A stretch of DNA of 64,000 nt from Paragordius varius. Lineage: Eukaryota > Animalia > Nematomorpha. The translations under genes and the position numbers were made by a program. The first letter of the stretch is position 1. Each line of letters begins with the position of its first letter. Positions 1 to 64,000 of this stretch are shown one piece after another. The notes under the pieces are model-generated. The model saw only the letters and a list, made by a program, of their open reading frames with translations, was not told the origin of the DNA and searched no databases. Where the stretch lies: NCBI GenBank assembly GCA_964247055.1, contig OZ176055.1:3162001-3226000 (forward strand), read 5' to 3'.

Positions 1-39
1 TTTGACGCAGTATGATTGTTTTTACACAATCAATGTGGT

Positions 40-477
40 ATATTACACAGCAATGAAATATATAGTGATAGGAAAATATCAGAATTATCATGGTAGTTTT
101 GGTTTTAACCTTTAAAAATTAAAGAAAGTTATTTACACTTTTGTGGTAAGTGCTCCGTATAAAATTGCAAGTGCGCAACTTTTCCAAATATATATATTTT
201 TGTTAAAGCTAAATGCTTTATTGCAAAAGATATCACCAAAATATAACATAAACTACATATAAAAAGCAAAACAATATTTTTAAAAATTTTAAATTTTTAG
301 ATGTGGGTTCTGAAACCAAATTTTTTGGCTCTTTTAAAATGGACTGTTCTCTTACAAAAATTCCGACATTGTGCATTAATTTTAAATATATGCTAAATTT
401 TGATATCGACTAATTTTGAAGATACTTCATACTATTTTGAGCATGGTGGAAACGATATAAACGGTTGAGATGTTATA

Positions 478-509
<32 letters not shown>

Positions 510-915
510 ATTCGATAATGCTAAACATTGTTCTCACTGAGAATTTTGATTAAAATATTCGCTCGTTTATAAATTATGTTAAATAAAAATTGTGTTTTTT
601 TTACAAAAATTCACCAAATTTGCAAGCAAACAAACTTTATATTGAAATTCTGAATGTTCAACATCCTCGAAAGAAAAAGGGTTTTATTTCTTAAAGCGTT
701 ATACCGTTTCCATCATGCTTCAAAATCGTTATAAGTACGCTTCGACAAAATATTTCAAATTTGTTTATGCAAAAAATAAGAAAACTAATAAAAATTATAG
801 TTTAGGAAAAAAATTAAGTATTATCATACCTCCCACCTAATGAATATAGAAAACGTAAAAACTTTTAATTTTTACAAAAAAATGTTATTTCGAAATCATA
901 TGCCATATATAAAAT
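40..915 (+). mobile_element. Transib-like non-autonomous element (family D), partial copy
   Basis: Collinear similarity to 6428-7647 (e.g. atcagaattatcatggtag, gtgggttctgaaacc, aatatatgctaaattt, gcatggtggaaacg). Termini are degenerate or truncated. Confidence 0.55.
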
Positions 916-919
916 TTAA

Positions 920-1463
920 CACTTCGATTCAAATTTAACTAAATACCCCAGACTAAATTTTAGTTAGGATTTTTAAAAAACTACCGAATAAAACGGTCCC
1001 AATTTAAATTTATGTTTCTATCCTAATAAAAATTATATAAATATGCCAAAATATCTAAATAACATGTCAAACTACTTGGACGCCATTTTTATTTTACAAA
1101 ATTTTTGCAAGATATCCTCTTTATTTAATTTTAAGGGTAAAATTAAAGCTAATTTTTTATTTAAATTACATCTAACATTGATAGAAACAGAAAAAGCGGT
1201 TTATTTTGTATTATTTTTCAATTTTACCATTGCGCATGTCACGTTGACTAACCTTTCAGTTATAGCTTAAAATAAGTAATATCAAGTATTTTTGAATAAA
1301 AATTTTATATAATTTGGTTTATTAATGTTATATAAAGGCAAAATTTTGCCATGGTTTCGATCATTTCCATATTTTTTAAAGAATTTAATTTTAAACAGGC
1401 CTCGGGTATCTAACTACCCCAATTTGAATCGAAGAACTAAAATGAATGTGTTGCAGCCAAGTG
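920..1463 (+). mobile_element. piggyBac-like MITE (~550 bp)
   Basis: Reads TTAA|CACTT...AAGTG|CTAA. It is the reverse complement of 38331-38893, which has TTAA on both sides. Confidence 0.65.
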
Positions 1464-2155
1464 CTAATAATAGTTACGGGATAACAACATATAATTTTTC
1501 CATTTGATAATTATTATAACAATGAACTTACTAAACTTGATCAAACATTTATTGTAATATCATAAATTAATTTTGTTAATTTTAAATTTGTGGGACTTCT
1601 TTTTGCGGGAGCCCTGAGTCAAAGCATTATCTAAATCTTACGGTGGAGTCTGAATTTATAGTTTCGTTGCGCGAAAGGCTGCAATCATAAGCGATTTAAC
1701 CGATCCAAAAACCAATTTTAATTATAATTCGAGGAGAATATAGAATATTAACCAATTAAAAATAGGTTAACCTTGGTTTTTTACACAATGAACCATTTCT
1801 TAACAAATTATGGGTTTATTTTTACAGATGGTACTATATCAAATTCTAAAATAATTTTTTTGAATAAATAAAAGGTAATTAATATATATTCATAAAAATT
1901 ATTTTTTTTATTTTCAAAAAGCAATACAAAAATGGGCGCAGTACAATCGCAGTTTTTTTCTGAATATTCAGAACTGTACTGCGAAAAACAGCCTATCTGG
2001 TCACATTAAGTAAAGCATAATATTATCGGCTAATATAAAAAAACGAAAACAATAACTATAAGTCAAACAATAATACTGCCCATTGCAATACAGTCTATCT
2101 GGCAATAATTATTTTCAATTTCTACTTACTCGTACTGTAATAAAACGTTTTTTAC

Positions 2156-3079
2156 CTAAACATATTAGTTCCTTCATTCATTAGTACAACCAAATCCCCA
2201 ATCCGTTCATTACTCCCATAATGATGGCTTATGGGTACACCATTTTTGTGATAAACACTGTATTTTGGAGCTTCGCCCTTGAGTTTTCCATTACAACGGA
2301 CCTGTTCAAATATATCGTTTGGGCCAGCTAAATGTATGGAAAATATATAGATTTAGTAAGACAGTCGAACGAAGTTTTTTCGTAATAATTATACTTTTGG
2401 ATTCATTTGTCGATGATATCATGACACTAGGTCCGGCAGAAAAAAGGATTTTCGCAAAAAACCCGATTTGATTCAAATATATAAGCCCGTGACAATTCGT
2501 GGATACACCACCTGTTATGAATAATATGGAGTTTGTTAGATAAGATATAATTGAGATCGAAAGATTAATTTTATTAAAAAAATACTTTTTATTAATTTAT
2601 AGTCACTAATATTATAGTAAAAAGAAAGTTTTGCAAATCTTTATCATATAAAAAATAAAATAAATACCGTGATCAGACACTATTATAATGTTGACACAAT
2701 TTAAAAGCCCGGCGTCATTTAGTTGTTTGAAAAAATCCTTCAAATATTCTTGTGCTTTTATCACTTCTTCCTTAACCTAATACAATTATAAAAAATAACA
2801 TGCAGTCAAATGATATATCCATATTTTGAATTAAATATTTTGAGTAAAAAAAACTAGTTTTATATTAACCACCAATTATTTAAAATCAAAGTCGATGTTA
2901 AATGGGTGTTTACCCGTTTTTAAAGACAAATTCACCAACAAGTATATTTTATTTCTTAATAATATGCATCTTTTTGTTAAATGTATTTGTGCAATCTTGT
3001 TTTTTTTACCCCAGGAGGTGTGAGTGTAAGCGCGAATCAAAAAAAGGATACATATTGAAATTTTCGAATAAATTTTATG

Positions 3080-3124
<45 letters not shown>

Positions 3125-6100
3125 GTTGAGATAAACTTCAGGAGACTCGCGACCTTTGGCATGCAAAGCGTGATCCGGTTGATTCTTGTAGACCGTAAAA
3201 AAGCCAGGCCTATCTCCAGACCCCATTTTAAGTTTTTGTATAACATCTCGAATGTTAGCCATACTAAGGATTTATTTACACATAAACATAACTTTTTAAA
3301 GTAATCGAAATTGTTTTATATTTAATATATGACTGATAAAATTTATAGAAAAATATCAAATCATTTGTAAAACGATAGTAATTGCATATAGTGCTTGTTA
3401 ACACTTATCAATAAGATACAACGTTTGAGTAAGATATTTACATAAGATTTTCTATTTTATAAATGATTATTTTGTTTTTACAACATCCAAAATAAATATA
3501 AATACTAATTACTTTCTTGGATTAGAGTAGGTTGGTGCAAAACCTAGAGAGGTTAAAAAGGTATGGTAAAAAAATGATTACATTAAAATTTATTTTAACA
3601 ATTGTGTATATAATATGCAAATTGTATACCATCAAATGTCAATTTTGATGCTGGCCAATAATTAACACAAGTTTTGATTCCCTGTTTTTCGGCTGTTATC
3701 CAAATCTATAATTTTTTATGATATATATATTAAGAATGCCAATTAAAGTCAAGAATGGTAATTTCTATGCCTAATTTTCTGTTAAGTAAACATACCAGCT
3801 TTCAAAATCGGAAAAATTTTGGAGGTCACATTGTATTGAAGGGAAATAAACTTAAAAGATGATTTTAAAAAATCGGTATAAAATTATTTATAAATCAAAA
3901 TGGATAATTTGTTAATAAATAAATGGTCGTATTCATAAATTTTAAGGCTTGTATTATAATAAACTTCAACTAAAGTAAAGCATAAAATGCCATAATCAAA
4001 TTTTTGTAATGAAAGTATTTCATAAAATTTCTTAAAAATATGTTTATAAGCGTAATATAAAATGAAAGTATCAGTTTTGTCAAGAAAATTGGTTTTTACA
4101 CATTGGCTTTTAATATTTTTTGTATCAAAAACATGGATTAACCCATTCGGTACATGAGATGAAAAAAGAAATATTTTTTGATAAAAATTATAGCAAAATA
4201 CTAAAATATTTTACTTTAATGTTAAAATAAGTTACTTAATTTAAATTAGTTTTGGAAAGATATAACAAAAATCCGCATATATTTTCAATAATAATTTCAG
4301 GTACCGAACGATTTATAAAATGTTTTGAAACAAACAAGTAGCTAGCATTATACTAAGCTTTTCAAAACGGATTCATGTTTCAACACCACTTTAAACAATT
4401 GTTTACCAAATTTCATGAAATACACTTGATGTATTTAAAAAATTTGACTTTTGCATTTCAGGCGCTGTATTTTATTAATGTCGACTTATTGAAACATCTT
4501 ATAAAATTATGTATTGTCCTATTATTTTTTAATTCGCAATGTTTTAATCCTCCAAAAAAACTTAATTTAAAATCAATTTTTAGAGTTTATTTTCCTTATA
4601 TGCTAGGTATCTCCCATTTTTTCAAAATCGGTATCTGGTAAATCAAAATAAAAACATTGACCAAATTTGGCAAACTTTATAGCTATTTAAATATTTTCAA
4701 AAAATTTTTTTTTTTTTTTAAATTTGATATTCTTTACTGGTTCTCCACCCCATTTGACTTGGTTGTGTGTTGATTCATTTTTATATTTAAATTCTGCTCC
4801 AGTGATTGGATCCTTGAATTGATTATCGACGATGCCATGCACATCTGGATATAATCCCTAAAATGAAAATTTAAATATTTAGTTTTATTATTATTATTTT
4901 TAAAATTATAAAACTGAAGTGGGCATGATGTTTGCAGGGGTGTTCAACACGAGGCGCTTTAAACTATTTCTGCAGCTTGTCAGAAATTTCAAATACAAAT
5001 TTTTGGAAACAAATTTTCTGAATAAATCTTCTGAATTTCGACAATATTGGGAAAATTGTTAAAATAAATAGTAGTTTTTAGAGTTTTTAGTTTTAAATCT
5101 AATAAAATATTTGTTAATGCCCATATATTTTGCGAATGTGGCCCGCAAAACCATTTGTGTTGGACACCCCTGGGCTAATTGATAATATTTCACCACAATA
5201 ATCATAAAAAATGGTAAAAAAGTTTTATAATTATTTATGGTTAATCATTTATATTAATATCGTGACCATATTGATTATAAACCAATATAAATTCATATAC
5301 CATTTACACTTCAAGAGTGTCCTTGAACAATTCGAGTTGGTCCTTGAACAATTCAAGTTGGTCCTTGAACAGTTCAAGTTGGTCCTTGAACAATTCAAGT
5401 TGGTCCTTGAACAATTCAAGTTGGTCCTTGAACAATTCAAGTTGTGAACAATTCAAGTTGGTCCTTGAACAATTCAAGTTGGTCCTTTAACTTTTTTGTT
5501 TTGTTTTTAACTTTTATCAATCAAATCGAAAATAATTCGTCTATTTTATTGTTTTTAACCTATTTTCTATTATTTAACATAAATTATTAAATCGATATCA
5601 ACTTTTAATCTTTGAAAAACCGTATATCTTTATTAATTTCTTAAAATAAATTTATATATTTATAAGATTTTAACACGAAATGAAAAAATATATAAGTTTT
5701 CTGGGTTATTTATTAAAATTTTTCATTAAAAACATTTAAAAGTCAATAATTTTGTTCAATTGAAAAAAAATAGTTTAAACAAAAAAAGTGGTTTTTTAAG
5801 AAAAAAATTTATTTTTAAATGAATAAATATATAATAAATAAAGAAAATTAGGTTAATAAATAATTAAATAAAAAAATAAATGCAAAAATTATGGTTAAAT
5901 CAAAATTTATAAATTTTAAGGACCAACTTGAACTGTTCAAGGACCAACTTGAAGTGTTCAAGGACCAACTTGAAATGTTAAAGGACCAACTTGAATTGTT
6001 CATGGACCAACTTGAATTGTTCAAGGACCAACTTGAATTGTTCAAGGACCAACTTGAACTGTTCAAGGACCAACTTGAATTGTTCAAGGACACTCTTGAA

Positions 6101-6456
6101 GTGTAAATGGTATATAATAAAGTTTAATATAAAATGCTAAACTTTCTTCCTACTATCAACGACCATTATTTGATTCAATATTCTCATTGGTTGCCAGATG
6201 ATTCAAAAGAGATTATATTCTAAAAACCCCAATTAACGTGGTGGGAATAAACTTAAAGGATAAATCATAATAAAGATTCTTCGTATTTCTCTTTTAAAGA
6301 TAAAAATTATAAATGAGCGCCTATAACCCGATGTTAAACGCATCCAAACAAAAATTCGTCACTTTTAAGCAATTACATTAAAAAGAACGATTTTAAAATT
6401 ATTATGGCTTCATACATTTCCTATTTTAAATAGTGTCCACAAAAAATAACCTGTTG

Positions 6457-6487
<31 letters not shown>

Positions 6488-9400
6488 CTCTAATAGCAAA
6501 ATGTATCAGAATTACATGGTGCTTTTTTGGCGCTTACGAGTATATTTACGTTTTTTCTTAAGTGCCCCACAGAAAATGGCGATTTGCATGCGTTTTTTGT
6601 TTAAAAATATTTTTGGTGAAAATTAAATGTTTCATTCCAAAAAAATCACCAAAATATCTTATGAATTACCTAAAAAAGCAAAACAACATTTTTTTAAAAA
6701 ATTATATTAGAAAGGGCTCCGAAAGTCCCAAATTTATTCGCTCTTCTAAAGTGGGCGAGATCTTTTAAGTAAACGCAAAAATGTTGGGATTGCGCGATAA
6801 ATATATTAAAAATATGCTAAATATTCATATCAACCAAAAATATTTTTAAAAATGTATACATACTTTTTTAAAAAAATAATTTTTAGCAAAATTTTGTTGA
6901 AGCGTACTTTAAACTTTGAGGCATGATGGAAATGGTATAAAAACGTTTAAGATATTATAAAAAACACTTTTTCTATTAATTTTAATGTTGAAAATTTCTA
7001 TTAGCTCAGAATTTTGATTAAAGTATTCGTTCGACTTCAAATATATGTTAAATATAAATTGCATAAAAATAAACAAAATTTTTAGGCAAACGAACCTTTA
7101 AATTATCATTTTGAAGGGATATAAATGTTAGGATCATTGAATTATATAGAGAAAGTATTTTCATCATGCCTAAAAATAGTAAGTACGCTTCAACAAAATT
7201 TTTCTAAATTTGAATTTTTGAAAAATGTTTACAGTTTTTTAAAAATATTTTTGGTTGATATCAAAACTTAGCATATATTTACAATGTGTGCGTGATTCCT
7301 GCGTTTTTGCTTTTATTATAAGAGTACTAGCCCATTTTAGAAGAGGGAAAAAATTTGGGACTTTTGGAGCCCACATATAAAAAATAATTTTTTTAAAAAT
7401 ATTGTGTCGCTCTTTTTATATGTAATAATATATTTTAGTGATAAAATGAATACTCTAGCTTTCACCAAAAAATTATTTAAAAAAATATGCGCAAATTTTT
7501 TTCTGATATGAAAACTTAGCACAAAAGTGTGATTAACTTTCTTATATCACTCGTAAGGGCCAAAACCATAAGTACCATGATAATCATGATAATTTTCCAT
7601 CAATAATTTATATATATAATTCAACAGGTTATTACTAGGTCATTGTGTGGTCTCTTTTTCAATTCATGTTCCACACTTTTAGCAAATTCCAGTTTTTGGC
7701 AAACTTATTTTCATCAGTTACGAAAAATAAAGTTCTTCCACATATTGGTGGAGAATGCGTAAAATAATAAAAAAATTTAAATTATTCTTTTCAAGTAAAA
7801 ATTTCTTGAAAAGCCTTATTTTGCCATTACATTCATCGATCTTTTATTTAAAATGTGGTTTTGAAGCATTTTTCCAATAAACATATCAACCCATTCAAAT
7901 AAAAATTCAATATTTTTTAAATTATATCAGCTATTCAAATAAACCTAGCTTATTAATCTCCCAGTTTGTCCCAATTGAGACAAACGCTGTGCGATAATAT
8001 TAAATTTATTATTAAAAAAATTTATGGGTATATAGATATTAAAATTAAATTATTTTAATAGTATTTGTATAATGGCACTAAACAATGAATTAGTAATTAG
8101 ATGGATGGAAATATTTAAAATTATATTTTTTTCATTTGTTTAAATTTCATATTATAAGTTTAATGCTTAAAGATATATTGTTTCATTCAGAACTAGTATT
8201 GAAAAATAAAGAGTTATCATTCTTTTATTGTTAAGGATTTGGCTTAATGGCTAAATAACATCCGAGATAGTTTTTTAGAAGTTATATGTAACTTTCATTA
8301 TTAATGTTATAAAAACTTCTAAATATCTTTAAGTTGCTTGATAATAATCAACATGCAATACTAATTGGTTTATAGGGATGCTTTTTTCTAATTAGTGGAA
8401 ACTGTCAATATAAATAAAAAATCAAAATTTCTTAAAATATAAGTTTATGTTTCAAAACTATTTACGGTGACTAGAGTGTAGAGATTGGGAAAAGTTTTGG
8501 TAGGATAAGAGGGCCGCATATATTCCGTCGTAACGCCTTGCTTTTTAAGGTCTCGTAGAAAAGTTTTATCCCAGTACTTAAAGTATTCTGGGTTAAATCC
8601 ATCAAACGCCATAAGGATTACGGGATATCTGTCAAATCTAATGAAAATGAATGAAAATGATAATATACAGTAAAAATAGAAATTATACAGAAACAAAATG
8701 TATAAATAGAAAGATAAATATTTTTTTTTCAAAAGACGACTGTATTTCTTTTAAGCTTTATATAGGAAATTAAAATGTAAATTATCGTTTTAAGTTACCG
8801 ATAAAAGAATAAAAATGTCAATTGGTATTACTCTTAATCATATATACACTGTGTGCAAAAAAATTTTTAACAAAAAATTAGTTTTTCTTGAGAGAGCTTA
8901 TGACCAGCGTATTCATTTGCCGCAAAAATTTTTATTTGTCGACAACCTAGTTTTTGAAATATTGAGAGAAAATCGAAATCGGGCAAAAAGTGAAAATTAA
9001 GTATAATTAAGGATAATTCAAAAAATATTGATAAAATTTGAAATATTATGGTTTATTATCATTTTAGGAGATATTTTCAATATATAAATAGCCTAAAATT
9101 ATATAGTTAGGGTTTCTATAAAATTTCAGCCCAAAAGATGGCGTTTTTCTTTTAACACATTCACAAGACAAATTTTGTTTATAAAACTAGATTAATATAA
9201 TTTTTTTTAATTATTTACTACCTGAACTCACTATTACAATCTTAACATCCATATTTTATTCAGTAAAAAAACTTATATATTAAAATAAAACCAAAAAATA
9301 TTGTTTTTTATTTTTACATTTTTTTGTCATCTGGTTTATTTTCTGTTTTATTTTGGAATCTTACATGAGTGCGAATTATAAAGGATATATTTTGATATAT

Positions 9401-10376
9401 AAGTTTTTTACTAATATAATATGGATGTTAAGATTTTAATAGTGAGTTCAGGTGGTAAAAAAATTATAATATAGTTTTATAAAAAAAATTGTCTTGTGAG
9501 TGTGTTAAAAGAGAAACGCCATATTTTGGGCTGAAATTTTATAGAAACTCTAACTAAATGATTTTAGGCTATTTATATATTGAAAATATATCCTAAAATG
9601 ATAATAAACCATAATATCTCATATTTTATCATTATTTTTTGAATTATCCTTAATTATCCTTAATTTTCAGTTTTTGATTTCGATTTTCTCTCATTATTTC
9701 AAAAACTAGGTTGTTTTGGCGGCAAATGAATTCACTGGTCATAAGCTATCTCATGAAATAAATTTTTTTCTTTAAATCAAAATAACCCTCTTTTTGCACA
9801 CAGTATATATATATATATATACCATTTTAACTTCAAATTCACCCTTGAATAAATCAAAGCACCCTAAATTAAGACTAAAAATTACCTATATTTTCTAAAA
9901 AAATGATGCTTAAAATTAAAATAATACTGAAAAAATAATAAAGTATGCTACAAAGTTTTATTTTATATTAATAATGAGTTATATTAGTTCGAAAACACAT
10001 AATTTTTTAGGGTGAATTTAAATTATTTTAGGGTAAATTCTTATTCAAGGGTGAGTTTGAATTGTTTAAGGGTAAGTCTGAATTATAAATGGAATATTTC
10101 AAAATCGTAAATAAATTTATACAAAAAAATTGAGATTCAAAAAAGCATGGCAGTCTTTTGAAAAAATATATTTGTTTTTATGTTTTTACATTTTGTGTGT
10201 ATAATTTCAACTTTTACTGTATTTATAAAGTCATACCCTTTGGCTTTACATTGATCCGAAATAATTTGTGTTACAGAATCAACATGAATGGTTAAACAAG
10301 ATAATATTATTAAAATTAATGATTGAAAATGGATATAAAAATTAATTTTATTTTTTTTAACGAAAATAAGCGGCAT
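2156..10376 (-). CDS. Ectonucleotide pyrophosphatase/phosphodiesterase (ENPP1-3-like), multi-exon, 3' part not resolved in window
   Basis: Phase-compatible GT-AG exons 10376-10237, 8637-8466, 4857-4738, 3705-3630, 3543-3513, 3263-3137, 2776-2668, 2511-2395, 2327-2156. They translate to ...VILMAFDGF...[30 protein letters not shown]...WGGEPIWITAEKQGIK...YWP...DRPGFFTVYKNQPDHALHAKG...CVNIIIVSDHG...HYGSNERIG. The catalytic Thr and Zn ligands (D of FDG, PDxxxH, DH) are present. The later HGYDN motif was not found and probably lies left of the window. Confidence 0.93.
3082..3123. repeat. (AT)n microsatellite
   Basis: About 20 AT units. Similar tracts occur near 484-508, 6460-6487, 18957-18976, 33248-33271 and 60437-60475. 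Confidence 0.95.
4935..5172. mobile_element. hAT (Charlie-like) MITE
   Basis: TIRs CAGGGGTGTTCAAC / GTTGGACACCCCTG; same termini as 63562-63870. Confidence 0.7.
5300..6110. mobile_element. Foldback-like MITE (family A) with 21-bp tandem repeats in both TIR arms
   Basis: TA|CCATTTACACTTCAAGAGTGTCC...GGACACTCTTGAAGTGTAAATGG|TA. Each arm has about 8 units of gtccttgaacaattcaagttg, inverted on the right. The repeats explain the ORFs at 5211-5447 and 5848-6106. Confidence 0.9.
6428..7647 (+). mobile_element. Transib-like non-autonomous element (family D)
   Basis: Long imperfect TIRs: left aatagtgtccacaaaaaataacctgttgaa, right ttcaacaggttattactaggtcattgtg. Other copies end in CACTGTG (20959-20965, 25421-25427), the Transib/RSS-heptamer terminus. 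Confidence 0.7.
8847..9805. mobile_element. Near-fully palindromic Tc1/mariner-like MITE (~960 bp)
   Basis: TA|CACTGTGTGCAAAAA...TTTTTGCACACAGTA|TA. The arms (~8847-9285 and ~9385-9805) are reverse complements over about 430 bp. Confidence 0.85.
9822..10092. mobile_element. Foldback-like MITE (family B)
   Basis: CCATTTTAACTTCAAATTCACCCTTGAA...GAATTATAAATGG termini with acccttgaacaattcaaattc-type 21-mers. Confidence 0.75.
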
Positions 10377-10946
10377 TTAATCGTCAAAAAAATGAAAAAA
10401 AATTAAAAATTATGAATTAATATTAAAATAAGACAGAACACACATAAATTATGAAAATTATGCTGTACAATCAATTATATCCGATAAAAATTAATATATA
10501 GTAAAAATATATTATATGATAATGTTTAAACAGGTGTTGATCACTCTTTTATTCTTTTTTTTTCACGTTGAAAAACTGTTTTTAAATAAAAAAACCTTGT
10601 GATAACATTTTTTTTGAATAAAAAAGTTTTCCAAATAATAAATTATACTTATTTCAAACTTCCCTGTTACTTAGCCATTTAGGCAAAACTCAAAAGTTCT
10701 GTTTTGAGATACAATGTCGAAAAAATCTAAAATTAATTAATTAATATCTATTTTCGACCCAATCTTGGAAGGCAGTTCGGCTATCGAGTGTCAAATAGGT
10801 GTCTCAAAATTGTTTTTAAATTGAAATGTTTCACTTCTATGAACAACCATAAATTTCATCACATATTAGTTTAATATTTATATTATTTAAATAATATGTG
10901 GGGAAATATACCTTGTCGTTTTACAGTAAAATTAAATTTATACAGA

Positions 10947-11218
10947 CAGAGGCCTAAGGGGGAGGAAAGGGGTCTGATACTCCGGGCGCCAAAGTTGAAG
11001 GGGCTCAGGATTTAAAAAAAATTTAATTTTATATCAAAAAATAGGTATTTAAAAGTTTATATTTTAAATATTGCATAAAAAATCACCCATTTATGATTGG
11101 TCATGTCCACGGTTTGAATTTGATTATTTTTTTAGTGTGCTAGGGGTAGCATAGAGGGGACGGGAGCGCCATCACGGATTCATACACCGGGAATTAGATA
11201 GCAAGCCGCGTCTATGTA
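10947..11218 (+). mobile_element. GC-rich-ended MITE, inserted into another MITE
   Basis: Reverse-complement similarity to 49010-49220 (tatcacccatttatga...; agaggc...ggaaaggggnc). The flanks rejoin into a sequence matching the arm of the 52619-52925 element. Confidence 0.5.
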
Positions 11219-12216
11219 TAGAGACAAAACGTAAAAACTAAAAGACAAATATTATCTAAAAAAAGAAAACCATACTTTTTCTACCAACATATGCTAATAA
11301 TTGCAAATTTGTATTTATATTACCAATTTCATCGCTAATTGCCATTTAGTAAAACAAAAAAATGCTTTATTATTATTAAAAAAATCAAGATTTATATGGT
11401 TGTCTTTACTAAATAATAATGTCTTAAATTTTACGTTTTGTGTGCATAATTTCAATATTCACTGTATTTATTTGATTTTATTAATAGTTACTGGCTGTCA
11501 TTTTATTGTGTGTTCTTAATTTTATCTTCTTATCTTTGAAGTATATTCCGTTGGAATATTGTCAACATGAATGACAATAAAAATAGTTTAAAATATATTT
11601 TTGTTATTACGAAAAAATAACCTAGTCCACATTTATTATGTCTCAAAGTAAACACAATATAACTTCGATTGGCTGAATTTAGATAATATGTTATTTATAA
11701 AACCTTTTGCGCCTAAAATGTAATATTTAAGTTTGTATCTTGGCAACAACTGATAAATAGTTAAATAAGCATTTTAGCGTTCCAAAAATAAATTTTTCAT
11801 CAATCACATTTTTCAAAATTCAAGGTTAACAATATTTTATTGTTAATATCTGTTGACGGCAAACATAATTTTTTTAAAGCTTCTTTATTTAGTAAGTAAT
11901 TGTTGTTGTTTTACTGAAAATTACATCATCATTTAAATATCTGATATAAATAACAGCAGAAGATGTATAAAAGTAAATTGTTTTGAATAGTAAAAGTTAT
12001 AAACTGTTTGAGAGTAAGTATTCAAGGTATGGGATAGATAATTTGTTTATTAGAGAAGGTGATAATTCCTTAAATTAATTTTACACAAAATCCAACCTAA
12101 AAAAGCTTTTTTTAAAGATCGCTAATTTGTATAATTATCAATTTAAGGACATCATATCTCAATTATTCTAATTTAATTACGATTTTTTCAAATATTCCAA
12201 AATTATCCCTTTACCT

Positions 12217-14495
12217 ATGGTATGCTAATGTTGACTAATTTTGGGTTTAAGCTTTGAGCATATTTTTAGTTATATTTCATAAATATTATAGCAATTATAT
12301 TTTAACTAATTTAAAATAGGGTACAGTTATAATTTTTTTCATTGGGCTATTGTCGACTACCCCATTCTCTCATGTAAAAGCTCAGGATTTAGTAACCACT
12401 AGTGTAACTCAGCCACCAGGGATTGGTGTAACAACAAGAAACTCCTCTGTATCCCCAGACACATTCACAATCAAAATTAATATTGATAACATTTTGAAAC
12501 AGTTTTTGGAGCGAAGTATTTAAATTGTCTATTTTATTTTTCCTATTTATGTTTAATAATTTTAATAATGTTGTATGTATAAGCTTAGTAAGATTATTTA
12601 AATTTGGGTATGTCATTATATTAAACATTTTATCCATAAATTTGTCGTACTTTTTATGAAGATGCGATCCCATGCTTTTTATCATTTGAAACCACCAGTT
12701 TATGTTTGATTAGCATATATTTTACATTAGAGATAAAATATATTAATTAGTCGTCTCCAACTTATGAAAGTATTTTAGATTGAAATATTTGACTTATTTT
12801 CTATTATTTAAAAATATATACTTAGATCACAGTAAACATAAATTATGATTAGTAAAAATGAATATATGTTTATTTAAATACAAAAATATAGTGTATAAAA
12901 ACAAAAGGAGATTGAAATAATCCGAGAAGGGCCTGATATAAGGGTCATATTGTATGGTGAATGAGTAATTATTTGATAGCTTTAAGTATGCCTATTCGCA
13001 TTCTCTTTAGATATTTTATTATTGTAATATTATTTGTTAACATTTTTATTTAGACAAAATATTTTTCATTTGTTGTAATATCTAAAATAGCATTTGTTGT
13101 GGTTTAACCTAATTGGTAGGTTCGTGAAAATAAAATATTTTAATCTACCGTTGTAATTAATTATGATTTATTTTATAATTACCTAAAAATTTTCTTAAAA
13201 GTCAATATTCTAAAAAAGTAATAAGCTTATATATTATATATCTTCTTTAATAGCATTAATAATTACGACATAACTGGGAATATATATTATATATATACCT
13301 TTATTTTTAAAAATACGTGCTGCATATTTTAACTCTATTTTTTGTTGTTCTGAATAGATTCTATAACCACTAACAAATTAACATTGCCAACAAGCGCCTT
13401 GCCCATTTCGGAAACTACAAACACTTCTATTCCGAGTGAGATCACAAAGTCAGATCTAAAGTTTGTATTCAATGAATCAAATATCGATCCTGCTTTACTA
13501 TCTTTCTTAAGCAGCAATGTAAGTTTAACAGATACTACGCCTAATACATCGACCGAAACAAGTAATGATAAATAGCATATCATCTGTGTTTTAATATGCT
13601 ATCACAGATATCTAATTCGATATGCGTCTATAAAAATACTTATAATAACTATAATTAAATTTATCAAAAAAACATATAGTTTTATGCTTGGAAAGCGTAA
13701 AACGTATATATATTAATAAAACTAATAGGATATATATAGTAAAAATTATAATTGTAAAGACAAAACTTAAAGCTTAAAATTGGAGATACTCTATATTTTT
13801 TATCTATCTATAACAGTAGTTTCAACAGGGGGAAACGCTTCCAAGGGGTTCTTAAAAAATCTAGGGCATGAATTTGGAGAATATATTTAAAAAATAAAGA
13901 AACAAATTTTAGTAATTCCGGTAAATTATCAAGATTTGTCACCGATATGAAAAAATTCAAAAAATGCAAACAAGGATCTCGTTGATTGAGATTTTTACAA
14001 TATTATAATAAATTCATTTTTATCATGAATTTTTTTGAGAGGGGGCGCAAGAATTTTTATTTTCAATTTAGTGGGGCGTGAACAAAAAAGGTTGGGAACC
14101 TCTGACCTATATATAACAATAGTGATATTGAGTGTGCGACCAATTTAAATTTATTCCATGTTTCGCAATCCAAACGATTGGTTATAATATGAAATAAAAG
14201 TGCAAACTTCAAAAATGTTATGGTTTTTGATTAATAATTAGCATTTAACACTTTTATTGCTTATATTTACTGTAATATATTTGTTAAATTAGCCACTAAG
14301 CCAAAGAAAAAACCAGGTGTTTATGATCCTTTCTCAGCTTCAAAAGCTGCCCGAAAATATGGTCGAACTGATGGGATGTTGATTGCTACACTTGTACTGC
14401 TTAGTTTTGCAATTTTGTTTGGTATGTTGTTTGCTATTATGGCTTTTGTCAAGTATTGCCCTGGGCCTTCATCTGGTGGACATCCACCAGCATAA
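12217..14495 (+). CDS. Orphan type I membrane, mucin-like (S/T-rich) protein
   Basis: ATG at 12217 followed by an intron. The exon from 12320 gives signal peptide GTVIIFFIGLLSTTPFSHVKA|QDLVTTSVTQPP. Exons 12908-12956, 13358-13561 (S/T-rich) and 14293-14495 are phase-compatible. The last encodes a TM helix (MLIATLVLLSFAILFGMLFAIMAFV) and a short tail. Exons between about 12520 and 12900 are unresolved. Confidence 0.7.
13814..14104. mobile_element. hAT (Charlie-like) MITE
   Basis: CAGTAGTTTCAAC...AAAAAGGTTGGGAACCTCTG termini, with weakly similar 8-bp flanks (atctataa/acctatat). Confidence 0.65.
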
Positions 14496-16261
14496 ACTTT
14501 TAAAGTTCTTTTTTTAAATAATGCATTTATAAGTAATAATATTAAATTACAATAATTATGCAGCAATCAAACATAAAATGATCATTAATCTTTTTGGTAG
14601 CAATTATTATACGTATTTAACATTAATTTTGAAATATTTTAGCTAATATTATTCAACGGCATTTTTTTGATCGTGTATTTAATCATACCAATAGATAAAT
14701 TTAATAACAATTAAATTATGCATTAACATAATAAATAAAATATTAAATATTTAAAAGGTCGTGTGACAATTTGATCTGATGATTATTAAATAATAATTTT
14801 GAGTTTAGCACCCAAACGTAATGAGTGCCAATGAGCGGCCAACAAAAATTGATCTAGTAATATTTTAGAAAACAGCTGTTTATCAAAAACCCGATTGCGT
14901 CATTCATCCTTCGATACGATTCGGGATAGTTTGTTCAGGAAAGCCTGTCTGTAATTTAAAAATATGGAAGGTAATGAACCAATATATAAAAATAATATCG
15001 TGCCGTGCACATGTATCTTCTGATTATAAAACCGGGTCTTTCCCTTTTCCAGTGTGTTTTTGAAGAAAACTTAAATCTGATTGACAAAATTCCAATATTT
15101 ATTGATAATAACTTATAAAAAGCTCAACACCCAACTAGAACTTTTTTGAAAATCTAAAGAGATGATTATTATATAATTGATAGGCGCTGTTTACCCAAAT
15201 CATTGAAGGCTATTTTAATATTTCATTTTTTTTGTTTATGATTTTGGGTAAAAATTTGTTTTAGTCACATATAATGTTGGAAAGCTTTGACTAAGATTTT
15301 GTTCAATGGTGGAAATGTCAATCCCACAGAAATAAAAAGATAAAACCAAATTTTTACAATTGCACAAAGAACTTATTGAGAATAAAATACATCAAATGAT
15401 AATTAATAGTTATGCATTAAAGTTTTAATATTTTCCCGTTATTAAACTTTCCTTAAAATGGGAAAATGCGATTTACGGAATGAAACTTGATTAACAAGTG
15501 TGGCAGATCTTAAATAATGGCCAACTTCAGTTCAAGGATTTAACTCCACATAGAAGGACAGGCATTTAGAACAAAGACGATATATTTTAAAATGGTATCA
15601 ACTTAAATGCTGATTTAAAATTTTTGTTAATATTTACATATTTTTAGGCTTCTGGATCTACTATTTTTAACCAATTTTTACACTTGAAAAATAGCTTTTA
15701 AAATAATTAGATTTGATTATCATAATGGGCTGTAATGGGCCCTTTTAGATGAATGAGTTGAAAATCTAGGCAATTTTCCGGAGATCTTATTACATCTTTT
15801 TAAAATTGGCCAATATTTTTAGTAACGTGATTTTTATACGATAAATGCAAACAATAACCGTGATTTAATAAGATGTAAATTAATATGGCAAATAATTGGT
15901 ACGAAATTGTATTCATATTTTTTAAATTTAATATACCATCATATTAGAATTTCATATAATGCAATAAACATATGTCTGTTTATTTTTATGAGGGATTCAT
16001 CAGGATGGATGTATTCATTGCTGGTCATACCCAATTTTGTAATAGGGGTTGATTTATATATTTATATTAAATAAAGCAAAACAAAAATGTTCTAAAACAA
16101 ATTTTACGGCGATCATATCACATGATTCTAATCTTATAAATAAACCATGATAGAGTTGGAAACATTGATTAATAAATTATCATTTGATCCACCAAACCAG
16201 AGATGACATATTACTTATTATCAGAGTTATGTAAAACATTGTTATTTTTAAATAAATATAT

Positions 16262-16809
16262 TATTTGCACTTAATGAGTGTCCTTGAACACTTCAAGTTG
16301 GTCCTTGAACATTTCAAGTTGGTCCTAGAACATTTCAAGTTGGTCCTTAAAATTTTTAAATTTTAATTAAACATAATTTTTGTATGTATTTTTTTAACCT
16401 AATCCTTATTAAATATTTATTTATAAAAAAGAATTTATATTCAAAAACCACTTTTGTGTTTCACACTAATTTTTTTCCAATTTAACAAAATAATTAACTT
16501 TTAAATACTTTCAATGAAAAATTGAAATTAAAACCCCAGATATATATTTTTTGATTACGTGTTAAAATCTTATAAATATCTAAAATAATATTAAGAAATT
16601 AATAAAGATATACGGTTTCTGAATGAATAAAAAATAATATTGATTTAAAATTTATTTAAATGATAAATAAAAATAAATTAATATACGATTTGATTGATAA
16701 AAGTTAAAAACAAAACAAAAATGTCAAAAGACCAACTCGAAGTGTACAAGGACCAACTTCAAGTGTTCAAGTAACTCGAAGTATCAAGGACCCTTTGAAG
16801 TGCAAATGG
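16262..16809. mobile_element. Foldback-like MITE (family A), diverged copy in opposite orientation
   Basis: gtccttgaacacttcaagttg units on the left and gaccaac...gaagtgcaaatgg|ta on the right. The interior is the reverse complement of 5490-5920. Confidence 0.8.
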
Positions 16810-17122
16810 TATATAACAATAATCTTTCTATCATATATCTTATATTTGTTATGCACATTGCTATTTTTATCAAATAGTTTATTACAAATAATTTAACAAA
16901 TTTATCACACTGATTCAAACCCTCTGAAATTCTTCAATGAAAAAAAATATATTGGGACAAGCAATATAATACCAATCTTAAGGGAATGAATAAGTTTTTG
17001 TAAGCTGACAAGAAAATACTTGTTGAGTTAAAACTTCGAGGTTATATAAATATCATAGAATTTACACACAATTTTATTATATAAATGAACAAGTTTATTT
17101 ATAAAATATGTGAATGGACAGA

Positions 17123-18573
17123 CTACGTAATAGTTCGTAATAATTTAGCTTGTTTCTTTTCTTGAATTTCTCTCAATTGACTTTCAACAATAGCGTCTCG
17201 TTCCTCCCGAAATGCCCTCAATTGCTCCACATCTAATTGGCGAACCACTTTAATACCCAAGGAAGTGGCTGTAGACATGAGCAAATAGCACATATGTCGC
17301 ATACTTATACCCTCGAGGTTGGGATCCTTAATTTTAATTTTAGCGATTTCGTAAATGTGTTTGAGGGACAAAAGTCCTGAAACCTCTAAGCCTATAAAAT
17401 TGACACGTAGATAATGAAGTTTTAATCAAATTTATATAAAAAAATTAAAAATGATACATTTCTACCGATGTTTACAATATATAAAGACAAAATTCAAGCA
17501 TAAAAATAACTTTTTTTAATTTTACCGACTATATATATATATATATAAAGGCTAGATACAAATGATAATATTAAAGTGATGATTTTGTTTAATTAATAGG
17601 GATAAAAATTTAATTTACCCTTAAAATTATAACGATACTTTGCAAAAATTTTGCAAAATAAAAATGGCGTCGAAGTAGTTTGACATGAAACTTTTTTTTT
17701 CAAAACAAAATTTTATTTAGAAATTTTGGCATTTTATAAAATTTCTATTAGGATAGAAGCCTAAATTTAAATTGGGACCGTTTCCTACAGTAGTTTTTTA
17801 AAAATCCTAACTCAAATTTAGTCAGGGGTATTTAAATACCCCAATTTAATCGAAATGCTAAACAACTGTACATACCAAGGCTTTTAACATCATTTAATGG
17901 CCTCAAAATTTGTTTTTAGTAAACATAAGCAAATATATGGACTATATATTTTTAAAATGATAAAGATATATTATATAAATTGATTAAGGTAGAAAATTTG
18001 GAAGATAGGTTTAGTCAGATTATTTAAAAAAATTGATCATGATATTAATTAAAAAGTTGATTATAAATTTGTAATCATATAATTAAGAATTACCAATAAA
18101 ATAAATTGCATAATTAACGTACAATTAAAAAATTATATCATTAAATAATTCTAATACTAAGACCTGGTTTCATCGCTCCCCTGACAATCCCGCTGGCTGC
18201 AAATAAAAAATAGGTGGCAGTTGGGGGATGGATGATAAGGTTATGAGTACGATCTGGCTAAAAAAATTATTTTATATAAATCCAGTTTATTATAAAAATA
18301 CAGATAAATAGAGTAAAAAATATACATTTATTTTTATGCTGGCACAAACAGGTATCCCATCTTTTATGTCCTTAGTCCGCGTGTTAAATTCTTTGCAGAA
18401 ATTGGCCACATTAACCATGTGCTAAAATATATTTTTTACAAAACTTGACCCAATTGCGGTCCCAATGGTGGAGCTGCGGAAGCTTTGCCAGCCGGTATTC
18501 GTATTTTTAAAAAATTACCAGGCTTAACTTTTTCAAGAAGCTTTTTGCCCCTTTTCACTATTCTTTTAGACAT
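17123..18573 (-). CDS. MRPL11: 39S mitochondrial ribosomal protein L11 (uL11m)
   Basis: Exons 18573-18445, 18421-18326, 18257-18164, 17391-17123 give MSKRIVK...[31 protein letters not shown]...GIPV...PDRTHNLIIHPPTATYFL...VSGLLSLKHIYEIAKIK...STATSLGIKVV. Introns are 23, 68 and 772 nt. Confidence 0.97.
17590..17860 (-). mobile_element. piggyBac-like MITE fragment in MRPL11 intron 3
   Basis: Matches 38640-38893 (aaaaatggcgtcgaagtagtttgacatgaa...ttgggaccgtttcc). Confidence 0.65.
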
Positions 18574-18939
18574 GTGGACCTTTTTAAAAAGAAGTAACAA
18601 AATGATTTTATTAATTATCCATTTTGATTCTTTCTTCCCCAAGTATAATATGTTAAATTAAATACTGCTTTAAAAATGGATTAAAACTCTAAAAGTTAAT
18701 TTTATTGAATGTAGGCTAATAATTCGAAATGCTGGAAGCGTTAAAAAAATTTAATACCCCAAAACCCTTCCCAACTTGTAAAAGCCATAAAATTTAGTAT
18801 TTTTAAAAAATGGAATTATGTATTAAGCCTGGTATTATAAAATTTTATGAGAAAAAAAGTAATGCGCCAATTGTTAAATTAATTAAAAATTAGTTTTGAT
18901 TAAGTCAATAAACATAACTGCGTCCAAAATTGTGGGTCA

Positions 18940-20965
18940 ATATAATCTCATCGATGTATATATATATATATATATATTCCAATAAAAAAGTGTATCAGGA
19001 TCAAAAGTGCGTTTAATTTTAGCCCTAACAAATAATTTATAGTTTACGTCGTCAATATCTGAAAATGGCAAATTCTGCGCACATTTTGCTAAACAAATAT
19101 TATTGGTAATTGCTAAATACTTTATCTCAAATAATCACCAAAATAAATTATATACTACAAAAATAATCTTAAAAAAATTAATTTTTAGATGTGGGCTTCA
19201 GAATATTATTACTCTTATAAGATAGGCTTGTTGTCTTTAAATAAATTTAAAAATGCCGAGTTTGCCAGCTACTACTTTAAATATATGCTAAATTTTTAAA
19301 TTAACTAAAAATATTAAAAAAAATACCTTCATTTGCCATTTCGATGTTTTGCAATTTTTTTTTCAAAGTATTTCATAAATACTTCGAGGCATAATGAAAA
19401 CGAAATCTGCTTAAACACTTGGATACAACACATTTATTTCAGTCCTTCGATTCAAATTGGGTAGTTATATAACCCATGCCTGTTTAAAATTAAATTCTTA
19501 AAAAGATACATAAGGAATCGGAATCATGACAAAATTTTGCACTTATATAAGATTAAACCGAAATAATATAAATTTTATTCAAAAATACTAGATTTTCTTT
19601 AAGCTAAAACTGAAAGGTAATTTAGTCAAAGTGACATGTGTGCAATTTTCTAACGCTTTAGATTTATTGAGTTATATTGATGTATTTTGATAAAAAAACA
19701 CAATTTATTTTAACATAATTTTGAAGGCGTAAGATATTTTTAAAATTTTTGGATAGCAGTTTAACATCATTGAATTATATGCAAGTATTTATATAATGTC
19801 TTAAATCCGTTTTATACCTGCGTCATGGCGCAAAATGCAAAAAACCAATTTTTAAAAACATTAATGTATTCAGTTGATAAGTGCTGTCCGACGAGTTGCA
19901 TGAATTGAAAGAATTGGTGGGTAAATGGATTGATGTGTTACGACGATGTGGATTAAAAGTTAATAAAAAGAAAACGGAACTGATAAAATTTGTCGGGAAA
20001 AAACGAGAAATAGAATTAGAAGAAGGGTGGGTATTAAAAGGTCAGGAGGAATGCAAATATTTAGGAGCGATTTTAGCAGCAGATGGTTCTTTAACAGTTG
20101 ATATTAATTTAAGAATTCGAAATAGTTGGGCAAATTATAAAAAGATTTCAAATGTTTTGTGCGACAAAAATATTAACCTAAAAGTAAAAGGTAATTACAG
20201 TGCTGTTGTACAGCCAACAATGATGTAAAACTCACAGACATGGGCAATAAAGAAATCGGAAGAGAAGCACTTCGAGGTTACTGAAATGAGAATGCTTAGA
20301 ATGATGTGCGGTGTAACGGGAATGACAAGGTGAAGAATGCCTACATAAGAGGAAGTACGGAAATCAAACCGGTAACGTAAAAGATGATGGTAAATCGTTT
20401 AAGATGGTTCGGACATGTTGAAAGAAGAGATAATAATTACATTGGTAAAAAGATTGTTGATTATATTGTAAAAGGCAAGAGGGGAAAAGGGCGCCCTAAA
20501 AAGCGATGGATAGATAGAGTTAAGAGAGACATGGCACTGAAACTAAAACGCGAAGACGCCTTAGACAGGGTTCTATGGCCAAATATTTACGGATATGACC
20601 GCTCGAAAGAGTGATATCATATAATGTAACTATTATTATTATTGAGTTTATATTAAATTTAAAATATATTTAAATTTTTATCGCGTGGTTGCGTTTATTT
20701 TTTAAAAAAAACTAGCCAATAAAAAAGCGATAAGACATTCGGAGCCAATATCTTAAAATTATAATTGAAAAAATTATTTATCTGGAATAAAGCATTTGGC
20801 TTAGGCCGAAAAAAATTTGTTTTAAAAAGGTGAATTTTGCCATTTTTGGTTACAAAAAAATGTAAATAACTGTCTTATAGATCATTCGCACTGAAACTAA
20901 AAGTACCATGATAATCCAGATTTCTTATCTTATTTAATTTCATCAGGTTATTTGTGGACACTGTG
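18940..20965 (+). mobile_element. Transib-like element (family D) carrying a nested piggyBac-MITE fragment (~19415-19640) and an RTE fragment
   Basis: The left part 18990-19350 matches 6490-6900. The right part 20700-20965 matches 7300-7647 and ends CACTGTG. Confidence 0.65.
19878..20643 (+). mobile_element. 5'-truncated, decayed RTE-type non-LTR retrotransposon
   Basis: RT-end motifs (GLKVNKKKTE, KYLG, RIRNSW) and the RTE C-terminus NRLRWFGHVERR...GKRGKGRPKKRW. It has in-frame stops, a frameshift and a (TAT)n tail. Confidence 0.92.
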
Positions 20966-21925
20966 TAATCTATAAATTTTATCCCTAGTTAGCGCGAAAC
21001 GTTGCAAGGCAGTGAGATCGAACCTCTTTGAAAGTTGGCACGGGCTACACACATGTTACACCCTACTGGATGTTAAAATAGATTCCTTCCTGTTCTATGT
21101 TACAACTGGTATATTTATTCATTTTAGTCATGATCAAAAATTCTAATTAGTGTTAAATTGTAAACATACATGCACAAAAAAATATTAAAAATGGTTATTA
21201 TTTTTTATTAACCCGAAAATAGCTTAAGTAAATAAAAAAATATGCAAACACACTATCAGTATTAGCATGGTCCTTTTGCTTTTGGCTTTTGCGATTGATA
21301 AAGAAAGTTCATTTTGGGTGCATATGAGAAAATGAAATTTACTCATATTTTTTAAATAAGTTTTTGGTGAAAGCTGGAGGCTTCATTCCAAATATCATCA
21401 CTAGAATATATCATAAATTACATATAAAAGGCAAAACAATAATTTTAAAAAATATTTTTGGATGTGGGCTCCTTAAATCGCAAAATTTAATTACTCTTCT
21501 ATAATGGGCTAGTCCTAAAAGCAAAAATGCCAAGATTATGCAATAAATATTTAAAATATATGCTAAATATTTTTATAAATACTAAAATTTTAGACACATA
21601 AATTAATTTTTTAACAATATTTTGGTGAAGCGTACTTCATACTTTTTGACTTATGGTGGAAAAGGTTTAAAAACACTTTGAAATATTATAAAAACATTTT
21701 TTCTCTATTTTTCGATCATGCTGAACATTTATTACCTCAGAATTTTGAATATAATATTCGTTTGTCTTCAATATAATAGATCAATATTGTGTTTTTTTAT
21801 TACCAAAATGTTTAAACAAACGAACTATTAAATTAAGATTGCGATAGTAATGTTCAGCATGATTTAATCATAAAAGTATTTGTATATAAATTAAAGGGTG
21901 CGTTTCCATCATGAAACAATATATA

Positions 21926-24900
21926 TATTTGCACTTCAAAAGTGTCCTTTAGGATTTCAAGTTGGTCCTTGAACATATCAACCTTTAATTTTTTGTTTTG
22001 TTTAACTTTATCAACCAAATCGTGTATTAATCTATTTTATCATTTTTAACCAATTTTCTTTATTTAACATGAAATTTAGACCACTATCCACCTTCGATCA
22101 TTCAGAAACCGTATATCTTTGTTGATTCTTAAGCATTTAAAAAATTTATTGGATTATAACAAATTAAAGAATATATGATTGTTCTGTATTATTATTCCCA
22201 ATTTTCATTAAAGACATTTATAATTTAATAATCTTGTTAAATTAGAGAAAGTTACTTTGAAACAAAAAAAGTAGTTTTTATATTAAAAATTTATTTTTAA
22301 ATCAATAAATATATAATAAACTAGCGGGCCCTGTCACGCTTCGCTGTGACGTAGACTTACCGAATATTTTTAATAATCTGCAATAGAGTTAATGGAGATA
22401 AAAAAATAAAAACATATTTAATAAAAAGAATGTTTTTAATTATTCTTACACGGGTTTTTGCATAGGCTCAAATATTTTTTATGAAATCGACCATAACTGT
22501 CCCTTATTCATGTTAATATTCAACTATCATTTTATTTTACGAAATCATACTTAAAAGTTTTATTTTAAAATTGTCTTCCTACAGCTGTTATCAAGAGATA
22601 TAAAAAGTAAATTATCAAATTTCCCAGAAATGTGTTAACTGAACTCGTATGGCTTCTTAAGTTTTTTAAAAATTAGCTCCAAACACGCCATTTATGTATG
22701 GCATCTCAGTTTTAAACCGGTAGACGCCTATTCATCGACCTATATGGAAAAAGCACTGAGTTAAATTCTTTGCCTTTATAGGGCAAATATTTGGAATCAT
22801 CTTTGATATCATCGTCTAATGGGTTATTCCCAAAAATAACTCAAAACTAAATAATCGTTTTATGGCGTATTTTTAGGGCATAAAGGTTCTAAATTAACGG
22901 CTTATAAAAAACGCCTGATCCTTTTTACCTTACGGGTATTCAAGCTTTTAATGGGCTCATATGGCTTCATAAATTTTCTGTAAATTAGCTCCAAAACAAC
23001 GCAATTTCTATATAGTGACGCAGTCTTGACGGGTAGATCTTTACACAGGGGCAGGTATAAAAAAGCGTTGGGCAAAATTTTTGCTTTCATATGGGGAATA
23101 TCTGGAATTGTCATGGATTCTATATGTTCCTATAAGTTCTTGAAAATATTGCTTCGAAACTAAATTGTTCTATGGCGGCGAATTTTTCGGGGCGTCAAAC
23201 TTTACTTAGCGGTAATTAAAACAACCCCCTATACTAAAATATTTTTTTAAGGGGTAAAAAATGTTTTATGCCTTTTTGAACTCACATAGTCTCATAGAAT
23301 GAAATTTGGTTCCAAAAGCATGCTGTATCGATATCTGACGGAGTTTTACGCAGGTATCTTTTAACCAGGGGCGAAACAAAAAACGCTTGATTAAAATTTT
23401 TGCCTTAATTCGGGTCTGGAATCATGATTGATTCCATATGCTTTCGTGGGATTTTCGAAAAATTGCCTCAAAACCAAAAAGTCATTCTCATTTTTCAGGG
23501 CAGGGGCCTAATTAAGGGGTAATTCAATAAAACCGTTCTACTTAAATTTTTGCCTTTTTACGGGTAATATTTCAAGCCCTTATTGAAGTAATATGGCCTG
23601 ATAAGTATTCTAAAATTTGCCTCCAAAGTCACGCTGTATCGATATAGTGGCACAGTTGTAGGCGGTTAGCCTCCTACCCAGAGGCCAATATAAAAAAGAC
23701 GTTCGATAAAAAATTTTGCCTTCATAGGGGAATACCTGGAATCAACATTAATTCCTTATGTTTTTAATAGTTTTTGGAAGAATGGCTTTAAAACTAAATA
23801 TTAGTTTAATGGCTCATTTTTTAGGGCGTAAAGGGTCTAAATAACGGTTAATTTAAAAAAACCGCTCAACCTAAATTTTTGTCCTTTTACGGGTAAAATT
23901 TCAGGCCTTTATTAAACTTATGTGGCTTGATAAATTTTCTGAAAATCCTGAACAACGCAATTATGATATGGTGGCGCAGTTTTAGGCGGGTAGCTCCCTA
24001 CCCATAGGCTGACACAAAAAAAGCGCTTGATTAAAATTTTTGCCCTTTTACAGAAAATACCTTGAATCATGATTGATTCCACATGCTCTTATTAATTTTT
24101 GGAAAAATTACATCAAAACTAAAAATCATTCTGTGGTGGCGCATTTTTCACGACGTGAAGGGCCTAATTAACGGCTAAGTTTGAAAAACCGGACGACCTA
24201 AATTTTTCCCTTGTTACGGGTAATATTTTAAGCACCTATTGAAATCATATGGCCTGATAGTTTTCTGGAATTTAGCCCCAAAGGCACGCTTTTTCGATAT
24301 GACGGGGCAGTTTTTAGCGGGTATCCAGCAGCCAATATAAAAAGAACGTACAACTTAAGTTTTTACCTTTTAATAGGGAATACCTGGAACCCTTATAATT
24401 TTAACGATTTCTCTTGGGCCAAATATAGATTCAAAAAATTATTTTTGTGGATTTTGTTTTTTTGTAAAAAATGGCAGCGGGTAAAAAGATGTCCTAAAAA
24501 AGTGAGTCGACTATCTTTGGTGCAATCGTAAAAAAGGAAAAAAACCATATTTGAAATCGAATAATCCAACATGTTTTTCGGCATATTGTCTCAAAACACG
24601 ATTTTGTGGACTTCTATTTTCAAAAAACCCGTTTTTTACACGGGGTGGGCCCAAATTCGGGACCTAATTAAAAAAAGGAAGCTATTGTCGGGGCATTCAT
24701 TAATGATTATTTTTTCGCCATTTGGATTTGAATGGGTCTACCAGTTTTTTGGAAACAGATCACAAAGCCACCATATTCCATTTTTATATATTTATAAAAT
24801 GGAAAAATATAATAAAATAAATCATACATGCAAAAATTATGATTAATCAAAATTTTATTTTAAGGCGAACTTGAAGTGTTCAGGACCTACTTAAAATTTA

Positions 24901-24941
24901 AAGGACCAATTTGTTAAAGGAAACTCCTAAAGTGAAAATGG
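21926..24941. mobile_element. Foldback-like MITE (family A) split by a Helitron insertion
   Basis: The left arm and interior (21926-22320) match 5300-5838. The remainder (24800-24941) matches 5860-6110. Confidence 0.75.
22321..24798 (-). mobile_element. Non-autonomous Helitron with internal tandem array
   Basis: The minus-strand 3' end has hairpin GTCAC-AGCGAAGC-GTGAC 8 nt before CTAG|T. The degenerate 5' end is homologous to the A|TCTATATATTTATAAAAATGG ends at 27724 and 28698. About 6 internal units of ~310-330 bp lie in 22640-24400. Confidence 0.85.
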
Positions 24942-26821
24942 TGTGTATATGTAAGCTTTAAAAATTTGCTAATATTAAAATTTTGTGTATGATGTATGCT
25001 AAAAAATTTTGCTAAAATTAAAATTTTTGAAAAATTTCTGCATTTTTAAATATTTTTAGTTGATATCAAAATTTAGCATTAATATTTTTATCGTGCAGAG
25101 CCGACATTTTTTCGTTTAATTTAAGAGAACTAGCCTATTTTTGGAAAGTAAAAAATTTTGTGACTTTCGAAGTCTATAACTAAAAAAATTTTTTTTTAAT
25201 ATTGTTTTGCTTTTTTATGATTTTTAATGATAGAAGCCTCTAGCCACCTAAAAAATTTTATTTTCTAAAAAATTTTATTTTCTAAAAAATGTCCGCAAAT
25301 TGTCATTTCCTGAAATACAAGAATTATTACAATGTAATTAAAATTCCTAGATAACTAAGGGCCAACACTAAAAGCACCATGATAATGATAAAAATTCTTA
25401 TCAGCTGATTTTTTTGCAGACACTGTGCAATTACTGATTAATTTAATCATATTTCAATTATTTACTTTAAAAATGTTCAAACTAGAAGGATTATTTATTA
25501 ATTTTATTTTTTAGATAAGTATTATTATACAATCCTTCAAATTCAGCCATGGGTTTATTATTCCAAATTGTATAAAGCACATAAAAGCCTAATTTTTATT
25601 CCAATAAAATTCTGGTGGAAATAGTTATTTGATTTTGGGACTTACGCACCATTTGAGAAAAATCAAGCGATATTTAATATTATTATTTAGATTGGAAAAT
25701 TTCTAATTTTATGGCAAAAGTCAGATGCAATACAATTTTTGTATTAGTATTATAATTAATGAATATAGGTTTGGTTAGATCTTTAAACCCGTAATTTTAG
25801 TATTCTTAACCTTAATTACTATATAAGGATATATGTCAGAGTGAATTGAAATTTCAAAATCCAAGAAAGTATTTGTATTCGCCAAATTCAAAAACATGCT
25901 TTCTTTACCCTTTGGCGCATTTTCAAAAATTTAAAAAATTGTATTGCAAAAAAATCCTCATCTCAAACCTTTTCGCCGCCATTTTTTTCTTTATTTTTTT
26001 TCGCTAATACAGCGGGCAAATATATGCATATTATGGTTTGCAAATAATAACTTTAGAAAGCTTTAGAATATTATCAGCAATATACATCTTTATTTTTATA
26101 AAATATTTTAAAATTTTATTTGTATTCTTTATTTTAATTTTTTTATGTTGATCCGAAGAAGTTAGAGGAATCTAACGAAAATTCATTAATAAATTTATTA
26201 TTAATTTGCTGATATTACATCATATCATTCTAAAACATACTGATTCAGCCTAATCCATAATGAAATGATATTTATTGATTTGAGAATCAGCTGTTTATTA
26301 TAATCGTGTTTTGGAGCTGACCCAATTGACCCCTGAAGTTACAAAACTGTAAACATATAGGATTTTTTATCTAATACGGAGAACACTGTTTGATTATTGA
26401 ATTTTATATAAACCAACATATGAAACTATACTTTATTTACAGGTTAAAGCTCTTATAAAACTAATACAAAATGTCAACGTGTAGAAAAATATTTATTCAT
26501 ATAATAGAGAGTAGTTTCATAGATCATCTCAGTTTTTAGTTGGCTAATAGGCCAAAATAATTAACGCGTCCATAAGCATGTATTAGAACATACATTTTTA
26601 TTAACAAAAAAATATGAGGCACCTGAATTCGATCGCTAAAATAATTATGTAATTAGGGAAAAGTTTAATTACGAAAATATGCAATAAATTTATTTAGTTT
26701 ACAATTAATAATTTAAAATACTACAAATAGAATCGAATTTAAAGTTTCCTAACACTATATTCATTGGGAACAAATTCAAGCACCATGTATTTGTCTGCAT
26801 GTTTACAATTATGTAACTTAG

Positions 26822-29800
26822 CTATATATTTAAATGGGAAGTCGTGGCTTTGTGTTCTGTTTTTGGAAAACCGGTAGACCCATTCAAATCCAAATATCGA
26901 AAATATCATTAATGAATGCCCCGACAATAGCTTCGTCCTTTTTTGAATTAAGTCCCCTGTTTGGGCCTACCCCGTGTAAAAAACGGTTTTTTTTGAAAAC
27001 CGAAGTCCACAAAAAATATTGGGCCATTCGAGTTCAAATATGATTTTTTTTACTTACTAGCGTAAATCTCGTCTGCTACGCAGCCCAAGGAAGTCCTTCG
27101 GACTTCTGGGGAGGGCGGGGTGGGGGGTTCGAAGTTTGGATTTGAATGGGTTCACCGGTTTTCCGGAAACAGATCACAAAGTTACACGAGGAATCAGTTT
27201 TTAGCGGGTAGCTCCCTACCCAGCAGCTATCATCAAAGAAACGCCTGACCAAAATTTTTGCCTTTTAACAGGGAATACGTGGAATCCATATTGAATTTTT
27301 ACGGTCTCATACCTAGGGCGAAAAATAGATTTAAAAAATTATTTTTGGGGACTTTGTTTTTTGATAAAGGTGGCATTTTACGGGGGGAGCGGGTAAAAAG
27401 AGGGCCTAAATCAAAAATGTGACTCGACTATGTTTGGCGCAATCGAAAATAACTAAATAAAAATCATATTTGAAACTGAATGGTCCAACACGTTCTCCGG
27501 AAAATCTCAAAGAGATTTTTGTGGACTTCTATTTTCAAAAAAAAAACTCGTTTTTCACACGGGGTGGGCCCGAACTGGGGGCCTATTTCAAAAAAAGGGC
27601 GAAGTTATTGTCGGGGCATTCATTAATGATTATATTTTTTACGAAGTTTGGATTTGAATGGGTCTACCGGTTTTCCTGTACCAGATCACAAAGCCAGCAT
27701 TTTCCATTTTTATAAATATATAGATTACCATAAATAATGTATTAATATCCATATATCTTTTAACATTCTATACATATGATAGATACTCCTTACTCAGCAG
27801 CTATCATCAAAGAAACGCTTGACTAAAATTTTTGCCTTTTCACAGGGAATACGAAAAATCTTTCTCGAATTTTTACAGTCTCATACCGTGGGCAAAAAAA
27901 TACAATAAATGTTTTTTTTGAAAAAAATGGCATTGGGTGAAAAGAGGGTCTAAATCAAAAAAGTGAGTCGACTATGTTTAGCGCGATCAAAAATAAGTAA
28001 ACAAAAATCATATTTGAAATTGAATGGTCCAACACGTTCTCCAAAAAATTGACTTAACCCATTTTTCACACGGGGTGGGCCCGAACTGGGGACCTAATTC
28101 CAAAAAAGGGCCAAGCTATTGTCGGGGCATTCATTAATGATTATATTTTTTCGATATTTAGATTTGAATGGGTTCACCGGTTTTCGGGAAACAGATCACA
28201 AAGTTACATGAGGAATCAGTTTTTGGCGGGTAGCTCCTTACCCAGCAGCTATCATCAAAGAAACGCCTGACTAAAGTTTTTGCCTTTTAACAGGGAATAC
28301 GTGGAATCCATATTGAATTTTTACGGTCTCATACCTTGGTCGAAAAATAGATTTAAAAAAATATTTTTGTGGACTTTGTTTTTTGAAAAAGGTGGCATTT
28401 TACGGGGGGAGCGGGTAAAAAGAGGGCCTAAATCAAAAAAGTGACTCGACTATGTTCGGCGCAATCGAAAATAAGTAAACAAAAATTATATTTGAAATTG
28501 AATGGTCCAACACGTTCTCTGGAAAATTGTCTCAAAGACACGATTTTTGCTGGGGGCCTATTTCAAAAAAAGGGCGAAGCTATTGTCGGGGCATTCATTA
28601 ATGATTATATTTTTTCGAAATTTGGATTTGAATGGGTCTACCGGTTTTCCTGTACCAGATCACAAAGCCAGCATTTACCATTTTTATAAATATATAGATT
28701 TTCGATTGCGCCGAACATAGTTGGCTCGCTTTTTTAATTTAGGCTCTCTTTTTACCCGCTCCCCCGTAAAATGCTATTTTTTTCAAAAAAATTAAGTCCA
28801 CAAAAATAATTTTTTGAAACTATTTCTCGCCCAAAGTATGAGACCGTAAAAATTCAATAAGGATTCCTGGTATTCATCCCTGGTAAAAGGCAAAAATTTT
28901 AGTCGAGCGTTTCTTTGATGATAGCTGCTGGGATGGATATACCTGCTAAAAACTAACCCGTCATATCGAAATAGCGTGCTTTTGGGGCTAAATTTCAGAG
29001 AATCTATCAGGCCATAAGAGTTCAATCCGTGCTTAAAATATTACCCGTAAAAGGTCAAAAATTTAAGTCAATCGGATTTTTTAAAATAGCGGTTAAAGGC
29101 CGTTTGCCCCCTAAAAAATGCGCTACCATTGAACTACTCAGTTTTGAAGCCATTCTTCCATAAACTATTAAGAACATATGGAATGAATGATGATTCCAGG
29201 TATTCTCCGTAAAAAGGCAAAAACTTTAATCAAGCGCTTTTTTTGTATCAGCATCTGGGTAGGGAGCTACCCGCATACAAGTGCGCCACCATATCCAAAT
29301 TGCGTTGTTTAGGAGTTAATTTTCAGAAGACTAATCAGGCCATGTAAGTTTTTAAAGGGCCTGAAATATTACCCGTAAAAAGGCAAAAATTTAAGTTGAG
29401 TTTTTTAAAATTAGCGGTTAATTAGGCCCTTTACGTCCTAAAAAATGCGCTATCATTGAACTATTATTTGGTTTTGAAGCCATTCTTTCATAAACTATTA
29501 GGAGCATATGGAATGAATGATGATTCCAGGTATTCCCATATAAAGGCAAAAAATATTATCGAACTTCTTTTTTATATTGGCTGGGTAGAAAGCTACCCGC
29601 CTAAAACTGCGCCACCATATCAAAACTGCGTTATTTAAGATTAATTTTCAGAAATCAGGCAATATAAGTTTTATTAGGGCCTGAAATGTAAACGGTAAAA
29701 AGGCAAAAATTTAAGTCGAGTGGATTTTTTAGCGGAATAGACTCTGGGGAGGGGGCTACCCGCGTAAAAATGCGTCACTATATCGATACAGCATGCCTTT

Positions 29801-30716
29801 GGAGCCAGCTTTCAGAAAACCTATGAGACTATGTGAGTTCAACAAGGGCCTAAAATAGTTATTAACCCTTAAAAAAAATATTTTAGTATAGGGGGTTTCA
29901 ATGGGTCGCTAAATAAAGTTTTACGCCCTGAAAAATTCGCCGCCACAGAACAATTTTTTGGTTTGGAAGCAATATTCCCAAGAATAGGAACATATGGACA
30001 TTATAATTCCAGATATTCCCCATATAAAGACAAAAAAATTTTCCGACGCTTTTTTATACCTGCTTCTGGGTAAGTACCCGCCAAAAACTGTTCCACTATA
30101 TAGAAAATGCGTTGTTTTGGAACAAATTAAAACTTATGCCACATGACCTAATTTAAAGTAAGAAATACCGTAACTAGGAAGGTCAGGCCTTTTTTTATTA
30201 GCCGTTAATATGGGGTCTTTATGCCCTAAAAATACGACATCATATAACAATTATTTAGTGCTGAGGTATTTTTTCGAATAACCCATGAGACGATGATATC
30301 AAGGATGAATCCAAATATTTATCCTATAAAGGTTAAAATTTAACTTAGCGCTTTTTCCATATAGGCCTATGGGTAGGGGTCTGCCGGTTTAAAACTGAGA
30401 CGCCATACAAAAATGACGGTTTGGAGCTAATTTTTAAAAAACTTAAGAAGCCATACGAGTTCAATAAAAGCTTTAAATATCACCCATAAAAAGGTAAAAA
30501 TTATAGTATAGCGGTTTTTTCCGTTAGCCGTCAATTTGTTCACACCAGTAAACAATATATTAGTATGAACGCACTGATTTGAAAATCCCATGAAATCATA
30601 GCTATTAAATAAGGTTTCGAAATAATCCACATATATGTTTTTTTCAAATAGCCCCCCCCCCCCCCGAAGTCCGAAGGACTTCCACGGGCTTCATAGCAGC
30701 ACGAGATCTACGCTAG
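26822..30716. mobile_element. Helitron cluster: nested and tandem copies in both orientations
   Basis: 5' ends lie at ~26822 (+), 27724 (-) and 28698 (-), the last two reading A|TC. 3' ends are CTAG|T at 27057 (-) and 30716 (+), each preceded by hairpin GAAGTCC-GAA-GGACTTC. 28700-30480 is a reverse-complement copy of 22640-24570. Confidence 0.85.
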
Positions 30717-30737
30717 TAACAAATAAAAATCTTATAC

Positions 30738-31392
30738 ATATTAACAGACGAGTAAATATAGCATCGTTCCCAATGAAAATACCGAAATCCAATAAAAGCT
30801 CTGGCTACTTTATTTGAAGTGAGGTTGCTGACATATTATAATGACGCTTTCTTTGAATTATATATAATTCGGAGGTTATTATCCCAACTGTCGTTTCTTT
30901 TTCTAAAACAAAAATATATCCGAAACCGCTTACGTATATATAAAAACCGCCCTGTAACAATTATTTTGTAAAAAACAATTAACCTGTTAAAAGACTAAAA
31001 ACCGGATTTGTTTATAATAAGTTTAAATTATATATTTAAACACACCAAGATAAAGTATTATTAGTGATACTTAGCAAAAAAAATATCTAAGATAAAAAAT
31101 CTACACTGGTTTTTAAATGGTAAATGTCCGTTTTTGGCAATTTTAAGCATAAGGAGAAAAACGGTAACATTTATAGTAAATTTATAAATTAATAATCAAA
31201 AATCAATTCTTACCCTGAAAAAAAAAGAATCCGTGTGCGTAACCAGGTTTCATTTAAACTGCTTTGCATAAAAATCGCAACTGAACCATCTCCTAATTTT
31301 TTAATATCAATCAAGAGTTGGTTTCCATTAAAAATTTCAAAAGTACTTTTTGCGATAAATTCTGTCCTTGTCGCGCTCAATGACTGGCATAC
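30738..31392 (-). CDS. Candidate exons of an unidentified gene
   Basis: The AG/GT-bounded open exon 31392-31214 reads VCQSLSATRTEFIAKSTFEIFNGNQLLIDIKKLGDGSVAIFMQSSLNETWLRTRILFFSG. Exon 30827-30738 reads NLTSNKVARAFIGFRYFHWERCYIYSSVN. No homolog was recognised. Confidence 0.4.
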
Positions 31393-31626
31393 CTTAAAAT
31401 TTAACTAAGTCTGCCAATTTTAATGAAACTACGAGATGACTATGCTATTCTAAAATTTATTTGATAAATAATAAAATATGTAATAGTTAACCTTAGATTT
31501 TGCACCCATACTCATAACTCAATAGTTTCAACAATGGAGAGATATTGATGATTTATATAATGTGTTAACAATATTCAATTTTTACGCACTTCAACAATGA
31601 TTTTTGTGTAAAAAATTGCATAATAT

Positions 31627-33330
31627 ATGAATGCTTTAAATCAAAAAGATTATTTAAATCACATCTTAAATGACGGTGTTAATAGAGCTAAATCCACTAA
31701 AGGCCAATCAAATACCTCTAATGTTGATAAAGATATTGATCCTGAATCGAGATTCGAACAAATTTTAAAGAATTATAACATGCAACTAACAAACTCAAGT
31801 GTTGTTACAGCTAAATTAAAAAAATTAGCTGGCATCAAATTAACCAACAACTGGGAAGATTATCAAAAAAATAATTCTCAAGACTTTTATAGGGTGTCGT
31901 TTGATAATGAGCGTAATACCACAAAAATTAACTCCAACGATAACAATATAAAAAGCAATAAGAATGTAAACAACAGTGGCTCTTTCATTAATACCACAAA
32001 TACAAGTAAGGATAAAGGGTGTAATTTAAATTCAGAAATATCAATTACCCAATCATCGAGTCAGAGCCATCCATCCAGCAAAAATAATTCAAAACATTCA
32101 AAAAATTATCAGAAACACAAAACCGACAGCTCCAGAAGTCAAGCCAAATTTATTGATAAAATAAGAACGAAAACTAAAACAATAAGCAATATATCTCAAA
32201 CCTCTGAGGAAAGCGGAGGTGATCAAAAGCAACCATATAAATTCAAGGTAAATATATAATATCGTTTTAAAGTTAAATCATATATAAAGATTAAGTAACT
32301 AAAAATCATTTTAAAGATCATAAGCATATTTAGCCTTTTTAAAAACATCTAAAAATTGATATATAATTTTAAAATATAGAAATTACATCAGTTTGGGTTA
32401 TAGAGGTAAAATTTATTTTAAAAATTAGGAAAGCTAATTTAGTTGTAGAAGTAATCTAATCAGATTAGGATTTTTGTATCAATAATTAAATTTTATATTT
32501 CATATATATTATTAGACTCAAGGCATGACAGAAAAAGATACGCATGGGTAATATTATATTTTTTAATGATTTGATTAGAGCCAAAATTTTAAAATAGCTT
32601 TATTTAGCCTTTTAGGCGCATGATAATTTTAGTAAAAAAAGGTCTAAAGGCAGCACATTATGGCTAAAAAAGTAAATATACAACTGGAAAGCTAAACAAT
32701 TTACCAGCAATTTTTATCTGTTAATTTTAATATCAGCTGTTCTCAGTCATGTATTAAAGGTACCTGATTGTGTCTCTAGGAGAAAAAATGTAAAAACTTT
32801 TAGTTTTTTATCAAAGTCAGTAGAAGAAAATTTGATAATTAAATTTTACTGAAACATCTTTCAAAAATATAGTTTGTTTACAATCTTACGCTCTGATATA
32901 AAACTACTTCAAATGTCATCGCTTTCAAAATTAGGTCAAGGTCATGAAAAGTTAACGCAAAATTGTGTGATTCGGATTTTAAGTCATATATTTTTTGGCC
33001 AACAATCGAGTCCAATATAAGGGAATACATTGTTCTAGTTAATATTTTTTAATATTACCATTTACAGTATGCACTGTTGGTGAATACAATAGCGTATGGG
33101 TAAAAAACAACAAATGGCTTCAAAACACAATTTTTCCCTATCTTACAACATAAAATTTTTAATTAAGGACAAAATTTGATATTATAGGCTACTGTATTAC
33201 CAATGGGGTAACAATATGTAAATTACCAACATTAAGGTGCATACTGTATATATATATATATATATATATATTAACGATATATAAATTATATACTTGCAGC
33301 AGCTATAAACACTTGATCAACCTAATTTGG
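31627..33330 (+). CDS. Unidentified multi-exon gene: large N/S/K-rich first exon plus chain of small exons
   Basis: A 207-codon open frame (31627-32247) ends at AAG|GTAAAT. Phase-compatible small exons follow at 32516-32547, 32633-32671, 33068-33099, 33188-33207 and 33300-33330, with one ambiguous exon at about 32710-32935. Confidence 0.55.
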
Positions 33331-34177
33331 GTAATTTGGTGCGGTTTATTTTTTGTCAAGCTCATTTAAGTTAAATTCTCTTTAAAAACAAATTTATTCA
33401 TTGGTCAAATTTAGTCGCGATTCTGTAATAATATGATACAAATCTTTTGCGTCATCTAAAAATGTGAAAATGACAGAATCAAAAACATTCTTACATGACT
33501 CGAATGCTCTAAAGCATAGTGCTGCACACACTGCATATTTCAGAAATATATAATAACTTCAGGATATTTTAAAGCAAAAGGGATATATTATTGTTATTCT
33601 TCATGAGTAAAATCTTTTATAACATGGTTAATATAGATTTTAATTAAAAAGGGGCTACCATCAATATGGAGAGTTTTAATAATATTGGGGTAATATTAAA
33701 AAGCGTATATGTATTAAAAAACCATTTTAATTAAAATAAATTAATTTTGGTATTTGGTAAAAACGTTGGTATATAAACCAAATACAACAAATAAATTATT
33801 GAAAACCAAACAATTTTTTAAATCTCGAAATTCGAAAAAATTTTGCGCGTTTTAGATTCTTTATATGACTGAAAGAGAATAAAACAGTTTTAACAATTTA
33901 ATGGGTTGTGTTTTAAACTTATATCAATTATGTCATAATAATTTATTACCATAAATATATAAAATTAAATATTGGATCATATATTTTGATCGAAAATTGT
34001 TTGATAAAGAAATTGCGGCTTTCGGAGGTAAACCTATTATATTCGATATAAGGTGAAAACTTAGGGAAGAGTTTTGAAATCAGGTTTTACTAATAACGGA
34101 CCCACCCATAATTACACTATTAAATTCACATAATTTATGTTACCAAATTTGAATAAAAAAATATTTTTATCCTCACA

Positions 34178-36298
34178 CATGATGATGATGTATCGTCTTT
34201 GTGTAATGGCTGGCCATTGTATCCGTATAGAAGCTGTCTGTAATATTTGCCATCCTGCCAGTCGTTATCATCAATGTTGGCAACACCAATCCTTATTTAT
34301 TGTTTTTTTCCAGTTAAATATTGGTCTACCCCTGCACCTTCGGGATGTAGGAAATTTTATTTGTCCATTGTTCTGCAGCGTTTGATGTGTCCGAATATAT
34401 CTAAGCCTATTTTTTTGGAGCATAACATTTAAAGGTTCGATTTGGTACAGTTGATGCAAATTTGAATTTGACATATTGGGGTCGAATAAATTTAGCATCT
34501 GCTTTTCTATGTTCATTAGTTTTTTCTCGATTGAATCTGTCATCGGCCACGTCTTGCTTACATACAAGAGTATGGGACGTATGCCGGCTTTGTAAATCAA
34601 ACCTTTGTTTTTTGCTATGTATTTTTTTTGAGCACAAATTTAAGTTGATGATTTTACCAGCCTGTTGGGATCTATAATTAACCGACTGGTTTATTCCACC
34701 TAGGCAATGTATGACATCGCCCAAGTATTTAAAATTATTTACCAATTCAATTTTGGCGTCTGCCATATAAAGTTATTGAAGTGGGTGACTAATTTATTGT
34801 TTTATTTTTGTTATAAGCAAGCACTTATTGTGTACCTACTTATTGCATGATATCCATAGGATTGAATTAAATTTTACATCTAAATAATATATCCTGGAAA
34901 CTTAAGTCGTTTATATACAGTTTCACCCGTTATCAGCACCTTTGTTTTACTTATGTTTATCCTCCTTCCACCCTTTTCTAAGTGTGATTTCCATGTGTTG
35001 TACTTTTGATTTGATTCCTCCATTGATGTTGCGGTGAGGACAATGTCGTCCTCATAGATAAGTTTCTATGGTGGGCCTTGTTTTATATCTTTTGTTGGGT
35101 AATCGATTAAAAAAGTGAAAAGTAGAGGGCTTAGGATGGAGTCTTGATGAAGACCAGATTCGTTTGGAACAAAAGCTGTGTTGCCTAGTGTTAATCGGAC
35201 GCAGTTTGTTGTTTTCTAGTAATTATCTACGTTGTTGACTCGTAGTGTGGATGTGATTAACTTCCTGGGGTTTCAATCAACCCTTTGTAAATCAATAAAA
35301 ACATGATAAAGTTTTTTATTTTTCGCTAAATAATTCTCTTGCAATCTTCTCAAAATGAAGATTGCATCAATTGTGCTACTGTTTGGTTTATAGGCATTTT
35401 GCGAGTCCTGTATGCTAATGATTGAACTTAGTTTTAATTCAATAATGGATTCAAAAATTTTTAACGGGGGTTAGTGGTCTGTAGGAGGAACAAACGAGTT
35501 CTCCTTTGTTTTTATAGGTATGATGGTGCTTTTTTACCGATCATTAGGGATGCGATTCGTTGATAAGATTAGATGAAATATATTAGTTAAATGTGGCATT
35601 GGGGTAAAGCTTTAACCATGTCGGAGCTGAGTTCACATGAACCACTTGCTTTGTTATTTTATATCTTGGCCAAGGCATCTCTTACATCGTCTGTTGTTAT
35701 CAATGGTCGGGGACCAATTGCTGGTGGTTGGTTTATTGTTTCAAAATCATGTATTTGTGCGAATTGTTTTTGGTCCCAGACATTGCTTATGTTTCTCCAA
35801 TCAGATGCTAGATGATTGTGTTTATCTTTAATATATGAAATTTGTTTAATGTCCTTTTTATTATTGCTAACTGAATTTATTGTTCGGAAAATTTTGAAAA
35901 TTTTCATGTCTTGTTCTAGTTTTTTAGCTAAATCCAAAGCTTAGTCGCCTGAAATATTGATGGCTTGTTGTAAATTTATATTTGATTTGATATATGAATA
36001 TAAGTCTCTTCTATCTTTTCTTTGTTTCCATCTTTTGTACTTATTGCGTTTAATTTTGATTAAAGGTTTTATGGAATCTTACCACCACAAATTTGATTGT
36101 TGTTTTTTCCTGTATATTTTCTTTTTGCCACAAAAATTAAGTACATTTGGGATTCTTTTTAAAATTATCCCAAGCTTGTTCAGATGTTTTGTGGTTGAGA
36201 CTGAGCGTGGCATTAGAAGTTTTTAGGAGTTGAAGTTATCAGGAATGTGTAGTTTTTCTAAGTTGGATTTCTGGTTACTATGGTAATAGGATTTTTTT
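34178..36298 (-). mobile_element. Decayed RTE-type non-LTR retrotransposon
   Basis: Minus-strand RT motifs FIDL (~35290), GLHQDSILSPLLF (~35140), LIYEDDIVL (~35050) and FKYLGDVI, plus a GRPIFNW C-terminus and a (CAT)n tail. There are many stops and frameshifts. Confidence 0.9.
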
Positions 36299-36479
36299 AT
36301 TAGACTTACTATCTGCAATACCCTCTTCACGAAACCAGCAAAGAAATTAATAACTTATACAAGTGGTAATCAAAAGTCTGTGGTAGAGTACATTTTAACA
36401 CATATACAAGATAGAAAATTTATAAAGGTTTTTAAACATATCTCACTGATACACAACATAAATTGTAGCAATATAACAA

Positions 36480-36665
36480 TAAACAAATCCTATTACCATA
36501 GTAACCAGGAACCCAAAATAAACTTAAAAAAACTACACCTTCCTGATCTTAAACTTCAACTCTCAAAACTGTTAATGCAACGCTCAGCCTCAACCACAAA
36601 ACATCTGAACAAACTTGGGATAATTCAAAACAGCATTGTCCCACTTATTTTTGTGGCAGAAAGAA
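36480..36665 (+). repeat. Inverted, diverged copy of RTE segment 36120-36298
   Basis: aaatcctattaccatagtaaccag...aaccacaaaacatctgaacaa is the reverse complement of 36120-36298. Confidence 0.8.
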
Positions 36666-37531
36666 ATATCATCACAATATATGAAAATAAAAGGGAACCA
36701 TAATTTTAATATTATCCAATGTTAAAACCAAGATAATTAGGCTTTAGATTTTTATTTTATAAATATTAAATGCAATATGACATATGTTATGATAGATGTT
36801 AAAACGTGTGAGAAAAATCTTACTAAGTCCCACTGTTTGTACTACTTAAGCCAAGTTGTAAAAATTAAGTAAATAAAACATTAAATTTATTATCAATAAA
36901 AAAATAATTTTGATGTTGAAATCAAGATCAGAGATTGATTATTGGATAATTTGTTTTATTAAATATAGATCTAAACATTTTAACACAACAACTATGATGA
37001 AATATGAAATCATACACAAGGTAGATATTACTATTATTAACCCCAGATATTTGTAAATTTGTGTAATTAAAACAATGATGTTGACCATAGATAGTCATAA
37101 TATTTTTCTTCAAAATATTCGATAGTGCAAATTTAAATAACGTAATATTTTTGAAGGAGACCTTCAATTTTTCAATAAAAAACAGATAAATTTTCTGTAT
37201 TCTTGTTGGGAAAATATAAAATTATTTATTTTAAACATTTTTTTACATAATGTAAAAATTATAGCATTCCCACGTTTTTGCTCAAGTGTATTTCGTCTGT
37301 TTCCTATCAATTTCACAAGCCAAAGAATATTATATCACTTTTAAAATGCTGATTAATCTTAAAATCATAAATATTTAATCCCTTAAAATATATATATGCA
37401 ACTTAAGTAACTAGATATTAGCTTTTTTGCAATTTTCATGTTTTAACCGAATGTTTTATATTTTAAATATATTAGAAAAAATATTTTTGAACAAGTGCTT
37501 TTATAAAAAATTCTTTTTAAATTTTTAGGAT

Positions 37532-37888
37532 TTGCTAACATTGGCAAATATTATGAGAGAAACATTGCAAAATCTTATGAAAATCACGGCAGCCAATTAT
37601 TTTCTTCTTGGAATTTTTGCAACACTAACACTAATTATAATGCTAAAAACTCCTTCCATTACAACCCTAACAAAAGAAAACGTGTATAAACCAAAAACCT
37701 CATATAAATTACCATTATACCAAAATCGTTTGACAGAAAAAAGCCATTTTAAAAAGGTTTACCCCTTATGGTGGAAAAATAACTTTTTAGACGTTACATA
37801 TTATTCAAAAGAAAACTCTGCTTGGAGTGAAAAACTATGGAGAAAATTGAAATATTATATGGTTATAACCAAACTTTATTTTAGCTGA
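37532..37888 (+). CDS. Possible exon or short gene with one hydrophobic segment
   Basis: 118-codon open frame after a tttttag acceptor, containing YFLLGIFATLTLIIML. No homolog was recognised. Confidence 0.3.
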   Translation: MLTLANIMRETLQNLMKITAANYFLLGIFATLTLIIMLKTPSITTLTKENVYKPKTSYKLPLYQNRLTEKSHFKKVYPLWWKNNFLDVTYYSKENSAWSEKLWRKLKYYMVITKLYFS

Positions 37889-37905
37889 ATAAATTCTCAC
37901 ATTGT

Positions 37906-38270
37906 TTACATAAAATTTTTAACATTAATGTCATGATGATATCGAGGTTTGGATTGCTGAGAAATTGTCCTATTACTTTGTATTAGTTGTATCTATGAAA
38001 TAAATTAAATATTACATGTTGCCCTTCTAAAATATGTTTCGCAGTTGCAATTTGACCCATACAATTATCAGCCATAGTTATGAAACCGTACCCTTTACTT
38101 AGTCCTGTAGATTTATCCTTGTTTATTAAAAAAATCTTACAAATATGACTTGAGAATACATAACGTTTCCAAATTTGGAGAAATAATCGCGTAATTCCCC
38201 TAGCATTATTATTAAACTTACTTCTTCCTACAGTCCACGGTAACCGGTTTACAAATAATTTAAAAACCAT
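37906..38270 (-). CDS. SLIRP: SLIRP-like single-RRM RNA-binding protein
   Basis: Exons 38270-38222, 38199-38141, 38117-38016, 37992-37906 give MVFKLFVNRLPWTVGRRELRDYFSKFGNVMYSQVIFDKSTGLSKGYGFITM...KHILEGQHIQL. The FVxRxPWT, FDKxTG and HILEG motifs match SLIRP. Introns are 22, 23 and 23 nt. Confidence 0.88.
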
Positions 38271-38330
38271 AATTTTTCCAGATGTAGAACGTTTTTATAA
38301 ATTTTTTTTACATACTGCCTATTTTTTTAA

Positions 38331-38893
38331 CACTTGGATACAACACACTCATTTTAGTCTTTCGAATTAAATTGGGGTAGTTGGATACCCCAGGCCTGTT
38401 TAAAAACAAATACTTTAAAAAGTATGGAAGGAATCGAAACCATGGCAAAATAACATTAACAAACCGAAATATATAAAAGATTTTTATCAAAAATATTTGA
38501 TATTACTTATTTTAAGCTAAAACCGAAAGGTAAAAATTTGTCAACGTGACATGTGTGAAATGGTAAACTTAAAAAATAATACAAATAAAACCGCTTTTTC
38601 TATTTCTATCAATGTATTATTAAATATAGATAAAAAATTATCCTTTATTATAACCTTAAAATTAAATGAAGACGATATTTTGCAAAAATTTTGTAAAATA
38701 AAAATGGCGTCTAAATAGTTTGACATGAAAAATTTTTTCAAAACAAAATTTTGTTTGGATATTTTGGCATATTTATATAATTTTTATTAGGATAGAAGCA
38801 TAAATTTAAATTGGGACCGTTTCCTTCAGTAGTTTTTTAAAAATATTAATTTAAAATTCGGGGTATTTAAATACCCCAATTTGAATCGAAGTG
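38331..38893 (-). mobile_element. piggyBac-like MITE
   Basis: TTAA target duplication at 38327-38330 and 38894-38897, with CACTT/AAGTG termini. Confidence 0.8.
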
Positions 38894-40003
38894 TTAATGT
38901 TATTACACGCGATAAATACTTCGTTAAGATTTGGGGTACTTGGCATTTGTAAAAAATATCAATATGGAATATATACTCATGATCTATCGGGATAATTTTA
39001 TATCCTAGAGCGGGAAATAGTTTTTAAGATATTAAGCGATCAAGAATGCTTTCTTTAGCCTTTTAGGCGCATTATTATTAATTTTAATATTAGTATTCCA
39101 TTGGATCCTATTTTGAAGTTATAATTTAAGACTATAAACACAAAATTGCATAAAATAGGACTTCGTACAGGAGAAAAATGCTTGATCAATATTAACACTT
39201 CATTACTTTGTATCTTTTTTATCCTAGTTTTGCATTGTGGATTATATCTAGAAATTTTGTAAACTATAGTTTAAGTTATTTTAGTCAAAATTTAATTATC
39301 AAACGTTGTTCTAATCAGACAAAAAATTTTTACAATTTTGTAACAACTACTTATGGCAAACACGACGACGGGACAAAACAGCTGGTATCAAAATCAAAAT
39401 ATATCAAAATGCTGGTAAAATGTAGCCGGAAAGCTTTTTAAGTTAATTATTATTTTCATTTTCCAACGATAATATACATTTTTGTCTTTTGCATTGGCGT
39501 CGGCTTAATACCTTAAATATTTTTTAAGATAATTAAATATCAAATGGCTCTAGGATATAAAATTATCCCAAAAGATAAATGAATCTTAAATAACTTTTAA
39601 AAGAGTAGTTTATTTACAAGAAACTCTAGAAAAGCCACATATGTCATTGTGGACAAGATTTTTTAAAACTAACACACATCGATGCACCAAAATTATAAAA
39701 AATAATTACCTAATATGACTTAATACTTATTTATAGTAAACATAATAAGAACTAAATAAAAATAATGTTATGAATCTGCTCTGTTAATATTGGCTCAAAA
39801 TATCCAATATAAAGTTAAAATTTGCACATATAATTATTCGATTCATGATGGTCGCAAATTTTCCGATATGGATCAATAAAGGTGTAATTTATTTTTAAAA
39901 TAATAAATAGGCTCAAAATAACAAGCATGAGAATCCGGATGTATTTTTCTATAAAATAAATTTCGCCAAGTTATATTTCTGTGCGCACTGTGTAAGCTTA
40001 GAA

Positions 40004-40278
40004 AATGGGTGTCCAACACAAATGCCATGGCGGGCCGCATTTTTAGATCGAAAACTCCTACGAGTCGCTTGGCAAAATATATGGAAAAATATATCATTAG
40101 ATTTTGTACTGTAAAAATCACTATTAATTTTAACAATTATTGATAATTAATTTCCGGAATTTGGAAAAACTTCCGAAAATTTCGTTAAAGAATTTTATTT
40201 AGATTATCTAAAATCATTTATTTAAAATTTCCCACGGGCTGCAGAAATTTATGAAGTGGCGCGTGTTGGACACTCCTG
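40004..40278. mobile_element. hAT (Charlie-like) MITE
   Basis: gggtgtccaacac...gtgttggacactcctg, flanked by gcttagaa/gtctagaa 8-mers. Confidence 0.7.
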
Positions 40279-41164
40279 GTCTAGAAAATGAGTTCAAGTA
40301 GCCTTTATAGCTCTTAAGATAATTGTTACGTTGAAGTTTTACCGACGCATTCAGCTGATACAGTCTCAGAGATATATTAATATAGTGTGGATAATATATA
40401 TTTTATTGGTCCTTAATCCCATCTATAAATAAAATTCTTACATTATGATCTTTATAATTAAAATCCTAAAAATCTATTACTTATTTTGCATTTCTTGCCA
40501 GGCATTGATATTTAATAGGGCAACTAGCTTAGATATGCGTAATTAATGCTCTAATGTAAGGTAGAATGTGACACTAAATAAAAAAAACACAAAAATTATT
40601 AAATAAAATTAAACTTATATGCAATTATATTTCTGTGGCTTTTACCCTTAATCTTTTATAAACTATGACCGTCATATTACAATTTGAAAACAATGATTAT
40701 TATTTCAGAAGTTAAATAAAAAGTTTTAGGATAAAATCAGGTCAAAAAATTTCCGACATACACTCTCCTTGCTGTTTTCGATCAGTTTTCGCATTAATAA
40801 TTATTACTGTCGAATGATAAATATTCCAATTATAGATAAACTGTTGAGTTGTTTGTAATATATTTATTCCAAAATGACAAATAAAATTATAATTTATAAT
40901 ATATAGAAAGAATATGTAATTTTATAAAATAGGAGTTTTATCCAAAATTAATTTGGTTATCTGCTTAATTTCGTTTTTTATGTCACATTTTTTTGGTTAT
41001 GCATGCATAAGACTAGTTTTTAATCTTTTGGACCATATAAACGAATAGTTGTTTTCTGGAAATGTTATTTATCTATATACTTATTATTAAACTTAATTTA
41101 TATTTCTCATTAAATATATTTTTGAAATTTTTAATCCAAACCATTTAAATTAACTAACTCTATT

Positions 41165-44100
41165 ATGTCATTATTAAAACCCTATAATTTATGGAAGCAA
41201 AAAAATGTTTTAAGCAATATCATATTCCTCCGATTGTTACGTTCGTCATACAATTTAGCAGACTTGAAAGTATTCACGAAAAAACCATCCGCACTTTCTG
41301 AGCCCGAACATGTTACTTATGATGCTAGCCTTGTTAAAAAACGAAAAAGGTCAGAAATGCCGAAAGGACCGTCTTGGAATGTACCCTTACTCGGTTATTT
41401 TCCATTTATGACCAAAAATCCTCACATACATTTCTATGAATTGATTCAAAAGTATGGACGTATCTATAGTTGTAAGTTTGGTCGTAATCCTGGAGTCGTC
41501 CTTAATGATTGGGATGACATAAAAGAAGCTTTTGTGACACGTGCGAATCAATTCACAAATCGACCACTTGTTTACACCTATAGATTGGGTAGCCAGGGTC
41601 ATGGTATAAATTTAAGTTTATATAAATAAAATGTTGTGTATTCAGTACATTTCTATCTTTAAAAATGGTCGACATCTTGCTTTAGTATAACTGATTAACA
41701 TCGGATTATAATATTCGTTCCAAATATAGGGTATAATATTTAAATAGGTGAAATTAAGCAATGAATTTTTTATGTCAAATATTTTAAAACTACCCTATCA
41801 ATTTACTATTTATTTAAAATTTATTAAAGCATCCGTACAAGTTGTCAATATATTAAGACAGTAAGTCAAATTCGTTTGAGGTAATCTTGCCCTCTTATAA
41901 AATATCTTATGGGGATAGAAAATACTTTTCTGGTCATTTTGATATCATTATATGTTTAATTAAATTATTTTATCATTGATAACAATTTGAGTTTTATGGA
42001 CTATTATGGCCATGCGAATGAGTCATGTGAATAAGCCGACTCAAGTGGTTATCATGTCCTATGTTTTAATTTTAAGATTTTCAAACTTTGTTGAATCACA
42101 TAAATAATTGCTTGAAAGCTTCATAGCGTAGCCGCATTCATCAAAATTCGGGACTCACTTCACTCATATGGCCCTATTTATCACAGTGATTGTGGGGATA
42201 ACATAATTTAATATGCGTATCATCCTTTTTTGAAATATTAGTATACAAATAAACGGATCAAACAAATTAAACAAAAATGAATGCATTTATTTTTAATTGT
42301 TTTTGGTTTTTGTTACTCCAAATAACCAAAAAATTAGTTATTTGTGAAAAATAAAATTCACATTATTAAGATAACTGCCCTATTTTAAAATCAAAAACCA
42401 TGATTTAATTAGTATATAGGCGCTGTTTGTTCTTAAAAGCTTATCAGGGATGAGACGCGGTCATTATTGGAGTGTCTACTGTATTTAAGTTTTGTTTAAA
42501 TTGTTAATATTTTGTTTCAAATACTTCTAGTTAAATTTTCTTTATTCAAGCATATATTTAATTATTAGATTATAACCGTTTAGGTTTTAAAAATTGTTTT
42601 TACCGGGACTAGGGTTCATTTTAATAGTTCAATATTTTAATAAGTTTATATGTTCATGTATGTACTCTCAAAAGGTATAATACAAGCAGAAGGATCCTAT
42701 CGAAAAAATCAAAAGAAGTTTTTGATCCAAGCCATCAAAAAAGTCAACGATAATCCCAACTTCATCGCATTTTTAAATAACGAGGTAAGTCAATTTTACT
42801 TTATTATTTTGGAATTATTTCTTTATATGTAAAATGTAGATGCTTATTAAAAAATATATTTATAACGAGAATAGTTGAACCTAATGGCCCACTTTCCCCT
42901 TATCATTATAGCGCTTTACTAATTTTTTTTGCGCTTTATAGATTCTTTTTATTCTAACAAACCAAAAAGCTTATGGTGTTGCCAGTTATACAGATGGTTT
43001 CGGACCGAATTTTCGAATAATTTGAATTTTTAATTCATAGCATTTGATTAATTAATGCTGTTATCAATTTCTATAAATATATCTTACACTAGTCGACAAA
43101 TTTGGACATTTTTGAGCACCACCACTCAAACTTTTAAATTATGACTAATTTCAGTGTTTTAAAACCGAATGTGAAAAAATTTTTGATCCCGCCAATCACA
43201 ATTTTGAAATATTATAGGTTTTTCAATTTTTCAAAAACAAGAGAAAATCGAGAGAAAATTAAATATAACTTTATAATAAAATGTTTTTATATTATAAACT
43301 TAATATCATTTATTAAAGCGTTTTAAACTCTATCTTTTGAATATAAATATGTCATTTAAATATCAGAGAGAAAAAAATAGTACCGACTTAAACGTCAAAA
43401 TTTAGCCTTTTACTTTCAAGTGAATTTTTAATACGTATAAAAAAATTTAAAAAATACTAAAAATGGCATTCTATGGTTTAAACCTTCGGCTTTCAGATAG
43501 GCTATATTTTTTTTTGTTAGTTTTCGTTCTTTCGAGTACTTATTAGGCTTTTTTTCTTGAGTTGGTTCCTACAAAAAATCCTTTATTTATACCTAGTGGA
43601 TATACTTTATTTTTTAAAATTATTGGTTGTTTTGTATTTTTAATTTGAGATGGATGTTGTGTAGCCACTTTTAGTAGAATTTACTATTATGGGATTGGAC
43701 CATTTGTATTTACCTAATCTTTTTATTCAATTTAATTGTAGAATTTATCTAACTTTATTCTGTCAATTGGTTAATTTGACATGTCAATTTGCCTGGATTT
43801 TGCTTGCAAGTCTCTCTTATCGGGCTTTACGATTACTTATTGTTCTCTTTGCCATATCTGGCATAATCGGATCGCTTGGGGGATATGCAGAGCTTGTGCA
43901 GCCGCCCGGATCTATCACACTATACATAAGCCCCTCTTAGATTTTAAATACTTTGGCTCTTAGCTTGTTTAGTATCTTATTTAATGCCTGTAATTTTTAT
44001 TTCATGCATGGAATATTACTTGTATCGACTTGTTCGTTCGAATTAAACATATGTACACGAGGAATGATTGTTATTTTTAAATTAAATGCAAATTTAAAAA

Positions 44101-47100
44101 TTAAATTTCGGAAAAATCCTATTGGTGGCCTCAATTTTCTTTTTTGTTTTGGCCTTTCCATGCCATTAAATATCAGAAAATGCAAAAATAATGGGGTGGT
44201 GCAAAACCTTGTTGAGCAGTGTTATTTATATATTTTCTTCTTTCGGCAAACACCAAAATGTCTATTATTGCATTTTATTATTTGTAGCCTTAGTTTAAAG
44301 TTTTGCCCCCTTTAAGTTTGGAATTGTTGATTATAGGTATACCATTTACAGCTCAAATTCACCCTCGAACAATGAATTCACCCTGAAAAAAAACTAAGTC
44401 TGTTCGAATATTAACTACATTTAGGGTAAATTAGGGTAAATTTTAATTATTCAAGGGTGAATTTGATTGTTCAAAGGGAAATTTGAAAAGTTCAAAGGTG
44501 AATTTAAATTTTTCAAGGGCGAATTTGAGCTGAAAATGTAATATTATAAAATTTCTAATTATAAATTTGCACAATAACTTTCACTATCAATCAATCTATA
44601 TCCTTAGATCAAAACATTATGCGAAGCCATTGATTCTTTGATTTCCAATCCATCAAATAGGATTTACAGGGATCGTAAAACAAAAGAAATTTACCGAGAG
44701 ATCGATTTACGAAAGTTAGTGGAGAGATGTTTCATAAATGTGGCGTGTGGTTTAGTGTTTGGGTATCGATATGATTACACTTCCGAGGAGATTACCCATT
44801 TCATGCATGAAGTGGAGAAAAATTTTGAGTTAGTAGGTAATAGTTTGCGTAAAATATAATTATTTATAAAACGTTTTTATAAATCAATTTTTAGGCCAAA
44901 AAACACAGCCTCTAAATGTACTGCCACCATGGTTAAGAGACACAACACTAGTTAGAAAATTATTTGCATACGAAGAATTCTTCGAATCCCTAAACTATAT
45001 GAGCCGGTTTATGCTGAAACACATAGCTCGAATAATTAATGAACGTGAAGCAGGAGGTTTTATACCTTTTTTGGTTAATAAATGATTTATAGGCGTCAAA
45101 TTTTTTTAATTGTATTTCTCAGTATTCACACTATAGTTGGGCGATTTGCAACATATTAGTGTAAGGAAAAAACAATAAAATATTGAAAAAAACAATTTTT
45201 TTTTCTTTTTTCCATACACATTTGTTGCAAATTGCCCAACTATAGTGTGAAATAAACAACAGCGTGTTAATTCTGATAAAAAAAATAGATTTTTCGGGTG
45301 ATTTTGGGAAGATATATTTAAGTATTTATCCGTTACTGTCTCTAATGTCATGGCTTATAAATAGATCAGATGTTTAGCACATTTAGCTTTGTGCTTTTAA
45401 TACGCTTGTATCATAATTTAAGCTTCATTACTTAAAAAACCAATATGAGATGTTAAAATTATTTACAACCTAACAGTGGATTAGAATAAAGGCAAAATCG
45501 CTAAAACATTATAATATATTATATTTATTATTCTCCCTAGTAATCCGTAAAGATAGGCCCTTATGCCTGGTGGACATATATTTAGATAAAATGTATAATG
45601 ATGAATCGCAATTCGGATATGCTGGGTTTGCTGGTAAATCATTGGATTTTGTTGTACCTCCAAAGCCATTAAATATTTTAAAAGAGTTGACTTCACAGGG
45701 CTTTATTCAAGAATTTATTACGGGTGAAGAGTTAGGGCTTAAATTTATGGAGGATAAGGATAGAATTTTACAGACACCATCTTTTAGTGGGAATGCAATC
45801 GAAAAATCTTACAAAGAATTTTTGGTGCGCGGTAACGTTCAACAAGGTTTCACAGGTTTTTGTTTCATAAAAAAAACTTTTGATTTATTCATAGGTTATA
45901 TAATTTAGATATTATATCTAGTTTTACTCATACAATTTATGCTCATCAAAGTTTGTTTATAATTTAAAAGTAATATCTGCTCAATTCCTACCTATTATTA
46001 TTATTATCCAAAATTTTATTTTACTTCTCACATCTTATAATATAGGTGCAGATATGATAGCTAGTTTAATGGAAATATTTTTGGGTGGGACAGAAACTAC
46101 TGCGGCTGTAATGCGATGGGCCCTTTACCATATGTCTATGAGACCTGATATTCAGGAGTCCGTTTTCGAAGAAATTGACAAATTTAACACAGCAAATTTT
46201 GTTGCGAATGCGAAAGAATCGGTACTAGAAAACTTTACTTTTCCTTATGAGCTGAAAGATGAATTACCTTACAGTCAAGCAGCTTTGATGGAAGTTCAAC
46301 GTCGAGGTAAATACTATATTGATTATTATATTAAGTTTCAGTTGGTTATAAATTAGTAATTTTAAACATTTTTGTTATCTTATTCCTATCAATATATTTA
46401 TTTGATATTAACTTTAGATATTGGAAAATATATGAGGCAATATCAATATTTTTAAAAAATGTTCCAAACTAGTACAGCTTATTAGTTTTTGTAAAGAGAC
46501 AAATTAAAATTTGTCGCTTTATCGATATCTATCCATAATATTTAATAACGCTTCCACATCTTTTTTTGTTCACATTTAGCCTCAGTGGCACCAATTGGAA
46601 TTTTTCATGCAACCTTGTATGAATGCCCAGCCTTCAAAAAAACTTACCGAATACCTGAGGGAGCCCATGTCGTTTCCAACATCTATGCCGTACAACATGA
46701 TGAGAGGTATTGGCCAAACCCATTTGAAATCATGCCTGAGAGATTCCTTAAGCCACACACATCCGAAAATAGCGTTGTTGATGGTATAAAAGAGGAAAAT
46801 ACACCAAGTTCGAAAGAAGTGAAATATCAATATACGGAAGCTAAACCCAGTCTTATGCCATTTTCTATAGGTATATATAGATGCAGACAGATGTTTAGTT
46901 ACTTGTGCGTTGAATCATCATATAAATTTTTATAATAAAAGCTTTCTACAAAGTCTATCATATATAAAAATATTCATAAAATCAACTCGTAAAATCGATT
47001 TCTTATGCATATCTATCTATCTATATTATTTTACCGCACAAATCTAAAAGGGTTACGAACATGTATTGGTCAATCAATTGCAAAAAATGAATTATTTGTC

Positions 47101-47265
47101 GGCTTTGCTCACCTCATGTGGCGTTACAAATTTCGTTTGTCACCCGACACACCTGTACCAACTCGAAAGGGCAAATTTGGGGAAGAGGTTGAAGGCGTCA
47201 TGACAACTATTTGGAGTCCTCCACATTTTAAGCTGCTTGTCCAGCACAGGGGCAAAAACAAATGA
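41165..47265 (+). CDS. Cytochrome P450, clan 2 (CYP2/CYP18/CYP306-like)
   Basis: Exons 41165-41603, 42675-42784, 44608-44836, 44895-45056, 45541-~45831, 46046-46306, 46580-46870, 47051-47265 are all phase-compatible. Motifs present: PKGP, I-helix GGTETT, K-helix EVQR, PERF and heme-binding FSIGLRTCIG. Confidence 0.96.
43087..44221. mobile_element. Tc1/mariner-like non-autonomous element (~1.14 kb), copy 1, in P450 intron
   Basis: TA|CACTAGTCGACAA...TTGTTGAGCAGTG imperfect TIRs, with a near-identical direct copy at 56767-57907. Confidence 0.75.
44342..44539. mobile_element. Foldback-like MITE (family B)
   Basis: TA|CCATTTACAGCTCAAATTCACCC...GGGCGAATTTGAGCTG with 21-bp subrepeats. Confidence 0.75.
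45121..45258. mobile_element. Small MITE (~135 bp)
   Basis: TIRs tattcacactatagttgggcgatttgcaac / gttgcaaattgcccaactatagtgtgaaata; a second copy lies at 58714-58853. Confidence 0.75.
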
Positions 47266-50200
47266 TAAAAGACTTGTAACTTAAGACATCTCTGTAATTT
47301 ATATCATAGTATTTTATAATTACGATTTTGTGTAAATCCATATATATTTTATAAATTTGTTAGTGTAATATACGTATAATCAGTATTATAATTTGGAAGA
47401 AAAAGTATGTGTGCTAATCGTTTTATCACATTCAATTTCAAGCTCATACCATTTTCACCAATTTCAACATAATCATAAATTTATTAAATGTTAATCAGGC
47501 CTGAACAGGTATTAATTTAGATATAAAAATGTCGAAGTTAGTTGAAAAAGATATAATTTAACATATTAGCCCATTTTCTTTGAATCAATAAAATAAATTA
47601 GTAAGGATTTTATTGATAAATTCTTGAGTTTATTTATGATAATTTTATTAATATAATGTTTCTCACATCTAAAGAATGATAATGAGCCAAAAAGAATTAG
47701 TTATATTTTTGTCTCAATTATTATTATTTTAACAAAAGATTTTGCTAAAAATGGCTAAATAAATGTGACTTTTACTATTATTATTATATGGTAAATTCTT
47801 GTCATTGTATAAGTTCTAAATAAAACTTTTCCAAAAAAAATTAGATTACTTTGGAAAATTACAAGCATCGGTAATAAATTCAAATTAATTTCTGTATTCC
47901 TAAAATTAAATAGGATAATAATACAAATTAGGATGAGTTTTTTTATAAAATGATAAGATCTATAAAAGCTGTTACAATATTTTTCTGAAGATGTGTTACA
48001 TTAATCTATATTTTATCTATTTTAGGGACCATGCGTTTTGAAAGATAAAATTCTTGGATAGAGTGAACAATAATAGTTTTATAACGGGCTTTTTGGTTAT
48101 TAGATTCGATAATTTATTGAAGGTGTTTTGCGTTAATAAATTGGTATATGTCTAAAGAGTTATTAAGGTTACCCTGGATTTAAATTTTAAATTAGTGAAT
48201 ATTGACGATTTTTTTACGTTTTTGTTTCCCCAAAATGAATTAGTTTGATTTAAACAAGACTCGAGTGACACTTCTCATTTTTTTACGGACTTTGACGCCA
48301 GAAGTAATAAACTTATTGTTTTGAATATTGTTTTGGAAAAAAATTATTTATAAAACCCCATTGTCATGTATTAGATAAAAAAAAGCTTAGAATTTTACGA
48401 AAGCTCCAAAACACAATTAAAAAACATCTGATAATCAATAAAAAAAATGCTTTCCATAATTATTTTAGAATGTATTATTATCATAAAATACATTTATTTG
48501 GCTGTCGTATATATGATTAAATAAAAATATGGCAGCAAAAAGTTTGATAAGGATATTTTAAAATTAATTTAATTTAAATTCTTTTGTATCATACAAATAA
48601 ATTTGGTCTAATGCTAAAAATGTTTTTCGAGATATTTAAATTTTAACGGCCTTTGGGGCTTTCAGGTCATGAAGTGTTAAACCTTTAATTAAGATGACTT
48701 TCAAATAAATTTTCTCCAATCGAAGAGTGGAAGCAAAATACCAGAGTACGTCAAAAACAATTTAATCTCAACTGTGATATTATATAGGGTATGTATAACT
48801 TACAATCGATATGTTTAAACTTTATTATTAGTAAGGTTATGTTGATCTATTCAAACCCTGTCATATCTTAAATATCATTCATAAAGTAAATATGCTCAAC
48901 ACAAATGACTTCGGTAGCCGCATTTTTGAATCAAAAACAGTGGATGTAGCCAAATATATCGGAATTAATGAATTTTATTAAATTTGAAATATAAGCAGGT
49001 AGCTTGCATTTCTGGCGCCCGATGCATGAAGCACCTCCGTGCGACCCCTTGCATTTTAAAAAATAAATCAAGTTTAAATCGTGGTCATGATCACTCATAA
49101 ATGGGTGATATTTTATGTATTTTTTAAAATATATCTAATTGAAATATTTCTATCCGACGCCCCTTTAACTATGGAGCCGGGTGCATCGGCCCCCTTTCCC
49201 CACCTCTAGCTAAGCCTCTAGGATTTTAAAAGATCACACGAAAACAATACTATTGCTACTAGTTATCATACCAATTTTTAGTTTGATGCAAAAGACTTTT
49301 TAAAATTTTTTAAATAACATTTTACCGATTAAAATGTTCCGCAGGCGAAAATGTCCCAAAAGACCGCGTGGTTGACATCCCTGAATTAAAGCACTAAAAT
49401 TTTAAAATATTAAACTTTTGAGGGGATATGTCCTGATTTAATATATGTCATTGTTCGTTAATATCTCCTACCAAAACAGTTTTTATTAATTTATTTATAA
49501 AAAAGGATCATTTACCTAATTAATTTGGCCATTTATGCATAAAGTTTTCTGTATTTCACATTAAATTTTAATTAAAATGCAATGCAATAACATTAAGTAA
49601 TAATTGTTTTATATGCATGAAAGTATGCAACCAATATTTTAAATTAATTAAACTGTATGATAAAATATAAATAGGCATTCGTAGTAAATTATAATATTTT
49701 AATGATTTTTGGCTTATTTTAAAAACTGAAAATGTAAATTATTTTCTCCTTCCTGATAATATTTGGACATTGTTGAGAAATACAAGGTCAGTTAGTTTTA
49801 AAAAACAGAAAAAGCTTTGATTTTATATAGTTTGTACTTATCCATAATTTTTTTATCTAAAAGTAGTTTTAAACAGATGCAAAATTTTTATAATGCGATT
49901 TCATATTAACATTCTGTACTTTTATAAATTTCCCACCTTCCTTATATTATTATAGTTTATAAGACATTTTGATCTTTAAAAATTCCAATGATCACTTATT
50001 TTTAATTAATAGAAATTTGTGCAAAAAAAGTTGTAAAGTGCTTAATCCTAGTTGCTTAGTAATTGTTGTAGGTACAGATATAATTTAGGATTAGGTGGGC
50101 TTGTGTAGGATTATAAAGAAAAATAAAAGATGGTTTTTATATCCAAACACGAAAACAAATCTCACTTATCTGTAAAGATTATATAATTAAAAAAATAGTA

Positions 50201-52618
50201 AGGTTTAAAGATTGGTACAGCTAGTATTCACAATTGATGTTGAAAGCTTAATATAATTCTGTAAAAAAACTAATTGTCACTAGTGTGTAGGACGCCTAAA
50301 GTCCTATTTTACCATAATAATATCAAGGTGTTAAAAAGATAATTGTCTCAATTTAATTTAATAAAAAGAAAATATATTATATAGCAAAGATTTATTTCGA
50401 TTGCTGTAATAATAATATTGGGGGATGTATGCTTAAGTTAAAATGCCTATCTTTATTTAGGCATTTTGAGTTCTGTTAATGACCATTTAATCTTTTAAGC
50501 AACCAACAAATATGTTGACAAAACAATGACAAATATAAATCATATGGCAAAAATTCTCACATTGTACATTTAAAAGCGAACTTTTAAGCATTTTATACAT
50601 TTCTCTATAATATATTTAATTAGATAAACGTGATTTTTAAACTTCACAGATTACTTAGAAAAAAATCATTTTACATCGATCTGTTAAATAAGGACAAAGT
50701 GTTGATTTTAAAGAATATATTTTCGAACTATCCGCATGAGTAGTATAGCTTTGCTCATAAATTTATAACATTGTAACCGTTTCGACTGTGTCCAGTCAAA
50801 AACTCAAGTTCTAAAAAGGTTACTTAGAAGCACTTATACATAAATTATTTAATTTTGGCCGATTGTAGAGGAAAAACTCTTAGACAGTGATTATTTTTAC
50901 CTTTTCAAATATATATTATAAAATGAGTTAAATAATATATTCAAGGATTGATTATCAACTAATTATCCTATAAAAATCTTTTAAAAAAAATATTTTTTTT
51001 CATTCAAACCAGCTTTTTAGTTAGTTATTTAAGCTGATGAAAGATTTCATTTAGGTTTTCTATTTCCTTATGAACGAATAAGATTAAACCTTACCAAATC
51101 GAGATCATAAAATTTATTGCAATGTGTTTGTTGAATGCGCGCAATTTTGTCAAAAAATGTATCAGATTTCAAAGAGCAATAAAAATTAAAGTAACATAAT
51201 AAGGATAACTAAAGGGCAATGTAAATTAATTACAAATACATGATAAATTATTTAAAAAAATTTCTTGCATAGAGCTAGCTTAATGTAACACATTTATACC
51301 ATTTACACATCTAATTCACCTTAAACAATTCAAATTCACTCTTTAATAAATTATGTGTTTTCGAGCTAATAAAACCAATCATTCATATGAAATATTTCTA
51401 TATAACATAGTTTATTATTTTTTAAATATTATGATAATTTTAAACGAAATTTAAATTTGGGTAATTTTGATATTCAAGAACACATAAAATATTTTAGAGT
51501 GATGAATTGTTCAATGAATTTGATTTTTTTTAAAAAAATATATATATAAATATAAATATATATATTATAACAACACACACACATTCCAAATTAATATTTT
51601 TCAGGTTATATATATATATATATATTCTTGATTAATTATTTTAATGATGTCTGAATACTTTTTAAGATTAAAAATATCGGTAGGATTTCTAAAAAACGAT
51701 TTTAACCAAATAATAATAATGATAAGTAGGCGACAAATTACCTACAAGTTACAAACACGCTGGGCGCCATGATAATCCTTTTAACATATTAAATTAAATT
51801 AAATAACTTATTTTTGTAGCTTAGTTTGCGTGATTGATTGTGTTGTTGACATTGCTCATCATAAGCATAAACCCCATTCTAATTAATCTAATTAATTATT
51901 TTGAATTATATGGCAAAAAATTAAAGTGTATATAAATGGCATAATGATATATATATATTAGGGAAATCATATTTTTTGAAGATTTCTTTTTTTGGTTAAG
52001 TTCTCGTTTTCTTTTTGGCTAATATTTATTTTAAAAATTATTCTAATTTGCTGATCTAATATCATAATGTTAGTAATTCTAAAATTCATCATAATCAACA
52101 ATAATAATAACCAAAAGAGGATCCATAAAGCCTAGGTAGATAAAAATTTGTAATTTATAAATTAATATTTACCAACCCAATATATTTACATGATTAGTTT
52201 AATTTAGAGAAGTAAGCAGGAGATTTTTTATCTGAAGCCTGACAAATACACAATAGGCCGCTGTATAATGGCACCTCCCCCTTCTTAGAAAAAAAAACTT
52301 TGCAATTAAATAGCACCTATCTAGTAATTAGTTTTGTGCACTTTTATGATTTTTGGATATCATCTTAGTTATTAAGAAGATATGAAAGTTAAAAGTTTCG
52401 TGTACCTAACAAATAAATTATTGATGTTTTGATGTTTTTTCGGAGATCAGAATGGGCCAAAATTATTAGATGATTATATTAGCATATATATAAGATTAAG
52501 TATCTTAGAATTAATTTAATTATGATGCAAAAATTGAAATAACACCGGCAAAACGTAAAAACATAAATACAATATTTTTTTAAATGGCTGCATACCTTTT
52601 AAAAGTCAATTTAATTAT

Positions 52619-52925
52619 AACTATGTTTTACAGTAAAAAGTAAAATTATACGGACAAAATGTAAAAATATAAAAACAAATATTTTTTACACCATATTTGT
52701 TCAATCTTGATATTTTCAAATATATATTGTTTTAAACTGCAAAATATAAAATAAAAAATAGATATTGGTAGCACAATCAGTTATGTAGTTTACGATTGTA
52801 ATTAAATATTTTATATAACAATGATAAAAGGTGTAAAAAGTATGGTTATCTTTTAAAAAAAATATGTCTTTATATTTTAACGTTTTGTCCGTATAATTTC
52901 GGTTTTTACTGTAAATCGCATAGTA
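52619..52925. mobile_element. MITE with ~70-bp TIRs
   Basis: ctatgttttacagtaaaaagtaaaattatacggacaaaa is matched in inverse at 52860-52925. Confidence 0.65.
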
Positions 52926-55715
52926 TCATGTAAAGTTGGTTGTAAATTGATACCATAACTAATTATACATCAATCGTAATTTAATAGTTTATATGGGAAA
53001 AAATTAAGGTTTAAAAAAGTATGGTTGTTCAATGTAAAAAAATTGCCATTTAATTTTTAAGTTTCGTCTGCATAATTTTAACTGTATTAGTTTAAAATTA
53101 AACAATTTTGAAAAAGAATTAATAGGATAATGAGGCAGTAATGTGTTAACAATTTGAATTAGTAGTGGAGGAAATAACTGTACATTTAGGATATATAATA
53201 AATTATTTATAATATTATCCGAAAAATATTTATTTAATTTTAGCTTCAAACATAAACATCGAATTAATTTCTAAAAGGGACATATGCGCACTTAAAAATA
53301 TAAATTTAGCAGCCAAAATGTTAGAATACGTACGTTAACCTAAAGAAACGGATTTTTGACACATTCTCGAAAAAAATATAATTTTAATTTTTTTCAATTC
53401 AATTTTTTAGGGAAAAATCACGATTTTATTAATTTTTCAAAATATTTAATAAATTTTTGATTAAATTTTTGGCACTCTTGTAAATCAAAATTTGTTAATT
53501 TTCCTGGCTATCCTCAAAATTATTTTTATTAATTATATTAAATTTAAATTTTGAATGAAAATTTAAATCATTTTAGTTCATATCATACATATTAATTCCG
53601 TTTTTGGACTTGAATTCAAATTATTCCTAATTTGCACGCAATACTTTTTTCAACAAAAACCCTATCTCTCAACAAACAATATAATTTTCAAAATTATTTA
53701 ATATTTTCTCCTGTTTTTTTCATTAGTTTTATTTTTTTCGTTATAAAAGAAGGTACATTTACATTAATAATATATAAAATATTTTAAACAAAGAGTATAT
53801 ATATACATATATATATCTTTGCGACTCACTAAAAAAAATTTATTTTTTCCCGTATTATTTTTGACAAAAAAATTAAATTATTAATTTTATATTTATAATC
53901 AGATCGATTCATTTCCTATTAATCAAATCTTAATCATAACTATTTTTAAGAAAAAATATCTTTTTCAAATTTTATTAGTTACTTGTTTTGAAAATCTTAA
54001 AGCATATATTCTCTTTCTGTAATTTCTCTATTCTACCCACTCCCGTACGGTTATATTTTGATATAATTGGATATAAAAAATCTGAATTTATCTACTTATT
54101 ATTATTATTAAAATTTCTTATTTTATGGCATATTTTTGAAAATTAATTATTTTATAATATTATATTTCTTATTTTTTTATTTGAGATTGAAAAAATAATT
54201 AATATAATTATTTTATTTAACTAGTGCCTTACATCCCTAAGTATCATTCATTATATGCCATGAAAAATTCTCATGGGGGATATCTAAAAAATAATTAATT
54301 TTATTAAAACTGGTGGTATTTTCATATATATCTTATTAGCTATAGTTATTTTTATAATTACTTACTATTTTCTTTGCCTTAATTTTTAACATTAGAATCA
54401 TAATCTAAAATTCGGTCTTTTTTTTCAAAGTAATTACAGATTAATTTGTTGTGAATTTTTTGACTCTACTTTTAATATGGATAACAGCGCTATTTCTCTT
54501 ATTATAAATTAACTTTTTTTCATTTACTATTCCCATTTCGAATGTAATCTTAACTTTTCATTACCTTTTCACTATTTGTTAATTTACCTTTTGGGTTAGT
54601 TTTATATCCGAGAACTTAATTTTAAATAAATTACAGTTTTGAAAGATATTGTAGTTAAAATTTAATTATCAAATATTGTTCTAACGTATTAGATAAAAAA
54701 GGCTGATATTTTTTACAGATTCGTCTTCTAGAGTCTAAAATTGGGTCAGATTCAAAGCACGATGTAACGAACAGCTGATATTAAAATCAAAATATATTAA
54801 GTTTTTAAATGTAGCCAAGCTCTATAAAGTTAATTATTTACATTTTCCAACCATAATTTACATTATTTAGCTGTTGCAATGGAGATTTAAAACAATTTAC
54901 AGAAAAAATGGCGCCAAAAAAGTTTGAGATGATGATTTTTTACAATTTTACTTTTTTTTATAAAAAAATTTTTTGTATAATGTGCCTAAAAGGCTAAAGG
55001 AATCATATTTCGGCTCATATTTTAAAAACTTGTTAAGGTTTATAAACTCAAATCGCTCTCGGATATAAAACTACCCCAAAAGGTAATGGCGTGTTAAGTA
55101 ATACAATTAATTTAACTCTAATCCATTTAAATATTTTATATTTTTTTAAAAAAATATACTTTATTCAATTGTAAACCATATATAACTCAAGTTATGCAGT
55201 ATATATAAGTATAAAATCTTAAATTTATTTTTAACGCTAAAACTTCACCTGTAGTTCCTTGTAATTTAAAATATACGAAGCTTTTTTCAAAGCCAACACC
55301 TATAAAATTAGTTAACCTTTCCAAAATAATTTCTTTTCAAATTCACATTGACATGTTAAAATTAATATTGTGAGAAACCATAAAAAAATTGATTCTGCTT
55401 TCAATAATAATAATAATTAAAGTAGTATCACATTGGGATCATCATTATTATTTTTTTATATCTTCTTGAATCTTTCTAAATTTTCAAATTCATTCGTGTT
55501 TAACAAGGTATATTATTATTATTATTGCATAAGGTTTATAAATAATTTATTTTGATAAAATTATCATTTAATACGAAATTGTATATTTGGTTGGACATGT
55601 TTTCCATTTTAATTCTTCATATATGATAATTAATCAATCAACCGCATGAATATAAAGTATTGCTAAAATACAATAAATATTATATTTACAATTATTGGCG
55701 CCTATAAATTTTTCA

Positions 55716-56703
55716 CCATTGAATAAAATTACCCTCGAACAATTCAAATCGACCTTAAAATAAATTATGTGTTTTTTATCAAAAATTACATTTATTTTTT
55801 TATATTTTTAAAAGATGAAATTTTGTTTATAATTAATATAAATACTAAAAAACTAATAAACTATGCCATAAAGATATATTACATATGAATGCTGAGTTAT
55901 ATTAAATCGAAAACACATAAATTATTTTTAGGGTGAATTTGAATTTTAAATGGTTTACCATTTACAATTCAAATTCACCCTTGAATTCAAATTCACCCTA
56001 AAAATAAATTATGTGTTTCGGGCTAATATAACTCATCATTAATATAAAATATATTCTTATAGCATAGTTTATTATTTTTTCATTATTATATATATTTTAC
56101 AGGTAATTTTATTTTTTTTATAATATAAAAAAATATAGGTAATTTTAAATCTTAAAAAACACATAATTTCTTTTAGGGTGATTTTGAATTGTTCGAGGGT
56201 GAATTTGAATTGTTCGAGGGTGAATTTGAATTGTTCAAGGGTGAATTTGAATTGTTTAAGGGTGAATTTGAGCTGTGAATGGTATATATATATGTGTGTA
56301 TATATATAAGGTTTTAAAATGTTTTTTATTATTTAAACAAGAATTAATCATATCTCACATACCATATTGTTATTACCCAAATTTAAGACACTTATAACCA
56401 ATGAAAATTCATGTAAATGCAAAAAATGTAGATTTAAAAACCATTTACAATAAATTCATCCTAAAAATAAATTATGTGTTTTCGGGCTATTATAAATTCA
56501 TTATTAATATAAAATTTATCTTTATCGCCTTGTTTATTATTTTTTCAGTATTCTTCAAATTTTAAACAAAATATTATTTTTTAAAAATGAAAAAAATATA
56601 GCTAATTTTTAATCTTAAAAAACACATAATTTCTTTTAGGGTGAGTTTAAATTGTTCAAGGATGAATTCGAATTGTTTAAGGGTGAATTCGAATTGTAAA
56701 TGG
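55716..56703. mobile_element. Three adjacent foldback-like MITEs (family B): 55716-55953, 55958-56282, 56441-56703
   Basis: Each starts CCATT and ends AATGG, with arms of acccttgaacaattcaaattc-type units. Confidence 0.8.
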
Positions 56704-56766
56704 TATATATAAAAAATGTGATTTTAAGGCTTTCTTCCTGAATTTCAAACTTACATTGGATCATAA

Positions 56767-57907
56767 CACTAGTCGACAAATTTGGACATTTTTAAGCACC
56801 ACCACTCAAACTTTGTAAATTATGACTAATTTCAGTGTTTTAAAACCGAATATGAAAAAAATTTTGATCCCGCCAATCAGAATTTTGAAATTTTATGAGT
56901 TTTTCAATTTTTCAAAAACAAGAGAAAATCGAGAGAAAATTAAATATAACTTTATAATAAAATGTTATTATATTATAAACTTAATATCATTTAATAAAGC
57001 GTTTTAAACTCTATCTTTTGAATATAAATATGTCATTTAAATATCAGAGAGAAAAAAATAGTACGGACTTAAACGTCAAAATTTAGTCTTTTTTTTTCAA
57101 GTGAATTTTTAACACATATAAAATTTTTTTAAAAAAATACTAAAAAAGACATTCTATGGTTTAAACCTTCGGCTTTCAGATAGGCTATATTTTTTTTGTT
57201 AGATTTCGTTCTTTCGAGTACTTATTAGACTTTATCTCTTGAGTTGGTTCTTATAAAAAATCCTTTATTTATACCTAGTGGATATACCTTATTTTTTTTA
57301 AAATTATTGGTTGTTTTGTATTTTTTATTTCAGATGGATGTTGTGTAGCCACTTTTAGTAGAATTTACTGTTATGGGGTTGGACCATTTGTATTTACCTA
57401 ATTTATATTCAATTTAATTGTAGAATTTATCTAACTTTATTCTGTAAATTGGTTAATTTGACATGTCAATTTGCCTGGATTTTGCTTGCAAGTCTCTCTT
57501 AACGGACTTTACGATTACTTATTGTTATCTTTGCCATATCTGGCATAGTTGTAGGATCGCTTGGGGGATATGCAGAGCTTGTGCAGCCGCCCATATCTAT
57601 CACACTATACATAAGCCCCTTTTAGATTTTTAATACTTTGGCTCTTAACTTGTTTAGTATCTTATTTAATGCCTAGAATTTGTTATCCATGCATGGAATA
57701 TTACTTGTATCGACTTGCTTTTGAATATTTAAACATATGTACACGAGGAATGATTGTTATTTTTGAATTAAATACAAATTTAAAAATTAAATTTTGGAAA
57801 AATCCTATTGGTGGCCTCAATTTTCATTTTTGTTTTGGCCTTTCCATGCCATTAGGTATCAGAAAATGCAAAAATAATGGGGTGGTGCAAAACCTTGTTG
57901 ATCAGTG
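56767..57907. mobile_element. Tc1/mariner-like non-autonomous element (~1.14 kb), copy 2
   Basis: CACTAGTCGACAA...ATCAGTG|TA, collinear with 43087-44221. Confidence 0.75.
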
Positions 57908-58713
57908 TAATTTAGTATCAATAACATGTAATTATTTCCCAGATTCAAAAAAGAATATTGTAGACAATATTAACTTTATTAAATTAACTTTAATATATAA
58001 TTTATAATTTAATTTATCACATCAAAACCATTTAACTTTATTTTTTTGCTACCAATGAGTTTTACACAAGGTGGTATCTTGTAAATTTCTTTAAAAAATA
58101 TCTATAATAATTTTCTTCAATACTTGGAAATGACTTTAACACAATTATCTTTTGTAAGTTACGGCGATATAATATAATTTTTAATAGATTTTGTAATATG
58201 GTTTTTGAGATCGCGTGGTGAAAATAAAATTAATTTACCACATAATTAAATTCAGAAAAATTCCCGAATTCTGGTTCCGAAAAAAATCCGAAAGTGTTTT
58301 TCAATATATCTTTAAATAATAATTTATTCATCTCAAAAACGAATTGATTTTTTTTCACCAGTTTGCTTCTAAGTACAAATAAAATTATTTATGCAAGAAA
58401 AGGCAAAGCCAATAATTGTTTTGCTATAAAACAACAACAATATATTAATTGTAATAATACGTATAGCATATGAATTAAGTTAAAAAAATCGAGATTTAAT
58501 CCCTATAGATTAGGTAATATTTCTAAGCACCAATAAAGTTGAATATTAACGCACAATTATAATTAATTAAGCAACTTATATAGACAATCAAATTTTATAC
58601 CACCTTGGCATTGACTGTAATACTTAGCGGAAATGACACATTAAAAAGAATTCTTTAAAAAAGATGCCAAATAATTTAATGTGATTCCTAACATCATTAT
58701 AATGAATTTTAAA

Positions 58714-58853
58714 GGTTGCTTATTTCACGCTATAGTTGGGCAATTTGCACCACAGTAAGTAGTGTATGGTAGAAAGAAAGAAAAAAATTATTTAACATTT
58801 TGTTGTTTTTTCCATTCACTATACTAATTGCCCTATAGTGTGAAATAAGCAAC
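58714..58853. mobile_element. Small MITE (~140 bp)
   Basis: GGTTGCTTATTTCAC...GTGAAATAAGCAACC TIRs; same family as 45121-45258. Confidence 0.75.
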
Positions 58854-60160
58854 CATTAAAATGCATATTGTAAAAGCGATTGGATATAAATATGTATATC
58901 ATTGATATGAATTTCAAAATCTTTATGGGTTTTTTTAGAATATGATCATTAAATAATTCAAGTTTGTTTAAAAACTAATCGTAATCCTAGATAATTATTT
59001 ACAATGTATACGTGGCTATTTTTTCATTTAATACTGCCAGATAGCATATCCAAATGAGAGAATTATTATTAGTTAATAACAAAAATAAACGAAAGTAATA
59101 ACTATAAGGCAATCATAGTTTTGCTCTATATGTTATCTTGCAATAATTAATGAAAAATAGCAATGTATACTTGCTCATACTGTATTTAAAGGCAATGAAT
59201 GGTTCCTTACCCCTTTTCTCTATTTTTTTCGTAACACCTTCTAAAAATTAAAACCGCGTAGCTTCTTAATTATCCATTCATTTTTTAAACAGTTACAAAA
59301 TATAATCATTGTTCGGTTGAATAAACCGGTTTAAGCTCCGATGTAAAATTATAGTATATAATATTTATATCTGTGCAATATATTGATATTGCGAATTTAA
59401 CAAAAATGTTTTAACGATTAAAATGTAATAGTATATTATTTAATCGTGATTTATTAATTTTTTTGGATGCAGTTCACTTTATAATGAAACTTTCGGGCTA
59501 TACTAAAATTAAAATTTATTAATTTAAAATTAGATCCCGGTTTTGAACTTTGTGTTTCGATTCAATAAAACAAAAATTTTTTACATATTAAATTTTACCT
59601 AAACCATTTGAATCTATTTATCATCCAATTTTATGTGTGCCAACATAAGCGCGATATCGGCGATTTCGAATTATAAAAATAATACTCCTTTTTCCCAAAA
59701 TTTTATATTTGAACAGTTTGATTGGAAAATATATAACCTGTTTCAAATGAACTGCACACTTTTTCAATACTTTTCCAATCAAACTCATTACTTAATTTTA
59801 ATCAACTCAATTTTTTAAAATAAAATAATAAACAATTTATATAATCACTAAATCTTGAAGTTTTATCAATGTTTAATTTATTAAATTGCATCAATGTTAA
59901 AGTTTCGGTTCAAAAAAGAATGGCCTAAAAAACTTAATTTAAATATTTTGACCAAAAAATTAAAAAAAAGATTAGGGGACTCCACCTGCTTTTCAACCTA
60001 AAATAATTTTTTAATAGATCAGTTGTCCAAAAATAAGTTATAATTTTAGTGGAGTTTGATTGAAAAAAGTATAGAAAATAAAAACGCATCAGCAAATTTT
60101 TTTATGCATATCTTAGATATGAGCAAGTTCAATAAATTAGTACGACCGTGTCATTCAAAA

Positions 60161-60434
60161 ATGGAGGGACCTTCAAAACCGTTTTGTAGTACTCTTTTAT
60201 TGTTTGGAATTTTGGTTGTTAGCCTGTTAATAACTACAGTGAATTCCCAATTTTTTGTAAAAATGGACAAGGTCCTACCGCCGTTAGGGAGACGGAGTGG
60301 AGAAGAATATGCAAGTAAATTAAATTTTATACATAAAAAAGTAAAAGAGCGAAAAATCGTGTTGTTGAAAAAAGTTAAATTAATTATAAACCATATCTAT
60401 GAAATATCAGAGTTTTAATGGTTTTGAAAATTAA

Positions 60435-60476
<42 letters not shown>

Positions 60477-60876
60477 CTACAATTTAAATTTTCTAAGCTA
60501 TTTTAACCTGTCCAATCATGGTTAAGATGCAAATTTATCCATAATTGATTATTTAAAATAATATATATTAACTCTTTAAGTTTATATTTAATGGACACTC
60601 CAATAAAGTTTTGATTTATAAGCTTGCTTTGACATCAAAATTATCACGATTTATTCAAGCTAAACCAAATTACCATAATTTTATATTAGGACCCCTGGAG
60701 TATAGTAAGAAGATGAAACCCTTATTAAGAAGTTTTTTAAATGCGGAACCCGGTTATCGAAAAGACGCCAATCGATTGAAATTAATTAGAGAGCTACAAA
60801 ATAATTATGGTAACAAAATACAATAATTTGTTTTTTTACAGGAATATCATTAAATTGTTTTAATGGGTCCAGTTAA
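60161..60876 (+). CDS. ETH: Ecdysis-triggering hormone (ETH)-like neuropeptide precursor
   Basis: Exons 60161-60314, 60690-60809, 60842-60876. The signal peptide (MEGPSKPFCSTLLLFGILVVSLLITTVNS) is followed directly by QFFVKMDKVLPPL-GRR, an amidation plus dibasic site. This aligns without gaps to the FFLKITKNVPRL-amide core of Drosophila ETH1. Confidence 0.78.
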
Positions 60877-61906
60877 TAGTTTAATGCTAAAAGTTTTAAA
60901 TTAAAAGTTGGGTAAATTTAATTTTTTAACGGTGTGCCAATTAAACCAATTTAATAGGTTAATTTCGATTATTATCCAAAACTTATATTTCGCTTTTGCT
61001 AATAATTAATTATTTAAGTCCCATTGAGGGCATACACAAGCAGTCAGGCCAATTAGATAACAATTTATAACTAAAACTCAACCCTAGTCTTCCATATTAA
61101 TATTCCGACCAAAAAAATAAATTGGGCATGATAAAATCTGCTAAAATACTAAGCCAAATAATCAAATCCAAAACGTTTCTTTTATTTCATATTTAATTAT
61201 TTATTTAGTCGATTTAACATATTTTTAACTCCAAATAATAAAAAATAATCCTTTTTTTATAAAATAATGGATAAAATGTTTCATAAAAAATTAATTATTT
61301 ATATATATATATATATATATCTATGATGATGCATTATAGATGATGAAGCGCTTTATGGTTATTATGAAAGGAAAAAAAAGTAGTTTGCAAAATTATTACA
61401 TTTTGCCACAAAAATTAATTTGTCAACCTTCTCGTTCACACTCACTCTTTTTATCCAAAACAATATGGCAAACAAAACAAACGACATTATTTATCATTTT
61501 AATTATTATAATTATATATACATTCCCACACTTTTTAATTTTACTAGTTTTTTTAATGTAATGCAAGCACACCTAATTTTTTTGCTTATTTTGCCACTTA
61601 ATATATGTGTCTTCTTGTCCCATACATAATATATTTAATATTCTATTATATTTTATCTCTATCAAATGAATACTTGTATTCATAACATCGCGCATAATTA
61701 TTTTATTTATGATATAATAAAATAAATATTTTTTATATATCTCCCATATAAACACAGACACAACTTTTCCAGGGATTCTCAAACTTGATTATAATTATAA
61801 TAACTTTTATGATTTTAAGGTTTATAATTTTTTAAAAAAAATAATAATTAAATTTAAAAAAATAAATGGCTTAATAAAAAAAATATTTTGTTAAGACTTA
61901 AGAAAT

Positions 61907-63401
61907 TTAAATCCATTTATTTCTCCAATTATCGGTTAATAACGATATATCATTCACATCTGCATCAGATTCGTTTTGATCATCAGAAAGTTCGTGATCT
62001 AATTGTTCGAATTCAGTGTTTTTCAGGATTTGACTAGATTCATCATTGTTGTTCTGAGGCGTAGTAGTTGAATGGATAGTTTCGACTTTTATTTGTAACG
62101 ATTCTATGTGAGACCATTTATGCCTGAAAAATGTGTATTAATGATCATTTAAAATACCAGGAATGCTTAATAAAAGGCACTTTAAGAGTACTAACTAACG
62201 TTTTCAAAAAAAAATTATGAAACATATAATCTTAGACTTTAAATAAATTGCAAACATATAAAATAAATTTTAACGTTAATGTGTGTTTATAAATTATTTA
62301 AACTTTTTTAATCAAAGATTTTAGTTAAATCTCCCATTTCGATGAGTTAAATAAAGATTCAAATACAATATACAAGTTATTTTTTACAAAGTTTGTGATT
62401 TTATTAAACAAGCCTTTATTTTTGCACAGTTCCCTTGTATATGATAATAGTGGCACAGTACTTAGCTTAAAATTAAAGTTTATCATAATCTTTCGAGTAT
62501 AAGGCATACTGAGTCAAGTCAAGGTTTTTAATTGTCATGTGCTTGTAAAAAACTCCTTGCGAAAAAGAAGGTTTTTGCAGAACATTCAAAAAGGGTCTAA
62601 ATTACCCCAACCTCACCGCAGAGAGATAGCGGTATAACATATAAATTATGTAAGAAAGAATAATTTTAAATCAAAAGTGTTCAACATTCAACGCTCCGAT
62701 ATATCAATGCAGCGCGCGAATTTTTAAATGTAAAATTTTTCAAAATCTTAATAAAATTGATTTTAAACAAAATTTCTGAATAAATATTTCCCAAATTTAG
62801 CAATAAACTAGCAAATTGTGGAAATAAATAGAAGCGTTACAATTTTTCATGTTTGAAAATCTAATATAGTATATGTGAATGACTATATATTTTACGAATA
62901 CTGCCCGCTAAGCCATCTGACTATTTTAATATTTGGAAAAAGAAATGACTAAACTGTGAATATACATTTGTTCTTCGATATCTTCCAATTGTTTAAGGAC
63001 GTTAATTTGTTCATCTTCGATTTCTTTCATTTCATCCGAAATCTAAATATTGTCGTAAAATATTTTTTTATTATAATAAGTTTTGTCTTAATTGATGTAA
63101 CAAACTGAGTGCTACATTTCTAAATATATAAGAAAAATATTAAATTATTGTTTGAAAACAGTAAAAAAAAGTTTAAATCATACATTAAAGAATCAATCAA
63201 AAATATGAACAGATGTCAATTCTCAAATATATTTAATTTAAAAAAACTTATACAAGCGTGTCGTTTAAAATTCATTGAAGGCAAATGTCATTTAAAATTC
63301 ATAGAAAATGTGCTTACCATATTTTCGGTTTTGACAACCATTTTCTGAAAGGTTTGCCATTCATCTTCAAAAACTTCTTGAGGTAATTTGTCACCACGCA
63401 T
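61907..63401 (-). CDS. ZNF830: Zinc finger protein 830 (CCDC16) homolog, last three exons; 5' exons not located in window
   Basis: Exons 63401-63318, 63042-62966, 62123-61907 give ...EDEWQTFQK...EIEDEQINVLKQLEDIEEQMHKWSHIESL...SDDQNESD...LLTDNWRNK*. This matches the ZNF830 C-terminal pattern (EWxxFQK...EIDEQ...acidic patch...DWR). Confidence 0.8.
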
Positions 63402-63561
63402 CTATTATCATGGATTAATATAAGCATATATATATATATATAGATATATATATATAGATATTTACAAATTTCACTTATAAACAACTAAGCTAAATTCTCA
63501 GTATTTATTTCATTAAAAAAAGTTTAAATATGTTTTACGGATTTTTTGATTTAGTTAAAAC

Positions 63562-63870
63562 CAGGGGTGTTAAACACGGGGCCCGCGGGTCACATGAGCC
63601 CAAGAATTTATAATAGCTTGTGTAATAAAATTTAAAAATTATAATTTGCAAAAATCTTACAAGATTTTAATAAAATAATATTTTTAGCCAATTTTTCGAA
63701 ATAAGTGTATTTTGGCAAATTTAGAAAAAATTGTTATATTGTGTTTGTTTTACAGTCATAAGTTTGAAATCTAATAAGTTATTATAAATGCCTATATATA
63801 TTTCGTATTTGGCGCGGAGGGGTTTTAGTCAAAAATACAGCCCCGAAGTCATTTGTGTTGAACACCCCTG
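63562..63870. mobile_element. hAT (Charlie-like) MITE
   Basis: TIRs CAGGGGTGTTAAACAC / GTGTTGAACACCCCTG, with an 8-bp TSD gttaaaac/gtttaaac (one mismatch). Confidence 0.85.
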
Positions 63871-64000
63871 GTTTAAACTTTGAGTCCTTATATAATTATG
63901 GCTAAAAAATTATTTGATATTAATTATGCATTTAATACTCTAAATTTGGTAAGTTGTGCTAAACAAAAATATATTCTAAAATTTATTAATAAAAACGAGC

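Follow-up and report, generated by a model that had tools for sequence, protein, structure and literature searches.

Does a horsehair worm carry a hormone of the ETH type in which the residue that defines the family has been replaced? The question is raised by a short gene of Paragordius varius that lies near one end of the window (the whole 64-kb stretch of DNA that was analyzed) and encodes a predicted peptide ending in Pro-Pro-Leu, where ETH would have Pro-Arg followed by a hydrophobic residue. To our knowledge, this Arg is invariant in the ETH, pyrokinin, CAPA, and neuromedin U ligands. A natural ligand with Pro in place of Arg would provide a ready test of how essential the Arg contact of the PRX-amide motif is, and the presence of an ETH-type gene in Nematomorpha, sister phylum of the nematodes, would bear on whether the peptide control of moulting is ancestral to the moulting animals. 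The 2019 survey, in which horsehair worms were not sampled, placed the origin of eth in the panarthropod ancestor and reported none outside Panarthropoda (PMC6660194). That view is countered by the 2024 NP-HMMer preprint, at least by what it describes in its Fig. 2E, where an ETH is predicted that is most likely priapulid (10.1101/2024.07.20.604414).

Gene structure and predicted processing

The gene model comprises two exons with a total of 96 codons on the forward strand (60161-60826), and its features are given in Table 1. Reading from the ATG at 60161, exon 1 encodes MEGPSKPFCSTLLLFGILVVSLLITTVNS, then QFFVKMDKVLPPL, Gly, the pair Arg-Arg, and SGEEYA, where the exon ends. The first-pass annotation had quoted six codons across the C terminus of the peptide and its processing site, and rereading 60278-60295 returned exactly these: CCG (60278-60280), CCG (60281-60283), TTA (60284-60286), GGG (60287-60289), AGA (60290-60292), and CGG (60293-60295). 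It had also described a single peptide copy placed directly after the signal peptide, which agrees with the model, as the spacer that follows Gly-Arg-Arg is a mix of acidic and basic residues running on into exon 2, and inspection of the exon 2 sequence revealed no second amidated or PRX-like peptide. No paralogue of the gene was found elsewhere in the 64-kb window.

Table 1. Features of the P. varius peptide gene, in window positions.
Feature	Position	Strand	Basis or remark
Start codon and predicted signal peptide, M1-S29	60161..60247	+	n-region MEGPSKPF, hydrophobic core CSTLLLFGILVVSLLITTV, V-N-S before the cut
Predicted mature peptide, Q30-L42, QFFVKMDKVLPPL	60248..60286	+	expected pGlu ... 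Leu-NH2
CCG, Pro41, at the position of the PRXamide Arg	60281..60283	+	sequence
GGG AGA CGG, Gly-Arg-Arg, amidation donor and dibasic cleavage site	60287..60295	+	sequence
End of exon 1, where the precursor-associated peptide begins: SGEEYA and first base of Arg52	60296..60314	+	sequence
Intron GTAAAT...TTATATTAG, 375 nt, 20% GC, contains a (TA)n microsatellite	60315..60689	+	GT donor after 60314, phase 1
Exon 2, (R)PLEYSKKMKPLLRSFLNAEPGYRKDANRLKLIRELQNNYGNKIQ and stop	60690..60826	+	Arg codon completed; TAA at 60824-60826
ATTAAA, candidate polyadenylation signal, 23 nt 3' of the stop	60849..60854	+	sequence only; weak in so AT-rich a genome

The start at 60161 is provisional. Its context, AAAATGG, with A at -3 and G at +4, is better than that of the two additional in-frame ATGs that lie upstream (60105 and 60120), and all three would yield an identical mature peptide. 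The intron acceptor is the AG at 60688-60689, which is preceded by TTATATT. Other ways of splicing were considered and rejected. Splicing out either of the two GT...AG stretches located around the peptide in exon 1 (16 and 31 nt) would disrupt the frame and abolish the peptide, and both stretches are GC-rich, unlike the introns of the P. varius window. A micro-intron of 27 nt (60315-60341) directly after the donor is ruled out by frame-breaking indels located just downstream in the second haplotype.

We propose the following route from this precursor to a hormone. The 96-residue product would enter the secretory pathway and be cut after Ser29, exposing Gln30, which would cyclize to pyroglutamate. 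A prohormone convertase would cut at Arg44-Arg45, a carboxypeptidase would trim both of these Arg residues, and peptidylglycine alpha-amidating monooxygenase (PAM) would then use Gly43 to amidate Leu42, giving pQFFVKMDKVLPPL-NH2 as the expected final product. Its calculated monoisotopic masses are 1543.87 for [M+H]+ and 772.44 for [M+2H]2+.

Haplotypes and read depth

The replacement of Arg by Pro, which the first-pass annotation had put forward as the main peculiarity of the peptide, was confirmed by a check of the reads. The two Pro codons (CCG CCG, 60278-60283) are unchanged in the contigs of both haplotypes in X1 and X3, which are DNA samples from two studies, with the proviso that X1 may be the source sample of the assembly and hence not independent support. 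The haplotype contigs of both samples branch at 60290, and the X3 contig that covers 59979-60289 has no differences. At the branch point the second haplotype has C for A, changing AGA to CGA, which is synonymous and keeps the Gly-Arg-Arg site, and the sole polymorphism of exon 2 is A to G at 60739, which converts TTA to TTG and leaves Leu. From 60321 onward the second haplotype carries four substitutions together with insertions totalling 11 bases in the intron, and these indels would break any frame that reads through, thereby supporting the intron. Neither haplotype has a disrupted open reading frame, Gly-Arg-Arg site, or splice site. That both of the coding polymorphisms (n = 2) are silent, compared with dozens of changes in the flanks, has a probability of about p = 0.06 under neutrality and, in this small sample of two polymorphisms, suggests purifying selection on the peptide gene.

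The depth of X1 over the gene is about 390, the same as that of the unique flank, and we therefore consider the gene to be single-copy. None of the RNA runs contains the stretch, and the few candidate RNA runs labelled with the same species hold next to none of its words. Two further runs, X6 and X7, labelled as two other organisms, contain short contigs of depth 2-3 that are identical to the locus (59831-60717), as would be expected when the DNA of the animal rides along in samples of its host or habitat.

Composition and chance expectation

The intron and the flanks have GC contents of 20% and 22-23%, respectively, and the exons are richer, at 39% in exon 1 and 33% in exon 2; across the window the GC content varies from 22 to 34% with a mean of about 27%, which matches the 26.93% of the Gordionus montsenyensis assembly. 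At third codon positions the GC content of the gene is 32-33%, as in the P450 and ENPP exons of the same window, and because of this agreement with resident genes the peptide gene looks native.

To express how often such a peptide would arise by accident, the frequency of the motif was calculated from the six-frame amino acid frequencies of the window itself, in which F and K each account for about 9% of all codons. For the strict motif FFxKxxKxxPx[LIVM]G[KR][KR], 290 Mb of six-frame translation should yield 0.12 occurrences by chance, and for a looser version with 5 of the 6 core residues about 10. A context resembling a signal peptide, defined as a stop-free Met, a hydrophobic core, and agreement with the -3/-1 rule within 10 residues upstream, is present at the peptide gene and at only 0.15% of window positions, as judged by a home-made heuristic (h-region plus -3/-1 rule) and not by SignalP. 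Multiplying the two rates leads to a joint expectation of about 2e-4 (strict) to 0.015 (loose) per genome. The 12-mer FFVKMDKVLPPL, when compared with Anopheles ETH1, scores 33, the highest of the 51,959 stop-free 12-mers of the window, the next being 28, and among the 35 window 12-mers that precede G[KR][KR] the runner-up scores 6. Against published ETH peptides its scores range from 24 to 33, with p = 3e-5 to 3e-4 by peptide shuffling. A chance origin of the ETH-like motif together with the signal context is very unlikely, and we are highly confident that this is a real gene, with a product predicted to be secreted and amidated.

Relation to ETH and other PRX-amide peptides

The C-terminal -Pro-Arg-X-amide (X = I, L, V, M) is absent from the predicted peptide, which ends -Pro-Pro-Leu-Gly-Arg-Arg. 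In the PRX-amide frame, Pro occupies -3 and Leu occupies -1, and only the Arg position differs. The same is seen with the extended ETH core FFxKxxKxxPRx, to which FFVKMDKVLPPL aligns without gaps, with F, F, K, K, and P identical and the Arg alone failing, and the precursor has the layout expected of the family, with a signal peptide (by the heuristic) and a Gly-basic processing site after the peptide. The published peptides used for comparison were the insect consensus FFLKASK[NS]VPRIamide (PMC9853942), AgETH1 of Anopheles, which is SESPGFFIKLSKSVPRI-NH2, the C-terminal 12-mer of which has almost full activity, dependent on F7, K9, and K12 (PMC9273798), and decapod ETH, which is DAGHFFAETPKHLPRI-NH2 (PMC13234976). 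QFFVKMDKVLPPL shares 5 of 12 residues with each of two insect ETH consensuses, the Anopheles ETH1 12-mer, and decapod ETH, and all of these alignments have the same register, anchored at the C terminus.

Like the arthropod ETH peptides, the horsehair-worm peptide is predicted to derive from a secreted precursor in which a Gly and a dibasic pair serve for amidation and cleavage, and it has the register F-F-x-K-x-x-K-x-x-P-x-(L/I)-amide with conservative V/L/I changes. Specifically, the F, K, and K that Anopheles ETH1 needs for activation of the mosquito receptor are all present, and the predicted peptide corresponds to the 12-residue active core with a pGlu cap. The peptide differs from arthropod ETH in having Pro for the PRX-amide Arg, in its N terminus, which is pGlu directly after the signal peptide, and in that it is known from DNA alone and from a bearer that is probably not an arthropod; moreover, insect precursors usually contain two peptide copies whereas this one contains a single copy. 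Decapod ETH shares the FF....K.LP.(I/L)-amide register and presents the reverse situation, lacking the first Lys and having the Arg, while the horsehair-worm peptide has the Lys and lacks the Arg. The pyrokinins (FXPRL-amide), the CAPA peptides (FPRV-amide), and the molluscan pleurin/sCAP peptides, which act via related rhodopsin-type GPCRs, are likewise short and amidated with Pro at -3 and a hydrophobic end, but they are without the FFxKxxK helix, have an aromatic residue before the Pro, and all retain the Arg. Outside Panarthropoda the comparison is with the ETH predicted for Priapulus caudatus in Fig. 2E of the preprint cited above, an ETH-type peptide to which ours is likened by description rather than by sequence. 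Since the defining Arg of the PRX-amide motif is absent, we class the peptide as ETH-like and probably an ETH-derived variant, outside the ETH/PRX-amide family proper.

Searches for relatives were carried out with exons 1 and 2 separately, not with the joined 96-residue protein. A word-indexed protein search with exon 1 in its read-through open reading frame, for which precursors of 47-149 residues were eligible, gave no match. An exhaustive phmmer search with exon 1 against 1.84 billion representatives revealed no relative; its only two matches (P0001 and P0002) were rejected as translated tandem-repeat artefacts with scores summed over the repeats. A metagenome scan with the exon 1 peptide gave 597 pattern matches, of which none was confirmed, and Pfam and NCBIfam had nothing above noise for either exon. 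Look-alikes from a language model all scored ≤0.83, and the only eukaryotic families they named were small prohormones, which we take as a lead only. Blank searches are expected for an exon of 51 residues and speak neither for nor against ETH ancestry. In the literature searched there was no peptide family ending in PPL-, PPI-, or PPV-amide, and no paper linking ETH with Nematomorpha. The description of an ETH-like neuropeptide in the first-pass annotation holds in part: the ETH frame stands far above background by score, shuffling, and motif expectation, and orthology with ETH is the less certain part, the peptide being too short for sequence searches, none of which returned a relative.

Proposed origin and alternative explanations

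On balance, we favor the explanation that this is a single-copy, two-exon prohormone gene encoding a diverged peptide descended from the ETH branch of the PRX-amide peptides. Descent from that branch would account for the core FFxKxxKxxP-x-(hydrophobic)-amide, which would have been kept along with the layout of non-insect arthropods, namely one copy directly after the signal peptide. The ancestral Arg would have become Pro by a single base change, CGG to CCG, and the peptide would serve as a hormone or neuropeptide for a rhodopsin-type GPCR with a pocket that has become independent of the Arg contact. Counting against ETH descent are the absent Arg, a likeness that spans only 12 residues in a genome that favors F and K, and the fact that there is neither cross-species conservation nor a phylogeny, relatives not having been found in the searches run. 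The same considerations lend some weight to a different explanation, that this is a real amidated neuropeptide gene of a lineage-specific or undescribed family unrelated to ETH, the resemblance being due to convergence or coincidence. The family-defining Arg is missing, the searches link the peptide to nothing, and F and K are each as common as about 9% of six-frame codons. Yet all six of the other core positions match in the exact register anchored at the C terminus, three residues needed for activation of an ETH receptor are among the matches, the shuffling probabilities are 3e-5 to 3e-4, and the literature searched offers no PPL-, PPI-, or PPV-amide neuropeptide to which the gene might belong instead, and we regard an unrelated origin as rather unlikely.

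It is improbable, in our judgment, that the gene is nonfunctional, whether a chance open reading frame or the remnant of a decaying gene whose expression or processing has ceased. Against it stand the joint chance expectation of about 2e-4 per genome, the integrity of the reading frame, Gly-Arg-Arg site, and splice sites in the two haplotypes, where the coding changes are exclusively synonymous, and an exon GC content that approaches double the values of the intron and flanks. In its favor, no RNA run contains the stretch, no homologue was found, the protein collections searched do not include the gene, and an ETH gene in decay might lose its key Arg in just this way. A further possibility is that the worm secretes the peptide as a mimic of the ETH of its arthropod host, perhaps one captured from the host, that acts on or blocks the host ETH receptor instead of serving signaling within the worm. 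Horsehair worms are manipulative parasites of arthropods, inside which they develop, the identical low-depth contigs in runs X6 and X7 labelled as other organisms are as expected for a parasite, and an analogue with Pro for Arg could in principle be an antagonist. This we hold to be very improbable, as the overall composition and third-position GC content match those of resident genes, the intron is AT-rich in the native manner and there is no sign of recent transfer, while the likeness to insect ETH is limited to the 12-residue core and the second ETH copy of insect precursors is missing. ETH ancestry in the broad sense, that is, with the variant as a mimic of the host included, seems to us reasonably probable.

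If the peptide descends from the ETH branch within the worm's own lineage, as we favor, its meaning extends beyond this gene. We tentatively suggest, while regarding it as somewhat doubtful, that horsehair worms retain an ETH-type hormone that works without an otherwise invariant Arg, that ETH predates Panarthropoda and was lost in nematodes such as C. elegans, and that a re-tuned receptor pocket is implied, as the first-pass annotation had supposed. If true, this would be a natural experiment on the replacement of a deeply conserved contact between a peptide and its GPCR. A receptor gene was looked for and none is located within the 64-kb window. A role of the peptide in moulting is conjectural.

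Neighboring features of the window

Genes flanking the peptide gene include ZNF830 and, 13 kb upstream, a multi-exon cytochrome P450 gene (41165-47265, + strand). The P450 is assigned to the CYP2 clan because CYP2R1, CYP21, and CYP17 are the closest among the solved structures. The CYP2 clan includes arthropod ecdysteroid enzymes. An exon resembling ENPP (type I phosphodiesterase / nucleotide pyrophosphatase) is present at 8445-8732 on the - strand, and the longest open reading frame of the 64-kb window matched no record. Over the stretch 59400-60000, just upstream of the peptide gene, contig depth in the likely source run is raised to 2-4 times the roughly 390 of single-copy DNA, with a maximum of about 1,500, and this stretch is therefore considered to be repeated in the genome. 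Two open reading frames on the + strand (43953-44315 and 57669-58007) share a near-identical stretch, NICTRGMIVIF.LN.NLKIKF.KNPIGGLNF.FCFGLSMPL.IRKCKNNGVVQNLV, which looks like a dispersed repeat with one copy in the span of the P450 gene and one between the P450 and peptide genes. Judging from their translations, the open reading frames at 19881-20228 (+) and 34271-34766 (-) look like reverse-transcriptase fragments of retrotransposons.

A small RRM gene, SLIRP-like (37906-38270, - strand), contains three GT...AG segments of only 22-23 nt (GTAAGTTTAATAATAATGCTAG, GTAAGATTTTTTTAATAAACAAG, and GTAATATTTAATTTATTTCATAG), and the RRM frame is kept when all three are removed. Its nearest RRM relative, in a Logan sample, has 39% identity, and on the short contig that carries this relative an ACBP-ankyrin gene lies no more than 70 nt downstream (L001 208-1262, L002 49-1100), an arrangement that is very compact or possibly polycistronic.
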